From: a virus
Taxonomy: Duplodnaviria > Caudoviricetes
Strand: one strand, 5' to 3'
Length of the DNA: 64,000 bases
Virus record (IMG/VR): IMGVR_UViG_3300034170_000057
Shown here: piece after piece, positions 1-64,000 of the stretch
Layout of the letters: every line of letters begins with the position of its first letter
How positions within the stretch are numbered: position 1 is the first letter of the stretch
Position numbers and translations under genes: made by a program
Notes under the pieces: model-generated
Told to the model about the DNA's origin: nothing
The model's database searches: none
The model's input: the letters and a program-made list of their open reading frames with translations, nothing else

Positions 1-2
1 TG

Positions 3-500
3 GACACGTTTAAATCGTTTCCCCTGCCGAATCTGCGTCACCAGTTGTTCAAGCATAACGGCACGCACGTTCCTACCGCAGAACAGTTGGCAATCATCGC
101 GGATGAAACCGGCGAACGTGCCGAATATATTCAGGCATTGATCGACCAAGAGTTTCGCGCCCGGTGGTTTGAAAACACCGTTACTCGTTTCGGCGCTGTT
201 CACGTTCTTACGGTCGTGAGCAAAAACGAATATGAGGCGCTGATGATTGGACGCGGTACAGAAGCCGCGTGGGCACGCCTGCAAAACAGCATGCCTAACT
301 TCGGCCTGACCAGATACTATCCAATGACTGCCGGGGAACTGCTTTTCTTCCACGATATGAATGGTGGCCTTTCCTCTTCGCTGGAAATTTACAGCGGTAA
401 GGTTTCGATTCTGGACTTCCCGAAACGCACCTTGAAATACCTGTGTACGATTGACTCTCGCTTTGCCGATTTGGCAGCGAAAGAAAAACAATCCATCTAA
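3..500 (+). CDS. Hypothetical protein, 5' end truncated by window edge
   Basis: Frame of track ORF 45..500 stays open back to base 3 (DTFKSFPLPNLRHQLF...); ends TAA at 498-500. Confidence 0.75.
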   Translation, partial: DTFKSFPLPNLRHQLFKHNGTHVPTAEQLAIIADETGERAEYIQALIDQEFRARWFENTVTRFGAVHVLTVVSKNEYEALMIGRGTEAAWARLQNSMPNFGLTRYYPMTAGELLFFHDMNGGLSSSLEIYSGKVSILDFPKRTLKYLCTIDSRFADLAAKEKQSI

Positions 501-504
501 ATAC
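498..504 (+). promoter_or_regulatory. TAAATAC putative phage promoter (-10-only, T4-late-like) followed by leader hairpin 509-531
   Basis: TAAATAC overlaps stop codon of upstream gene; GGGGG...CCCCC stem-loop then SD AGGAG before ATG 551; same layout recurs at 8011, 22500, 26846. Confidence 0.45.
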
Positions 505-550
505 CGAAGGGGGCTTGCCAAAGCGGCCCCCGATTCTAGGAGAAATACCC

Positions 551-2065
551 ATGGCTGCAAAAATCACCCGTAAAGCCGCTGTTGCAGAGCTGGCTGATAA
601 AAAACCGGCTGTAAAGGCTCTCGACAAAATCACTGCTACAAAACCAGCGCGCAAACCACGGGAAGCAAAACCCGAAGCGAAACGTCGTTTGTCCAAAGGC
701 AGGCCAGTCGCTGAAACCCCAAAAGCCAAGCCGGTGAAGCCTCTGCAATTCCGGGATCTGTGGAGTGAAAACGTTCTGACGATCAAGGAATACGTTAATC
801 GTTTCGGGGGACATGACGCCGCACGCGTATACATCGACTACGCCGAAGACGAATTACCGAGCAATATCCTACGAATTAACAAAGGCATGCTTTGCAGCAT
901 GATCGCCGGTTCTGATCAAGACGTTGAGCGCGCCTATCGTCGTGCGTTGATCAGCTACAACCTCGGCCAACTGGCGCCGCACCAAGTTGCGAACGTACAG
1001 CGCCTATACAGTTCACAGACGATTGCGAAATGGCGCAAAGAAATTTCGCACCCTAGCTATGAAACGCTAACGGAACTGGAAAGCTACGGTATTTATTTGG
1101 TAGCAGGTTCTATTCTGGAAGAGGACGCGCCACAACAGCCACCACAAAAACAACCGGGCGCGCCGTTGTATCCAGCGGGCGACGAAATCTACGAAATCTT
1201 TAAATTGCGTGATTTGGAGCGCTGCGCTTATGCAGCGGTTGACTACGAGCGCAACGTAAACACGAATATGGCTTTCGACGATTACGAACGCTTGAGCAAA
1301 ATTGCAGCGTTCCGGGCCATGATGGAATTGTGGCCCTTGTCATTCCGCCATTACGCGAATGTGGGGGCTGATATTCGTGATGTAACGTGGACCCTGATCA
1401 CCGACGAATTCAAGGCTGTGGTGAGCCATGAGCGCGTCGAAGTCATTATCGGCACCGATGTTGCGGGGTACACGCTGTACGCCAGCGTAGATAGCTTGGA
1501 GGAAGCATTGGAGGGTGTGTTCCACCACTTCGACACCCTGAGTACCGATCAACTGCAAGGCATGCTGAGAACCGTGGGGTTCGACCAGATGTACGTGGCC
1601 GGGATGAAATTCGATTTATTGGCGAATCGCTCTTTTAATCCGGGGGCGTTTGTAAAGCCGACGTATGAACACGCCGTCGAGATTTACCATAACAGCGCAC
1701 GTATGTCCGCTGCCGATTTCCTGCTGCTGGCGGCGCAAACCACACGGGGCGTTTTTATCGAGCGCGCAGAAACGCACGGCACGTTCGACGAATACAATTT
1801 GATCGTGGATGACATGTTGTTTCGCGTCATGTATTTGGACAAGACAGATGCGTCGAGCAACGTCCACCATTGTGTGGCTTCCCTGAGCCTGCACCAAAAC
1901 ATTTTGATGACAGGTCGTCTGTCGCTGGAAGCACACGGCGTGTACATCGCTGAAAATTCAGTGATGCAATTGCCCGTCAGCGAAGCAGCGCAGGAAAGGT
2001 TCTTCCCGGACGTTGAAAACACCGAAGACGAAATCCTGTTTATCAACAGCGTGACATTCGTCTGA
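551..2065 (+). CDS. Putative DNA-binding protein: K/A/P-rich histone-H1-like N-tail, XRE-like HTH, unknown C-terminal domain
   Basis: SD AGGAG before ATG 551; N-term AAKITRKAAVAELADKKPAVK...KAKPVKP; YSSQTIAKWRKEISHPSYETLTELESYG resembles XRE/Cro HTH recognition region. Confidence 0.5.
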   Translation: MAAKITRKAAVAELADKKPAVKALDKITATKPARKPREAKPEAKRRLSKGRPVAETPKAKPVKPLQFRDLWSENVLTIKEYVNRFGGHDAARVYIDYAEDELPSNILRINKGMLCSMIAGSDQDVERAYRRALISYNLGQLAPHQVANVQRLYSSQTIAKWRKEISHPSYETLTELESYGIYLVAGSILEEDAPQQPPQKQPGAPLYPAGDEIYEIFKLRDLERCAYAAVDYERNVNTNMAFDDYERLSKIAAFRAMMELWPLSFRHYANVGADIRDVTWTLITDEFKAVVSHERVEVIIGTDVAGYTLYASVDSLEEALEGVFHHFDTLSTDQLQGMLRTVGFDQMYVAGMKFDLLANRSFNPGAFVKPTYEHAVEIYHNSARMSAADFLLLAAQTTRGVFIERAETHGTFDEYNLIVDDMLFRVMYLDKTDASSNVHHCVASLSLHQNILMTGRLSLEAHGVYIAENSVMQLPVSEAAQERFFPDVENTEDEILFINSVTFV

Positions 2066-2156
2066 TGCACCGGGCCATGCTTTGATAGGTGGCCCTTTTA
2101 TTATTTACACGGCTATAAATTTTTTAAGAAACCAAACCGGGATCAGAGGGTTTTCC

Positions 2157-2789
2157 ATGATGTTTTACATATCGGTTGGTGCCATGGCGTCGAACCGTTC
2201 CATTGTCGATTCTTACGCGGCGCAAATGGGATGGAGTGTGGAGCGGGCGACCGCTACTTTAAACGCATACGGAACGGGCCTTTATTTGCCCCCGTTGGAA
2301 GAGGTGAAAGCACTTAGCACCCTCGACGATTTTGAAACCGAATGGCGCATTGCCCTGTACGCCTATCACATTCTGGAAATGCAGCGGCTGGGTGCAGACC
2401 TCAACGCCGTCTGTAAGCCTGAGACGCGGGCCAAGTGGATACGCGGGGCGTCTGTGGTATCCGACAAGCTCAAGCGCAAGTTTCTGGATGTACTGGGCGT
2501 GGATATCGACCACGTGCCAGAAGGGCGCCGCTACACACATGCTGGCGACGGTGTGGGGAAGAAAATTGTAATCGACACGCGGCGCAATCATCTGCGCACG
2601 GATCGTTTCTGCTGGACGCTTTGCCCTGTGCATGAAAATGCCTACGTGGTGAAGTTGGAAAGCCGAAAAGAAATCGAAGACCTCGAAGAGGAATTGCGGC
2701 GTCTCGATATTTTCACAATGCCTACGGGCGATTTTATGAGCGCCGTTATTCCGGCACACGAAGCGAAGGTGTATTATGCCAAACCATGA
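2157..2789 (+). CDS. Hypothetical protein with possible XRE-like HTH
   Basis: ATG 2157 after intergenic AT-rich stretch; CKPETRAKWIRGASVVSDKLKRKFLDVLGVDI resembles HTH-XRE helices 3-5. Confidence 0.45.
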   Translation: MMFYISVGAMASNRSIVDSYAAQMGWSVERATATLNAYGTGLYLPPLEEVKALSTLDDFETEWRIALYAYHILEMQRLGADLNAVCKPETRAKWIRGASVVSDKLKRKFLDVLGVDIDHVPEGRRYTHAGDGVGKKIVIDTRRNHLRTDRFCWTLCPVHENAYVVKLESRKEIEDLEEELRRLDIFTMPTGDFMSAVIPAHEAKVYYAKP

Positions 2790-3190
2790 AAAAGATTTAT
2801 CGTAGCGCCAACCAAAAAGGTTGGTACATTCCTGAGCGCTTTGAAACCCAGCGCCAAAAGTTTCTGGATGTGGATTTTGGTAGTCCCGAGCAATCGTATG
2901 CAGCAGCTATGCGTGAGCTAGAGCCTGAAGACGCAACACTCCGGAAACTAGAAACGAAATCTCGTTCGAATAAAACGAGTGAATTGCCGGTGGGCATTAC
3001 GCACTATACTGTGCGCGACGGCAATCAAGTTAAACACCGGTTTGCAGTTTGTAATCCGGTGACAGGCAGACCGCAAATGGTACACATCGGAAACGATAAT
3101 ACCTACCTGCGGAACTGGGAACCCAAAATGGCAGTTGCCGAAGCACTTCGCGAATCATTCGTTGACGAACACAGGGAAATGCAGGCATGA
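2786..3190 (+). CDS. Putative tandem AP2-like DNA-binding protein
   Basis: ATGA overlap with upstream stop; QKFLDVDFGSPEQSYAAAM and SNKTSELPVGI...VAEALRE resemble bacterial/phage AP2-type domains. Confidence 0.4.
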   Translation: MKKIYRSANQKGWYIPERFETQRQKFLDVDFGSPEQSYAAAMRELEPEDATLRKLETKSRSNKTSELPVGITHYTVRDGNQVKHRFAVCNPVTGRPQMVHIGNDNTYLRNWEPKMAVAEALRESFVDEHREMQA

Positions 3191-4287
3191 CCATATCGCA
3201 GCAACAGATTACAGACATGACGGAAGACCGTCGCAGTTTTCAAGAATTTTACGACGTGCTGTTCGTAACCAACATTTACGAGTCCGCGAATTTCTTCGTC
3301 GAGGTATTCGATAAGTTCGGTCGGCATACCAAAACCCTTTACGGCAACGTGTTTCCGAAAGTTGGCGAACCGTTTGGCGACTACGAGGTTTCTATCGTCG
3401 CACAAGGCCTCACGCAGTTTCTGTATGACATGAGCTGTATTCATCGCTCTGCCTCAACGAAGACTGTTGTCTATCCATGGGCGGGTCTGCACGTTCAAGA
3501 TATCCTCCGTTACGTTCGTGGTGAATTGAGTTTTATCAGCGTGGCGAACGGTGTGGTAATCACTGACGAAAAAACAACGCCTATTCGTCTCCCGGTGGCG
3601 GCCAAGCCTCTTTTGATGGGACGCGAATTGCTGGAACTGCGCGCCCTATTTAAAGAGGTGTACCGGCCTCACATGTTGTCGCAGTTTCTGGAACGCTGGA
3701 AAGACAACATTGTGGATTGCTGCAATGTGCCAAAAACCCAAGAGGATTTACTGGGCGCGTTGGAACATTTGGCGGCGCTGCATAATCGCTCTTTTGAGTA
3801 CGGCCCGGAAGGCGTCGGCATTTCCTACGTGATTGGCGGAAACGTCAAAGTGAAATACCACAAGCCGAAGAAAGCGGTTTTGATCGAAGACGCATACGGG
3901 GGAGTAGTCGAACTCGACTTAGGCTCTGACGTGGTTGGCGTTGTTCTGGAGGCGATCACAGGCGCCCCGGACACCGGCCTAATGGGTATTCACGAAAGCA
4001 AGGGTTATGCAGCCCTAGAAGACCTCAAAGAGCGCCTAGCGTACTGCCCGGATGACCGCATGCAATCCTACGTGCGCCACGGGAGTGAATTCGTTGTGAA
4101 CCGTCGCGACCGGACGAATCACACGGGTAAGCTGGTTACGGCAAAGGATCAATACGATCAGACCTATCTGATTTTCGTGATGGAAAAAGACAAGGCAGTT
4201 GTACGCTGTGAATTGCACACCGCTGACCTATCGGAAGTCGGCAAGTTCTACGACGTAATCACCGGCTATATGGACGTGAACAAATGA
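3187..4287 (+). CDS. Hypothetical protein (366 aa)
   Basis: Long ORF, ATGA coupling at both ends. Confidence 0.85.
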   Translation: MTISQQQITDMTEDRRSFQEFYDVLFVTNIYESANFFVEVFDKFGRHTKTLYGNVFPKVGEPFGDYEVSIVAQGLTQFLYDMSCIHRSASTKTVVYPWAGLHVQDILRYVRGELSFISVANGVVITDEKTTPIRLPVAAKPLLMGRELLELRALFKEVYRPHMLSQFLERWKDNIVDCCNVPKTQEDLLGALEHLAALHNRSFEYGPEGVGISYVIGGNVKVKYHKPKKAVLIEDAYGGVVELDLGSDVVGVVLEAITGAPDTGLMGIHESKGYAALEDLKERLAYCPDDRMQSYVRHGSEFVVNRRDRTNHTGKLVTAKDQYDQTYLIFVMEKDKAVVRCELHTADLSEVGKFYDVITGYMDVNK

Positions 4288-5027
4288 ATAAATTCCGTGA
4301 GGAACTGGAAGAGCTTCTGGCCTTCCGCAAGGTGCCTTACATCGCAATCGAAAACACGGTTGCAGTGGACGGGATAGAAATTGAATTCCGTGCAAAGGAA
4401 TATGCGATCAAGGCGTACCAGCGTGCGGACTATCTGACTACCCTGAAACCGATCACCATCGGGCGTTTCCACTACAGCGATCTTGCGTTGGAAGCGTTGA
4501 CCGGCGTTGCGGATATGGCGAAGGAATTGATGCGCTGGCGGAAAATGCCGGGTTTCAATGTTCCGGAAATTGTGTTTGCTTTTGGCGAGCGTACTTTTCT
4601 GGCCGGTCGTAAATACTGGGCAGACGCCGGGCACATGTTCATTTACGCCATGTACCGAATCCGTGGCGTGAACAGCAATCACGAAACGTTTGTGGAACTG
4701 ATTTCGGATCACGGCACCCGTGAGAAATTCGTCGGCAAGAATCAACCGTTCGTGCTGAAGGAAAAAGCCTTCCTGAAAGTATCAGCTGATCCGTTTGTGG
4801 TGCGGTCGGAAAGTTATTATTCGACCATGACCAGTCTGCCCATAGATCCGAACATGGTTCTGGCGTGGTACGAACGTCGGCAGAAAACAATCACTACCAA
4901 TCAGGCGGAATGTGAGGCACACGGAATTACAATTGCGCAGGAACGTGTGCAGTTGGCGAACTTCCTTGTGCTGGTCCCGCGTGAAGAATTTGCAATCCCA
5001 TTACTGTTCCCGCATGAGTGGAACTGA
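4284..5027 (+). CDS. Hypothetical protein (247 aa)
   Basis: ATGA coupling; possibly remote paralog of next ORF (E.L..R.VP...I.I.F N-terminus). Confidence 0.85.
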   Translation: MNKFREELEELLAFRKVPYIAIENTVAVDGIEIEFRAKEYAIKAYQRADYLTTLKPITIGRFHYSDLALEALTGVADMAKELMRWRKMPGFNVPEIVFAFGERTFLAGRKYWADAGHMFIYAMYRIRGVNSNHETFVELISDHGTREKFVGKNQPFVLKEKAFLKVSADPFVVRSESYYSTMTSLPIDPNMVLAWYERRQKTITTNQAECEAHGITIAQERVQLANFLVLVPREEFAIPLLFPHEWN

Positions 5028-5037
5028 GGAAATCAAA

Positions 5038-5790
5038 ATGGCCGCATTCCACACTTTTCAAAAGCAGATTAATTATGTGCAGGAATTCCTGACCGCCCGT
5101 GCAATTCCATTTGATGTGGATAGTTCGCGCTGGGGGCCGATCATCCTGACTGAAGGCCTGCGCATTAACTTCAATAAGCGCACGATCAATGTCTACCACA
5201 AGAAAGTGGAAAGCCCGAGCGGCGTGCTGGATTGGAACTGGAGCGAACAGCTTCACGAACCGAAATCGCCGGAAGAAATCACAGCCCTCGACGATTACCT
5301 GAAACTGGTCTGCTGTGCTGCGCAGTATGCAAGCATGGCTCGCCAGTTCACCAAGTCGCCGGAGTGGATTATTTTCACTACGGTTTTCACCGACGACCGC
5401 ATACTCGACGAAAATCAAATCACGGTGCAGGCGTGGGTTGCCCTCAATCACTTGGGTGCCGACACGTACATGAAACACCTTTGCAATCGTGCGTACATCG
5501 TGACAAACAAGAATTACCACGATACCGATAGCGACCGCGTTTCTGTACGGGATTACAACCCGATGACGTTGGCCCTTGGTTCGCCTGTAGGCCAAAGCTA
5601 CACCGATGGACACAAGCCCGAAGCCGAGGGTAATTTCATCACGGACGGCCCTTTCACTTTCGTTCCGGCGCGTGCAACAATTCACACGTCGAGCAATTAC
5701 GTGTTGCCTGCTACCGAACCTGAGACGTGGCCCATTTGGGTTTTGGTTCGTTCCCATGATGTGAAAATGCGCGTGGAGACTTCAAAATGA
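5038..5790 (+). CDS. Hypothetical protein
   Basis: SD GAGG before ATG 5038; track ORF 4912..5790 over-extended. Confidence 0.8.
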   Translation: MAAFHTFQKQINYVQEFLTARAIPFDVDSSRWGPIILTEGLRINFNKRTINVYHKKVESPSGVLDWNWSEQLHEPKSPEEITALDDYLKLVCCAAQYASMARQFTKSPEWIIFTTVFTDDRILDENQITVQAWVALNHLGADTYMKHLCNRAYIVTNKNYHDTDSDRVSVRDYNPMTLALGSPVGQSYTDGHKPEAEGNFITDGPFTFVPARATIHTSSNYVLPATEPETWPIWVLVRSHDVKMRVETSK

Positions 5791-6395
5791 AACACGACAA
5801 ACTGATCAGCGATTTGTGCGTATATTTCGATGCCAAAATGGCCGACACGCACACCGAACAAGAAACGCAGCTTTTCACGCAGCTAGTTGACCTTCAACGG
5901 TCGCTCAAAAACGGCAATACGGAAATTCGCACACTTAGCATGTGGTGGGTTTTCTGGCGTGGCAAAAAAAGCACCATGGATTCCGTGACCGGCTTCGAAG
6001 AACGCGATGCGATGATTCGTCTCGGTTATGGGCAAGGCGCTGTAAATTCTGTGGATTTTATTTCCGCAGCGCCGGACGGCTGGCGAGTATTCCTCCCGGT
6101 CACGTTGCCCGATTACGAACACGCGTCGGACGTTGATGCCATGATCGAATGGTACAACGATAAAACCCGCGAAATCATCGTGCGCTACGTGGAAGAAAAT
6201 CTGCCGCTGGAATTGGTGCGTATGCTCAAACGCATGCACAGCCAGCAGCATAGCGTTGTGTCCCAGTACAAAGACCGGGAATTCACAAAGCATTTCCTTG
6301 TCATGTCGAAAGGTTACATGGCCGTGATCAACAAATTTCTGGAAGAGGTTCACCCGGATATTTTCAATTCGATTGATTTGGAGGCTGACGAATAA
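5787..6395 (+). CDS. Hypothetical protein (202 aa)
   Basis: ATGA coupling. Confidence 0.8.
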   Translation: MKHDKLISDLCVYFDAKMADTHTEQETQLFTQLVDLQRSLKNGNTEIRTLSMWWVFWRGKKSTMDSVTGFEERDAMIRLGYGQGAVNSVDFISAAPDGWRVFLPVTLPDYEHASDVDAMIEWYNDKTREIIVRYVEENLPLELVRMLKRMHSQQHSVVSQYKDREFTKHFLVMSKGYMAVINKFLEEVHPDIFNSIDLEADE

Positions 6396-7087
6396 TGTCG
6401 ATTCAAAAAGAAATGTTCTTCAACCACGTGGCCGATGTGATCACCGCCAACCCTGAATGGATGGGGCAGTTGATCATGACCATACAGGGCGCGGTTCTGG
6501 AAAAGCTAGCGCACACTAACGCGGCACGTAGCGAAGCCGAATTCGCTTTGATGGGCATTATTGATTTGGTGCCGAAAAAGAAACTGGACGATAACCCGGC
6601 TGCTGCCACGAAAGCTAAACGGGTTTTGAGCCAGTGCGGTTCTTTCCGGGGCACGGAATACGCGAAACAACTGGAACAGGAAATCACGGCGGGCACGTTG
6701 CGTATTTCTGCACAGCGTGAACAACAGAAAGCAGACGACGCACAAGCCGAAAAAGAACGTGTGCAACGCCTGCGTGAAAACCGTGAACGCGAGCGCCACA
6801 AGAAGCACCCGCTATCGACCATTACCGGCGAATCGCTGGCGTGGTCTGTTGCCAACAACCAAAGCCATATAAAGCCGTACAAGGTCGATAGTGGCAAAGG
6901 CCTGTGGTCATTCCACGCGTGGGTGCTGGTAGTGAACGAAGAGGCGCCATCGCAGGCACAAGAGCGCTCAATGCTGTATGTGGGTGACGGTCTGCGTGGT
7001 CGCTACACATTCGCCACCGAAGCGGATGCACTGACCTCGATTGAGGAAATCACGAACTACGGAAAATCTTTGCCGGAGAAACAGTAA
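6395..7087 (+). CDS. Hypothetical protein with central charged coiled coil
   Basis: TAATG coupling; QREQQKADDAQAEKERVQRLRENRERER. Confidence 0.8.
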   Translation: MSIQKEMFFNHVADVITANPEWMGQLIMTIQGAVLEKLAHTNAARSEAEFALMGIIDLVPKKKLDDNPAAATKAKRVLSQCGSFRGTEYAKQLEQEITAGTLRISAQREQQKADDAQAEKERVQRLRENRERERHKKHPLSTITGESLAWSVANNQSHIKPYKVDSGKGLWSFHAWVLVVNEEAPSQAQERSMLYVGDGLRGRYTFATEADALTSIEEITNYGKSLPEKQ

Positions 7088-7488
7088 TGAAAACGTACAA
7101 CGTGGTTACAGGCACCAATCGCGACCAATCTACTTTCTTGCTGGGTCACACCATCGGCAAACGGCTGGAACGTTTCGAATCTTTGATCGTGGTTGTTGCC
7201 GATCAGGATTTGCTTCCGTCACAATTGCGCGTGATGGGTGAATTCCAAAAGCCTTGCAAAGCGGTTGCAGTTTGTCACGGTGTGAGCCGGGTAGACGAAT
7301 GTATCGAGTATTACAAAAGCCTACCCGGCGATTCTGCGCCTAACATCCATATCGTTTATTGGATGCCTGCGCAAATCAAATACAAGCAAGATGCGGACGG
7401 CTGGATGCCGGTGGAAATCACCAGTGACCTTATCAAGCGCCAGATAGCACGCGCTGACGTTTCGACCATCACGCTTTTCGTGGAGTGA
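7087..7488 (+). CDS. Hypothetical protein, possible degenerate RecA-type alpha/beta fragment
   Basis: TAATG coupling; YNVVTGTNRDQSTFL occupies the strand-loop-helix position of a Walker A but lacks GK[ST]. Confidence 0.6.
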   Translation: MKTYNVVTGTNRDQSTFLLGHTIGKRLERFESLIVVVADQDLLPSQLRVMGEFQKPCKAVAVCHGVSRVDECIEYYKSLPGDSAPNIHIVYWMPAQIKYKQDADGWMPVEITSDLIKRQIARADVSTITLFVE

Positions 7489-8009
7489 AAATGAAATACG
7501 TTTTTCCTGAAATGATCGTCGCCCAATCGCGTCACGCAGGGGGCACCACCAATTCCGTCATGGGCGGTATGTTTATCGACATGGTGCAGGAACGAAGCCG
7601 CGAAGTGCAGCGCCCCATTTCGTTTTTGTTTCTGAATGACGAACAAAATCTGGCGTCGTTGTACATGCGTTTCACGCAATACTTTGGCAACAATGAACAC
7701 TACCACTACGTCGTCGGGTATTTTGATAAGCGTGTCAAACTCGTATCGGTTGCACACAGTGCAGAAACGGGCGACCACACGGCGAAAATAAAAGCCATCG
7801 TAGAATTTGCGATGGATCATCCGGAAGACGAAATTTGGGTGTACGTCGATACGCAGCGCACGTTCCGTCTGGCTTGTACTAGCCCCACTGGAATGGTCGT
7901 TCCTTTCACCGTTGAAACCAGCGCTGATTTGGCCGGTGTATTCGCGGCGCCTAACGTGCGTTTGCGCTATGCCGGTCTGGCGCTTACGTTGGGCGGTCGT
8001 CCTGAGTAA
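7485..8009 (+). CDS. Possible degenerate DnaB/RecA-like ATPase core
   Basis: AQSRHAGGTT (broken Walker A), ISFLFLNDEQNLASLYMRF (like helicase motif H1a ...LEM...L..R), IWVYVD (Walker B-like). Confidence 0.4.
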   Translation: MKMKYVFPEMIVAQSRHAGGTTNSVMGGMFIDMVQERSREVQRPISFLFLNDEQNLASLYMRFTQYFGNNEHYHYVVGYFDKRVKLVSVAHSAETGDHTAKIKAIVEFAMDHPEDEIWVYVDTQRTFRLACTSPTGMVVPFTVETSADLAGVFAAPNVRLRYAGLALTLGGRPE

Positions 8010-8010
8010 A

Positions 8011-8020
8011 CTGTAAATAC
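8011..8020 (+). promoter_or_regulatory. CTGTAAATAC putative phage promoter, followed by leader hairpin 8025-8059
   Basis: Directly after stop of upstream gene; GCTTGTCC/GGGCAAGC stem extended by GGTAGG/CCTTACC; downstream gene starts with TTG. Confidence 0.55.
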
Positions 8021-8076
8021 TAGGGGTAGGATGCTTGTCCATTCCGGGCAAGCCTTACCTCTAGGGGAACACCGTT

Positions 8077-8919
8077 TTGAAATATCCTGAATCTATCGTG
8101 GCAATCCGCCGCAAAGTTTTGCAAGACATTCCGCAACTCGGTTTGGGTGGCAAAGGTTTTGTGAAGGTTGACCTTCAGCAATTCTTGAACCTGACCAAAC
8201 GCGGTTTGATCATCGGCCAGCGTGAAGACCTCGACGAATCCCTGCACTGGGGCGAGGCGTACAAAGGCAATCGCGATTACGCGCAGTGGCTGAATTATTT
8301 CACCGTTGAGCAATACGGCTCGCCTGCATATCTGCCGGTAGTGAATCCGTACATGCGTGCCCGTGAAGGTAACGGCGAATCCGATTTGCAGGGCCGTGGT
8401 TCCCTGTGCCCCGGTGGGCATACCGATTTCCTCGACGTAAAAACCGTGATCAACGCGGGAGGTATTCCAACCAGCGTAATCGACGCATACGCCACGCTGA
8501 TGTTCAACGTGATGCGTGAAGCGTTCGAAGAAATGACGTGGTACGTAAACGGCGAAAAATTCGTCGCGTGGGAAAACGAAGGCACTCCGCACGAAAGACT
8601 GATTGCCACTGTTCACAGTCTGGCGCATCTGGCTTCGCTGCACTTCGAAGGCCTCATTTTCGACGCAACCGATAACGTCGGTCGTTTGCATGTGGCGGTC
8701 GCATTGCGTCTGCGTCTGCGCAAAGGCGTTACCGTGGGTTCGCGTGAAAAAGGCGTCGACTTTATTCCGCCTGTTGCACTGAAAGATTTCGCTACGGTTT
8801 ATCCGGGCGTGCAACTCGAAAACTGGTCGAAACTTTTCGCTGACCACCTGAACACTCTGACCGCTGATTACGAAATCGGTGAAGACATTTTCAACAACCT
8901 CGGATGGACCGAACAATGA
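8077..8919 (+). CDS. Nudix-fold predicted phosphoesterase (COG4112/YmaB-like)
   Basis: GESDLQGRGSLCPGGHTDFLD, REAFEE Nudix-box core, GLIFDATDNVGRLHVAV match the family pattern E.RL....S.G.GGH...D / RE..EE / G.I.D...VG..H. Confidence 0.75.
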   Translation: MKYPESIVAIRRKVLQDIPQLGLGGKGFVKVDLQQFLNLTKRGLIIGQREDLDESLHWGEAYKGNRDYAQWLNYFTVEQYGSPAYLPVVNPYMRAREGNGESDLQGRGSLCPGGHTDFLDVKTVINAGGIPTSVIDAYATLMFNVMREAFEEMTWYVNGEKFVAWENEGTPHERLIATVHSLAHLASLHFEGLIFDATDNVGRLHVAVALRLRLRKGVTVGSREKGVDFIPPVALKDFATVYPGVQLENWSKLFADHLNTLTADYEIGEDIFNNLGWTEQ

Positions 8920-9542
8920 CCGAATTGCCAAACGCGCCGCTTTCGTTTCGCTGGTATGACGCGCTTTTCAACACTGCGCGTTTTCAGCGTTACATTGCCA
9001 ACGTGCAATTGATGGAATCGCATATTCACATGCTGCGTGGGCAAGTCATTAAGGACGGTCGCGAACTCGACCGCCGCGCCGAAAAGCTGGACGAATGCCT
9101 CAAACGCATTGCAACGCTGACCGGCCCCGCGACCGAGCAAAATACGCCCTACCAAGTGCGCGGAAGTCACGGGCTTGGGCGGGTAAACGGCAACCCTGTA
9201 CAAGATCGCCCAATGGATCGCCCGATTGATGCGGTGCGTTCTACTGAGGGCACGGACACCAGTCGCACGCAAGACAATAGCGCTTTGCTCGCTGTTGCTG
9301 CTGTCATGCTCATGAGTGACGACGTACAGGCCGCACCAGAACCTGAAATCCCGGCACAGGCTGCACCAGAACCGTGTGCGACCCAACCAGAAGCACCGGC
9401 CTATTGCGCTCCGGCATACGTGGCGCCTGAGCCGTCGCGTGAGTCGTATTCGCCCCCTAGCCGCGATGATTCGTCGTATGGGCGTGGGGATGATTCGCCA
9501 TCGTCGTCTGGTGACAGCGGCGGCTCTGTTAGCAGCGATTAA
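8916..9542 (+). CDS. Hypothetical protein, coiled coil plus P/S/D/G low-complexity tail
   Basis: ATGA overlap at 8916; C-term SSYGRGDDSPSSSGDSGGSVSSD. Confidence 0.75.
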   Translation: MTELPNAPLSFRWYDALFNTARFQRYIANVQLMESHIHMLRGQVIKDGRELDRRAEKLDECLKRIATLTGPATEQNTPYQVRGSHGLGRVNGNPVQDRPMDRPIDAVRSTEGTDTSRTQDNSALLAVAAVMLMSDDVQAAPEPEIPAQAAPEPCATQPEAPAYCAPAYVAPEPSRESYSPPSRDDSSYGRGDDSPSSSGDSGGSVSSD

Positions 9543-9548
9543 ATCGAG

Positions 9549-9570
9549 TGGGTGCCCTTCGGGGTGCCCA
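9549..9570 (+). terminator. cUUCGg stem-loop (terminator or RNA stability/processing element)
   Basis: TGGGTGCCC-TTCG-GGGTGCCCA, intergenic, no clear U tract. Confidence 0.45.
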
Positions 9571-9588
9571 ACTTAGGGACAATGAAAG

Positions 9589-9843
9589 ATGAAACATTAT
9601 ACGAATATCAAAGCGCGGTATGAGTGGCGTGTTTTGCAGGGTGATCGCCTGATCAATCCCAACGATGTAACTTTCGGATTAGGTGATGATCAAAAGGAAT
9701 TAAATCGGAATCATCTGGAGCAACCGTTTTTCACATCCCGTGAACTGGCCTACCAGAAATTGAGCCATTGGCTAGAAGGTAGCGAAGCCAATGAGGATTT
9801 TGTCTTAATCGAAATCGTGGAGCGGGATTATCGTGGATATTAA
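9589..9843 (+). CDS. Hypothetical protein (84 aa)
   Basis: ORF fills the gap after the hairpin; overlaps next start. Confidence 0.7.
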   Translation: MKHYTNIKARYEWRVLQGDRLINPNDVTFGLGDDQKELNRNHLEQPFFTSRELAYQKLSHWLEGSEANEDFVLIEIVERDYRGY

Positions 9844-10186
9844 AATTCGTGAGGAAGGCCCGGATCTTTCCAAGTGGCCGTTTTCTACGGCGAAGTTTCG
9901 TATGGTGGTCGGGCAGAAGCCTGTATCACATTGCATCGAACCACTGGGCACCGTGTGGGTTTCTGTGAAGGACGTAGCTGCGAAGTTTATGCAGGATAAC
10001 CGCTGCACGATCAGTGACGCAGAAGCCAAAAAGATTTTGAAGAATCATCCTCCCGGTACGCTGATTGATTTGCACAGTGGCCGCATCGTGCAAACCGGCC
10101 CGCAGGACCAACTAAACTTCATTGATGCTATCGAAAAGGCAGTTGAAAAGAATGGCAAAGAAAGCGGTAAAGATTATCCCGTTTAA
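9833..10186 (+). CDS. Hypothetical protein (117 aa)
   Basis: GTG start, SD GGAGCGG upstream. Confidence 0.7.
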   Translation: MDIKIREEGPDLSKWPFSTAKFRMVVGQKPVSHCIEPLGTVWVSVKDVAAKFMQDNRCTISDAEAKKILKNHPPGTLIDLHSGRIVQTGPQDQLNFIDAIEKAVEKNGKESGKDYPV

Positions 10187-10667
10187 CTCGTATGAAAATC
10201 CGATGTGGAGCGCCATGTGGCCTTCACCTTTCTACTACAAGAAACGCCTGTTCAAATCTATCGAACAGATGTATCAGTTCTACTCGCTGGCTGTTTCTGA
10301 AAAAGATTTGCGTACCAAGATCATGGCTGCGTACTGCCCGTACAAAGCGAAATTCCACGGGTCGAAAAAAGCCGGTGGTAAAGAGCGGGAAGGTCAGCAG
10401 ACGAAACGCATTGATACGATGAAAATCGCGATCCGTGAAGCGTACCTGCAAAACCCTTCGCGTCTGTACGCGCTGACCCAAACCACCGGGCGCCTATCGC
10501 ACGTGATGGAAGGCAACTCGGATTGGGCTGTGAACAGCAAAGGTCAGGGCGCCGATATGTTCGGTCATATGCTGACGGAATTCCGCGATGAAATGAAAGA
10601 TATTGATATCTGGAAAGCCTGTCGTGATCACATCAAAAAACGCACACGCGAATACAACGAAGAGTGA
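10152..10667 (+). CDS. NADAR (YbiA-like) family protein, divergent
   Basis: SAMWPSPF..KKRLFKSIEQMYQF; CPYKAKFHG; MKIAIREAYLQN; LTQTTG; SDWAV..KGQGADMFGHMLTEFR follow the NADAR motif order. Confidence 0.7.
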   Translation: MAKKAVKIIPFNSYENPMWSAMWPSPFYYKKRLFKSIEQMYQFYSLAVSEKDLRTKIMAAYCPYKAKFHGSKKAGGKEREGQQTKRIDTMKIAIREAYLQNPSRLYALTQTTGRLSHVMEGNSDWAVNSKGQGADMFGHMLTEFRDEMKDIDIWKACRDHIKKRTREYNEE

Positions 10668-10674
10668 AAGCCTT

Positions 10675-11079
10675 ATGATCCCTGTAGATACCCTGCTGAA
10701 GTTCCCCGGCCAGTTTTTTATCCAGATTGTGCCAATGCTGTTTGAAGCCACCTTCCCCCGCAAGGAAGAAAGCTATCTGGCATACGACGCAAAAAACGGC
10801 GTCTACCATTTCTTTTTCGATGGTGGCGAATTCAAAAGCGATTCGATTGAAGAGCTGATCGAAATTGCCATTCGTGAAATTGAAAAAGCGGTCGCAGCCA
10901 AGATCAGTGCGCGCTTCGATCAGTGCCCGTACATTTCGTTGCCTGTGACGTGCGACGCAGACGGCCCTCCGATTGATTTCTATGACGCGTTCGCGGTGCT
11001 GGAGCGTCCGTACCGCATTGAGTTTTACACCGATACTTTCCGCCGTGGTATTGATCGGCTGCGTAAACTTCGGGCTTGA
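10675..11079 (+). CDS. Hypothetical protein
   Basis: ATG 10675 just after NADAR stop. Confidence 0.7.
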   Translation: MIPVDTLLKFPGQFFIQIVPMLFEATFPRKEESYLAYDAKNGVYHFFFDGGEFKSDSIEELIEIAIREIEKAVAAKISARFDQCPYISLPVTCDADGPPIDFYDAFAVLERPYRIEFYTDTFRRGIDRLRKLRA

Positions 11080-11100
11080 CCACAAAAGTTAAAGGATAGA

Positions 11101-12255
11101 ATGATGGATATTAGTTTCGAACGAATCCGTGAAGAATACGAACGCGGGCAGGCACAGAAAAAACGTAACCGGGAAGCTGGAATTCCGGAACCGCGTTTCG
11201 TTGATTACATCGGCCTGCTGGGTAAAGATCCAAAGAGCGATCCGGAGACCGCCGCACAGTGGCGTGAACTGCGCGACATGGTTGTACACGGCCCGCGTCT
11301 GGAATTCATCACACGCGACCATATGAATATTCGTTCATGGCAGCGCCGCGTTGTTCGTGGTGTGTTTCGTTCTAAAATGCCGTCATTCGATAACTTGCCA
11401 AAAGGTATCGGAAAAACCGAAGTGATGCGGAGCATGTTCGAAACCGGCGAAGCTACGGGCATGCATGGATACATGAACTATCCGGGGCTGTTCGCAGACC
11501 TTGAAATACAGGATAGAAAAGACTCGTTGAAAGCACACCAGCGCCAAGGCTTGGCTGCTGCACAAGAGCGGTTCTACGCGGCGTTGCCTACGGTCACGGG
11601 ACGCATTCCAATCCTTACCGGACTTGACGGAATCGACGGTCTGTTAGGTGGAGGGCTGCGCAAAGGCGATTGGTATGCACAACCCATGCACGTACCGATG
11701 GAAATTCGCGCAAAGACCACTCGCAATTGGCCGATTCAAGCGATGGGTTCTAACGCGCTTATGGAAGCCTACGCGAAATCAATGGAAGGACGCGTCTTTA
11801 CCGACCTAGAATCCGACTGGGATATCGAAGGCATGTTCGACCGCCTGAAGCGGCATGTCGATGGTTTCGTTGTCGATATGCCAAAGAATAAAGCCCGTCC
11901 ATATTTCCTGTACGATCACGTGGACGGCCTGACGCAATACCTGTACGACCCGACCGAGCGCCTGACGCAGCAGTACAAAAAAGCCCGGAAAAAGTTCAAG
12001 CATAAAGACGCGGTGAACTATCTGGTCAAGCGCGAGAAACACAATCGCAAAGCAGTGGCGAAACGGCTGGAAGAAATCGGCGCCGCTTTCGAAAACAAAA
12101 AGCTGGAAGAACTGCGAGCGAAGGCCAAAAAGGAAGCCGCTGAAAAGTGGGAAAAGCAGTACGGGGATTGCATGAGCATTCCGGATTATCCGCTGTCTGA
12201 GTACAAGCAGCTGGCGGGCCGTATCGACCGCACGCCAAAGGAAAGCGAAGAATGA
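11101..12255 (+). CDS. Hypothetical mosaic protein with SF2-helicase-like Q motif/Walker A and a DnaB/RecA-like pre-P-loop segment
   Basis: IRSWQRRVV...NLPKGIGKT; later ILTGLDGIDGLLGGGLRKGDW; basic coiled-coil C-term; no DEAD/Walker B seen. Confidence 0.45.
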   Translation: MMDISFERIREEYERGQAQKKRNREAGIPEPRFVDYIGLLGKDPKSDPETAAQWRELRDMVVHGPRLEFITRDHMNIRSWQRRVVRGVFRSKMPSFDNLPKGIGKTEVMRSMFETGEATGMHGYMNYPGLFADLEIQDRKDSLKAHQRQGLAAAQERFYAALPTVTGRIPILTGLDGIDGLLGGGLRKGDWYAQPMHVPMEIRAKTTRNWPIQAMGSNALMEAYAKSMEGRVFTDLESDWDIEGMFDRLKRHVDGFVVDMPKNKARPYFLYDHVDGLTQYLYDPTERLTQQYKKARKKFKHKDAVNYLVKREKHNRKAVAKRLEEIGAAFENKKLEELRAKAKKEAAEKWEKQYGDCMSIPDYPLSEYKQLAGRIDRTPKESEE

Positions 12256-12680
12256 AACGTCTGCTAATCGTGGCGTCGGTTGTGGTGTGTTTGTGTGGCA
12301 GCTGGAGCATGCTGCAAGAAGGCGTGCGCCGTGATGAAAAGGTTATGCGCAATGCCCGCATGATCGACACCAGCGCGCAGCACACGCAATCCAAGGGCAA
12401 CCACTACTACAACACCTACGGGTATTTTGTAGATCAGGAAACCGGCCTACGGTTCAGCGACTCAATTAACGATAGCCTGTATCGGCAGTTCGAACGCGAC
12501 GGAAATAAACCAATCGAAGTTTCGTGGAAATACAGCATAGATAAACGTGAACAAACTTCGGTCGCGTTGTTCTATACGTTGTTCGGTAGCCTCGGCATTA
12601 TCGTGGCGTCGGTTGTGCTGATCTACATCGCGGCGCATGAATTTCAGAAATTGAGGAAGAGAAAGAAATGTCTGGAATAG
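12252..12680 (+). CDS. Membrane protein, two TM segments
   Basis: Hydrophobic RLLIVASVVVCLCGSW and VALFYTLFGSLGIIVASVVLIYIAA. Confidence 0.75.
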   Translation: MKRLLIVASVVVCLCGSWSMLQEGVRRDEKVMRNARMIDTSAQHTQSKGNHYYNTYGYFVDQETGLRFSDSINDSLYRQFERDGNKPIEVSWKYSIDKREQTSVALFYTLFGSLGIIVASVVLIYIAAHEFQKLRKRKKCLE

Positions 12681-13246
12681 AAAAGGTCTGTGAGTTTTCC
12701 GGCGTGACGCCTGACCATCCAGAATTGGGCGGTTGGATCATGAAACAGTGGAAGCGCAACCACATTCAAATCAATCTGAAATATCGCCCGCTGTTTTCAG
12801 GCTGTGATCATTTCTTTCGCATCGTCGGTTTCGAAGTGCAGGAATGGGATAGCGGTGGTTATTCCACACCGTGTGCATGGCAGGCGGGTAACTACAACAG
12901 CGCACGGCACTACATCGACGAACAGAAAAAACGCGGTCGTCGTATGCGCATCCAATACGAATATGTGTTGGAAGTTTTCGATCCAGAATTGCAGGGCATG
13001 GTCGAAGGCAAATATCGTGAATGGTCATTTGACCTGAAGGCCGTCATTCGCAATATGCGCCGCATGGTTGGCCCCGGCCTGATCATCGTAAACGAACTGG
13101 AAGGTTCACGCGGCAAGCTCATGAAAAAGTGGCGTGCAGAGTTTCAGAAAAAGCGTGACGAAATTCTCGAACGCGAACTGCAAGAAGAGCGCGAAGCCGA
13201 GGCAGCACTTGAGGCCCGTATCGAAGAGGTTCCAAATGCTTCCTAA
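12668..13246 (+). CDS. Hypothetical phage protein
   Basis: ORF overlapping neighbours; acidic coiled-coil C-term. Confidence 0.75.
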   Translation: MSGIEKVCEFSGVTPDHPELGGWIMKQWKRNHIQINLKYRPLFSGCDHFFRIVGFEVQEWDSGGYSTPCAWQAGNYNSARHYIDEQKKRGRRMRIQYEYVLEVFDPELQGMVEGKYREWSFDLKAVIRNMRRMVGPGLIIVNELEGSRGKLMKKWRAEFQKKRDEILERELQEEREAEAALEARIEEVPNAS

Positions 13247-13415
13247 AGTCAGTGTCAACTTCGTGAAAGGCGTTTTGCTGATCGGTTTGCTAATCATCAC
13301 GATTACCGACGCGTGGAAAGGCGAGTGGTCGATGGCGATTACGGATCTGGTGGTGCTGGTGATTTTGTTTATTCTGCTGGTGAAAGTTTCTATCATGGTA
13401 GAACGCAATGACTGA
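13236..13415 (+). CDS. Small two-TM membrane protein
   Basis: SD GAGG before ATG 13236; VKGVLLIGLLIITIT and LVVLVILFILLVKV. Confidence 0.65.
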   Translation: MLPKVSVNFVKGVLLIGLLIITITDAWKGEWSMAITDLVVLVILFILLVKVSIMVERND

Positions 13416-13674
13416 AACAGAAACGAAGCTGGCCGAGGCCCTGCATAAAATCCTGAGCATTAGCCTAGGTGTTTATCCGCAAGCGGTCAACGGCATAGAC
13501 CGTACCGAATGGCAGGAAGGCTGGAACGCGTCACGCAAAGCCTACACACGGGAAATCATCGCCATCGTGCGCAATGAGCCGAGCGTAAGTATAGCGGTCG
13601 ATATTATTGACTCGCTGTCGCCACATCCTTTCGAAAGTATCCAACCGAAAGTTTTGTTTACGGGGAATAAATAA
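13408..13674 (+). CDS. Hypothetical protein (88 aa)
   Basis: Overlap coupling; RTEWQEGWNA motif. Confidence 0.7.
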   Translation: MTETETKLAEALHKILSISLGVYPQAVNGIDRTEWQEGWNASRKAYTREIIAIVRNEPSVSIAVDIIDSLSPHPFESIQPKVLFTGNK

Positions 13675-14111
13675 TGTATGCAGCAAAAACAGAGCGTGGT
13701 TTTACCCGCATGGAATTTAATGACCGCTACGGCGTAGAATGTTCTTTGCAGGAAAGCAGCTTGGCGACCGAGGGCGCTATCTGGTTCGGCCCCAGTGAAG
13801 CGAACACGCGTTATTGCATATCTGGTGTGGGCTGGGTGCCCTATGTCTACCCGGTAGGCCTCGACGTAATACATGACACGCGTATGCACCTTACACAAGG
13901 TCAGGTAAAGCGTCTGCTGCCAGCGTTGAAGCATTTTATCAAAACCGGATATTTGCCGGATGATGAAAATGGGTTTTTCGTGACACAAGAATACCGCTGG
14001 AAAATGGCCCTCGAAGAAATCTGCGGCTGGCGCGCAGTTGGCTACGCAGTGTTTGCCGCAATGGTCGGCAGTATCATCGGTATGCTTCAAAATCTCGGAG
14101 GTGTGCAATGA
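13674..14111 (+). CDS. Conserved phage hypothetical protein
   Basis: TERGF...F.DRYG..CSLQESS.A....IW.G ... RMHLT..QV..LLP.L..F..TG is a family I recognise from diverse phages; function unknown. Confidence 0.7.
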   Translation: MYAAKTERGFTRMEFNDRYGVECSLQESSLATEGAIWFGPSEANTRYCISGVGWVPYVYPVGLDVIHDTRMHLTQGQVKRLLPALKHFIKTGYLPDDENGFFVTQEYRWKMALEEICGWRAVGYAVFAAMVGSIIGMLQNLGGVQ

Positions 14112-14797
14112 GTCTTCTGGCTTCGATGCAACTTGACTTGGCGCAGGCGTACCGTAAAGCGATGCTTGAATCGCTGGTGCATAAATTCCAAATGGATGAA
14201 ATTTACGAATACATCCAAATGCCCCAATTCGATACGAACAATGCCTACCACCATGCACAGCACTGCATGCGTGTGGCGTTACGCGGTGTGGAATTGCTGA
14301 CAGCGGGTGGCTGCGTAGAGCAAAGCAACCTGATGGTCTACGATTGCCAAATCCTGATGTGTGCCGCGTTCTTCCATGACTTCGGTCACACAGGCAAAGG
14401 CCCGGATATCAACAATATCGAAATCGCGGTTTCGGGGCTGCGCAACGCTGGTGGGGTGTTCGATTATTTCGGTCGTGGTAACGAAGAGGTTCGCATTATC
14501 GAGGGCGCCATTCGCTGCACGGAATATGTGCCCGGTGAAGGCTTCCCGAAAAAACCACACACGCGGGTACAACGTGCGCTGCGCGATGCAGATTTGATGG
14601 AAAGTCTGGAACCGCACTGCATTCAATATGTGATGCATGACCTCTGCAAAGAACTCGGCGTCGATATGATTGCAGCGATTCCAAAACAAATCGAGTTTCT
14701 GAAGAGTGCCGAAATGTTTACACGTCCGGGCAAATACATTTGGGATACCACGCTTGAGGCGCGTATCGCCTGTATCGAGGCTTTGAAAAATGGTTGA
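14108..14797 (+). CDS. HD-domain metal-dependent phosphohydrolase
   Basis: YHHAQHC (H), AAFFHDFGHTG (HD), RDADLM (D). Confidence 0.85.
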   Translation: MSLLASMQLDLAQAYRKAMLESLVHKFQMDEIYEYIQMPQFDTNNAYHHAQHCMRVALRGVELLTAGGCVEQSNLMVYDCQILMCAAFFHDFGHTGKGPDINNIEIAVSGLRNAGGVFDYFGRGNEEVRIIEGAIRCTEYVPGEGFPKKPHTRVQRALRDADLMESLEPHCIQYVMHDLCKELGVDMIAAIPKQIEFLKSAEMFTRPGKYIWDTTLEARIACIEALKNG

Positions 14798-15053
14798 TCT
14801 TTTGAAGGAAACAAAGCGCCGCACTGAAAGGCGTAATCGCCTGCGGCATGAGCGTGCGCACGCGTTGTGGTTTGCGCGCTGGATGGTGTTGCTCATGATC
14901 CTGTGTTTTATTGGGGCCATGGGCTGCTTTACCGTGGCAGGGTTATCAGCCCCTGAAGGCACCATGAATCGCTCCGCTGCGTTCGGCATAGCGGGCTTGG
15001 AGGCGGTGCTGTGGTGGCGTTGGTGTGGCTGCTGTGCTGGGCGCATGGGGTAG
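14790..15053 (+). CDS. Small membrane protein
   Basis: Basic N-term, hydrophobic ALWFARWMVLLMILCFIGAMGCFTVAG. Confidence 0.6.
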   Translation: MVDLLKETKRRTERRNRLRHERAHALWFARWMVLLMILCFIGAMGCFTVAGLSAPEGTMNRSAAFGIAGLEAVLWWRWCGCCAGRMG

Positions 15054-15056
15054 TAC

Positions 15057-15251
15057 GTGATGAGCGACAAAAACTGTAAATATGTAGCGAGGCTGGAAAA
15101 CGGCCAATACATTTTCAAGATCAACAAAGACAAGGTTTTAACATGCAAAAGCAGATTACGCGCCCGGCAATTCAGTCTAACGGAAAGCCAACGACTAGCG
15201 CGAATCCTCAAGGTGCAGCTGATCGAAGCCGATTGGCAGCTGGAACAATAA
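15057..15251 (+). CDS. Hypothetical protein (64 aa)
   Basis: Short ORF with SD GGGG/GGAG-like upstream. Confidence 0.55.
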   Translation: MMSDKNCKYVARLENGQYIFKINKDKVLTCKSRLRARQFSLTESQRLARILKVQLIEADWQLEQ

Positions 15252-15344
15252 AACCACGCGCCGCTGTCCCTATGGGCAACCACAACGGCGAAGTAGATCG
15301 ACTGTTTGCGCAGTGGGATCAATTGTAAAAGATTGGGGCAAATT

Positions 15345-16079
15345 ATGAGTGGGCAAAAAACGGAATTAACGTCGGTTAAACTTTCGATGGATCTTGAGCC
15401 TCGTGTAGTGGAGGCTTTGCAGCAATGCGCTTCCACTTCGGGCCGGAACCTTGCACAAGTGGTGGAATGCATTTTGCGCCAGCACATGGACGTTTGCTGT
15501 GAAGAGGAACGTCAGCCAGTGTTGGTATCTAGCTTGACGTGGGACGTGTTGATTATATATGCACGCCGTCTGAAAATCGGGACACGTTTTAACCTGTACG
15601 ATTTGATGATCCGCCTGCACTCGGATATGGGTTTGGCTTCGCTGAAAATTTCCAGTGCGTGGCATTCTGCTTTTGCCCAATGGGTACGCCGTAACAATGA
15701 GTTCACTTGTGAGCGGACGCCGCGTGGGAACGTTTACGTCCGCAATACCGACCGGGAAGCACCATTGCCCGAACGTGTGTTGAACCCGGTTCCGTTCATT
15801 GATCGTATGACCAATACGGAACTGCTAAACAAGCTGAAAGATGCAGCGGACGCCAAGCCAGCGGGCGAAACTTTTACGGTGCGTGATTTGCTGGAAGCTA
15901 TGGAGCAAACCAAACTGCCCAAGCATATCAGCGGCACTACAATTGTGAGTTTTGTACGCTGGGTCAATGCAACAACAAAATTCGACGTTTTCTATAAAGA
16001 ATCGGAACGCGAAGGTAACACAAACTCGGAACGGGCATTTATTCGCCGCTCTACTCACAACAGTATGGGGGAACAATGA
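15345..16079 (+). CDS. DNA-binding protein: ribbon-helix-helix domain plus two winged-helix (DUF1413-like) repeats
   Basis: SVKLSMDLEPRVVEALQQCASTSGRNLAQVVECILRQHM (RHH pattern); repeats KIGTRFNLYDLM...FAQWV and PAGETFTVRDLL...FVRWV. Confidence 0.55.
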   Translation: MSGQKTELTSVKLSMDLEPRVVEALQQCASTSGRNLAQVVECILRQHMDVCCEEERQPVLVSSLTWDVLIIYARRLKIGTRFNLYDLMIRLHSDMGLASLKISSAWHSAFAQWVRRNNEFTCERTPRGNVYVRNTDREAPLPERVLNPVPFIDRMTNTELLNKLKDAADAKPAGETFTVRDLLEAMEQTKLPKHISGTTIVSFVRWVNATTKFDVFYKESEREGNTNSERAFIRRSTHNSMGEQ

Positions 16080-16112
16080 AATGAACCGATGTATCATCTT
16101 GGAGAAACAACC

Positions 16113-16343
16113 ATGGCCCTTCGGGTTTATGCGTCGAAAGACAAAGAAAAATTCAACGCTGTTCGTGTCGTAGACGTTCACCGCTACGGCGACTTCTACG
16201 TTGCTGCTGTACCACGGGAGCTTGCAGGCGATTTCGAAATCGTAGCATCTGTAAGCGAAGGCTCTTTTAATATCGAGCGAAACAAAGCGCTGATCAGTTA
16301 CGACGACATTACTGATCTTCTTGAAAACGCTGTTCATCACTGA
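16113..16343 (+). CDS. Hypothetical protein
   Basis: SD GGAG before ATG 16113. Confidence 0.7.
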   Translation: MALRVYASKDKEKFNAVRVVDVHRYGDFYVAAVPRELAGDFEIVASVSEGSFNIERNKALISYDDITDLLENAVHH

Positions 16344-16352
16344 GGCCACAAA

Positions 16353-16736
16353 ATGAAATACATGATCGTAAAAATTGGTGAAACCGAAGTGCCGATGATG
16401 TTCGGTAACGACGTGGATTTGAATCAAGTCGCATTCCCGTGGCCGATTGTGGCTGCTGGTGTAGGCGTGGTGCAAAACATGTTCCTGACCTGCCAAATGT
16501 CGCAGACCATTGACGGCAAGGAATACGGCAGCCGTGGCCTCAAGGATGAAATCTTGATGCGTGCCGCTGACTACATCGGTGAAGAGAATCCACAAATCGG
16601 TTTCGATGCGCCAAACACCGCGCAGGAATTGACGCCGGAATATCTGGCTGAAGTGAATGCAAGTTTCGCAAATGTTCCTGCGGGCGAAGCCGTTGTCGTA
16701 GAAGGCCAGCCGGGTACGGTGGAAGGCAAGGAATAA
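16353..16736 (+). CDS. Hypothetical protein, paralog of 25708..26046
   Basis: KYMIV...VPMMF...AAG...SR..D pattern shared with 25708 ORF. Confidence 0.7.
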   Translation: MKYMIVKIGETEVPMMFGNDVDLNQVAFPWPIVAAGVGVVQNMFLTCQMSQTIDGKEYGSRGLKDEILMRAADYIGEENPQIGFDAPNTAQELTPEYLAEVNASFANVPAGEAVVVEGQPGTVEGKE

Positions 16737-16747
16737 AGGGGGATAAA

Positions 16748-17125
16748 ATGCTGACGCGCAAACAGCAACAGCAGCGAAAACAAAAGCAGGCGCGTGAACA
16801 GTCAGAACTGGCTAAACTTGCAAAGCAGGTTGGCCGGTTGCCTGACGGTTCGCTACCAAAAGACAAAAAGAAAAAGGATGATGGAACATCCCTTTTGGTT
16901 AACTACCGGGCTAACGACACGCGGCATATCCCAAGCGCACCAGCCATTACCGTGACCGAGCATGGGATATTTCTCGAAGAGGGTCACGACTGGGTGGAGC
17001 GTGAACGGATCGCACAAGAAGAAACCGATAAAAAGAAAAAACGTATTGCGCCGCATTATTCGAAGGGGCCGTATCAATATCTGACTGACGATGTTGACCC
17101 GACGACTTTGGGCCGCAAAATATAA
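16748..17125 (+). CDS. Basic hypothetical protein with C-terminal AP.Y.KG.YQY motif
   Basis: KRIAPHYSKGPYQYLTDDVDPTTLGRK; K/Q-rich N-term; motif recalled from hypothetical proteins of large phages. Confidence 0.65.
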   Translation: MLTRKQQQQRKQKQAREQSELAKLAKQVGRLPDGSLPKDKKKKDDGTSLLVNYRANDTRHIPSAPAITVTEHGIFLEEGHDWVERERIAQEETDKKKKRIAPHYSKGPYQYLTDDVDPTTLGRKI

Positions 17126-17149
17126 TCAAGGGTACAAGGAAAAATCCCG

Positions 17150-17695
17150 ATGTTGGATTCCAATGAAAGCGCGTTGACTTTCACTGTAGAGCTTAACGGC
17201 CTGCGCGATCAAAAAAAGGTTGCAAGAGCCTGTGCGCGCAAAGGGGATATCTATGCTTCCACAAGCATGATACTGAAAAGTTTGGCTGATGGGGCTACCA
17301 TAGGTCGTGATAGTGCAGTGGTGGAATACACTCATAAACTACGCAAGAAAATTCTGGTGTTGAAACAAAAATGGCTGACGCAAAAAGTGTTTTTGGAACA
17401 GCCAACAAATTTGTTCTGGATAGAGGGTACGAGTCAGGCGATTCTCTATAACCACATTCCACGAGGGCCGCATAATGTTTACCTCGTGGCGTACACGCAA
17501 CCGCTGATGAATCTGACGCGGGTGCAAATGATGTTGAACTGGGCACGCAGCACCGAAGTGAGGGCGACCAATCGCTGTAAATTCGTTTGTGATAAGACCC
17601 ATGTTTTCCAAGAGTCTGATTTGGTTTATACGCGTGATCCACACCTGTTAGAAAAGCACGAAGCAAAGATAAAATTCTTTGCAGAAAAATACTAA
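17150..17695 (+). CDS. Hypothetical protein, possibly degenerate HAD/5'-nucleotidase-like fold
   Basis: LFWIEGT, VYLVAYTQP, DKTHVFQESDLVYTRDP echo the HAD motif order without catalytic Asp residues. Confidence 0.5.
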   Translation: MLDSNESALTFTVELNGLRDQKKVARACARKGDIYASTSMILKSLADGATIGRDSAVVEYTHKLRKKILVLKQKWLTQKVFLEQPTNLFWIEGTSQAILYNHIPRGPHNVYLVAYTQPLMNLTRVQMMLNWARSTEVRATNRCKFVCDKTHVFQESDLVYTRDPHLLEKHEAKIKFFAEKY

Positions 17696-17707
17696 GGAAT
17701 ATCTGAC

Positions 17708-18280
17708 GTGAACACTTCAACCACTGGGGAAATTGACATGGATCAGCTGAACGAAAACCTGAGCTTGGAAGCAGCTGAAGCCGCTCTGCTTGCTATCGGT
17801 CAAAAGGACCACGAAGAGCAGGCGATGTACGACCGCAAGGCGCGCATGTCACGCTGGATATTCCGACTGTATTTCTTGGTAGCGCTGCTGGGGCTTATCA
17901 GTCTGGCGGGCGCTGTGGGTTGGACGTACCGGGCATCCATTGTGCAGGACTGGGATCGCTACGGTTCGCACCAAACGCAGTGCATTTTCAAAGTCGGTGA
18001 ACGTACCGTGAAAGGCACCCGCGATTATTCGTATCGCTACTACACTATTTTGAACTGGAAATTTTACAATACAGCTGAGCAAAAAGAAGAAACGCGTATC
18101 GACATTTCCGGTAACGGCATGACCATTCTGGCCCACATGCCGGATGGCACCAGCAACAAACAAGAAGTGTCGGACGGCGAGCGCTATAACCAACGCATTG
18201 ACGTGGCAGACTCGTATTCGTTCTTTATGGATAACGGCAAAAACGCCGCTACCGTTTCCTACAAATCCATGTGCAAGTGA
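17708..18280 (+). CDS. Single-pass membrane protein with exported C-terminal domain
   Basis: TM WIFRLYFLVALLGLISLAGAVGWTY; SD AAGGA. Confidence 0.75.
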   Translation: MNTSTTGEIDMDQLNENLSLEAAEAALLAIGQKDHEEQAMYDRKARMSRWIFRLYFLVALLGLISLAGAVGWTYRASIVQDWDRYGSHQTQCIFKVGERTVKGTRDYSYRYYTILNWKFYNTAEQKEETRIDISGNGMTILAHMPDGTSNKQEVSDGERYNQRIDVADSYSFFMDNGKNAATVSYKSMCK

Positions 18281-18666
18281 ACTGGCAGCACGGCACAACG
18301 CGTAGTGTCTTGCTGGTGGGTCGCTACGCAATTAAATTCCCCACTGTGGTCTGCTGGCGCAATTTCCTACGGGGCATTTTATGCAACGGTTCCGAGTACA
18401 CGTCCAGCAAAATGAACTGTGAATTTCTGGCACCGGTTGTGTGGCGTTCATGGTTAGACCTAGTGATCGTCATGCCCCGCGCAGATGTAAAGAGTCCAGA
18501 GGAAGACGACGAAATTCGTTTCGAATATCTCGAAGACTTTTGGCAGCGCGTGGACGCCAGCGAACAAGCAATCAAAGACATGATCTACGGAATCGTAGAA
18601 AACAAAATCTGTTCTGTCGGCAAAATAAACGGTGTGACCGTTGCCGTAGACTATGGGAGTATATGA
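18271..18666 (+). CDS. Miniature protein-kinase-like fold protein
   Basis: GTTRSV (Gly-loop/R), YAIKFP (VAIK Lys), NGSE (alphaC Glu), LAPV, ENKICSVG (catalytic-loop equivalent), VAVDYG (DFG equivalent). Confidence 0.6.
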   Translation: MQVNWQHGTTRSVLLVGRYAIKFPTVVCWRNFLRGILCNGSEYTSSKMNCEFLAPVVWRSWLDLVIVMPRADVKSPEEDDEIRFEYLEDFWQRVDASEQAIKDMIYGIVENKICSVGKINGVTVAVDYGSI

Positions 18667-19480
18667 ATTGGCCCGTCCTCTGAAAATCAAACGTCGTCCG
18701 GAACTCACTGCGTGCCTGAAGAAAAACGGCTTCCGCAAAAACGTCGAAGGTTCCGATAGCGACAACTGGGTTTACGAACACAAAGCAGACGAAAACCGCG
18801 TGGTCGTTATTTGCGCGTTCGAAATCGCGACGGATATCGTGAAGTACAAAGATTTCCCGATGGTGGAACCTGAGACGCCGATTGCAGATGTGATTGCGTA
18901 TATCGACTCCGAAATGGAATTGGTGAACAAATCTTTCAACGGCTTCAAAGCGCTGTTAGAAACTGTGCGCCAGCATGCGAAGGGCCTCGGTGTGAAAGGT
19001 CGTTTCGTGCCTAACGAAGTCGATACTCATTCGTGGGAATTCTTCGCTGATTGCTACAAAGCACAGCCGCTGTTCTTCCTGTCTGATCCGGGGCCGAATG
19101 CGAAAGTTGAACTCGGTTACAACTACAACGAATACCCGGTTGAAACCGCTTACGAAGTGTTGAGCATTTTGCAAGGCAAGGGCTTCGAATACTGGCCGTG
19201 CGGCGACGAACGTGTGATGTTCAAAGGTAAGTCGATTTTCACTTTCAAAACCTACGAAGATTTCATGCCGTTCATGTTTACGCACGGTCTGGTCCGCATC
19301 ATTGAGCGTATGGGCATGGCACAATTATCGTCCGTCTCTGATCCGACCTTGAACGAATTGCTTGAAGGTCAAACCGATGTGAAACACTACGTGGAAATCC
19401 AGCTGCGTCGTGCAATTAACACCGATGAATTCTTCAGCTACATCAAATCCAAAGTTGCTGAAAAGGAAACCGCAGAATGA
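18653..19480 (+). CDS. Hypothetical protein, paralog family A
   Basis: C-term FMPFMFTHGL...SDPTLNELLEG shared with 19477 and 26033 ORFs. Confidence 0.8.
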   Translation: MGVYELARPLKIKRRPELTACLKKNGFRKNVEGSDSDNWVYEHKADENRVVVICAFEIATDIVKYKDFPMVEPETPIADVIAYIDSEMELVNKSFNGFKALLETVRQHAKGLGVKGRFVPNEVDTHSWEFFADCYKAQPLFFLSDPGPNAKVELGYNYNEYPVETAYEVLSILQGKGFEYWPCGDERVMFKGKSIFTFKTYEDFMPFMFTHGLVRIIERMGMAQLSSVSDPTLNELLEGQTDVKHYVEIQLRRAINTDEFFSYIKSKVAEKETAE

Positions 19481-20520
19481 GCTGTGTAAACATCGTTACC
19501 AAAGGGCTAGAACGTCAGCTAGAAAAGCGCGCTGGCCTGATCAAGCAACTGCTGGAAATCGGTTTCATTAACAAACCAAGTCCTGACCGTTTCCGCTGGA
19601 ACCACGTCGAACTTATTCTGCTGGATTTCGATGGCCGTTGCCGCCTAACGGCAGGCTTGGATGACTCGGTTAATTTCTCTGCCCGGATCAAAGACGAAAC
19701 GATCCTGAAAAAGATCATGGTCTACGTCGATAAAACCAAAGCCGATCAGAAAATGTTCGACGACCTTTGCATGGACGTGCAGCACAAGCTGGAAGAAATC
19801 GGTATCTACGTCGTGCAACAGGTCAAGACGCCCAAACGTCCGTCGCGCATGCGCCACAAGATTGCCGTTCGTGATCCGTGGGCGTCCAACTTTGCAATGA
19901 AAATCAACGGCGACCGTTTGTTCCGTCTGAGCTTCGACGATCACGGTGAGTTTCCGGACGAAGGGCGTATCGAACTCGATTACCGCAACGATTACGTCGA
20001 GGTAAAAACAGCTGACGACGTGATCAAAGTTTTGCAGGAAACATTGCCAGATGTTCGCGTTGTTGCCACGCTGAACAAGAATGCGATTTGCTCTTTCAGT
20101 TCGTACCGTATGTTCCTGCCGTACATTTTCAAATACGGCATTACCAGCATCAAAAGCGTGTCGTGCGATGTTGTGCAAACCACGGCTGATCCGGTGGCGA
20201 GCCGTCTGGTTGAAGCCGAGAAAGTCACCCGTGAATATTTCCGGATCAACCTGCGCAACAAAATGACGCTGGAAGATCAGGCGGCGTTGGGATCGGTTGG
20301 GCGTGCAAAAACACAGCCTGAAATTGTTGGGTACACAACGGTAAAAGAACTGGCGATATTCCTGTCGATCAAACCGGCTGCTATCGTCAAACACATGTTC
20401 AAACTTGGCACACCCGTGACGCTCAATCATGTACTTGAGAAAGAAACAGCGCAGGAAATTGCAGGAAGTTTCGGTCGCGGCACGCTGCCCGAGGAAATCA
20501 ACACAGGGGCCGCACAGTGA
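19477..20520 (+). CDS. Paralog family A protein with C-terminal translation initiation factor IF2 N-terminal domain
   Basis: [10 protein letters not shown]...[11 protein letters not shown] family motif; C-term [47 protein letters not shown] matches IF2_N. Confidence 0.75.
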
Positions 20521-21206
20521 GCAATAAAAAACCGTACAGCAGCCGTACCGCCGATAAATTCGTCCTGCGCCTTCTCGACGATATGCGCCAGCAAATCAAA
20601 GCAATTTCCGAAGCCTCGCACCGCAGCATGAATAGCGAAATGATCGCGTGGTTAGAAACCATGCTGGAAATTCACGCGGAAACCGGCGTCATTCCTACGC
20701 TTGCGGATATGCGTAGCGGCGCCGAAATGGAAGCACAAAACCGACTGATGCGTGCGATATTCCAGCGTCTGTTGGAAGCTGGCAGCTGGCACATGAGCGC
20801 CGTGGAATTCGATTCGCATGATCACCATGTGGACGGCGTGCAATTCGAAAAAGAAATCAAAGAAGTTCTGGCGCAGGCGGTGCCTAAAATCCGTAATGTT
20901 GTGCAGCAAGTGGAACCGCATACGCTTGAAGTTTCTGAACCTTACAGCGTTCCGTTCGATAAACTGGAAGCGTTGGTTAAGTCGTTGCCGAAACCCTACG
21001 GCCCGGATCTTTTGCCACCAGTGCCGCAATTTATTCCGCAAGAAGGCATGCCGGTTTTTGTCAGCAGTATCGGGCGTAACGGCGTTGTTCGTCATATCTG
21101 GATCGGTGGCGACAACAAGTGTCAAATAACTATGGCCCGTGTGGAAATGTTCGGCTGTGGTTGCGTAGAAGTTCCGGCCCATGATTTGTGTGCGCCGAAG
21201 CCATGA
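20517..21206 (+). CDS. Arc-family (AmrZ/AlgZ-like) transcriptional regulator with extended C-terminus
   Basis: [21 protein letters not shown]...[14 protein letters not shown] vs Amr[22 protein letters not shown]...HHRSMNSEIIARLE; GTGA coupling. Confidence 0.85.
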
Positions 21207-21595
21207 CCAAGCACAAAGGGATTGATATTCCGCCGCACCAACAGGCAGTGATCGACGATATGCTTCGAAAGGTATCCACGTCACGGAATGAAAAACATTT
21301 TCTGATCGTTCCCAATTACGTGATCAGCAAATACGACGGACAAGAGCATTTCATTAGCGAGCATAAGCTAATGAATCTGTACGGCGTTGAGCGGCGCGAA
21401 TGCGTGGTAAGCAATGACCCGTGCGGGCGACGTGAAGAAGAGGGCCTGCTGTGGCTTGAGCCGTCCTATGAGGGCGATTACAGCCTGCCGGACGTGTGGG
21501 ATGATCCATGCGGCCCGTACCAGCCTGACGACTCGCTGGTGCAGCTGTGGTTCATCCGTGCAATCCAACCAATTACAGGAATCTTTCCATGCTAG
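21203..21595 (+). CDS. Hypothetical protein
   Basis: ATGA overlap at 21203. Confidence 0.7.
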
Positions 21596-22500
21596 TCAAA
21601 GGTGAAATTGTTTGGGCCTTCAACGGAACCTATCGGGATACTTTGTGGGGCGTTGAACTGCCACCGTTCGACGGTTCTGAACTCGGCATCACCATGGATG
21701 CGATTGCAGGCGATGGCAAAGTTGTTCCTTTCCGGTACGCAGCCGGTGTGGATTATTTCATCGAAGACCACGGCATAAATCAGCCCTGCATGTCGTTCAT
21801 TTTCAAACTGGGTGGCCCGGTTGAATTGCAGGATGCGCAACTGAAATTGATCGGGGCTTTCACGAAAGCGTTGACCTACGACTGGGATAAATTCCACGTC
21901 GCTTATCGTGCGCTCGCCAATGAAGAATCACGCGCCGTTCGTACCCTCGTTTATCGTGTGTATGAAAACAACGGCGAATGCACGGAACATCCGGAAATGC
22001 TGTGCGGCCTGCCCTGCGGCCATTACCATTGCCCGGTGTGTTCGGAAATGGTTGTTGCGGGCCTGCCCCATCCGCCAAAAGAAGCCTATGCGAAAATGCT
22101 GGAAGAGGAACGCGCTGAATATTACGTGCAGACTGAAAAGAGCCTTAACTCATACGCAGAACTCGAACAAAACTGGGGCGGCGACGGTGAAGAAAAACCG
22201 ATTGAAGCCAGTTTTAAAAATGCGGGCGAGTTCTTTGCCGCGATCAAAGAAAATCGTTTGCCTGCACCCGATGCGACACTCGATCATGAGGGCGTTGTTG
22301 CTTTGCTGTGGCCGGACAATCACGATCCGGATGACACGTATGTTTCGATGGCGTTTTATGCAGATGAAACCGTCGGGTATTGGAAACGTAACGCGGTTAT
22401 CGAAGAGAGTGGAAGCGTCACTATCCCACGTGACGAAATTCACGAAGAACGTCTGCTGCATTTCTTGCATACCCGTCTGCCGCAGCTGTCCGGGAAATAA
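21589..22500 (+). CDS. Hypothetical multidomain protein with Zn-finger-like CxxxC/HxHCxxC segment
   Basis: SD AGGA before ATG 21589; LCGLPCGHYHCPVCSEM. Confidence 0.75.
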   Translation: MLVKGEIVWAFNGTYRDTLWGVELPPFDGSELGITMDAIAGDGKVVPFRYAAGVDYFIEDHGINQPCMSFIFKLGGPVELQDAQLKLIGAFTKALTYDWDKFHVAYRALANEESRAVRTLVYRVYENNGECTEHPEMLCGLPCGHYHCPVCSEMVVAGLPHPPKEAYAKMLEEERAEYYVQTEKSLNSYAELEQNWGGDGEEKPIEASFKNAGEFFAAIKENRLPAPDATLDHEGVVALLWPDNHDPDDTYVSMAFYADETVGYWKRNAVIEESGSVTIPRDEIHEERLLHFLHTRLPQLSGK

Positions 22501-22509
22501 TGTAAATAT
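22500..22509 (+). promoter_or_regulatory. ATGTAAATAT putative phage promoter, leader hairpin 22511-22538
   Basis: Immediately after stop codon; GCGCC/GGCGC stem; SD AAGGA before GTG 22566. Confidence 0.5.
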
Positions 22510-22565
22510 CAAAGGTGGCGCCTTTTAACGGGCGCTTTCCTAAATCCATTAAGGAACCGAATGAA

Positions 22566-23228
22566 GTGAACAAAAAAGTCATTGCTTTGGCCGCTGTAAG
22601 TTTGGCCCTTCTCGCAGGTTGCGACGACCAGCCAGATTATGAAGAGCAACAGGCATACGTGGACGAAGAGGCCGGTCAGGCTACGCGTACACAAATTGCT
22701 GAAGACGAAAAAGATTTGCAGGCCACCGTTAAGGAACTGCAATCGAAAGATCCATCGGTAAAAGACGCTTATTACGGCGTCGGCCCGAACGGTGAAAAAC
22801 AACTGCATATCGTGCGTGAAGAGGCGAACGGAAAAAGCAGTGATTCCATCTGGCCTATGGTGGGCGGTGCAGCCATGGGTGCCCTCGGTGGCTACGCGCT
22901 GGCAAAAATGATGAACCAGAACGGCGGTTATCAGAATTACCAGCAGCAAAACCAGCCACTGCAAACCACGCAATGCAATGAACAAGATCGCCGCCGTTGC
23001 CGTAATGGTGGATCGTCGGCTTATGCCACGGCACTGATGAATAATAACCGTGGTGCTGTACGTGCAAATCCTGCGTATCAAACCAACATGAACAACCGTG
23101 TTTCACAATGGCGCCAGAGCCCAGCAAGTGCCCCGGCCTCGTATCAAACGGTAGCCAATAGCCGCGCCTCCGGTATCATGACGGGCGGTGGTGGGCGTAC
23201 AGCTGCACACGGCGGTAACGGCGGTTAA
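22566..23228 (+). CDS. Lipoprotein, YgiB/DUF1190-like partner of ATP-grasp enzyme
   Basis: Signal/lipobox VNKKVIALAAVSLALLAG-C; GGAAMGALGGYALAKMM helix; Gly-rich tail; directly upstream of GspS-like gene. Confidence 0.7.
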   Translation: MNKKVIALAAVSLALLAGCDDQPDYEEQQAYVDEEAGQATRTQIAEDEKDLQATVKELQSKDPSVKDAYYGVGPNGEKQLHIVREEANGKSSDSIWPMVGGAAMGALGGYALAKMMNQNGGYQNYQQQNQPLQTTQCNEQDRRRCRNGGSSAYATALMNNNRGAVRANPAYQTNMNNRVSQWRQSPASAPASYQTVANSRASGIMTGGGGRTAAHGGNGG

Positions 23229-23257
23229 TTCATTCGCATTTTTCAAGGAAGTTTTTC

Positions 23258-24625
23258 ATGCATTGCACGTATCACAATATCGGTTTCGACCTGAACAAAA
23301 TGATGGTCGAAGAATTGCCGTGGACCCAAGCCTTCTACCGCGAAATGCCGAAACCTGAATCGACGGCTGACGCGGAATTCTACCAAGACGTGAAAGATTA
23401 TTTCGCGTTCCCTCTCGAACACAGTGCCAACATGCCGGTCTACAATTTGCACCTGAGTTCCTGTGCAAAAATCGAAACCGTTTTCGAATCCGCATACGCA
23501 ATGCTGGTCGAAGCTGTGGGCAAGCTGTTCAACGAATCCAACGATACGCTGATGCACTATATGGGCTGCGATTTCCTGCGCAAGCACCCGTATTTCATCG
23601 ACTACGCCAAGTTCACCTATCGCGACCATGGTTCGGCCCGCCAAGCAATCTACGGGCGCTTTGACGCTGCATTCGATCCTGTGACTGAGGAAGTTACGGG
23701 TATTTACGAATTCAACGGCGACACGCCTACCATGCTTTTCGAATCCGTAGCGTTGCAGAATCGCGTCTGTGAATCCGTGACGGGCGATGTTGAATTGCAG
23801 CTGAATAGTTTCTATCCGCTGCTGCAACAAATGTTCGAAGACATGGGCGAGATTCCGGGCACCGCTGCTGTGATCCATGACAGCAAATCCTTCGAGGATA
23901 CCGCGACCTGCGAAGTGCTGGCGCAAATCATCGGTGAGCATAACGTCTGCCTGTTTACTGACGTTTCCGAAATCGACTACGACTTCAACAACAAAACCAA
24001 TCCGTTCGCGGTTGGCGACGATAATCTCTCGGTTATTTTCGCATTGGTTCCGTGGGAAGAAATGGTCGAGGGTTTCCCGCAGGCGTACAAGGAATGGGCC
24101 AACTGGGCTAACCACGTCACAATGCTGGAACCGGCGTGGCGTTGGTTCACCAGTAACAAAGGCATTTGGGCCTACATCACGCACCTAATGTTTACCAACG
24201 ATGAATTCCACGCGAAATACGGCATGCTTCCCGTGCTGGAAACCTACGTGGATAACCCGTTAGTTTTCACGGGCAAAACCGGCTACGTTTCGAAACCGAA
24301 AGTCGGTCGCATGAGTACCAACATCGAAATCCACAAGGCCGATGGCACCGTGGAATTCGCGACCGATGGCCCGTACAAAGACGACAAGGTTTATCAGGTC
24401 TACACAGCGCCGCACAAAGTCGATGGCCGGAACAATTTCATTATCGGAATGTTCATGGTTCCGGATATTGCATCCGATTACAATTCGCTGAAACAAGCGA
24501 CGGCAGCTACGCTGTGCATTCGCGAATTCGACTCGCCTGTATTGGGCGTGAAGAACGAGCGATTTATTCCACACGTTCTGATCGACGATTTGCCGGAACC
24601 GGACGAAGAAAACTTCGAGGGCTAA
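23258..24625 (+). CDS. Glutathionylspermidine synthase family ATP-grasp protein (YgiC/YjfC-like)
   Basis: IYGRFD, YEFNGDTPTMLFES, EPAWR...SNKGIWA, KPKVGRMSTNI, CIRE motifs. Confidence 0.85.
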   Translation: MHCTYHNIGFDLNKMMVEELPWTQAFYREMPKPESTADAEFYQDVKDYFAFPLEHSANMPVYNLHLSSCAKIETVFESAYAMLVEAVGKLFNESNDTLMHYMGCDFLRKHPYFIDYAKFTYRDHGSARQAIYGRFDAAFDPVTEEVTGIYEFNGDTPTMLFESVALQNRVCESVTGDVELQLNSFYPLLQQMFEDMGEIPGTAAVIHDSKSFEDTATCEVLAQIIGEHNVCLFTDVSEIDYDFNNKTNPFAVGDDNLSVIFALVPWEEMVEGFPQAYKEWANWANHVTMLEPAWRWFTSNKGIWAYITHLMFTNDEFHAKYGMLPVLETYVDNPLVFTGKTGYVSKPKVGRMSTNIEIHKADGTVEFATDGPYKDDKVYQVYTAPHKVDGRNNFIIGMFMVPDIASDYNSLKQATAATLCIREFDSPVLGVKNERFIPHVLIDDLPEPDEENFEG

Positions 24626-24628
24626 ACA

Positions 24629-24886
24629 ATGTTTATCGTTTATCTGATTCTGCTGTTGTGGCTCGCTTACGCCTGCTGGTTCAGCTACACCCTGACCCAA
24701 GAGCAAGTGGGTGACGAACGTTACTGGTATAACCCCATTGTGTTTTTCATCGGTGGTGTTTTTGCGGCGGTCATGATCGTGACCGAGTTTATCGAGGAAT
24801 GCATGGCCCATGCTGCACGCGCATTGAACAAACGCGCCCTGCGCCGCCGTGACGAAAAACGCGCAGCAAACCAAAAATCCGATTAA
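24629..24886 (+). CDS. Small two-TM membrane protein
   Basis: MFIVYLILLLWLAYACWFSY; PIVFFIGGVFAAVMIV. Confidence 0.7.
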   Translation: MFIVYLILLLWLAYACWFSYTLTQEQVGDERYWYNPIVFFIGGVFAAVMIVTEFIEECMAHAARALNKRALRRRDEKRAANQKSD

Positions 24887-24893
24887 CTGAAAC

Positions 24894-24919
24894 GGTGCCT
24901 GCCTTGATCGGTGGGCACC
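24894..24919 (+). terminator. Stem-loop closing the lipoprotein/GspS unit
   Basis: GGTGCCTGCC-TTGATC-GGTGGGCACC followed by ATTATAATT. Confidence 0.45.
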
Positions 24920-24940
24920 ATTATAATTAGGCAAGGGACA

Positions 24941-25150
24941 ATGAAATATTTAGTGCTGTTGATCGTTTTGGTTTTCTTGGTTTATGGCGTCCTGTACGCA
25001 ATCAAAGACAAGCGCACCAACACGCCCATTCATGAAAATGCAGTGTTCGATTTCGCCAGCGCTGTGCTGTGTGGTTTCTACATTCTGGCCTCCCACATCT
25101 ACGATGGCGCGAAGACCATCTACAGGGATGCGCGTGAGGATTTGAAGTGA
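24941..25150 (+). CDS. Small membrane protein
   Basis: SD AAGGG before ATG 24941; MKYLVLLIVLVFLVYGVLYAI. Confidence 0.7.
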   Translation: MKYLVLLIVLVFLVYGVLYAIKDKRTNTPIHENAVFDFASAVLCGFYILASHIYDGAKTIYRDAREDLK

Positions 25151-25407
25151 CGAAATATTTAATCGTTTTATTCGCACTGGTTCTGGCCGGATGCAGTAGC
25201 GAAACGCACCAAGAAAAATCAGCACGCGAAGCCAAACTGCATCGGCAAACTTTGTGTGCCATGCACAGCCTGACCTATCTGTCCGAGTACCACGAAAAAA
25301 GCATCTGGCCTTCGCGCAGTCACCGCGTGGTTTACGGTTCGGTCTGCACCAATGCCCAAGGCCAGCGAATTATCATCAAAGACAATGGGAACCAATATGG
25401 AAGCTGA
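25147..25407 (+). CDS. Small lipoprotein
   Basis: GTGA overlap; MTKYLIVLFALVLAG-C lipobox. Confidence 0.75.
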   Translation: MTKYLIVLFALVLAGCSSETHQEKSAREAKLHRQTLCAMHSLTYLSEYHEKSIWPSRSHRVVYGSVCTNAQGQRIIIKDNGNQYGS

Positions 25408-25711
25408 CAATATTCCGTTCCGTGTTTTCTCCCGCGTACCCGCACCGGGAATCAAAGACAACGAACTTTTCATTCCCCAGTATTATACGGCTGGGCAGTG
25501 GACTTCGTGGTCGAAACCGGGCAAAGATAAAGTCGCATTTGCAACCGAGCGTGCAGCGCATCTTTACCTGATTGAATTTGTGAAAACTAAAGTCGATCAG
25601 ACCAAGCGCCGTATCGAAATCCTGTCTGTCGAGGTTTCCGTACTGGAAAAAAGCCTTATCTCTCTCAACCGTGCCAGCATCGGCATCGTGGCAAGGAACC
25701 CGGAAAAATGA
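25397..25711 (+). CDS. Hypothetical protein with C-terminal coiled coil
   Basis: ATG 25397 overlapping upstream stop region. Confidence 0.65.
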   Translation: MEADNIPFRVFSRVPAPGIKDNELFIPQYYTAGQWTSWSKPGKDKVAFATERAAHLYLIEFVKTKVDQTKRRIEILSVEVSVLEKSLISLNRASIGIVARNPEK

Positions 25712-26046
25712 GCGAAGCATTCAAATACATCATGGTCGAAACCACCGATGAATCCGGTGACACTCACAATATTCCTGTGATGTTTCCGAAGTCGATCAAC
25801 CACGACAAAATGTACGAAGCAACCCACGCGGCAATTCGCCGTTCGGGTAACGGCCACCGTCCGGGCAAAGCTATCAGCGCCGGGTTTTGTGGCTACGGCC
25901 AAAACGGCAAAGTTTTCTGCCGTGGGTATTCCGAAACTCTGAAACTGGAATCGCGGAAAGGAATCGACGAAGCCATTTTCCAACAGGTAAGCACCTACGG
26001 CCATACGCGGGTTGCCGCAGCGGTGAAACCAAATGCCGACGTTTAA
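25708..26046 (+). CDS. Conserved phage hypothetical protein, paralog of 16353..16736
   Basis: KYIMV...IPVMFP..I.H...SAGF...C.G.S.TL.L.SR..D pattern. Confidence 0.75.
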   Translation: MSEAFKYIMVETTDESGDTHNIPVMFPKSINHDKMYEATHAAIRRSGNGHRPGKAISAGFCGYGQNGKVFCRGYSETLKLESRKGIDEAIFQQVSTYGHTRVAAAVKPNADV

Positions 26047-26851
26047 TCCGGTCGAAGGCGAAATCCTTTTAGAAAAACTGCTGGCGGCTGGGTTCACCGG
26101 GATTGGCTTAGAGCGTTTCCGCCAGCACGTCGGCTGCACTGGCGTTGAACTGCTGTCCAACGGCGTTAAGGTGACGATCCAAAAGCACTCACAAGGCCTG
26201 CGACACACCGTAGTTTACACGGGCACCCGTCTAGCAAAAGATGAACCCGTAGACGGCACGGAATCGCTTGCGGCATTCCTGATTGCGGCTGCTGCAAAAA
26301 ATAAAGAATTGGATGCGCGAAGCCAGAAAGCAATCGACACCATTCTGAATGTGTTCGGGGTTAACGGTACACAACTTGAGGTACGCACAAAAGATTTGAG
26401 CGGGCGGCAAGTGGCGCGATTCAGTGCAGGGCCGCATGATCTTTTCTATCTGGCGCACGCCGGTCGCGGGGCGGCTGTAACCAAAGGTCCGTTCCGTTTT
26501 GTTGCGTCGTACATGTACGATTCTGCTGATGAATGGGAAGAGAACGAAGGGCCTGAAAATTCGTTCTATTTCTCGGATACTGCGCAGTTGCTCGCGGGAA
26601 TCAAGAACTTGTTTTCGCAGCCACCTGTGCCGCGTAAATACGAACGTGTTGGAAACGATATTGCTACGCTGGAAGAACCCGGCGCGTTTCTAGATATCAT
26701 TTTCGAATACGGCCTTACGTGGGTTACGTCGAAAGAAGTTGATACTTTCCGCACCACAAGCTGCCCGACTACCAACCGTTTACTCGACGGTGACAATCAG
26801 ACCATACGGCTGTACGCGCTAGGCTTCAAAGTGGCCCCCGCAAAACTGTAA
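26033..26851 (+). CDS. Hypothetical protein, paralog family A
   Basis: FLDIIFEYGL...SCPTTNRLLDG. Confidence 0.8.
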   Translation: MPTFNPVEGEILLEKLLAAGFTGIGLERFRQHVGCTGVELLSNGVKVTIQKHSQGLRHTVVYTGTRLAKDEPVDGTESLAAFLIAAAAKNKELDARSQKAIDTILNVFGVNGTQLEVRTKDLSGRQVARFSAGPHDLFYLAHAGRGAAVTKGPFRFVASYMYDSADEWEENEGPENSFYFSDTAQLLAGIKNLFSQPPVPRKYERVGNDIATLEEPGAFLDIIFEYGLTWVTSKEVDTFRTTSCPTTNRLLDGDNQTIRLYALGFKVAPAKL

Positions 26852-26855
26852 ATAC
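26846..26855 (+). promoter_or_regulatory. CTGTAAATAC putative phage promoter with structured leader 26858-26907
   Basis: Overlaps TAA stop; AGTGAG...CTCACT outer stem with inner GGGG/CCCC stem. Confidence 0.55.
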
Positions 26856-26920
26856 ACAGTGAGCAGTAATTTAGTAGGGATGGGGTTATTCCCCCGTTCC
26901 ACTCACTAACAAGGGGCTGT

Positions 26921-27436
26921 ATGCAAATGCAGGTAGAACTCCAAATCGCAGTAGCCAAATCCAAAAAGCCGGTTAAAAAGAAAATGAAAGTCCGGGAACA
27001 ATCGGGCTGCATTCCTTACCGGGATAAGGACGGTATTCGCCAAGTTCTTTTGGTCAAGAAATTGAAGAAAGATTCTTGGTGGGGATTTACCAAGGGCGGG
27101 CAGGAAAAGCATTTGGACGCACGTGCAAACGCGGCGAAAGAATGTTGGGAAGAGGCGGGAGTCTCCGGCACCGTTACCAAGAAAATCGGGAAGTTCGAAT
27201 ACGTCAAAGACGACATGAAACAAATCGTCAAAATGTACGCGATGGAATTCCACACACAGCTGGACGACTGGCAGGAAAAACACATGCGGAAACGGAAGTG
27301 GTTCACCCTTCCGGAAGCCCGCGACAAGCTGGGCCGTGAGCATCACAAGTTCCTCGACGAAATCAAAAAGCTGCCGAAGAAAGACAAAGAGGCAATCAAG
27401 AAATTGAAGCCTGCAAAAATCAAAAAAGTGGCATAA
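26921..27436 (+). CDS. Nudix hydrolase (Ap4A/DIPP-like) with basic tails
   Basis: SGCIPY...VLLV...WGFTKGGQEKHLDARANAAKECWEEAGV Nudix box; RKWFTLPEA. Confidence 0.85.
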   Translation: MQMQVELQIAVAKSKKPVKKKMKVREQSGCIPYRDKDGIRQVLLVKKLKKDSWWGFTKGGQEKHLDARANAAKECWEEAGVSGTVTKKIGKFEYVKDDMKQIVKMYAMEFHTQLDDWQEKHMRKRKWFTLPEARDKLGREHHKFLDEIKKLPKKDKEAIKKLKPAKIKKVA

Positions 27437-27443
27437 ACACAAG

Positions 27444-27472
27444 TGGCGTCCTCCGGGGCGCCATTGCTCTTT
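27444..27472 (+). terminator. Probable intrinsic terminator after Nudix gene
   Basis: TGGCGTCC-TCCG-GGGCGCCA then TTGCTCTTT. Confidence 0.5.
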
Positions 27473-27487
27473 GTGGGGTGTGAAAAT

Positions 27488-27748
27488 ATGGCAGATCCGA
27501 GGGAAGACCTTCAGAATATTTTCCGTATGAACATGGTTGATATTTGTGGCGGAACCTTAGACCGTGAGTTTAGCGGATGGATGCTTATCGTGTGCGGCGT
27601 AAATTTAGGTGTTATAAAGGTATGGGAAAACCCACATGAAGTGGAAGTGTCCGGGCACCTGTTTGAAGAAAATGAACGGCTTGCGGAAATAGTTACAAAA
27701 CTATGCAAACCAAAATGCTGGCATCCAATGCTAAGGATCGTTAAATGA
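27488..27748 (+). CDS. Hypothetical protein
   Basis: ATG 27488 after GGGG SD; ATGA-type coupling to next gene. Confidence 0.65.
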   Translation: MADPREDLQNIFRMNMVDICGGTLDREFSGWMLIVCGVNLGVIKVWENPHEVEVSGHLFEENERLAEIVTKLCKPKCWHPMLRIVK

Positions 27749-28734
27749 ATTTCGATACGTTTATTTTGAAGTGTCAGGAAATTATTCACGGCGAATTTGA
27801 GGTGCTTCGAACCGGTGATCGCTACGTCGAAACCGATCATGGCAAGCTGCGAATTGTGAAAGGTATCTACGAGCCGGAAGCCGTGGACTCTGTTGAGTAC
27901 AAAGCTATCGGTATCGACGTAAAGTTTATGCCTTACCGTGATTACGAAGGCAACTACAATTTCGAAAGCATTATTCAGCAGCTGACCTATCTGGAAGCCA
28001 CACGCTGGATGGCACGCCATCGCGAAATCGACGCAATCGAAATGCACATTCGCGAACTGGAAAAGATTCGTAAGGCGCCAGTAACGTACATACGCAAATT
28101 CGGATTGCATCCAACTGTGGAAGTAGTTTTGGATGGCACCGTAGACCTGTGCCTTTTCACCATTAACGGGCGCGGCATTAGATACATGCCATCGCGTGTA
28201 GCCATGGGTGCTGCTACGCACAAGGCCGGTCATGTAACCCTCACGCAATCTGTTTCCGAAATCAAAGCCGTTCCAATCACCGGCTACGAAAAGATTATGG
28301 AGCGCCGTTGCAGTAGTCGCTGCATGGATTTGTTTATCAGCGAAAACGTTTTGTACGTGCCGCCTGAAAATGAAGACGATAACTTCGGCCATATTCAGGT
28401 AGGTAATCCACGTTGCGATATTATGCGCGTAGAGCCAGTCGTGATGGGCAACAAAATCGTGGAGTTCCTGCGAGGCTGTACTGTGCTGGAAGGGTTGGAA
28501 ATTACGGTTGCATATTTCGATTTCCAACGTCGCAAAACTAATCCGTGCGTGGGCCATGTACAAAGCGCTGAATTCCGTTTGAGTTCCACGACGAATGCTC
28601 TGTTCGCCGTATGGTTCTGCCTGTTGGATAACGCGCATCTGACCCTGACCTGTGGCGAGGACGAAACTAGCACACTCGCGGGCAAGCTGATCACTGCGTA
28701 TCTTGAGCCCATCCAACTAGGCTTGGATGTGTAA
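27745..28734 (+). CDS. Hypothetical protein (329 aa)
   Basis: Long ORF with coupling. Confidence 0.85.
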   Translation: MNFDTFILKCQEIIHGEFEVLRTGDRYVETDHGKLRIVKGIYEPEAVDSVEYKAIGIDVKFMPYRDYEGNYNFESIIQQLTYLEATRWMARHREIDAIEMHIRELEKIRKAPVTYIRKFGLHPTVEVVLDGTVDLCLFTINGRGIRYMPSRVAMGAATHKAGHVTLTQSVSEIKAVPITGYEKIMERRCSSRCMDLFISENVLYVPPENEDDNFGHIQVGNPRCDIMRVEPVVMGNKIVEFLRGCTVLEGLEITVAYFDFQRRKTNPCVGHVQSAEFRLSSTTNALFAVWFCLLDNAHLTLTCGEDETSTLAGKLITAYLEPIQLGLDV

Positions 28735-28741
28735 GGCAATA

Positions 28742-28751
28742 CTGTAAATAT
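28742..28751 (+). promoter_or_regulatory. CTGTAAATAT putative phage promoter with unstructured A/C-rich leader
   Basis: Intergenic; SD AAGGA before ATG 28806. Confidence 0.55.
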
Positions 28752-28805
28752 ATAAGACCGAGCAACACCGCCACTCAACTGCAACACCACCTAAAGGAAT
28801 ACCCA

Positions 28806-29765
28806 ATGCTCTCTTTGCATGACCAATTACGTGCAATCGTAACCCAAGCATTTCCGGCTGGCATTCCGCTGGCAAAGAAGACCTACGCCACGGTCGCAAG
28901 CGGGGGCTATGATCACCCGCCTACGGCCAGTGAAGTGTACGAAGTTTATAACCGTTGCACCGATAAATATTTCGAGCTGACTATCAGCCTGAATATCGAC
29001 GACGAACTGAAAATCGACTGTGCGATTCCAGCGGGCGATGATTACGACAAAAACGAATTGTTGATCATTTCGCAGCGCCTGCATGCAGCGAAAGAAAAGC
29101 CGGAAGATCCGGAAATCACAATCAACCTGCACAAGTTCTTGAACGGTCTGGCCCAAGCCATCGGTTCGCAAAAAGGTTTTGGCGAAAAAGCACCGAATGA
29201 CAAACGCCCGTACTTCACCTACATGGCTTATGGTCCGGGCGGTCGCGTCATGCTTACCTGTGACCTGAAAGACTACGTGTTTCGCGTCAATTTCCGCAGC
29301 GGCCCGTCGAAGCGTGATGATCGTATCAACATGGTCGATTTTGAACACGCTGCAAACTACACCAACACCATCGAAAAAGCCGCAGGCATTTCCAAAGTCT
29401 GGCACCGTGGCGCGGTAGAAATTGTGCAGGATTATCTGAATCTTTTGCCGGTTCGTTCTTTCCGTCTGCCGGTGCAAGAGCGTCCGTCGTATCAGTACGA
29501 TTTCCCCTACTGCGATATCGTGTCGAAAGAATTTCCGGACGTGTGTCTGCTGCGCGTTACCCACGAAGGTTTCAAAATGTGGCGTGATGGTTCCTACGTC
29601 ACCGTGACCGACGTTAGCCAACTGGAAACGGCGCCGGTTCTTCAGGAAATCGAAGGCTTCCCACAAGCGATGTGGCGCCTCGGTTCCGGCATTCTCTACA
29701 CCACCGGTAGCTTTTCCAAAACTACACCGGGTAAATTGAAATTCACGCCGTCTTCACGCGGGTAA
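28806..29765 (+). CDS. Hypothetical protein (319 aa)
   Basis: SD AAGGA; long ORF. Confidence 0.85.
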   Translation: MLSLHDQLRAIVTQAFPAGIPLAKKTYATVASGGYDHPPTASEVYEVYNRCTDKYFELTISLNIDDELKIDCAIPAGDDYDKNELLIISQRLHAAKEKPEDPEITINLHKFLNGLAQAIGSQKGFGEKAPNDKRPYFTYMAYGPGGRVMLTCDLKDYVFRVNFRSGPSKRDDRINMVDFEHAANYTNTIEKAAGISKVWHRGAVEIVQDYLNLLPVRSFRLPVQERPSYQYDFPYCDIVSKEFPDVCLLRVTHEGFKMWRDGSYVTVTDVSQLETAPVLQEIEGFPQAMWRLGSGILYTTGSFSKTTPGKLKFTPSSRG

Positions 29766-29771
29766 CTGCAA

Positions 29772-30497
29772 ATGGAACTCCAAGAATTTATTGTGGCTGT
29801 TGAAAATCTCTTAGGCGTTAAACACGTCGAAGAAGATCAGCTGAATTTGACGATTGCTTCCGAACGTATTTCGGTAGGAATCCAAAAGCATTTCTTGGGT
29901 GGGCAGGATATTTGGTTAAGCTATCCGGGTTCAGAACATTTCCAACCGGCTAACGAGAATCTGGCGGACGCGTTCCGTCGGGTTCAACAAGCATTCGACC
30001 GCACCAACGCCGATTGGTATCTCTACGAAGCAATCGTGGAAAAGGCGTTAAAATCATTTCAAGGCTGGGTAAAACTGCCACTCGAATACACCGCAGAAAT
30101 CCGTGATCATTTTCCGGGTTATTCCGCGCGTATTCCGGGCCTTGGTGTGGAAATTTTCTACATCACGTGCAGTGAGGAAGGTGACGCTTTGGTTAACCGG
30201 CGTGCGCTGAAGATGGTGATGCACAGCAAGAAAGCGAAAGCCGGTATGTATGCCATCGAATGTCGCGAAGTGGATAACAAACTTTTCCTGCAAACTCACA
30301 ACGGGCGCAAGACTGCTTTGTTCGAAGCTGCGTGCTGCGAAAGCGTGAAGGTTCACATGCGTCAATTCGAAATCATGCCTGACATTTTAGGCCACCATTG
30401 CACGGATGGTGATATGCAGGAAATGCCGGATATCGAAATTTACAACCAGCTGACTCAACGTCGGGAATACACATTCTTCGAATTGGAGGTTATGTGA
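29772..30497 (+). CDS. Hypothetical protein (241 aa)
   Basis: Long ORF in operon. Confidence 0.8.
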   Translation: MELQEFIVAVENLLGVKHVEEDQLNLTIASERISVGIQKHFLGGQDIWLSYPGSEHFQPANENLADAFRRVQQAFDRTNADWYLYEAIVEKALKSFQGWVKLPLEYTAEIRDHFPGYSARIPGLGVEIFYITCSEEGDALVNRRALKMVMHSKKAKAGMYAIECREVDNKLFLQTHNGRKTALFEAACCESVKVHMRQFEIMPDILGHHCTDGDMQEMPDIEIYNQLTQRREYTFFELEVM

Positions 30498-31099
30498 TGG
30501 ATAACAAAAAGCTGAAAGAAATGGTGGCCGCATGGTGTAAGGCGACGGCCAAGGATTTGCCACAACGCACGGCGCCGGGAAACCGCGCTGTGACGTGGGA
30601 AGCCAACGTACCCGCATGGTGGAGCCACTGGAACGGCGTTCGCTGTATCGGCCTCACTGTACGCGGTTACGTGAACCACTGGGCAGGCACAATCCGCCTG
30701 AATCTGATCATCACGGACAACGGCGAATACGTGGTTACGTCGAAGCCCGGTGACTACGGTTATCTGCGTGACGAAGCAGTCGAGGCATTCCGTGCGAAAA
30801 TCCCGGTCACGGCTGACCCGCTGATTACGCATCTGGAGCGCTGGAAACAGGCGATGATTGCCGATATCCAAAAGCTGGAATTTTCCGACGTGCAATTTGT
30901 ACAGGACGAAGGCAAAGAACCGAAAGCGTTCTTCACCATTAGCCATCCGGAAATTCCAAGACTGGGGGCTACGGTTGACCTCGATAACGATTCTTTCGCT
31001 ATCAAGTTCGCACCCCGTTGTGCTGCGCTGCCTATTTCGAAAATGTTGGCCGATACGCTGCGCCGGGTAGAACGTGCGGCAATTTGTATCGAGGAATAA
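30494..31099 (+). CDS. Hypothetical protein (about 200 aa)
   Basis: SD GGAGG; GTGA coupling. Confidence 0.8.
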   Translation: MMDNKKLKEMVAAWCKATAKDLPQRTAPGNRAVTWEANVPAWWSHWNGVRCIGLTVRGYVNHWAGTIRLNLIITDNGEYVVTSKPGDYGYLRDEAVEAFRAKIPVTADPLITHLERWKQAMIADIQKLEFSDVQFVQDEGKEPKAFFTISHPEIPRLGATVDLDNDSFAIKFAPRCAALPISKMLADTLRRVERAAICIEE

Positions 31100-31429
31100 A
31101 TGGCTGGTTTGTTTGGATCAACCGGCACGGTGATTGTAGGGCGGGTTAATGATCCGCCTCGTTCCGGTTACACTGATATCCGAGTGGATCGCAAAACGAT
31201 ATTCGGGAACAAATACCCGATTAGCGAAACCGGATCACGAAAGAAAAGCTGTTCGCTTTATGATGCATATGCCGAGCGGCGCATGCGGAAGAAAGGAAAA
31301 TACTGGAAGCGAATTATGGAATTACGCACCCGGCATTTGAACGGCGAAAACCTACGACTGACTTGCCACTGCTGGCCCAAACAATGCCACGCGCAGACAG
31401 TCCGACGAATGATTATGAGGGCCGACTAA
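31100..31429 (+). CDS. DUF4326 family protein
   Basis: IRVDRKTIFGNKY...R...C..Y..Y...L.LTCHCWPKQCHA. Confidence 0.8.
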   Translation: MAGLFGSTGTVIVGRVNDPPRSGYTDIRVDRKTIFGNKYPISETGSRKKSCSLYDAYAERRMRKKGKYWKRIMELRTRHLNGENLRLTCHCWPKQCHAQTVRRMIMRAD

Positions 31430-31998
31430 TGTCGAAGAATCTTGAGTGGCACCAGCTGTCCGAAGCAGGGCTGTATTGGAAAGTTTTCAAAAGCGATACG
31501 CAGATTTATTCCGTGGTCGAATACGAAGAGGGAACAATCGGCTGTGTCGGTTCGGAAACTTACGAGGATTTGACGGTCAACAATTTCAACGATGATTATT
31601 TCTTCGTGCCCGTTGACGTTCCTAGTTTCCAGTGGCCGGTGCCAGAAGTTGTAGTCGAGGAATTCGACGCCGAGGCGCATTGCAAAACGTTGACCGAAGT
31701 TATCGAAGCGTCCGGCATTCTGAGAAGCCTTGGTTTTTCTAGGCATATTCCTGCGCAGGAAAATGACCGCGTTCCCGGCTTCCCGTTGATCGGTGGGCGC
31801 CACGTGAATTGCATGCTGGAAGTTGTCACGAGCTTGGCGGGCGAAGGCGCGTTGATTGTGCGTCTGGATGGAAATGGCGGTTGGCGTTTCCAGTGGGTTG
31901 GCATTCGCTACCACGATTCAGACACGGCGGATTTCCGCTGGACCGTAGAGCGCATGATTTTGCGGGCGGCACAAAAACGTTTGAAGGCCAGCGCATGA
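31429..31998 (+). CDS. Hypothetical protein with G.YW N-terminal module
   Basis: TAATG coupling at 31429; WHQLSEAGLYWKV. Confidence 0.75.
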   Translation: MSKNLEWHQLSEAGLYWKVFKSDTQIYSVVEYEEGTIGCVGSETYEDLTVNNFNDDYFFVPVDVPSFQWPVPEVVVEEFDAEAHCKTLTEVIEASGILRSLGFSRHIPAQENDRVPGFPLIGGRHVNCMLEVVTSLAGEGALIVRLDGNGGWRFQWVGIRYHDSDTADFRWTVERMILRAAQKRLKASA

Positions 31999-32249
31999 GC
32001 CCGTTTATTACGGACTGGCGCCAACTTGAGGTCGGTGTGCCTTACTGGATGATCGACCGGGCTGATCCGGATGATCGAAACATTATTGAAATAACGGTGC
32101 GCCACAAGTTCGACGATGATCACTACACGTGCATTCAAATGTACGATAGTGTGCCGTGGCGCTTTCGTGAAAATACGCACGTATTTGTGGCAGTTGATTT
32201 GCCGCCAAAGATTCCAAAAGAACTCGAATATTTTAAGGGGGAAGAGTAA
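31995..32249 (+). CDS. Hypothetical protein consisting of G.YW module
   Basis: ATGA coupling; WRQLEVGVPYWMI. Confidence 0.7.
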   Translation: MSPFITDWRQLEVGVPYWMIDRADPDDRNIIEITVRHKFDDDHYTCIQMYDSVPWRFRENTHVFVAVDLPPKIPKELEYFKGEE

Positions 32250-32602
32250 TGCTGCATTCTGAACTGCGCGTAAAGCTGGATAAGATTATTGAGGTGGCGC
32301 ACGCATCTATGCCCGTCGCATACATCGCAAATGCGGTTTCCTACGCTAGCGAGGGTGTGATCGGTGTAGGTTACTTGATTACACTGTCGAAATGCCCACA
32401 CGATGTTTTGGCGAACGTGCGCCTGTGGGAAAACGAAAAGTTCGAAGTTACCAGTCCGGCCAGTCCGGGCCTGTTGGGTGAGTATGTAGCCCGCGTGCAA
32501 ACCGTGATGAAAGCTGCGCACCATTTGGTTTGTGGTGGCGAGGCAAAAGCGGTGGAATTCAAGGGCGACGGGACCGGCTTGAAATTGTTGGAGGGACAAT
32601 GA
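32249..32602 (+). CDS. Hypothetical protein (117 aa)
   Basis: TAATG coupling, SD GGGGAAG. Confidence 0.7.
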   Translation: MLHSELRVKLDKIIEVAHASMPVAYIANAVSYASEGVIGVGYLITLSKCPHDVLANVRLWENEKFEVTSPASPGLLGEYVARVQTVMKAAHHLVCGGEAKAVEFKGDGTGLKLLEGQ

Positions 32603-33276
32603 AAGTATTGAACTGGTGGGAAGTAAAACAGGCCGGTTATTACTGGGCAATTTCTACGGAAAACGAAGATAATTACGCCGCCTGTGACATTATTCAGGTC
32701 AACTCTGAAGGGGATGTAAGCTGCTGCGGAGTCGAGAATGAGTTTAAGTTGAATGAGGAACAACACTTCGACTACAAATTCATCAAACTGGAAGCCCCTG
32801 TGATTCCGGCGCCCCCTGTATACCAAGAGGGGTTTTTGAATCACGGACGCAACAACGGCGATTCGAAATTTCCACGCAAGGTCGAAGGCTACTGGCGTTC
32901 GCGTGAAACCCTGATCGAGCATGTAGGCCCCGGTCGCCACACCGCAAATTTCACCGACAAACAAAATGCAGATTTGCCGTGGCCGTACATTTGGCAAATC
33001 TGGCAATTTCCCAAACAGGCGTTTATCAATCGTCTGGCGGATATTGAAGACTTGGCCGAAAAGCATCTGTACCGTGGTATCAGCATGTGCCGCATTACGG
33101 GTGTAAGTCGCGGCAACGCGGAGTATGAATACAAAGGGTGGAAATGGCCCGCTGGCTTGATCGAATATGTTCGCATGGGTGTACCACCATCGCGGGCGTT
33201 CTATGTTTTCATCATGGGCGGAACGCAGGCTGAGTGCCAGTGGCTGCCAACCTATAACCGAGAAGAAGACGAATAA
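32599..33276 (+). CDS. Two-domain hypothetical protein (G.YW module + RG.S.CR...WP.GL domain)
   Basis: WWEVKQAGYYWAI; YRGISMCRITG...GNAEYEYKGWKWPAGLIEYV. Confidence 0.75.
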   Translation: MKVLNWWEVKQAGYYWAISTENEDNYAACDIIQVNSEGDVSCCGVENEFKLNEEQHFDYKFIKLEAPVIPAPPVYQEGFLNHGRNNGDSKFPRKVEGYWRSRETLIEHVGPGRHTANFTDKQNADLPWPYIWQIWQFPKQAFINRLADIEDLAEKHLYRGISMCRITGVSRGNAEYEYKGWKWPAGLIEYVRMGVPPSRAFYVFIMGGTQAECQWLPTYNREEDE

Positions 33277-33278
33277 AA

Positions 33279-34070
33279 ATGTCCATTTCTGAAGCAAGGC
33301 AGCAAAGCCTATTAGCAGGATGCAACAGTCTCGAATTAAAGGTTTTCGAGTTCGTTCCAATTCAGGAACCGTGGCCCGCCGAACAAATTAATCGGCATAT
33401 GCAGGCCGGTGGTAGATCCTCGACAGAGTATCGTCGGGTACGCGCCGCATTAGGCGGGTTAAAAGATCGTGGTCTAATCCGTGAAACAAAGCGCGATATT
33501 TTCCAGCGTGAACAAATCAAGATCCGTGAATTGCGGGATGCTGTGGCCGACGTTGTAACGCCGCCTAAGCTGGGTGATTTGATCGACATAAAAGCAATTC
33601 GTAGCATGGCTGTTCCGTATGTACCGCCCGCATCCCAGCGTGAAATTGCCGTTGAATTCGAAAAGGATTTCAACGCGACAATTGGCGGCGTGCTTTCCAA
33701 AGATGCACAGCGTCAAATGCATCTGGATAAATCTGCACCCGCTCCAATTACAGAAACAAAACCTGAGCCCGTTGTTAAGGAAGTTGTGACCATGAACGCC
33801 ATTGCCAAAACCGTACCAACCCAACAAACCGCCGCTGATATGGCACTCGAAGCAATTAGCGAAATCACGCAGGAACTGGACACAATCAACAGTGATTTCG
33901 ATGTGCAACTGGTCAAGTTGAACAATACATTCAACTCCCGCATGAACACCCTGCGTGAGCGTATGGAAGTGGTGGCGCTCGAAGTCGAAGAATTGCGCGA
34001 TCACGAAAACAAAGCGTTCGAAAAATTCCGTGCGTTCAAGGCACTCATGACTACCCTGAGCGACGATTGA
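33279..34070 (+). CDS. Winged-helix DNA-binding protein with C-terminal coiled coil
   Basis: KVFEFVPIQEPWPAEQINRHM...VRAALGGLKDRGLIRE; heptad C-term. Confidence 0.55.
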   Translation: MSISEARQQSLLAGCNSLELKVFEFVPIQEPWPAEQINRHMQAGGRSSTEYRRVRAALGGLKDRGLIRETKRDIFQREQIKIRELRDAVADVVTPPKLGDLIDIKAIRSMAVPYVPPASQREIAVEFEKDFNATIGGVLSKDAQRQMHLDKSAPAPITETKPEPVVKEVVTMNAIAKTVPTQQTAADMALEAISEITQELDTINSDFDVQLVKLNNTFNSRMNTLRERMEVVALEVEELRDHENKAFEKFRAFKALMTTLSDD

Positions 34071-34071
34071 T

Positions 34072-34329
34072 ATGGAAGATCCGTTCGGTCAACTCGAAGA
34101 CATGTCGCTGGAAATGCGCATTGGTTTTGAACTCGGTATGGTTTGGTGTGACATGCTGGGCGGTGGGCGCGGCCCGTGGATTGTGCGTGATGGTTATCGG
34201 GAAGTTTACGAAAAAGCCGTGAAGAACTTCAATTACAATCCAGTATTTGAATCCTACGACGATCAGGAAAACTGCCCGGTTCCATTGGTGGTAGTCAGTG
34301 CCGAGCGTATCGGCTTGAGGCTCGTATGA
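34072..34329 (+). CDS. Small hypothetical protein, tandem paralog of next ORF
   Basis: GFELGMVW motif. Confidence 0.7.
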   Translation: MEDPFGQLEDMSLEMRIGFELGMVWCDMLGGGRGPWIVRDGYREVYEKAVKNFNYNPVFESYDDQENCPVPLVVVSAERIGLRLV

Positions 34330-34583
34330 CAGAAGAACCGTCGTACAAATGCATCATCCCTTTTCCAAATCAAGATCCTGCTTTTTCGCACGGCATGGAA
34401 GTTGGAATGGTTTGGGAAAAGCTGGCCCATAAAACATACGAGCGTCAGGCAGTTCGTGTGGAAAACGTGGAAATTCTGCGGGCGGTTGTTGCACACTTCG
34501 GTTTCACTGCAAAATTCGAAGAGAGCGGCACCGAAGGTTGGTTGTGGCTGGACTTGGAGAAATTCCAACTGAGGAAGGTATGA
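34326..34583 (+). CDS. Small hypothetical protein, tandem paralog of previous ORF
   Basis: GMEVGMVW motif; ATGA coupling. Confidence 0.7.
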   Translation: MTEEPSYKCIIPFPNQDPAFSHGMEVGMVWEKLAHKTYERQAVRVENVEILRAVVAHFGFTAKFEESGTEGWLWLDLEKFQLRKV

Positions 34584-34900
34584 GCAAAGTTAAATTGCTG
34601 TTCCCGCGTGAAGGTGTGGTGGGGCGTCATTACTGGGTCGTTTCGAAAGAAGACGATTTAATTGACGAACCTTTCACAGTCATGGCTTCCGAATCAGCGT
34701 CAGAATCAGGCCTGCGTTATACCCGACGTGAAGGTGCGTTCACTTCGATTTTTATTCCTGAGAAAATGCAGGATTGCATGCTGGTCGAAATCGAAGTTCC
34801 GGAGCGTGACGTAGTGCTGAAGGAATTGCGCAAACGGCGCATTATCAAGAAAGTAAAACCCAAAAAGGAGGAATCACCAAGTGGCCTTAATTTTATCTAA
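34580..34900 (+). CDS. Hypothetical protein with G..YW module and basic tail
   Basis: ATGA coupling at 34580; VVGRHYWVV. Confidence 0.7.
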   Translation: MSKVKLLFPREGVVGRHYWVVSKEDDLIDEPFTVMASESASESGLRYTRREGAFTSIFIPEKMQDCMLVEIEVPERDVVLKELRKRRIIKKVKPKKEESPSGLNFI

Positions 34901-35456
34901 GGAGCAACTGCAAAGACTGCTGAAGGAAGACGGAATTCTTCAGTTGTATCCGAGCCATACGGAAGAGGGCATACCGCGTTATACGCATGCGTGTGTAGGC
35001 GCACCATTCGCCCGCATTCATGTTGGGCAGGATGGCAAAAGCGGTGATTCCGAATACGGTAGCCATGTGCTGCCGGAAGTTCGAATCGCCCCGTACATCA
35101 AAAAGATCGACGCGCTTGAGCCAGTTGATTTTTACCCGTCGTATTTCTATTCGACCATCGACCACATGATGTTCGGAAAACTCGACCGGTTCTATATGTC
35201 GCTGCTGAAAGCAATTCACCGGCATGTAATTAGCTACGGTGGAACACCCTGTAATCAGTTTCTGGTTGCAGGTGAAGGCACCGACGCCAAAATTGATCAA
35301 ATCTTTTATCAGGATTTGGTAGACGGTCACATTTCCATCGTCGCGGATCTTGTACAGCAAACCGGTTTCAATACCGACAAGCTGAAAACGTACATGGCGG
35401 CGCACAACCTTAACACCCGTTCCCTGTTCGACATGCTGCGTACCAAGTGGACGTAA
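34881..35456 (+). CDS. Hypothetical protein (191 aa), last gene of + block
   Basis: SD AGGAGG, GTG start. Confidence 0.75.
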   Translation: MALILSKEQLQRLLKEDGILQLYPSHTEEGIPRYTHACVGAPFARIHVGQDGKSGDSEYGSHVLPEVRIAPYIKKIDALEPVDFYPSYFYSTIDHMMFGKLDRFYMSLLKAIHRHVISYGGTPCNQFLVAGEGTDAKIDQIFYQDLVDGHISIVADLVQQTGFNTDKLKTYMAAHNLNTRSLFDMLRTKWT

Positions 35457-35469
35457 TGCTGTAGAAACG

Positions 35470-35514
35470 AAAAAGCCCCCGAATCCAATTAAGGAAACGG
35501 GGGCTTTTTTTTTT
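35470..35514. terminator. Bidirectional intrinsic terminator between convergent blocks
   Basis: AAAAAGCCCCC-loop-GGGGGCTTTTTTTTTT. Confidence 0.85.
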
Positions 35515-35522
35515 GGTTCGAA

Positions 35523-35960
35523 TTAACCGAGTGCTACATCGCGCTCTGTTCCAGCGTAGTGCGTTTCGAAGTACACGCGGGGCAGCATGGCAGTGGGCTC
35601 GCACAGGCGCTCGAAGAACTTCACGATGCCGGGGCTTGGCTCACTGTACAGCAGCACCTTACCCGGCTCTACAAGCACCGTAGCTTCGACGAACGCCACA
35701 AGGTCATAGGCGGATGCGCGGAGGTGCTGCGCGGTCGCCTCACGGGCCATTACAGGCAAGTGGTCGATGGTGTGGCCGCCGACGCTGTACAGGTCGCCGC
35801 CTTCCATGAAATCCTGTATCTGGCCGCCAGTGCCCACCAACAGAATACGTTGGCGCATTTCAGCGCACACCTTGACCATTTGTTGCAGAGCGAATGTCTT
35901 ACCGGCGCGTTGTGGCCCCATGAAAAACATCGTGCGTTTTGGAATGATTAATTCGAACAT
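35523..35960 (-). CDS. Stand-alone miniature P-loop NTPase domain (RecD/AAA_30-like)
   Basis: FFMGPQRAGKT Walker A; RILLVGT; GHTIDHL; DLVAFVEA (Walker B DE changed to VE); only 145 aa. Confidence 0.6.
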   Translation of the reverse strand: MFELIIPKRTMFFMGPQRAGKTFALQQMVKVCAEMRQRILLVGTGGQIQDFMEGGDLYSVGGHTIDHLPVMAREATAQHLRASAYDLVAFVEATVLVEPGKVLLYSEPSPGIVKFFERLCEPTAMLPRVYFETHYAGTERDVALG

Positions 35961-35989
35961 TTATGTTTCCTCTTATGCGGGAAGTTTGA

Positions 35990-36433
35990 TTAGGAAAGTA
36001 CGATCTTGCGGTTGCCATTTTCCACATACGAAACGTGAATGTAACCGTCGCGCATTTGCAGAATATCGAACGTCTGCGTTTGCAGCCAGTCGAAAATGGA
36101 TTGTGCGTCGTTGGAAATCAGCGAGACAGCCGATCCCAAAACGTGCTGCTTGTCGTTGAGATATTTGATCCAGCTGGCATCATTGAACGGGAGACCCTGC
36201 GCACGAATCCAATCATAAAAACTGGCCTTGGTATATTCACGCTCAAGCACCGGGCTGCGATACCAACTCACAAGTCGGAAATCGAATTTCTTCAGCATCG
36301 GTTCCAAAAGGTTTTCCGCTACTTTCCCCGCTGCGTGCAGCGCATCACGTGGCGGCGTGTTGTCGATACGGTTTTTAATTGCAACCAAATCGAAGCCTAC
36401 ATCAAGGTCGGTATAATTTTCACTGATTCGCAT
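35990..36433 (-). CDS. Peptidase M15-family (M15_3-like) cell-wall hydrolase homolog, Zn-ligand Asp apparently replaced
   Basis: LLEPM...SWYRSP, QHVLGSAVS (family QH..G.A.D), FD.L...GYIHVSY. Confidence 0.7.
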   Translation of the reverse strand: MRISENYTDLDVGFDLVAIKNRIDNTPPRDALHAAGKVAENLLEPMLKKFDFRLVSWYRSPVLEREYTKASFYDWIRAQGLPFNDASWIKYLNDKQHVLGSAVSLISNDAQSIFDWLQTQTFDILQMRDGYIHVSYVENGNRKIVLS

Positions 36434-36445
36434 TTGTTGCCCCCG

Positions 36446-36892
36446 TTATAACGCTAGGCCGATAATTGCTAGCGCCTGCCAAAAAATCTTCTCAACTGCC
36501 CACCAGCGCTTATCGTTTTGGTGATCGTCAAATTCTTGCAAGTATTTCGTGTAGTTGTCGTTTGCGCGGCCTTCTTGCTGCTTCGCAATATCCACCATCA
36601 AATTGTACTGGTCAATTGTCTGGTTATGCGCCGTAGCCAAAAGATTCAGCCCGTCCGTATTTTTCTTGGATTGTTTTGCATAGTCGCTCAACTGATCCAA
36701 TTGCGTCAGCGTGAAGCCCGCGTACTCAACTCCGTTGGCTTGAATCGACAGCGGCGTCGGCCTTTCGGGTAGTGACGCCTGCAACGTAATTTTGTCCAAC
36801 TTTTTCAATTGCATGTTCGACTGCGGAGGCTGCGGGGTCTGGAGTGAACACGCCTGAAGGGACAGCAATACCACCAGAATTAACCATTTCAT
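36446..36892 (-). CDS. Lipoprotein with hydrophobic C-terminus, putative spanin
   Basis: SD AGGA; MKWLILVVLLSLQA-C lipobox; coiled coil; C-term IFWQALAIIGLAL. Confidence 0.6.
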   Translation of the reverse strand: MKWLILVVLLSLQACSLQTPQPPQSNMQLKKLDKITLQASLPERPTPLSIQANGVEYAGFTLTQLDQLSDYAKQSKKNTDGLNLLATAHNQTIDQYNLMVDIAKQQEGRANDNYTKYLQEFDDHQNDKRWWAVEKIFWQALAIIGLAL

Positions 36893-37232
36893 TTTGCGCG
36901 TCCTGTATTTTGGATAGGGCCACACGCACGTCGATAGGAAGCGGCGGTCGGCCAATCATCGAATCGGCAGCAATACCGATTGCGAAATAAGTCGCTTTGC
37001 CTACGCCCGGTTCGATGATAATGGTCGTGATAAATACTGCAATTGCACCAGCAAAAACCAGAACAGTACCCTTCAAATCGTCAAGCCAGTAAGAACTGAG
37101 CTTGATCCCTTCTTTTTTGCATTTCCAAATCCAGTTAACAATCACACCCGCCAGAACGCAGAAGAAAAAACCGCCTGCGTCTTCCAACGGAATCTCAATC
37201 ATTTTTTCAATGCTCTTAACGAGAAATTCCAC
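36726..37232 (-). CDS. Multi-TM membrane protein, putative holin
   Basis: SD AGGAG before GTG 37232; 2-3 hydrophobic helices; soluble tail overlaps lipoprotein gene by 167 nt in another frame. Confidence 0.55.
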   Translation of the reverse strand: MEFLVKSIEKMIEIPLEDAGGFFFCVLAGVIVNWIWKCKKEGIKLSSYWLDDLKGTVLVFAGAIAVFITTIIIEPGVGKATYFAIGIAADSMIGRPPLPIDVRVALSKIQDAQNEMVNSGGIAVPSGVFTPDPAASAVEHAIEKVGQNYVAGVTTRKADAAVDSSQRS

Positions 37233-37234
37233 TT

Positions 37235-37501
37235 CTAATCTCCTGCTTTTTTCCAAGCGTCAATCGCGCTTGCCATATCCTTCGACTCCGTTTTTGGAAC
37301 GGGTTTCAGGGTTTCTACGATGTGTTCTTGTTCCGCCTGAATCGGTGCAATCTGCACCTTGTCTTCCAGTCTGTCGCCCTTGAAAGTGTCGGCTGCATCG
37401 GGTTGCGGTTTTTCCTTACGTTGAAAAACTACGGCTGCAATAGACAGCACGAAGATAATCGCGGTCAGCAAATAACCCCCGTATTTTTTAAGTGTTTCCA
37501 T
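37235..37501 (-). CDS. Type II membrane protein, putative i-spanin-like
   Basis: N-term TM YLLTAIIFVLSIAAVVF then short hydrophilic domain; in lysis-like cassette. Confidence 0.5.
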   Translation of the reverse strand: METLKKYGGYLLTAIIFVLSIAAVVFQRKEKPQPDAADTFKGDRLEDKVQIAPIQAEQEHIVETLKPVPKTESKDMASAIDAWKKAGD

Positions 37502-37504
37502 TTT

Positions 37505-37672
37505 TTAGAGCCCCTGCTTAGTGAATGGCGTTTCGCTGTTACGGCCTTGGCCTGCCGTCAGGCCTTCGTCGTCGATAGTGTCCTGACGATTAATAACCTT
37601 TTTTGTAAGCCGTTTCATTTTGCGTTTCATCGCTTCATTTTTCACAGGTTTTGCATCAATCCAGACCAGCAT
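37505..37672 (-). CDS. Small basic protein (55 aa), absent from the ORF track
   Basis: SD GGGGGAGG; MLVWIDAKPVKNEAMKRKMKRLTKKVINRQDTIDDEGLTAGQGRNSETPFTKQGL; TAA 3 nt before next ATG. Confidence 0.65.
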   Translation of the reverse strand: MLVWIDAKPVKNEAMKRKMKRLTKKVINRQDTIDDEGLTAGQGRNSETPFTKQGL

Positions 37673-37689
37673 ATTTTGTGCCTCCCCCG

Positions 37690-37722
37690 AAACAAAGAAA
37701 AGAAAGGGGGCACAAGGCCCCC
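37690..37722 (-). terminator. Intrinsic terminator after virion repeat protein
   Basis: On - strand GGGGG-CCTTGTG-CCCCC-TTTCTTTTCTTTG. Confidence 0.75.
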
Positions 37723-37739
37723 GATCTAGTTACCGCTTG

Positions 37740-39395
37740 TTACGCGGTGGTTTTCAACCAGCTAACCGAGGCGCGCAGAGTAGCAGCGGACGCCAAGGTA
37801 ACAACCAGTTCGTTTACCGAAGTAAACTCGATGCTGTCAGCGATCACGATCTGGTTAGTAACCGGGTCAATCAGCTGCACCATCGGCCAACGGAAATTCA
37901 AACCGTGGGTGATGGTGTGAGTGGTGGACGAAGTGGCGCCCGAAGAGAAAGCGAAGAACGAAGCGGCAACTTGCGTGTGAAGTGCAGTTGCTGCGTCGGT
38001 GATCGGAGTCAGGTCGGCGGCTTTCAGGAAACCTTGTGCGGTTTGTGCAGCCGGGGTCACATAAGTGCCCGACAAATCACCAACTTTAATACCGTTGGCA
38101 CCAACCAGAATCGAAGCATTTTCTGCTTTCACAGAAACCACGTCGCCGGTTTTCGCGATACCGTCGCCAGCGGTGAAACCAGTCAGGCCGCCAAACTCGG
38201 CCCAGTTGGAACCGTCGTAACGCAGGAACATCGAATCGGCACGATTCCAAACCAGAGCGCCGGGGCCTGCAACAGAAACGTCGTAGGCAACGGAAACAAC
38301 GGCACCCGCGCCATCAACAACCACGATATCGCCAACGCTGGCAGCAACACCAGTAGCGAATTTCGAACCGTCGATGTAAATGTAACGGCCAGCGGTCGCA
38401 ACGAATTCCGATTCCAGACCGAGAATGTCAGCTTGGAAATCCAGACCGGACAGCGCATTTGCAATCGCGTTGTTAACCTGAGTGGTCGAAGCCAGTCCGG
38501 TTACGGCAGTGGAAATCTCGGTGGTAACGTCCGCGCTTTTTGCGTAGTCAACCAACGCAGCAACAACAGCCGCGTTTACTTCGGTTGCGTCTTGGAAATC
38601 GGCGGTCGCGGCAGTGATTGCAGCGCTCACTTGTGCGGCGGATTGCAGACCAGAAACGGCGGTGCCGATTGCGGTGGTTTGTGCGGCTGGGGTCACGTAG
38701 GTGGCGGAAAGGTCGCCAACTTTCAAACCGGTCGCGCTTTTAACGAGCGAAGCGCCATCGAGTTTTACCGAAACAACGTCACCGGTTTTTTCGATACCGT
38801 CACCGGCAGTAAAGCCAGTCAGGCCGCCGAATTCAGCCCAATCAGTGCCGTTCCAACGCAGCCACTTGGTGCCCGCACGATCCCATGCCAAAGCACCCGG
38901 ACCAGCTGCGGAAACATCGTAGGCAACAGTCAGGATTTGACCGGCTGCGTTAACGGTGACGATATCGCCAGCCGATGCAGCAACGCCAGTGGCGAAGTTA
39001 GTACCGTTGACGTAAATGTAACGACCAGCAGTCGCAGCGAAGTCGCTTTCGAGGCCCAGCACGTCGGCTTGGAAATCCAGACCGGCCAGTGCGTTGTCGA
39101 TTGCGTTCTGCATTTCGGTGCCAGAAACCAGATCGGTTACGGCACTGGTGATTGCAGTGTTTACGTCTGCGGTTTTTGCGTAGGGAGTCAGCGCCGTTAC
39201 AACGTCGGCTGCGGATACGCCAGCAGCATCAACAACGTCGGTGCCGTTGAAGAGTTTCAGGGTTTTGGATACGGTGTTGTACCAGAGACGCGATTCAACC
39301 AACGCGACACCAGTAGGATCGACCGCAAGGTTTTCTGGTTTCAGGTTCAGAACCTGACCAGCAATGCGAACGCTACCATTAATGTTTGCAGCCAT
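37740..39395 (-). CDS. Abundant virion fibre/decoration protein with two ~160-aa internal repeats
   Basis: GLDFQAD.LGLES.F.ATAGRYIY...WAEFGGLTGFTAGDGI.KTGDVVSVK...YVTPAAQT twice; strong codon bias; Ala/Thr/Gly-rich. Confidence 0.75.
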   Translation of the reverse strand: MAANINGSVRIAGQVLNLKPENLAVDPTGVALVESRLWYNTVSKTLKLFNGTDVVDAAGVSAADVVTALTPYAKTADVNTAITSAVTDLVSGTEMQNAIDNALAGLDFQADVLGLESDFAATAGRYIYVNGTNFATGVAASAGDIVTVNAAGQILTVAYDVSAAGPGALAWDRAGTKWLRWNGTDWAEFGGLTGFTAGDGIEKTGDVVSVKLDGASLVKSATGLKVGDLSATYVTPAAQTTAIGTAVSGLQSAAQVSAAITAATADFQDATEVNAAVVAALVDYAKSADVTTEISTAVTGLASTTQVNNAIANALSGLDFQADILGLESEFVATAGRYIYIDGSKFATGVAASVGDIVVVDGAGAVVSVAYDVSVAGPGALVWNRADSMFLRYDGSNWAEFGGLTGFTAGDGIAKTGDVVSVKAENASILVGANGIKVGDLSGTYVTPAAQTAQGFLKAADLTPITDAATALHTQVAASFFAFSSGATSSTTHTITHGLNFRWPMVQLIDPVTNQIVIADSIEFTSVNELVVTLASAATLRASVSWLKTTA

Positions 39396-39414
39396 GATTT
39401 TAAGCCTCTTTGCT

Positions 39415-40206
39415 TTATGCTGGATTGTGCGGGGTTTCTACATCAATAATATCGACGTATTCTGCGCACCGCTTCAAAAGGGTTGCCAGCGGTTCATCCC
39501 CTTCGATCACACCGGAATAACTGAGATTGCAGGTGGAATGATTTTTTACGAGGGTAGGCAGTTTGCGGCAAGCAATGGTGTTGTAGTATTTGATCCTTTC
39601 TTCACACATGAACACGCCTGTTTTATAAAAATAATCCAGTGCGAAATTGTCCACGTATATGACCATGCGATTGCTGTTGGAACGGTTGGTGCTGCAACGG
39701 TCTTCGACAAAATCACCACCTAACAGGCAGTCGATTTCGTAGAGTTCGTACATGCAGTTTTGCAGGTTCGATCCGAGGGCCGCCATGATAATGGGGTAAG
39801 CCTCAAGGTGCGATTGACCTTCAACACTGCGGATCAGAGTCTGAAATGCCTTGCGAGTGTGGGCATTAACGGCGTACCAAATCTCGATAAACTTCGGCAA
39901 AAACAAATGCGTATTTTCTTCAAAGATTTGCTTGTGCCGTGCCTGCACTTCTTGCTCAACTTCCAGAGTCGCTTCAATTTCTTGTCGTGTCAGGGTCGGG
40001 CGATTCAGGAATATCTGTTCGATATCGCTGGCCCATCTGCTGTACGAATTGAAAAGCAAAAGCAGCGTTTCTTTCGCTGCTTCACTGAATTGATTTTGCT
40101 CGTTAATCACCACGTTGAGCATGTAGGCTTTCACACCATAGAAATGCTCAAGCGAGTAGGCGGCGACAGAACGGAAACGGATATTGTTAGGAGTGAAAGG
40201 TGCCAT
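39415..40206 (-). CDS. Hypothetical cytoplasmic protein (263 aa)
   Basis: ORF with SD GAGG; no TM; non-structural composition. Confidence 0.75.
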   Translation of the reverse strand: MAPFTPNNIRFRSVAAYSLEHFYGVKAYMLNVVINEQNQFSEAAKETLLLLFNSYSRWASDIEQIFLNRPTLTRQEIEATLEVEQEVQARHKQIFEENTHLFLPKFIEIWYAVNAHTRKAFQTLIRSVEGQSHLEAYPIIMAALGSNLQNCMYELYEIDCLLGGDFVEDRCSTNRSNSNRMVIYVDNFALDYFYKTGVFMCEERIKYYNTIACRKLPTLVKNHSTCNLSYSGVIEGDEPLATLLKRCAEYVDIIDVETPHNPA

Positions 40207-40213
40207 AAGAGCC

Positions 40214-40696
40214 TCAAACGCCGCGTGGCGGATTGCCGCGCTGCATGCCTAATCCCAGCATCAAGCCGGTAACTTGACTTTGTTTATCGCTTACATCAGA
40301 AACCGTGCGCAAAATGCGTTCCGAGTTGCGTTCAAGGGACTCAAGCAAATTCAAAAGCTCGGCACGTTCCCTCGGGTCTTCCTTACCTATGTTGTTGCGA
40401 ATGTCGTTGACTTGCATCATTAACGAATCGCACACAGCGGCTAACGATGTGAGAGCCTGTGTATTCGGGTGTTTTACCACGCCGAGAATTTCGTCCAAGT
40501 CGTCTTGCATTTTCTTGATTGCATCGACGCTTTGGCTGTAGCTGTTATCGAAGTTTTCAGCACGCTTGCGGAGGGATTTTACTTCCTCGTGCATTGGTAG
40601 CACGAACATCCAACCGACAACCAGCAGTATTAAATTGAAACCAATCGCCAAACTTACCGGGATCGGGCTTGAGTAAAGAACGTCAATCGCTCCCAT
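40214..40696 (-). CDS. Single-TM membrane protein with coiled-coil soluble domain (holin-like or spanin-like)
   Basis: IPVSLAIGFNLILLVVGWMFVLP then heptad-rich region. Confidence 0.65.
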   Translation of the reverse strand: MGAIDVLYSSPIPVSLAIGFNLILLVVGWMFVLPMHEEVKSLRKRAENFDNSYSQSVDAIKKMQDDLDEILGVVKHPNTQALTSLAAVCDSLMMQVNDIRNNIGKEDPRERAELLNLLESLERNSERILRTVSDVSDKQSQVTGLMLGLGMQRGNPPRGV

Positions 40697-41018
40697 CGGC
40701 GCACCTATCTGTGGTTGGGGTAAATTGTACCGTCACAGCGTCTTCAAATTCGCTGATTGTTATTTTTGTTATTTTCGGCTTTTGTATTAAGCAGGCGTCC
40801 CCAGCCCCCGGAAGATCACTGCATATTTTTACGATGCATTCATAAGTCTCGCGCACCGTCGCTTTTGGTGGCCTGCCCCAGTTAAAGGACATTACCAACC
40901 AAAGCAATACGGCGACAATGCACAAGATTATTCCTTTGCTAATCGTCGAACGTGTGAGAATTGACACGGTAGAATTTCCCTGCCGACTGCGAATATAAAT
41001 CCAATCTACCCAGTACAC
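40683..41018 (-). CDS. Small single-TM membrane protein (start may be GTG 40967)
   Basis: GIILCIVAVLLWLVMSFNW; Cys-containing soluble tail. Confidence 0.6.
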   Translation of the reverse strand: MYWVDWIYIRSRQGNSTVSILTRSTISKGIILCIVAVLLWLVMSFNWGRPPKATVRETYECIVKICSDLPGAGDACLIQKPKITKITISEFEDAVTVQFTPTTDRCADGSD

Positions 41019-41700
41019 GCAATCGGTCGAGGTTTACGCAAACGCTTTTGGAATTTCCTCCAGCGATGACCGTGCTTACGTCTATTGGATCAGCTGTAGG
41101 GCCGACCGCAAGTGCCGTTTTGAAACCTTCATAACAGATACCGACCTCAACGTGGCCCGTCCTGTGTGCTGTCACAGTTTCTTCGATTGTCAGATACGAA
41201 CGTTTGTCGCCCCAAGAATCCTGCATCATGAATACGTTAATCACTATGAAACCCTTCGGCTTTTTCCGAAGTTCAACAAGTGTTTTACGCAAATCATACT
41301 CGGTGCGGATTTCAAACTCTTCGGGCTTCAAACTTTCGAATACTTTCTTGCGTTCTTGTGCAAGGCGGCCCGTGCCTTGTAGCAAATAGACTGGCATTCC
41401 CGACAGGACTGCGGGCAATTCAAACTGAGTCAGGACCGGAATATATTTCGATTCCATATCCTGCGGCTGTCCGAGTACCACAATCTTGTCGAACTTGTGG
41501 GCGGCTGCGTATTGTGACACGGCATTTTTAACTTCGCTAGAGTTAGCATCCCGTTCCAGAAAGATCACGTTTTTTGCATCCATTTCATTTAGAAACGTTG
41601 ACCCGTAAAGGTCCGTGATCGTCTTGGATTGTACGAACAATTCTTGGCCCACAAGAATCGAACTATATAGATAAATTAATGAGAGAAGAATAAAGCGCAT
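40939..41700 (-). CDS. Exported protein, possible periplasmic-binding-protein type I fold
   Basis: SD AAGGA; signal peptide MRFILLSLIYLYSSILVG; alternating alpha/beta (KFDKIVVLG, KGFIVINV); C-term VNLDRLRVLG like ABC_sub_bind family end. Confidence 0.45.
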   Translation of the reverse strand: MRFILLSLIYLYSSILVGQELFVQSKTITDLYGSTFLNEMDAKNVIFLERDANSSEVKNAVSQYAAAHKFDKIVVLGQPQDMESKYIPVLTQFELPAVLSGMPVYLLQGTGRLAQERKKVFESLKPEEFEIRTEYDLRKTLVELRKKPKGFIVINVFMMQDSWGDKRSYLTIEETVTAHRTGHVEVGICYEGFKTALAVGPTADPIDVSTVIAGGNSKSVCVNLDRLRVLGRLDLYSQSAGKFYRVNSHTFDD

Positions 41701-41714
41701 TGTAGATTTCCTTA

Positions 41715-44087
41715 TCAGAATTGCCATACCTGATATGCAGTGTCGGTGCCAACCAGCATACGTTTTTGCTGGGGCCATTGCATAGCCCAAGCGTAGTTAC
41801 CGCCGCTCAAATAGGCTTTTGGATTTTGGCCAATGGTTGCTGTAATGGCGTTCACGTATACTTGTGCCTGTGCCTGTGTTGCACTCGGATTATCCGCGCC
41901 AATTTCGCTAACGAAGAAAGTACCATCGTCTAGAATCACCATGCGCGTACCAAGGTGCATAATCTCATCATAGACTTTTGGCAAATCCGCCAACAGAATA
42001 GGAGTACCTTGTGCAACAGGAACATAAATCAGTTTGGAAACACCAGTCGCCGCATTTTTCGGGCGCACATAGAAAACGTTATTACCCACATAAGAAACCT
42101 GAAGGTTAGTTGTGAGTCCCATGGCGTAACCGGTAAACGTCGTGGGGTCGCCCCAGCTCACGTAAAGGTTGCCACCGGTGACTGACGTACTGGTCGTAGA
42201 AACAATTGCGTTCGTGTTGTAGTCCCAAAAATCGTAGGCCTGCACAACGTTTGCAGTGTAGCGAGAAAGCAGAGCATACGTGGACATATCCAACGAATAC
42301 CTACGAACGTAGTTCGCATACAACATCCAAATATAACCTTTGAATTTGAATAGCATTCCGGTATTGTAAGTATTTGCTGGTGCGGTCTCTGCGTAAGAAA
42401 CCCCGCCATTAATGGAAAGGTACGCCTTCGATCCCATCGCATGCAACGAAATGAATTTATCATCCACCATACTCTGCGCGATGTACGGGGAAGCATCTGC
42501 TGGACGGGTGTATTCCGTAATGGTCAAATCAGGTTCCATCACGCGCACTTTGGCTAGGCTAGGCATTAATGCCCTGCGCCCACGCGCCATAAATTGTGGC
42601 TGCATGAATCCTGTATAAGGAACGTCGGTAGGACCAGAATCTAGGAGGGTGCCGGTCAGCGGAAATGGTGGTTCACTTGGCGTAATCGAAATGGTTTCAG
42701 GATAAAAATCATGCACGTATTTCGCATAATTCAAAATCTGGAATCCGTTAATGTTTCCGCCCAGTAGGAAAGTCTTTGCGCCAGTGGCATATGGATCAAA
42801 CCGCCAATGTCCAATTTGTAAACCCTTTCCTGAATGGGCAAATACAGTACCGGCAGCAGTGGCTTTTGCCGACAGTTTACCGTTCTGGAAACAGCGCCAT
42901 ACATTTCCTTTTCGTGTGATCGCAACATGCGTCCACTTGTCAGTTTCCCATGCTCCCCAGTTACTCAGGTTGACTGCATAGGAGGTTCCATCCATCGACG
43001 CAAGAAACTGAAAGGTTTTACTGGCAGTTGCCGATAGCATAATCGCAGAAGTAGCTGTGCCGCTTGCAGTCCCGCCCTTGTTGAAAAGGACGCATGTTCC
43101 AGAAGGCGCGTTATTTATTTTCACGAATAATTCAATCGTGAAGTCGTTGGCACCCAATTGAATATTCGCAGAGTCGTCGGTCTGTAGCGACGAAGAAGAA
43201 GCGCTATCGAATAGGAGGCTCTTCCCGGCTGCGCCGTAGGGAGAATCTGCAACAGAAGTCACAGCAGTAATAGACGATATAGCCAATCCCTTTTTCAAAT
43301 CGAAATCAGCGGTCGTAACTCCCGAACCCGGCGCCATCAAAAGAAGGTCGGCGTAGTCGGTATTTGTTGTGGGTGGCAAAGTCCATTTAAACGGACGGAC
43401 CAATTCAGGAAACGCAGTCGGATGGTAATGATTAATTGTGTAATCATTTTTCATGTCCGTGCCGAGAATCTGATCCCCCACATCACGGAAACCCTGCATT
43501 GGACTAGGTAGGGTCTTGGCCGCCGCACCGTCGTAGCTGTAAGTTCCATCGGCATAGAACACAACGAATTTTCCGTTGTGATCGTGTGATACATAAACGA
43601 TTTCTTTTGCGGAAGCGACTGGCGTCAAAACCAGATTGGAATAGGCAGAGGTAATGGTTCGTGCGCGATTGTAGATCATGTATCGGCCAGCAGCACACAC
43701 CACACGATCATCGTCGGTTACTGCGACCGTCAGGTTTGTTACGGATGAATCAATTACTTGCACAGCCCCGGACGCCAGAGCAACCATTACGATTTGGCCC
43801 GTGTCCGCGATGCTGAATGCACCGATATTATTATCGAATGTTTCCTGTACACCATCGCGCACCCGAACCGTTTTGGTTTTGGTCTGCACAGCAATGTATT
43901 CGCCGCTTGGGCTAATCCGGATTTGATGCACGTCCGAAACCTGTGTGGTCGGGACGGTCAACGTAAGGTTCGAATTCGATTTGTTTTTCAGGTATTTCGA
44001 GATGATGCCATCCTGATAAACGGCAACATGGTTAATTCCCTGCGCGGCGAACTGACTCGGCAGGGTGATCGTATTCAGTAACTTCAT
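41715..44087 (-). CDS. Tail fibre / receptor-binding protein with LamG (concanavalin A-like) domain and propeller-like flanks
   Basis: SLLFD...GANDFTIELFVK...WTHVAITRKGNVWRCFQNGK...GNINGFQI; N-term QIRISPSGEYIAV. Confidence 0.75.
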   Translation of the reverse strand: MKLLNTITLPSQFAAQGINHVAVYQDGIISKYLKNKSNSNLTLTVPTTQVSDVHQIRISPSGEYIAVQTKTKTVRVRDGVQETFDNNIGAFSIADTGQIVMVALASGAVQVIDSSVTNLTVAVTDDDRVVCAAGRYMIYNRARTITSAYSNLVLTPVASAKEIVYVSHDHNGKFVVFYADGTYSYDGAAAKTLPSPMQGFRDVGDQILGTDMKNDYTINHYHPTAFPELVRPFKWTLPPTTNTDYADLLLMAPGSGVTTADFDLKKGLAISSITAVTSVADSPYGAAGKSLLFDSASSSSLQTDDSANIQLGANDFTIELFVKINNAPSGTCVLFNKGGTASGTATSAIMLSATASKTFQFLASMDGTSYAVNLSNWGAWETDKWTHVAITRKGNVWRCFQNGKLSAKATAAGTVFAHSGKGLQIGHWRFDPYATGAKTFLLGGNINGFQILNYAKYVHDFYPETISITPSEPPFPLTGTLLDSGPTDVPYTGFMQPQFMARGRRALMPSLAKVRVMEPDLTITEYTRPADASPYIAQSMVDDKFISLHAMGSKAYLSINGGVSYAETAPANTYNTGMLFKFKGYIWMLYANYVRRYSLDMSTYALLSRYTANVVQAYDFWDYNTNAIVSTTSTSVTGGNLYVSWGDPTTFTGYAMGLTTNLQVSYVGNNVFYVRPKNAATGVSKLIYVPVAQGTPILLADLPKVYDEIMHLGTRMVILDDGTFFVSEIGADNPSATQAQAQVYVNAITATIGQNPKAYLSGGNYAWAMQWPQQKRMLVGTDTAYQVWQF

Positions 44088-44100
44088 TAGTCGCCCCTTG

Positions 44101-44130
44101 AATAAATGCCCCGATTTCTCAGGGCATTTT
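44101..44130 (-). terminator. Stem-loop/terminator upstream of LamG fibre gene
   Basis: On - strand AAATGCCC-TGAGAAATC-GGGGCATTT-ATT, then SD AGGGG. Confidence 0.5.
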
Positions 44131-44203
44131 GTGCATCAGTCGTAAATCGTGTCTGGCTCGAAGTTTGCGGTCCAAGCGGTGCCGCTAGGGTAACGCTCGA
44201 TAA

Positions 44204-45400
44204 TTAGCCCCACACTTCGGCGTTCTGCCGGTCGATTGCATAAACCTTATTCGGGTCTTTGTAATCGTGTTCGTATCCGAAGTTAAAAGCGCTAAAAGAT
44301 TGAGCGGTCACAATTGGAACCCCGACGTTAAATACTTTCCACGTCGAAGAGGGCACCATTTTATTCCCGAAAACTTTCTGCCCCGCAATCGTCACATACG
44401 GATGCAGGCCCAGTCCGTCACCAGCAGGAAACAAACGCTTTGCCTGAATATTTATTGCTGCCGCGTAGGGTTTTTTCGTAGCAACCCGCGTGCCGGTGAA
44501 ATCGTTTCGAACGTAGGGCAGAGGTGAAACCAAACTGCCATACATAAACGTATCGGTTTCGTTGGTCGGCCCCGTCGCAAATTTGCTAATGATTTGCAGC
44601 GGCGTATAAGTGGCGACCGGATTTGTTACGGTTTCCAGTGTGGCTACCGTTGCAACCGGTTCTGTTTTCGCACGCTTGCGCCCGATCCGCTGGCCGAAAC
44701 CATCGGTGTTATCCGCAAGGATTAAGCTATGCATGTAAATGCCAAACGATTGGTTATTAGCATTTACCATTTTACTGACAGAAATTGCGAATTCTTTCAC
44801 ATTGATATTGGTGCGTGTTTGACGCAACTGCATCACGTTATTAATCCACAATTCCATGTAATCCGGGCCGAGTACCACGTCTAGATAAGAAAGCACTGTG
44901 GCAGGCTTATAATAGGCCTTCACAGTCGTGGGAACGTTGTTAAACGTATAGAAACCGTTGGTATCGACGCCTACCGTGTACAGGTAATTCGTGCCTACAC
45001 CATCGGTTGCAGTGAAAACCGTTTGATCCGGAGTATTTCCAAAGAATAGGAAGTTACCGGAAAGCTCATACGGCCCGGCAAATTCCATGGTCAATCCGAA
45101 ATAAAGTGTGTCACCTTCATAACTGATCAACTTGCGAAATCCAGATGCGTCGGGGCTTTGTGTATCCGTGCTGCCATGGGCCACACAAAGCGCTTTTTTA
45201 GTCGTGTCATACAGCAGGGAATACCCGACGTAGGATACGCTAAGCGACACATACGACGGGGTATAAATACCGAGGCATTGTACTTCGCCACGATAACTCT
45301 GGACATGCGAGTTATTGAATAGTTGCAGGATACCAGCACCACTTAGGCTAGTGCTGGCGGTTGACCATTGCTGAAAATCATCAGCAAAAATAAGTGCCAT
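44204..45400 (-). CDS. Virion structural protein, paralog of 45416..46486
   Basis: MALIFADDFQQW; concanavalin-like core YLDVVLGPDYMELWINN; C-term AAAINIQAKR...FNFGY. Confidence 0.7.
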   Translation of the reverse strand: MALIFADDFQQWSTASTSLSGAGILQLFNNSHVQSYRGEVQCLGIYTPSYVSLSVSYVGYSLLYDTTKKALCVAHGSTDTQSPDASGFRKLISYEGDTLYFGLTMEFAGPYELSGNFLFFGNTPDQTVFTATDGVGTNYLYTVGVDTNGFYTFNNVPTTVKAYYKPATVLSYLDVVLGPDYMELWINNVMQLRQTRTNINVKEFAISVSKMVNANNQSFGIYMHSLILADNTDGFGQRIGRKRAKTEPVATVATLETVTNPVATYTPLQIISKFATGPTNETDTFMYGSLVSPLPYVRNDFTGTRVATKKPYAAAINIQAKRLFPAGDGLGLHPYVTIAGQKVFGNKMVPSSTWKVFNVGVPIVTAQSFSAFNFGYEHDYKDPNKVYAIDRQNAEVWG

Positions 45401-45415
45401 AAACTTCCCCTTAAA

Positions 45416-46486
45416 TCAGGGTTTCGCCAAAATACGTTGGCCGAAACGAATGTTCAGGGCCTCTGCCGGAGTAAATGGCAAATTGGTTTTTGGACTGGTT
45501 TCGAAAATGTGTTGCTGCGAAGTGTAGGTCGCCGCTTTCAATTTCATCCGGTAGCCAACAGCCTCGGTGCCTTCGACGTTAATCACGGCTGTTACCGACA
45601 AAGAATCCGGTTCCAACATACGCGCAGCCGGGGAAATCGAAATCGCACGAACTGCTGCGTCGTCGATGGTCGGGAAAACGGTTGTGTTGGTGTAAAGGTC
45701 GGTCGCGCCAGCGGTTGCCGATTGCACGTAGGTCGTGTCACCGTCCGGAGTCGCTTGGTTGACCTGCGGAAAGTTTGTAGTGCCAGACAGAGGCACCATT
45801 TGCACCGAGTAATCAGCGGTAGGGAAACGCGTCAACGTCGTGCATTTACCGATGCGCTGATTGTTGTACGTGCCCGTGCCATCCAGCAAATACGAATCGT
45901 CAACGTGCAACGGAATATGCGCGGTGCCGCCTGTTGTGTACTGTGCGCGAATCTCCCAAAAATCGAGAGTATAACCAGTGATCGCTTTTTCGAGCACCAT
46001 CACTTCGCTCATCCACAACTGGAATTTATTGTTGGCGATATCCACCACCAGTTCCACGAAGTTCCAGATGTTCAATTCGCATTGGTAATTGGTGTTCACA
46101 CCATCGACGTAAATGTACCAGTCGGAACCAATCGAAACGTTCACACCTGCGATTTTTGCGAATTGCAGGTTGCCCGTCGGTTGAATAGCGAAACGTGCAG
46201 CAAAACCTTTGGCGACTCGGATAGTCGGGGTGTACGCGGCGCCGGTTGCGAAAGCTGCTTCCGGTTTAATTGCGCGTTTAATCCAGACAAGGCCGGTGCT
46301 GGTTGTAACAGCAGACAAGCCGACGCCGAGACTGCCGGAGTTTTTACCGTATGAAGTCGCGCAAGAACAGACGCCGGTAGGTTGTTCGTAACCACGGCTA
46401 ACCCATTGAACAGCCGCAACGCTTGTCGGGGTGTTGAGAGCGGTCGCGCCGTAGTGATCAAAGCCATCGTGTTGCAAAAGAGCCAT
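45416..46486 (-). CDS. Virion structural protein, paralog of 44204..45400
   Basis: MALLQHDGFDHYG; WNFVELVVDIANNKFQLW; VDDSYLLDGTG; NIRFGQR. Confidence 0.75.
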   Translation of the reverse strand: MALLQHDGFDHYGATALNTPTSVAAVQWVSRGYEQPTGVCSCATSYGKNSGSLGVGLSAVTTSTGLVWIKRAIKPEAAFATGAAYTPTIRVAKGFAARFAIQPTGNLQFAKIAGVNVSIGSDWYIYVDGVNTNYQCELNIWNFVELVVDIANNKFQLWMSEVMVLEKAITGYTLDFWEIRAQYTTGGTAHIPLHVDDSYLLDGTGTYNNQRIGKCTTLTRFPTADYSVQMVPLSGTTNFPQVNQATPDGDTTYVQSATAGATDLYTNTTVFPTIDDAAVRAISISPAARMLEPDSLSVTAVINVEGTEAVGYRMKLKAATYTSQQHIFETSPKTNLPFTPAEALNIRFGQRILAKP

Positions 46487-46498
46487 GGAAAATTCTCC

Positions 46499-46526
46499 AA
46501 AAAGAAAAGGGGCACAAGGCCCCTTT
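46499..46526 (-). terminator. Intrinsic terminator, same core as 37690..37722
   Basis: On - strand AAAGGGG-CCTTGTG-CCCCTTTTCTTTTT. Confidence 0.75.
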
Positions 46527-46547
46527 CGAGGGAAGTGATTCCCTTTA

Positions 46548-47591
46548 TTAGGTCAGCGAAATACCGCCGCCTTCCTTGATGGTCACGATACGCATGCCGG
46601 TGTTGTTCGCGCCGTTCGCCAAAAGCGAAACGTATTTACGATCAGCAGTTTCGCCGTAGACACGAAGAGGAATGTCGGTGTTTTCCGACACAACGTCTGC
46701 CGAAGTGTAGCCGAGCATATCCAGTTCGTAGGTGTAGGCGTAACGCGTGGTGTTCAGCCGCGACATGAAAGAAACAACGTATTTATTACCCTCGGAAATT
46801 GCAACTTGTTCCAGAGAGTTGATAAACGCGTTGTTGTATTCCGTATCAACGGTTGCGTCTACCGGATCGGAAGGGCGCAGCACGTCGGATTCACGCACGA
46901 CGAAACGTTTAATGGTTCCGTTCGTGCTGTACACGCAGAAAACCGGCGCTTTACCTGTAATTACAGCAGCGCCGGTTTCACGAGCAACCGGACGTTGGAT
47001 AACGAACCACGAAACAGCAGTGGCACCACTATCCGAAACGAAGTCTTCCCAAACGCAAAGCGAAACACCACGAGGGGTAATCGAAAGCGAATAAGTCATT
47101 GGGAAACTCGAAGCCAAATCGAGTGTGCCCAAAACTACACGAGAAGTACGGTTGATAAAACCTTCCAACGGTTTGGTTGGGTCTGGTGCCAACTTCGACA
47201 GGTCGGTCGGGTTTTTCGTGTAGTAACCGCCGATTGCGCCAAGTGGGCCTTGCAGTTTTGCAGCGGAAATCGCATACGACGCGGTGCCGTCAGTGCGCAA
47301 GGCTTGCTGCGAACCGGTGGTGATACCTGCGGTGTGTTTGTCGAAAACCTGAACCTGTAAGCGCCACGGTTGTTTGTTTTGCAAATCGGTGGCGTTCAAT
47401 GGATCGATGGTCGGGCCAGCTTCCAGTGTTACGCTGAATGCAGAACGCCCAACATCGTCAACTGGTGGAATCCACGCAGCAGGAAAACGTGCAACAAAAC
47501 CATTCGTGGTCAAATCAGCAACCACTGCCAACATCAATTCGCCAACGTGCGTATAACCGCTGCGACGAACATAAAATCCGGTAACTGCCAT
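46548..47591 (-). CDS. Virion structural protein, tandem paralog of 47605..48765
   Basis: TLEAGPT.DPLN...PWR...EGFINR...PM.Y.L.IT.RGV...W.VIQRPV.R.TG...GKAPVFCV...YAYTYELDM.GY.SA.V. Confidence 0.8.
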   Translation of the reverse strand: MAVTGFYVRRSGYTHVGELMLAVVADLTTNGFVARFPAAWIPPVDDVGRSAFSVTLEAGPTIDPLNATDLQNKQPWRLQVQVFDKHTAGITTGSQQALRTDGTASYAISAAKLQGPLGAIGGYYTKNPTDLSKLAPDPTKPLEGFINRTSRVVLGTLDLASSFPMTYSLSITPRGVSLCVWEDFVSDSGATAVSWFVIQRPVARETGAAVITGKAPVFCVYSTNGTIKRFVVRESDVLRPSDPVDATVDTEYNNAFINSLEQVAISEGNKYVVSFMSRLNTTRYAYTYELDMLGYTSADVVSENTDIPLRVYGETADRKYVSLLANGANNTGMRIVTIKEGGGISLT

Positions 47592-47604
47592 TTTCTATTT
47601 CTCC

Positions 47605-48765
47605 TTACGCGGTAATGCCTGCGCCGAGTTTCAGGGCGACAATACGCATGCCGTTGTTTGCTGGCAGGTTGGAATGCAGGCCCATGTAGGTACGCGGGTT
47701 TGCTTCACCGTACAGGGTTTGCGGAATTTCGGTGGTGGGCGATATTACGGTAGCCGACGCATAACCGATCATATCCAGTTCGTAGGTGTACGCGTAACGC
47801 GGAGTGCTAAGGCGCGACGGGTAGTTGACGATGTACTGGTTATTTTCGGAAACACCAACTTGTTTTTTATCGTTGATAATCGCGGTGCCGTCTTTGGAAT
47901 CTTCGGTGGCCGAGATAATCGCGGATGCATCCGTAACGTCGGATTCACGAACGATGAAACGATTGATATCGTTGCCCACGGAACTAACGCAGAAAACCGG
48001 CGCTTTACCTTCGATGGCAACCAAACCAGTGTCACGTTTAACCGGACGTTGAACCAATACCCACGAGAAGTTCTGGCCGTCCATGTTGGCAGCGGAACCT
48101 TCCCAAATGGACAGGAAAACACCACGATCAGTGATCGCGAGGTAGTACGACATTGGGTAAGTGGAGCTAACGTCTTTGGATGGATCAGTCGGATAAATCG
48201 GCGGCGTCTCGCCTTGCGCAGCGGAGTTATTCGTAATGGCGCCAACCCAAACTTTTGCGCGACGGTTGATAAACCCTTCGGTTTTTTGGTTCCAATGTGG
48301 CGCGAATTTATCAGGGTCAACAAAGTACGCTTTGCTTGGGGTTGGGACTTGCTTCGGCGGTGTGTAATCGGAACCGACAACACCCTTCGCGCCAACAATG
48401 CGCGTTGTGGTGCTGGTGATTTCGACAACCGAAGCTGTGGTAAATGGCAGGCTACCACTTGCAGGGAGAGCGCCAGCGGAGCCGACGAAAATACCAAGGG
48501 TGGCGTTGTCAGTAACGGAGAAGTTAATGCGCCACGGTTGATTCGGGGTTGCGCCGGGAACCAGTGGGTTCAATGGATCGACGGTTGGACCGGCTTCCAG
48601 AGTTACCGCGAATTTCTCGGCGGTTGCGCCGGTAGGTTTCTGATAAACACCAGAACCATCAACGGGGAAAATGGCTTTGAAACCATTCGCCAGCATTTTG
48701 TCGATCACGTCGAGCGTGATAGCACCCGACGTGATGAATCCTTCTTTCAGAATTGCGATACCCAT
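47605..48765 (-). CDS. Virion structural protein, tandem paralog of 46548..47591
   Basis: Same motifs end to end; strong codon bias. Confidence 0.8.
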   Translation of the reverse strand: MGIAILKEGFITSGAITLDVIDKMLANGFKAIFPVDGSGVYQKPTGATAEKFAVTLEAGPTVDPLNPLVPGATPNQPWRINFSVTDNATLGIFVGSAGALPASGSLPFTTASVVEITSTTTRIVGAKGVVGSDYTPPKQVPTPSKAYFVDPDKFAPHWNQKTEGFINRRAKVWVGAITNNSAAQGETPPIYPTDPSKDVSSTYPMSYYLAITDRGVFLSIWEGSAANMDGQNFSWVLVQRPVKRDTGLVAIEGKAPVFCVSSVGNDINRFIVRESDVTDASAIISATEDSKDGTAIINDKKQVGVSENNQYIVNYPSRLSTPRYAYTYELDMIGYASATVISPTTEIPQTLYGEANPRTYMGLHSNLPANNGMRIVALKLGAGITA

Positions 48766-48767
48766 TT

Positions 48768-49190
48768 TTAATCCTCGACGGTCAGGTACATAAGTTTGAT
48801 TGTGATACTGGCTGCGACGGCCTGCGAGTTTGTGATTTTACCGTATACCTGTGGGCGAATCGGCGTTTCCAAATTCACAAAAATCGAATATTGCCGCGAT
48901 TTAATAACGGTTCCATCCCGAAGGGTTGTTGAGCCATCATCCACAAGATGGCCAGCGACGGCGACAAACTCATACGGGGTTTTGTCAATGATCGGATTAC
49001 GTGTCTCGGTCCCGAACACTTCCACCACGCACGGCCCACTGACTTCAAGCCTTTGGACGATAGCGGACGAACCGCTATCAATCACAAAAGATTCCGAAGC
49101 GTTGGGGGCGAGTAGCAAGGTTTTCAATTCGAAAGCCTTGCGTACTCGGTTGCCGACTTCACTTAGCTTTTTTACTGGTGTAAGCGCCAT
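48768..49190 (-). CDS. Putative small virion protein (140 aa)
   Basis: SD GGAG; beta-rich; in structural operon. Confidence 0.7.
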   Translation of the reverse strand: MALTPVKKLSEVGNRVRKAFELKTLLLAPNASESFVIDSGSSAIVQRLEVSGPCVVEVFGTETRNPIIDKTPYEFVAVAGHLVDDGSTTLRDGTVIKSRQYSIFVNLETPIRPQVYGKITNSQAVAASITIKLMYLTVED

Positions 49191-49216
49191 GTGAGTTCTC
49201 CAACATTTCTATTAAA

Positions 49217-52200
49217 TTAACCACCTTTGATTAGACCTGAAACAGGGCCATTGTAATAGATTTCGCAAACAAACGATTTATCTACTGCAAGGTTATAGAC
49301 GTAGCCGTTGTATGCAGCAAGTGTCGTAACGCCCGCGTATTGTTCGGTGTAATCTTGAACATCTTGCAGCGTGTCGAAACCCATGTACAACGAGGCTTTG
49401 CCGCGCCCATTAATTGCTTCAGCAGGTCGATAGGCAGGCCAATTCACCAGTGCGGAATATTGCCGGGAGTGAATAACGAGTCGATCAACCGTTCCGGAAT
49501 TAACCGAAGTTTTTACAACCGATTGTTCGAAGTTTCCAAACCCAACTTTATGCATAACCGGACTGGAATCAAAGTAGCCGAGGTTTTTGCTGCCGTCACG
49601 TGCAACAGTGCGATCAACCAAGTGTGGATGTGCAATTGCACGTTCCATTACAACCATTGAAACAAGACCGAAACCATTTCGTGCCCAGTCCGCGAGCCCC
49701 AACGGCATCAGCCAATTACCTGTGCCTACGCCGGAGTTTTTCGAGTAGCTTGTTCCGGTCAGGGAGGAATACGCAATAGTGCCAAGAGTTCCCATCGAAA
49801 ACATTTGGCGAGAGCCGCTATTGTACACAGCCTTATAGGTCTGCTCTGCAAAATAGGATTTCCCTACCGCGTTATAGTCGTATTCTTTTGCGACCTTTCC
49901 GAATCCGACAGGGTTGCCCGTCAGATAATCAATGGCTACGACTTTGCCGAAACCAACAGGGTTGCCAGCCTGATAATCAAGGGCTGTATATTGGCCGAAA
50001 CCAACGTGTGTATCCCCATTGAAATCAGTATTTTCGTACTGATCGGTATGCGCGTGCGATTGCTCAAAATCGAGCATGACTACAGGCTCTGCACCCGGAA
50101 TCATTTGTTCGTATTTATCCCAAGTTTGGGCATTAACGTTTGGCGTACTGGCACTGGCACCACTAACTTTCTCGCCCAATACTTCCCGAGCCTTGGTAAT
50201 ACTGGATTGTGGCCCTGCTGCATAAACAGTTTCAACCTGCGCAATTTCAGCATCCGGCCCTGCGAAGGTATCGTGATTATTCTGGCTAATTACCGCGCCA
50301 TTTCCGCTGAACATGGTGGACAATGCTTTGGTAAACATTGAAGTCAGGCCAGCCAATGCAGAATGCCCGTTTGCCATCATCGTGGAGAACACAGCACCCA
50401 GTTTATTTGTGGCGCGTGTCCACAAAGGAACAATATTGCCGATTCCGAAATTGGGATGCGTTTTAATCCACGACGCATTGGTATAAGGCACGCTGTATTT
50501 GCGGCTAAGCGTAGGCGTCAGATCCGCACGCAAAAGTTTCCACTGTCCCACCAATTCACGGGCGATTTGTCCGTTCTTCGTGTAGTAGGTGTAAACGTTC
50601 ATTTCCTTTTGATAATAGTTGGTCACACCACCACGAATAAAGACTGAATCGTTATTTGCGATTGGTGAACTTAACCCAACTGCGACGCCGTTAACAACCA
50701 GTGTCGTGCCATCCATGTGCGGCGATTCCAATTGGATATACGCGCCCGTTTGTACCGAGGTTGCACGCCCTACTTGTGAATCGTAAACCGTTCTAGCCAT
50801 CGGGTATTGCAGGGTGCCGAAATTCAGCCAGAATACAGATGGCAATTCAGCGGCCAGAATCATCTGCGCAGTTTGGGTAATTCGCCAAGGCAAAGAACCT
50901 GTACGCATGAGGATACTTTCGATAGAACTCGATACGTTGGTCGGGGCCGATTTATCCCGTAGCAGGAAATGCTCAACCGAACTCGATACGTTTGTCAGGG
51001 GATCATCCGCATCAACAACAAACGCAATAGCAGCATGCGAAACTTGCAGATTGTTGGCGCTTTCCGATTCCTTGTAGAACACGTGTTCGGCAGTGGTCGA
51101 AATAGTGGTCCCAGCATTGGTACTCTTCAGCAGAAATTGTTCGGAAGCCTGCGTGATAGCCGTTGCTGAAATATCACTTTTCAACAATATGTGTTCGGCC
51201 AATCCGGAAATATACGGGCCGTAGTCATTTTCAGTTTCGAACAGGAAAACCGCACCATATATAGCGCCGCCACCCGCGTTGGCAACCAGCCCGGTGATTG
51301 TGCGATCCGCGCTGAATTGTGATGCTGGAATCGCAATTAATCCATAGCCGCCACAACCGCCGCCAGAATTGACCTGAAAGTTTGCGGTGGCGCCCGATCC
51401 ATAACCGCCTGTAATTACGGAAGTGTTTGGACTTGAACCGTTGTAATACGAAGGGTATCCACCGGTGCCACTGCTACCGAACACAATATTCGGCGCGTCC
51501 TGCATAGCACCACCAGCGCCACCAACACCCGCACCATTATTCCAGTTACCAGACCAGCCGGATTCTGCAACGTTGGTAATCGCACCACTGGTTATTGTGG
51601 TCGGTAATATTTGCTCGGAGGGCAAGACCGTTGAGTTTCCGCCACTCTTAGCGTCACCGCCAGCACCCGTTATCAGGGCCAGAACATATTTAGTGCGCGG
51701 ACGAAGTTTATGCGTAAAAGCTGTTTGGGTATTGGCAAGCCCAGTGCCGCGACTACCCACGTAATTCGTGCGGTATGCAGCAAGAGCTTCAGCAGTTAAT
51801 CCAGTGTTGTAGGTATCAAATGTGGCTGTTGGTGGTTTTTCGTAAACGGGTACGCCTTTCCATTCGTAAATGGTAACTACACCATCGCCACCATTACCCC
51901 CAACACCACCACCCGAACCCCGTGTGCCGTGAATCGTGGCCGGAACAGATTGCCCACCGGATTGGCCCACACCACCTTTACCGACAGTAAATGTCAAAGG
52001 TTCTGGCAGCATAAAAAGCGTAGCACCGCGACCAGTAGCACCCGACGCTGCACCGCCCTGACCAATGTTTGCGACAAACATTCGTGTGACGCGTATATAC
52101 GGAATACCACCATTTGTTGCCGTGGTGGACATATCGAAACGGATGGTTGTTAATCCGTCGTTCTGTATCGTAAAATTCGGCGAAGTTGTCGAACCAGAAC

Positions 52201-53440
52201 TAACACCCATTACGTAAACGCTGGAGCCGACCGTGCATGTACCTGTAGTTCTGGAATCGGGTAGATAAAAACCAAAACTCAAAGTAATTACTTGGCCTGC
52301 GTAGGCTTTGATCTTATATTCAATCGAACTGGCAATCGACGGCGCACCAGCGGACGCCAACGTCATGTTGGTGGTCAAACCGAATCCGGAATTACGCGAA
52401 GCATTTACATATGTTGGGTTTACTGCAATTACAGCGGTGCCCGTAAATGTTGTAGTTGCGGGCACATCGTTTGTACTTTGTGGCGCTAGGGTAAATGCAA
52501 CGCCCGCCGTTCCTTGAAAAACCGATTGCCCACCTGCGGCACCATCTGAATATCCGGCAGGGGTTACGCCCCCGGATCGGGACGCGTTGTCTACTGCGCG
52601 CAGCCAGTTTGTAGCCGTTCCCAATGGGGCCGGAAATTGCGCCACATCCGTGACCATTGGACCTTCGCCACCGGGCGCCACAACGATCCGCCCACTAGCA
52701 GTGGATACAAAAGAATCACCGCCGAAAAGCGTAGTATCGTTCGGTGTGGTATTACCCGAAAGGTCTAAGTTTACGCGGCCAGCAGAGCCCGCACCTTGCA
52801 CCGCAACCAAAACAACCGTCGTATCAATTGCCGGAGTAAAAGAAAAATCACCCGGTGTTGCATATTCGGTTTTAACCCAGTTAGTCGGCGGTGCTGCGAG
52901 GTAAGGAAGCGTAGGAACGGTGGCCGGGGGTTTCGGATGAGGATCAGCAGGCGGCGCCTGCACAGCGGCATCCGTGTAGAAATTCATTTCCATCATGCGG
53001 GCGCGGTCTAGAATACCGGGGCCTGCGGTCAGGGTATTGTTGGCAGTATCGTTTGTGTATACGCCCCAAATGGTGGCTGCCACGGTATTGGTTGGAATCA
53101 AAATTGTGTTTGTTCTGACTCGGCCCCACGCCACACCCAAATCATCATTAGGTGTTACCGATGTATCAATTGTGCGAACTACCGTAAAGCCTGCTTTCGA
53201 CGCTGGCACGGTGTTCGAATAACCAACGATAATTGTTTTGCCCCACGAATAAATATAAACATCGAGGGCCTTTACTTTTTGCGGTGCAGCAAATTGAATT
53301 GCTACCCAGTCAGCAGCCGAGTTAATTGCGCCGCCAGACCAACCGGTGGTAGTGCTGCCATCATTTACAGAAGCAACCGTACCAAAATCGTTATAAAACG
53401 ACGAAGCAATCGCCGTACCTGCTTGTTTTACTAGCGCCAT
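49217..53440 (-). CDS. Large tail-fibre-like protein: discoidin (F5/8C)-like N-domain, two Gly-rich fibre domains, long C-terminal region
   Basis: DGSTTTGW...DWVAIQFAAPQKVKAL; YATPGDFSFTP..TTVVLVAVQGAG and TKYVLALITGAGG; ATG 53440 after SD GGAG. Confidence 0.75.
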   Translation of the reverse strand: MALVKQAGTAIASSFYNDFGTVASVNDGSTTTGWSGGAINSAADWVAIQFAAPQKVKALDVYIYSWGKTIIVGYSNTVPASKAGFTVVRTIDTSVTPNDDLGVAWGRVRTNTILIPTNTVAATIWGVYTNDTANNTLTAGPGILDRARMMEMNFYTDAAVQAPPADPHPKPPATVPTLPYLAAPPTNWVKTEYATPGDFSFTPAIDTTVVLVAVQGAGSAGRVNLDLSGNTTPNDTTLFGGDSFVSTASGRIVVAPGGEGPMVTDVAQFPAPLGTATNWLRAVDNASRSGGVTPAGYSDGAAGGQSVFQGTAGVAFTLAPQSTNDVPATTTFTGTAVIAVNPTYVNASRNSGFGLTTNMTLASAGAPSIASSIEYKIKAYAGQVITLSFGFYLPDSRTTGTCTVGSSVYVMGVSSGSTTSPNFTIQNDGLTTIRFDMSTTATNGGIPYIRVTRMFVANIGQGGAASGATGRGATLFMLPEPLTFTVGKGGVGQSGGQSVPATIHGTRGSGGGVGGNGGDGVVTIYEWKGVPVYEKPPTATFDTYNTGLTAEALAAYRTNYVGSRGTGLANTQTAFTHKLRPRTKYVLALITGAGGDAKSGGNSTVLPSEQILPTTITSGAITNVAESGWSGNWNNGAGVGGAGGAMQDAPNIVFGSSGTGGYPSYYNGSSPNTSVITGGYGSGATANFQVNSGGGCGGYGLIAIPASQFSADRTITGLVANAGGGAIYGAVFLFETENDYGPYISGLAEHILLKSDISATAITQASEQFLLKSTNAGTTISTTAEHVFYKESESANNLQVSHAAIAFVVDADDPLTNVSSSVEHFLLRDKSAPTNVSSSIESILMRTGSLPWRITQTAQMILAAELPSVFWLNFGTLQYPMARTVYDSQVGRATSVQTGAYIQLESPHMDGTTLVVNGVAVGLSSPIANNDSVFIRGGVTNYYQKEMNVYTYYTKNGQIARELVGQWKLLRADLTPTLSRKYSVPYTNASWIKTHPNFGIGNIVPLWTRATNKLGAVFSTMMANGHSALAGLTSMFTKALSTMFSGNGAVISQNNHDTFAGPDAEIAQVETVYAAGPQSSITKAREVLGEKVSGASASTPNVNAQTWDKYEQMIPGAEPVVMLDFEQSHAHTDQYENTDFNGDTHVGFGQYTALDYQAGNPVGFGKVVAIDYLTGNPVGFGKVAKEYDYNAVGKSYFAEQTYKAVYNSGSRQMFSMGTLGTIAYSSLTGTSYSKNSGVGTGNWLMPLGLADWARNGFGLVSMVVMERAIAHPHLVDRTVARDGSKNLGYFDSSPVMHKVGFGNFEQSVVKTSVNSGTVDRLVIHSRQYSALVNWPAYRPAEAINGRGKASLYMGFDTLQDVQDYTEQYAGVTTLAAYNGYVYNLAVDKSFVCEIYYNGPVSGLIKGG

Positions 53441-53450
53441 AAAAAACTCC

Positions 53451-53480
53451 AAAAAAAGGGGCCAAAAAAGAGGCCCCTTT
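53451..53480 (-). terminator. Intrinsic terminator after collagen/Calx-beta gene
   Basis: On - strand AAAGGGGCC-TCTTTTTT-GGCCCCTTTTTTT. Confidence 0.75.
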
Positions 53481-53486
53481 CCGTCA

Positions 53487-55523
53487 TCAGAATGTTCCGG
53501 TGCCGACTGATCTAATCAGATTGGCGTTACGTGCATTCGACAGGCGCACCATGACGTGAACTTTCGGAGGATCGACAATTGCAGAACCGTTAACGTTAAC
53601 CGGAATAATTGCACTTGTCGCACCTGCTGCAATTGCAACAGAGCCGAACGTGGTCACGTAGTCAGGGTTTGCAGGTTGTGTGAAAACAATGTCGTCAAAG
53701 AACGCGAAAGCCTGCGACTGTGCGACGAAACCAAACCGGCAGAAATCTTTAAAGATTGCCAAATCCGGATCGCTCGCAAGGTTGACAGTGATCGGCGTTG
53801 CATCGACCGTCGCGCTATTCCAATCGCTAGCGTAGGCACTGACAGAATCACCAGCACGCACGATTTTAACTTTCGATGTTTTCCCACTCCAGCCGGGGCC
53901 AGTCGTACCGATATCAACCGAAGCCAAATTCTTAACGACTGTGTTATTGCGCACATAAACCAGCATGAAGTTTTTCAACGGTGCCAAACCACCTGCACCA
54001 CCCTGATTGCGCAGGGCCATAATCGAATGGTTCATGCCGTCTTTGCGAACAAACGCAACAACCATACCCACCGCGTCATCGTCTGCGTCAGTGGAACCGA
54101 CAACAGATTCAATCGTGAAATTCTTGTACGAAACAGGCGACAGCGACATAACGTAGCTGGTCGTATTCCGTTGAACTTCAATGCGGTTATTGTCAAATAC
54201 CAGCGCCGCACCATCGTTGGAATTCGGAATGGAAACAGACGGCGGGAAGTAATCCGAACCAGCCGCTGTATGCCACACGAGCAAAAGTTCTGCCGAGTTC
54301 GGTGCGTCGATCATGGTGCCGACTGCATCGTCAGAAACCGTTTCGAAATCCATCAACACATTTTCTTCTGTGTCTTGGGCCAGCGTAGGAGTGAACTGCA
54401 CTTCAGCCGTCGAGCCAACACCCGGACGCGCACCCGGCAACGCAGTATCTTGAATCGAAAGTGATGGAGTGATGGAAGTTTCCATCAATTTCACGTTCCA
54501 ATTAAAATCAAGACTTGCGAAAGGTTGCGCACCATTGATATTGATTGTGCAGGTCGCATCCCCGTCCACGGTATTTGCGGCGGTGATGGTGTAGTTACCA
54601 GTCGCGCCACGCAGTTCAGCCGGGAATTTATTAAAGCTGATATACGGAACCACACGACGTGCAGTTTGCCCCGAGAAATCCAGCGTAAAAGAAATATCCT
54701 GCGTTGCAGAACTCGCAACGAAAGTCCCGTTTAATTCCAACGTGCGGTCATCAACTTCGACCGAGTGGTAACGACCGATTCGAGGATCGGTATGCACCCG
54801 CGAAAGGTTGGTAAAAATCGGTGCAGCACCAGCGGGGCCGGGAATACCCGCACCAGTTGGGCCAGCAGGACCGACAGGGCCTTGCGTTGCCGGACCTGTT
54901 GCGCCGGTTTCACCTTGTGGACCGGTCGGGCCAGTTGCACCCGTTTCACCTTTTGCACCGTTAGGGCCAGTTGCACCGGTCAAACCGATTGTTCCCTGTG
55001 GACCGGTCGGACCTGCCTGACCTGCCAAGCCTTGTGGGCCTGTTGTGCCTTGCGGGCCAGTGATTCCGATTTCCCCTTTTTCACCGGGCAAACCTTGCGC
55101 ACCTTGGGGGCCGGTTGGACCTACAGGGCCACGGGGGCCAATACCACCATAACCGCCAGCCGGACCAGCAGGGCCAACGTCACCTTTCGGGCCGATACAA
55201 CCAATTGCACCGTCGCGGCCATCTTTTCCGTCACGTCCGTTTACGCCTTTATCACCTTGGGGGCCGGTTGGGCCAGTCGCACCAATACCGATATTTGCAG
55301 ACGTTAAAAGTCCTTGAACCAGAACCACGGAATTGTCGGAGTTTACGAGTTTCAGCAAACCCGTTTCGCGGTCATAGTCCGCAGATTTAACGGTGCCTGT
55401 TGCGTTTTTGCGCTCTTCACTCGGTTGGAAAACTTCACCAGTGTCGCGCAGAATATTCCCGATTGAGGAACCCTGCGTACTGATCATTGCGGCAGGCAAT
55501 CGTGTCAGTCTGTTATTTGCCAT
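53487..55523 (-). CDS. Collagen-like fibre protein with Calx-beta domain split by a lectin-like insertion
   Basis: Family N-term LTRLPAAMI; ~55 Gly-X-Y triplets; PSLSIQD...ETVSDDAVG [insert with [11 protein letters not shown]] [24 protein letters not shown]. Confidence 0.8.
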
Positions 55524-55592
55524 TTGCTTTACCTTTGAACATTCCGTAGAAATTCAACCGGCTTCAAAAAGAAACCGGCGAATTATTCGGTG

Positions 55593-58500
55593 TTAACTCA
55601 ACCCGGAGAAATCAAGATCCGCCCACTTACCTTTCCAACCGGCTGCGCTGCTATCGTAGATAACTTGGCCTGCTTGGTTGTACAGGGTGAACCAGAAATA
55701 GTTTGGATCGCGGGAACGCAAGTTGTAGCAGCGGATTTGGATTTTATTCGGGCCAGCTTTCAGCGGGAATAATGCGCCGCCTATGCTGCGACCTTGGCAG
55801 CCAATATAAACGCCGAGCTGGTCATCTGCACCGCCTATCACGTAGTAATTCCCAGCAGCAGGAATCACAATATCGCGTTCCGCACTCCACCACGCGTAGT
55901 TCGTACCACCCGACGCAATCGAAGTGGAAATATGCGTCATTAAGCGACCGCGATTGTACGTGTTGTACAACGGAACACCCACGGTAGCCGCGACCACATC
56001 ACCAATCGCACTAGCTTCACCCGGCAAACCCGGTTTAGAAACAGAAACCGCTTGACCCGCGCTATTCAGGATTGCCCAGTTGCACCACGCCACGTTGCCG
56101 CCTGTGTTGCGGTAAATAACCGTGAGTGGAACAGCGCCGCCGGGGTGAACAAACGTGAACGAATCCACGTTGCGCCAGTTGGAATTTTTATCACGAACAT
56201 GCACGCAATTGACGTAGAAACTTGCAACGTCATCTGCCGTCCACACCATGGTATAAGTTCCGGCGGGAAGGTTTGGTGAATACTGCAACGAATAATTAAT
56301 ACCGTTCGGTTGACTGCCATTACCATGCAAAGAGGTACGCACTTGCATAGATCCGTAGCCGACTGTGAAATAAGTCGAACCGCCCCCACCGCTTTGCTGT
56401 TGTTGAATCGAATTTCCTGTGATCAAACAACTTGAAGCGAACTGCGCGCAGCTTGGGGGAGTACCTTCGTTGATAGTACGACCGCGCCAGTCAGCTGCGT
56501 TAGACGCGTAGACCACACGGTTTTGCGTATCCATGATTACGATTGCGGCGTAACCTGCACGCGGAGTTTTCGAGGCAGAAATTGCGTAAGTGATATAGAA
56601 CTTTCGTGGGCCTTTATTCATCGGTGCCCAAAAACGAACGCCACCACCTGCGCCACTAACCGAACCCAAAAGGTTGCAGTCCATGTAAATCTGCGCGCCA
56701 TCCATGCCGTGGAAAAATATCGTGTATAAACCAGACGCCGGGATATTAATCGTGGCATCCATTACTTTCTGGCCGCCGCCGAACGTCATGAAATCCCCGG
56801 TGTACATGCTGTATGCACCACGGTTGACATAAGGGTTTAGGCCGTAATTCGTCACGGCATCTTGTGTGTTCTGATCACATTCAAAATGGTTCAGGTTTTT
56901 GATGGTGCCGATTGCGGACATTTTGCCCGGTTCAGCAGTCACCAAGTTTTTCATATTGATTTGGAATGTTACGTCCGGTCCCATCAAATCCGTACCGCAA
57001 ACAGGCACGCACATGCGGGTCGAAATATTACAGGCTTCGATAACACCTTGACCAGAAACCCGGTTGTAATCTGCGCCGTAGGTAATGCGCAGCGGTGGCG
57101 GGTTGGCAGTAATACCGCCCACTTTCGAACGCCACAAATGCGTATACGGATTCGTTGCAAAAACAACTTGGCCCGAGCTATTCAGGATTACCAGTTTCGC
57201 CCAACCCGGTGTGCAGTTCGGGACGTTTAGGTACATGATCGAAAGCGTTTGCCAACCGGCGTTAGCGGTAATGCCTACAGCACCCACGGCTTCCCACGTC
57301 GAACCCTTGCCGAATTTCGGAACACAATCGAGATATACGGTCATGCTATCGTCAGCTGTTCCGACCATTGTGTAGGTGCCGGAATAAGGCAATTCGATTT
57401 CTGTTTCGACCACGTAATACTGGCCGCCGACCGCACAGTTAGGGCTGTGCAAATTCGAGCGAATCCGGTAGCACGAATAACCGATCCAAGTATCGTTGGA
57501 AGAGCCAGCCTCGACGCCGGAACCGGTCGCCAAGATATTGCAGAACGGGCTGTTTGGAACCGATTCCGTAACGGAGCAAGTGCCGTCAGTGGATTCGATT
57601 GCAGTCAGGGGCGTTAAGTCCCAATCGAATGTGGTACGACGCGGAGTTTTGTTTTCCAAAATCGCATCAAAACACAGATAGGAAGTTTCACCCTTTTTAC
57701 CACGAACAATTTCTGCATCCTGAATATTCAGAACAGGCGGCGGCACCGGGCAACTCATGGTGAATGCCCAATCCGGACAGCACGGGCCGATAATGCGCAC
57801 GTGAACTACCGAACCGTTTTGAGGTTCGAACCGGAAGTAGAAACGGTTGTGCCCGTTGATCGTGGAAACCGTACCAGCCAGCAGAGTTTCGTTCGGATAA
57901 CTGCCTTGGTAAAACAGGAATTGCACGGCGTCTGTTGCGAAGTATTCCACCACGATATCGCCGCGCAGTTTACCCGCGTAATCGTAGTAAATATCGGCAG
58001 TGTGCGAACCACGGCTGACAATCGCGTGATACGGATCGAGCGATTCATTCAGAGGCAGACACAAAACGTCGTATGGAACTGGGTCAGGTACACCCATGCA
58101 TTCCATCATGTTGATTCGTGAACCACGCATGCCGGGGCAGAAAATCGAGTAATGCCAATCCAGATACTGGCGCGGTGCCGAATACCGAATAATCACGAAG
58201 TTATCACCGCCGACCACGTTATGGTCGAATGTGAGAGTCGCCGCAACTTGCGTAAGCTGTGCCGTATTATTCGTGGTCAAATCACCGATCAGACCGCCGT
58301 TATAAAACACTTGGAAACGCACAGGGTCTGTACCCTGCACAGTCAGGTCGATATCAACCCGGCCAGTGTTCGGCAAATAATGCACGTTTTCGTAAACTGC
58401 ATCGCCCGGAAGCAAATAGTTTTCATCGTTTACGAAGCACGGCAGGTTCGGCCCAAACGTACCAAAGCACGGTGCAGGCCGTTCAAAGTTTGTAGCCTGT

Positions 58501-59210
58501 TCAACGTTAACGTCGCCCAGTTTCACGCGCCAGCGAGAACCCTTCGGACAATCGACACGAACAGTCAGGAAATTGTTTGCAGGAATAGGATCGCCGCAAT
58601 CATCCTCGGTTGATACCGGTGGTTCGGTGTTGAAAAAGACGTTGAAATAATCACCAGAAACAGCGGAGTCACCAAGCAAAACACAGTCGTTGTAAACGCG
58701 GAAACGCACGCCCGGATCGAGTTCCAATCCACTGACTTCAATGTGGCCGCTGCGTGAACCGGCGTAAACCAGAATTTCGTTTACTTCCGCTTCGTGACCG
58801 AACAAAGTTGTTGGCAACGAATATGCAACGGTTTTATCAATGAGTGGCGAGGTAGAAACAAAACGCCCGCCAGCCATGTTGTAATCAGGCGTGTGCCCGG
58901 TGTAGGTTTTGCAATTGAGGCCATCACAATCGCAAACCAAATAACCAGTTTCGCCGCCAAATTGAAACTGCGACGAATCAAAAATGCCGTTGTATCCCGG
59001 CCAGCAGTCGGCCAGTTGTTCCGGTGGGCAATAAGCCGCGTCCTGATCGCAATTGATTTGAAGCCAATAATCATTCGATCCGTGGCGAACCCGCAAATCA
59101 TTGGTAGGGTCAATGACTTTCCACGTACCATCATCTTGCAGAACTTTCCATTCGCTGGCGCAAATGCCAACCCACGCGCCATTAGGCGACCGGATAGTTA
59201 ATTCGCTCAT
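55593..59210 (-). CDS. Cys-rich multidomain virion protein: beta-sandwich repeats, Calx-beta, four PA14-like domains
   Basis: Repeats ending W..S.FCP/W.FTMSCP; PVLNIQDAEI...ADYNRVSG; four G.YT...ADD/MD...VY..C units. Confidence 0.75.
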   Translation of the reverse strand: MSELTIRSPNGAWVGICASEWKVLQDDGTWKVIDPTNDLRVRHGSNDYWLQINCDQDAAYCPPEQLADCWPGYNGIFDSSQFQFGGETGYLVCDCDGLNCKTYTGHTPDYNMAGGRFVSTSPLIDKTVAYSLPTTLFGHEAEVNEILVYAGSRSGHIEVSGLELDPGVRFRVYNDCVLLGDSAVSGDYFNVFFNTEPPVSTEDDCGDPIPANNFLTVRVDCPKGSRWRVKLGDVNVEQATNFERPAPCFGTFGPNLPCFVNDENYLLPGDAVYENVHYLPNTGRVDIDLTVQGTDPVRFQVFYNGGLIGDLTTNNTAQLTQVAATLTFDHNVVGGDNFVIIRYSAPRQYLDWHYSIFCPGMRGSRINMMECMGVPDPVPYDVLCLPLNESLDPYHAIVSRGSHTADIYYDYAGKLRGDIVVEYFATDAVQFLFYQGSYPNETLLAGTVSTINGHNRFYFRFEPQNGSVVHVRIIGPCCPDWAFTMSCPVPPPVLNIQDAEIVRGKKGETSYLCFDAILENKTPRRTTFDWDLTPLTAIESTDGTCSVTESVPNSPFCNILATGSGVEAGSSNDTWIGYSCYRIRSNLHSPNCAVGGQYYVVETEIELPYSGTYTMVGTADDSMTVYLDCVPKFGKGSTWEAVGAVGITANAGWQTLSIMYLNVPNCTPGWAKLVILNSSGQVVFATNPYTHLWRSKVGGITANPPPLRITYGADYNRVSGQGVIEACNISTRMCVPVCGTDLMGPDVTFQINMKNLVTAEPGKMSAIGTIKNLNHFECDQNTQDAVTNYGLNPYVNRGAYSMYTGDFMTFGGGQKVMDATINIPASGLYTIFFHGMDGAQIYMDCNLLGSVSGAGGGVRFWAPMNKGPRKFYITYAISASKTPRAGYAAIVIMDTQNRVVYASNAADWRGRTINEGTPPSCAQFASSCLITGNSIQQQQSGGGGSTYFTVGYGSMQVRTSLHGNGSQPNGINYSLQYSPNLPAGTYTMVWTADDVASFYVNCVHVRDKNSNWRNVDSFTFVHPGGAVPLTVIYRNTGGNVAWCNWAILNSAGQAVSVSKPGLPGEASAIGDVVAATVGVPLYNTYNRGRLMTHISTSIASGGTNYAWWSAERDIVIPAAGNYYVIGGADDQLGVYIGCQGRSIGGALFPLKAGPNKIQIRCYNLRSRDPNYFWFTLYNQAGQVIYDSSAAGWKGKWADLDFSGLS

Positions 59211-59240
59211 AGTACAAGTTCCACCATCAATTTAGTTTCT

Positions 59241-59247
59241 GTATTTA
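59241..59247 (-). promoter_or_regulatory. TAAATAC motif inside an imperfect palindrome upstream of the 1205-aa gene
   Basis: On - strand GTTTCTATGTAATTTAAATACAGAAAC; intergenic. Confidence 0.45.
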
Positions 59248-59305
59248 AATTACATAGAAACAATGAAGGCCCCAACAAAGGAGCCTTTTTATTGCATGTT
59301 TCCAG

Positions 59306-59821
59306 TTATGGTTTCACCCACAAAGCGCCAGCTTTTACAGTCGTGCCTTCCATTGCGCTTGGGTCCGCGCTTTGAATGAAGACCTGCACAAAACCGTCAG
59401 AACCGCGTGGACCCGGTTCGCCTTTTGGACCCGCTGGGCCTTGAATACCTTGTGGACCGCGTGGACCTTCCGGGCCAGTATCACCGCGTGGACCCGCTGG
59501 GCCTTGGCAACCTGTTGCGCCTTGTTCCCCATCACGCCCGTTTGTTCCGTCGCGCCCGTTTTCACCAGCGAAACCACGCGGGCCAGCAGGGCCTTGAATG
59601 ATCGAGTTCGCTGTATAAAAACCGTCAACTTCGACGTAAGTACCATCGGACATTTTCAAACGCAAAAGTCCGCTCTGATTCAACGTACCCGCAACCAATG
59701 CAGGAACTGCGTTTTCATCAGTGGTTGCAACTTCTACTTTCGTGCCCGTGTTTTTGAGATTTCGGCCTGTCTGTCCACGGGCATGCAGCATGGAAACAGG
59801 AACCCGCGTAAGCTCTGTCAT
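59306..59821 (-). CDS. Short collagen-like protein
   Basis: [10 protein letters not shown]-term; G-X-Y run; C-term VFIQSADP...GALWVKP. Confidence 0.85.
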
Positions 59822-59834
59822 AAGTCACCCTGAA

Positions 59835-59840
59835 TATTTA
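59835..59840 (-). promoter_or_regulatory. TAAATA motif after stop codon, upstream of short collagen gene
   Basis: On - strand TGA-TAAATATTCAGGGTGACTTATG. Confidence 0.35.
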
Positions 59841-60827
59841 TCACAAAGACGGGCCTTTAAGTGTGTACGACCAATCGTCACCGCTGGCGTCACCACCGAT
59901 TTCCACACGAATATCGAAATTCACGCCGTCCGGTTCCCATTGGAATTCCAAAGTGCCCGGTGCGATTACGGTGCCGTAAACCCGACCATTTGTGCTGGCG
60001 ATTTTTACGTTCTTGTAATACACATCAAACGAATTCAATGCCTCGCCTGTTACGTAAACCAGACGTACACGACCCGGCGTTCTGCCGAGGAAATGCGGAA
60101 CGAAACAAATACCACCGTCACGTTTTGCAACCTGATCCGGCATTACAGGCTCAGGCAAACACACAGGCGGTTCCGGGCACGGTGGCGGATTGTAAACACC
60201 GCACAAATAATCAATTGCGGGATTCACCCACAACAAACCATCTACACGATCTTTTTCTTCCGGTTCCGTGGTCGAAACCACAATGTGCATATAACCTTCG
60301 GGGCCTTTCGGGCCGGGGCGGCCTTGTGGGCCTTGTTCACCGCGTGGACCTTGTGCGCCCATTGGCCCCTGCGGACCTGTAGGGCCTACAATTCCCTGTA
60401 ATCCCTGCGGGCCTTGGGGGCCTGTTGGGCCAGCGGGACCGGGTTGACCAGTACGACCGGTTTCACCCTTTGGACCCGTTTGACCAATTACGCCTTGAGG
60501 CCCTGCACAACCAGCAGAACCCGCCGCGCCATCGCGCCCATCTTTTCCATTCTTTCCGTCAGTACCGGAGAGCCCCTGCGGGCCGGTTGGACCCGCTGGA
60601 ATTTTAGATGGAACTGGAAAACCCGGAACGCGAATTTCGGTGCCGTTGTAGAAACGAAAAGTAAGCGTGCCCTGCGTTTCATCGTACAGCGCACTTTCAA
60701 CTTCCGAAACATCGGCGTCGGTTGGAGCGGTGGCAGAAAGGCGTTCGTTTTTTACTTCGAGAATACTTGAATTTTTCTCGCCCTTCGCACGAATCATGTA
60801 CGTCGGGATTCTTGTTAGTCCTGTCAT
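59841..60827 (-). CDS. Collagen-like protein with C-terminal beta-sandwich domain
   Basis: [10 protein letters not shown]-term; G-X-Y run; VSTTEP...GLLWVNP; Pro/Cys linker; [12 protein letters not shown]...DWSYTLKGP. Confidence 0.85.
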
Positions 60828-60835
60828 GAGAATTC

Positions 60836-63334
60836 CTACGGCACGTATTTAATGGAATAGCGATCAGTCCGTGGGCTGAATTCTGCAAGCGTCGTGGTTT
60901 CCTGCCGAATAATAACCCAGTCACGCACGCCTGTTCCGTCGTCGTATTGCACGGTCAAATAGCGCGGTAAACTTGGATTGTATCCGGGTAATCCTTCGTA
61001 GTTACCGAGGATATCGTTCCGCCACAAAATGCCTTCGAATTCCACCTCGAAATTGTTGCCGAGGTTGATAATGTTTACTGCCGGGGCTGCGCGCTTATCC
61101 CACATCACGTAAACGAAATCGTCCACTGTAATTGTGGTTTCGATCACACCCGGAACAGTGGCTGACATTGTGAATTGATTCGTCATCACCTGATCAGCAA
61201 ATTGCTGAATACCTGTCCAGTGCGTGTAATCGCGACCGCTTGGACTTGGATTTGTGACAACACCATACGATTGTTCTTCGTTGGTTATTTCCGATGCGAT
61301 AGGGCCACCAGTAAACAACCGGTTTGCGAACATCGCCACACCCCAGCGCGGGGCACGAATTGGCACTTCGGTTTGTGGCATACAAACACCGTCGTAAGTT
61401 TTCGCAGATGTGATTTTAGAACCGTCCGAATAAGTCGTAACAGTCCACGTCGCAGTGACGTAGGTGTTCGCACCCGGAATACCGCCAGCTGTTTCGCCCG
61501 GTTGGCAATTAACTTGCTCGGTTTTTGTTTCCACATCGACAATCGAAATAGGCCGCGCACATTTCACGAACAGTTTAAATTGTCCAGTGCCGCTGCTAAC
61601 GACACGCAGGCCGCTAACAGTGTTCCAGATATTCGAAAACGTTTCGGTCGCAGTGCTGGTATGCACATCGGTAGCACCCAAACGGAATACGGCGCTGACG
61701 TTGCCAACAACTTGAATCGACACATCCACATGCCCACGAATAAGCGGCGTAGCAAATGCAATGTCGATAATGTCACCGGCATTGAATTGAACCAGTTGAT
61801 CACCGCACGGTAGGGTTTTAACCGATGGACACGTTGCGCTAATCGTCAGGTATTCGTCGAGAACATCGCACTTAACCAACACAACACCATTACCCGGATA
61901 AAAGAACGTAACGTCACGCCCAAATCCGACCAAAACATTATCGCGATAAACCGCAACGTCTTGGCTTGTGGTAATTGTGGTATTGCCAGCGGTCGATCCG
62001 TAACGAACTGTGATATTCGAAAGGGAATCGAAATTGCGAATTACGCCGCAATCAATGGTGCCTGTAACTGGCACACGCACTGGGCAACTCAAACGCATTT
62101 GGAAGTCATTGCCGCGCGCCTTGATAATCAGCGGTAACGATTTGTCATAGGCGAACGGATAACTACCCGATTCAGAAATAAACCGGCTGGTTCCCGAATG
62201 CACAATTTCAAGCGTTGTTCCAGTGACGATCAGGTCGAGGATTGTTTGCCCGCTGATTCCTTTCATGTCCATGGTGATATTGCTATAACCGGCATAAGTA
62301 TTCAGCGTTGCGCCACACTCTGCGTTTAGGTCTACCGGAATTGGATCGGGTGCAACATACGGGCATTTTGCGAAGAGCGATATTTCCCCGTAACCCTCAG
62401 CATTAACCGTTACCTTGCCTTTATCCGGGTTGTAATCGTAGGAGAAATTCACTTCGCCCGCGTGCCCACTCACAACATAAAACGGAACGTTGTTTTGCGA
62501 GAAGGTCAGGGCTGCTGTTTCCACCAGCTGCACACGGAAATCAATGGTGCCGATTTTTACCGGCAATTCCAAGATGGTCAATTGAGGCGCGATGAACTTG
62601 TAGTCTTCGGTCGAATCACAAACGAATTTGTACGACGGAATTACAGGCACTTCCTCTTTGTACGGGCACGTGAAAATGTAATCGACGGCGCCTGTGCCCT
62701 GCGTCAGCAAATACACATCACCGAGGTCAGGATCATATTCAAAACTGAACTGGCCTTCGCGATCCGGCGTCATGGTGAACAGCAGCGTTTTGTCTTGAAA
62801 AACACTGATCAATCCGTTGCCAACAACCTGCCAAATCAAATCAACACGACCGGGATTATCACCCAGTAAAATCGTGTTCTTTTTCATGTAGCCAGCTTGG
62901 TGCCATTGCTTGCCACAAATCAGCGTAGTTTCTACGGGACTCGGTTCTGCAACAACAGGAGGCAAACACGGATCGACCGGGCACAGCAAATGAATGTGCG
63001 CCCGTGCGCCGACTGTGCGGCCTTCATGAGTCAGGATGATTTCATCGTTGTAGCGCTTTTCGTCAAGCGGCGAATAATCAAACGTAAACGATCCACTATC
63101 CGTCTTCAGCGGTGCGGCTGCAATGATTTCGCCGTTCTGGTAAACGTAGATTTCATCCTCAAGACTTTCGCGTCGGAACCAGACAGTTACTGGTCCCTGC
63201 AAATATCCGAGGTAATACGAAATCTTGTGTTTTCCTTTGCCACAAAGCGTAATCCAATCGCCGCATTTCGCTATGATCTTTTGCGGTTCCAATGACTGGG
63301 GCGCAATGACCGGTAACGAACTGCAATCTTTCAT
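60836..63334 (-). CDS. Virion protein built from six Cys-bracketed beta-sandwich repeats plus C-terminal domain
   Basis: Units start CG/CD and end CP/CA (HLLCP, IFTCP, FAKCP, RLSCP, SATCP, FVKCA); SD AAGGA. Confidence 0.75.
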   Translation of the reverse strand: MKDCSSLPVIAPQSLEPQKIIAKCGDWITLCGKGKHKISYYLGYLQGPVTVWFRRESLEDEIYVYQNGEIIAAAPLKTDSGSFTFDYSPLDEKRYNDEIILTHEGRTVGARAHIHLLCPVDPCLPPVVAEPSPVETTLICGKQWHQAGYMKKNTILLGDNPGRVDLIWQVVGNGLISVFQDKTLLFTMTPDREGQFSFEYDPDLGDVYLLTQGTGAVDYIFTCPYKEEVPVIPSYKFVCDSTEDYKFIAPQLTILELPVKIGTIDFRVQLVETAALTFSQNNVPFYVVSGHAGEVNFSYDYNPDKGKVTVNAEGYGEISLFAKCPYVAPDPIPVDLNAECGATLNTYAGYSNITMDMKGISGQTILDLIVTGTTLEIVHSGTSRFISESGSYPFAYDKSLPLIIKARGNDFQMRLSCPVRVPVTGTIDCGVIRNFDSLSNITVRYGSTAGNTTITTSQDVAVYRDNVLVGFGRDVTFFYPGNGVVLVKCDVLDEYLTISATCPSVKTLPCGDQLVQFNAGDIIDIAFATPLIRGHVDVSIQVVGNVSAVFRLGATDVHTSTATETFSNIWNTVSGLRVVSSGTGQFKLFVKCARPISIVDVETKTEQVNCQPGETAGGIPGANTYVTATWTVTTYSDGSKITSAKTYDGVCMPQTEVPIRAPRWGVAMFANRLFTGGPIASEITNEEQSYGVVTNPSPSGRDYTHWTGIQQFADQVMTNQFTMSATVPGVIETTITVDDFVYVMWDKRAAPAVNIINLGNNFEVEFEGILWRNDILGNYEGLPGYNPSLPRYLTVQYDDGTGVRDWVIIRQETTTLAEFSPRTDRYSIKYVP
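60845..60851 (-). promoter_or_regulatory. TAAATAC motif at end of upstream gene, before collagen gene
   Basis: On - strand ATTAAATACGTGCCGTAGGAATTCTCATG; lies within coding sequence so may be chance. Confidence 0.3.
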
Positions 63335-63353
63335 GATTTATTCCTTCAATTCG

Positions 63354-63998
63354 TTACACATACGACACTGGTCGGGTGCCTACATCGGTCAGGTCAAAGG
63401 TTGCTGGGCAATGTGCTGGCGTGCAGTCTTCAGCAGCGGCCCAAATTAAATCGGTATTTTTCGGATACGGCCCGGTTTGAACATAGGCGCTCATTGTTTT
63501 ACCAACGGGGCCGCACGGACCACGCGAAGTTGTTGGGCAAGAAAAACCACACAATCCGCGTTTACCTTCGAAGCCCGGTATGCCAGTTGCACCAACGTCA
63601 CCGCGTGGGCCGGTTGGACCTAATGCGCCGTAGGGGCCTGCTGCACCCACTTCACCCTCTTTCCCCGGATCACCAATAGGACCGTCGCGGCCCTCGATTC
63701 CCTGATTGCCTGCGCATCCTGTAGTGCCGTCTTTTCCTTCAATGCCGTCGTCGCCCAGTGTTCCGTCTTTGCCCGGATCACCACGCGTTCCAGCTGGCCC
63801 AACGCCGAAATCTTTTTGGCGCAGAAAAGAAGTAACTTCGAAATGCGTTCCGTTTTTACGATAAAAAGTCAGCACGCCAGTTTGATCGTCAAAAACGATT
63901 TCAGCCAAGCGCAATGCACTACGGGCAGACGGTGTTGAGAAATAAACCTCATCGGCGTCAGTTCGATACGCCTGTTCACCGTCATAACCGGGTGCGTC
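63354..63998 (-). CDS. Collagen-like protein, 5' end beyond window edge
   Basis: Frame of track ORF 63354..63914 stays open to the window end (DAPGYDGEQAYRTDADEVYFSTPSARSALRLAE...); G-X-Y run; family FD..TG.L.F...NGT motif. Confidence 0.8.
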   Translation of the reverse strand, partial: DAPGYDGEQAYRTDADEVYFSTPSARSALRLAEIVFDDQTGVLTFYRKNGTHFEVTSFLRQKDFGVGPAGTRGDPGKDGTLGDDGIEGKDGTTGCAGNQGIEGRDGPIGDPGKEGEVGAAGPYGALGPTGPRGDVGATGIPGFEGKRGLCGFSCPTTSRGPCGPVGKTMSAYVQTGPYPKNTDLIWAAAEDCTPAHCPATFDLTDVGTRPVSYV

Positions 63999-64000
63999 AA

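Follow-up and report, generated by a model that had tools for sequence, protein, structure and literature searches.

Genetic organisation of the locus

The DNA analysed in this study is a stretch of 64,000 nucleotides (the window), which carries genes for a tail sheath, tail fibres, virion proteins and a glutathionylspermidine-synthase-like protein. No close relative of the window was found among 50,697 deposited phage genomes, and homologs of its genes were carried by metagenomic contigs of 200-316 kb; on these grounds its sequence identifies the source as an uncultured jumbo myovirus. The glutathionylspermidine-synthase-like gene (23258-24625; PHROG 6215, E 6e-104) was found downstream in all related phage loci.

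The open reading frame at 19477-20520 encodes a protein of 347 aa that ends in a domain resembling the IF2_N domain of IF2, a translation initiation factor of bacteria, and is referred to here as the carrier gene. It is located within a tightly packed run of co-directional genes, its ATG overlapping the stop codon of an upstream paralog (ATGA) and its own stop codon overlapping the GTG start of the next gene (GTGA, 20517-20520), thus bearing out the translational coupling to an AmrZ-like gene proposed in the preliminary description. The product of that next gene matched the Pfam Arc family (47.8 bits) and Arc-like PHROGs. The features of the locus are as follows.

18653-19480, plus strand: paralog of the carrier core without IF2_N, 275 aa
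19477-20520, plus strand: carrier gene, 347 aa
19477-20298, plus strand: phage-specific core (residues 1-274), with orthologs both with and without the IF2_N add-on
20299-20334, plus strand: linker (residues 275-286), the left edge of an in-frame cassette missing from the relative L003
20335-20478, plus strand: IF2_N domain of the N2 type (residues 287-334), a predicted three-helix module with Ser-Ile-Lys at the positions that in IF2 contact rRNA helix h16
20479-20520, plus strand: C-terminal tail, with an AGGGG Shine-Dalgarno-like run and the GTGA overlap, both serving the Arc-like gene
20517-21206, plus strand: gene of an Arc/AmrZ-like ribbon-helix-helix regulator, 229 aa, the constant downstream neighbour of the IF2_N module
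26033-26851: further paralog of the core

Homologs of the core were found in phages only. No match from which a function of the core could be read was obtained in Pfam (also with E values as high as 10), in PHROGs or in the ESM Atlas, and the AlphaFold2 (AF2) model of the 347-aa protein had a mean pLDDT of 54.6, with the core poorly modelled. HicB and polo-box were considered as folds of the core and rejected, the Foldseek probabilities being below 0.1. No GTPase domain, no C1/C2 domains (the fMet-tRNA-binding part of IF2) and no other additional Pfam domain were detected in the 347-aa protein, which distinguishes it from a whole IF2. The three core paralogs (18653-19480, 19477-20298 and 26033-26851) have a C-terminal region of about 60-110 residues in common, with 27-29% identity, and differ in their N-terminal parts; they could be assigned neither to a family nor to a confident fold.

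Identification and subtype of the IF2_N domain

The preliminary description had placed an IF2_N domain at positions 20320-20475, which correspond to residues 282-333 of the carrier. Pfam IF2_N (PF04760) matched residues 287-334 with 41.8 bits (E 9.4e-11), above the curated gathering cut-off of 25.3 bits, and so confirmed the presence of the domain. When the PDB sequences were searched using phmmer, matches were obtained to IF2 only, namely to residues 267-314 of Pseudomonas aeruginosa IF2 (E 4.9e-10, 40.3 bits; the N1 repeat scored -2.9 bits) and to residues 309-365 of E. coli IF2 (E 5.3e-6), the latter being the stretch that had earlier been quoted for comparison. No PHROG family matched the domain. 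Of 300 genomes sampled evenly across the class, 274 matched the domain, and every match listed fell within a long open frame of about 400-1170 aa, in most cases of the length of IF2; the sample includes one unpublished genome, G040, on which no claim made here depends. The match is far beyond what chance would be expected to give, and the profile and sequence searches indicate a true IF2_N module derived from a host.

N2 is the second IF2_N repeat of IF2 and lies just before the G domain. Two IF2_N repeats are present in many bacterial IF2 proteins (PMC4611024), and the distinction between them matters for function: N1 binds the KH2-AR1 region of NusA (PMC12297416), whereas N2 has been seen by cryo-EM, in both P. 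aeruginosa and E. coli, docked on h16 of the 16S rRNA at the shoulder of the 30S subunit, near uS4 (PMC9192638, PMC12820379, bioRxiv 10.64898/2026.06.26.734871). The earlier statement that IF2 N-domains are ribosome-associating modules is thus true of N2 (PMC9192638, PMC12820379) and does not extend to N1. Separate N1 and N2 profiles were built solely from gammaproteobacterial IF2, and the window domain scored 52.3 bits on the N2 profile and 4.8 bits on the N1 profile. Every related phage copy likewise scored as N2. The profiles therefore assign the phage domain to the N2 subtype, not to the NusA-binding N1.

Unlike the rest of the AF2 model, the IF2_N domain was modelled with a pLDDT of about 80. 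The top Foldseek matches of the modelled domain were the ribosome-bound N2 entries 7uiu and 7unv_x (rmsd 0.9-1.0 Å over 51 columns), and the former, entitled 'N2 sub-domain of IF2 bound to the 30S subunit', was matched with 51% identity and a probability of 1.0. The predicted fold is accordingly the three-helix bundle of ribosome-bound N2. The fold is also helix-turn-helix-like: weak Pfam HTH matches were found, and Foldseek reported a resemblance to the DNA-binding domain of pSK1 Par (8csh_A, probability 0.91, TM 0.70).

The main interface between N2 and h16 is made by Ser277, Val278, Lys279 and Arg259, with a tail wrapping the minor groove of h16 (PMC9192638, PMC12820379, bioRxiv 10.64898/2026.06.26.734871). 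At the positions equivalent to Ser277-Val278-Lys279, the window domain has S-I-K and the phage copies P0002, P0019 and L008 have K-V-K, G-I-K and S-V-R, respectively; N1 has D-T-P. The two lysines that follow the contact motif are also kept in the window domain, and N1 differs at these positions. Modules of the type found in contig L128 are without the lysine at the Lys279 position. As for the tail bearing Arg259, the linker in the window contains Arg and Lys in a part of the alignment that is rich in gaps; the h16-wrapping tail is not conserved among the phage proteins and is absent from P0019.

Compared with N2 of IF2 itself (P. aeruginosa residues 266-312, PDB 7UIU/7UNV; E. coli residues 295-370), the phage domain belongs to the same Pfam family and subtype with 51-64% identity, its predicted fold superposes at 0.9 Å, and Ser-Val-Lys is replaced by Ser-Ile-Lys. 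Unlike it, the phage copy stands apart from the G, C1 and C2 domains, and a phage encodes it at the C-terminus of an unrelated protein, as an add-on. N1 (E. coli residues 2-50, IF2N NMR structure) is likewise of the same Pfam family and has a related small fold, but differs from the phage domain in having other residues at the rRNA-contact positions.

Origin of the module

Of the 80 best matches in a pattern-seeded scan that covered a single genome for each species, 77 were labelled Pseudomonadaceae, with up to 65% identity; of the other three, two were labelled 'Pantoea sp.' and one was an unclassified Proteobacteria MAG. Within the even sample of 300 genomes, a Pseudomonas genome gave 48.4 bits, one other genome 44.5 bits, and the rest 37 bits or less. 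In a tree built from few columns, the copies of the window, P0001 and P0002 nested among Pseudomonas IF2, and two other phage copies were placed on a long branch. These comparisons agree with the host origin proposed in the preliminary description and indicate that the copy derives from a Pseudomonas-type infB; from the same evidence, the host of the window phage is probably Pseudomonas.

At third codon positions, the GC content was 0.81 for the host genes and 0.47 for the phage copy, and nucleotide identity between the two was at most about 64%. The copy is fully adapted to the codon composition of the phage, and the capture is therefore old. The four phage alleles compared were 64, 62, 53 and 49% identical to Pseudomonas N2 and 36-55% identical among themselves, each being at least as close to Pseudomonas N2 as to the other phage alleles (for the P0019 allele there is a tie at 53% between Pseudomonas N2 and the window allele). 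A star pattern of this kind is what one would expect were every allele constrained by one conserved target in the host.

The module as an in-frame cassette

Two of the seven homologs of the 347-aa protein carried IF2_N and the other five ended about 70 residues earlier, the gene order being identical in both groups. Alignment of the DNA revealed that the two forms differ by a clean indel of about 220 nt, in frame, where the upstream gene meets the Arc-like gene. The Shine-Dalgarno-like run and the GTGA overlap were present in the forms with and without the cassette, the last bases of the tail (AGGG..GCA..GTGA) being kept in relatives lacking it. Sister phages also differ, with L002 having the cassette and L003 being without it, and at least four changes are needed to explain the presence of the module on a tree of two flanking proteins. 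As an accessory in-frame cassette, the module has been gained or lost between near-identical phages. The earlier description of a domain grafted onto a phage protein is therefore apt for the window and does not hold as a fixed feature of the protein, given the forms without the cassette and the other carriers described below, a direct fusion to Arc among them.

Between the window and L125, the fold showed seven synonymous differences and one non-synonymous difference (dN/dS 0.04, against 0.37 in the core), and between the window and L002 its dN/dS was 0.26. By these ratios the module is under purifying selection. Synonymous divergence between the window and L002 reached 1.44 within the cassette, against 0.38 within the core; the alleles of the cassette are therefore older than the flanks, or have been exchanged.

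A different rearrangement was observed in L004 (2337-3236, protein P0003), where a deletion has taken out the IF2_N region together with almost the whole Arc-like gene, and the core now continues into roughly the final 16 residues of the Arc-like protein. The linker retained in L004 resembles that of P0002, so an ancestor bearing IF2_N is likely.

Carriers of the module and its link to the regulator gene

Other lineages were found by searching with the IF2_N domain alone, and in these the module occupied the same syntenic position. In all five module-bearing lineages of these myoviruses of about 300 kb, it was located directly 5' of the Arc segment. Its carriers are of three types: the 275-aa core, which bears it at the C-terminus (window); an unrelated 215-aa protein, likewise with the module C-terminal; and the Arc-like regulator, which bears it at the N-terminus. 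The second type was found in a 312-kb IMG/VR genome (L008/L014), where the module ends the 215-aa protein and the gene is coupled to the Arc-like gene by an ATGA overlap. [quoted passage not shown] A profile search revealed that the fused IF2_N-Arc architecture constitutes a family of at least nine clusters (P0019 and P0028-P0035). In P0028-P0035, the IF2_N part has drifted and several members lose the N2-specific lysines; the L128 module scores below the Pfam cut-off. The Arc-like gene was also present without the module in seven other distinct related genomes. The constant partner of the module is therefore the regulator gene, not the 275-aa core.

A predicted complex of the IF2_N module with the Arc-like protein received a score of 0.00; controls were not run, and the result is evidence neither way.

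The N-terminal segment of the L008 carrier (L008 2551-2700) and the small gene of L128 (7061-7237) are homologous, with 43% identity over 49 aa, and have the look of a ribbon-helix-helix motif. A ribbon-helix-helix reading of the L008 segment was not supported: hhalign gave a probability of 3.4% and Pfam gave nothing; a purpose-built Arc profile gave a weak match only, on the L128 homolog. In L128, the 17-nt word AAATTTGCAAGTAAGGG occurs twice (7037-7053 and 7249-7265), each time just upstream of the start of a gene, the two being the consecutive genes for the small ribbon-helix-helix-like protein and the IF2_N-Arc fusion, and it may represent a shared regulatory or ribosome-binding element.

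Putative function of the module

The best explanation of these observations, to which we give a probability of about one half, is that the phage N2 module docks on the shoulder of the host 30S subunit. It is suggested by what N2 does in IF2, by the retention of the contact residues, by strong purifying selection acting on the copy of the window type and by the star pattern of the alleles. The module would most likely bind the h16 region and, once docked, would tether the carrier protein to small subunits; through fusion or coupled synthesis, the Arc-like regulator might be tethered as well. Alternatively or additionally, the module would compete with the anchor of IF2. Several points weigh against docking. 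Within IF2, the N2 sub-domain works in concert with further ribosome contacts and with the h16-wrapping tail, and so the isolated domain may bind only weakly; at least the drifted Arc-fused branch (P0028-P0035) may have a different or relaxed role; and the fold is helix-turn-helix-like, the constant partner is DNA-binding, and many close relatives are without the module. The more specific proposal that the module is a portable 30S-shoulder anchor, tying the AmrZ/Arc-like regulator and other cargo to small subunits, is improbable. If true, it would mean a phage-encoded physical link from chosen promoters or operators to translation initiation, or a regulator parked on ribosomes.

The same constant association with a regulator could be read without reference to ribosomes, the module being a domain exapted to help at DNA, or at phage RNA, near the Arc/AmrZ-like operator and to extend or alter the specificity of the regulator. 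We regard this as possible although somewhat unlikely. A module that always adjoins or is fused to the Arc segment, that resembles the DNA-binding domain of Par in fold, that gives weak HTH profile matches and that has lost N2-specific residues in the fused sub-family would fit such a role. However, in the window and in L008 the module and the regulator are on separate polypeptides, most Arc-like orthologs work without the module, and the window-type copies keep 60-64% identity with host N2, the rRNA-contact motif included, while the phage alleles have no phage-specific consensus among them.

Fusion to, or coupling with, the regulator would equally fit a bridging role, in which the module mimics a protein-binding domain and contacts a factor at the transcription-translation interface, another partner or the Arc-like protein. 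IF2_N folds can bind proteins, as the interaction of N1 with NusA illustrates; yet the phage domain is of the N2 type, no protein partner of N2 is described in the IF2 literature cited here, and IF2 gamma, which retains N2, pulled down no NusA (PMC12297416). Binding to NusA was set aside on account of the subtype and the IF2 gamma result, and the wider protein-binding explanation is improbable. The patchy distribution, with nearest relatives lacking the module, and the L004 deletion, which took it together with most of the Arc-like gene, would be in keeping with a functionless passenger, the remnant of an accident at a gene boundary that is now being lost. That seems very improbable for a module with a confidently modelled fold, an intact reading frame in five lineages, and a dN/dS of 0.04 to 0.26, below the core value for the closest pair.

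N2 has been seen on the ribosome only from 2022 onward, and its role as a 30S anchor is still being worked out; a phage with nothing but the 50-residue anchor would offer a natural experiment on the module by itself. If the module docks on h16, phages would have a new route to the ribosome; proteins could be directed to the 30S shoulder with a compact tag, and a DNA-binding regulator might be connected with the initiation of translation.

Comparison with other phage and bacterial proteins

The neighbour gene of the window belongs to the family of Pseudomonas AmrZ/Arc-like ribbon-helix-helix regulators and their phage homologs. In the searches made, Arc-family proteins with IF2_N came only from these uncultured phage contigs, and of the named AmrZ/Arc proteins listed, none had the module. 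Huge phages are known to carry whole translation genes, among them those for initiation factors and ribosomal proteins. These too are host translation parts; here, in contrast, only a module of 50 residues is involved, recombined with phage proteins. A literature search, which was not aimed directly at the combination of 'N2 sub-domain' and 'phage', returned no description of a phage protein using IF2 N2. What is new is not the domain itself, which is known, but the fact that phages have captured it, shuffled it between carriers and fused it to a ribbon-helix-helix regulator.

Among the 50,697 deposited phage records, IF2_N matches were present in two only. One was a tblastn match to 'Pseudomonas phage Y6' (OQ572408.1, 42.6 kb, L001 2215-4737), which was rejected as a phage homolog: the record is marked UNVERIFIED and is unannotated, and the match is a complete P. 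aeruginosa-type infB of 840 aa that is probably host DNA. The other was gp51 of Xoo-sp14, a cultured Xanthomonas jumbo phage of 232 kb. Annotated as a 350-aa 'hypothetical protein' (QNR51742.1; MT939492.1 39356-40408, L142 1910-2962), gp51 contains two IF2_N repeats (Pfam 45.9 bits), the second of which scores as N2-type. The protein and its gene context are unrelated to those of the window, with no Arc-like neighbour, and no homolog of gp51 was found in other deposited phages. Xoo-sp14 makes a related protein accessible in a cultured phage.

A degenerate DNA pattern for the phage-type motif gave no match in IMG/VR; in metagenomes, the same pattern retrieved mostly alphaproteobacterial-looking IF2 genes, together with the L127/L128 fusion. 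Two further candidates from the representative search, P0008 (ankyrin repeats) and P0015 (a low-complexity repeat), were spurious. Another use of the IF2_N module outside IF2 was observed in P0012, a non-phage-looking protein of 354 aa in which two tandem IF2_N repeats are followed by a hydrophobic segment and next by a C-terminal region with a CxxCH motif.
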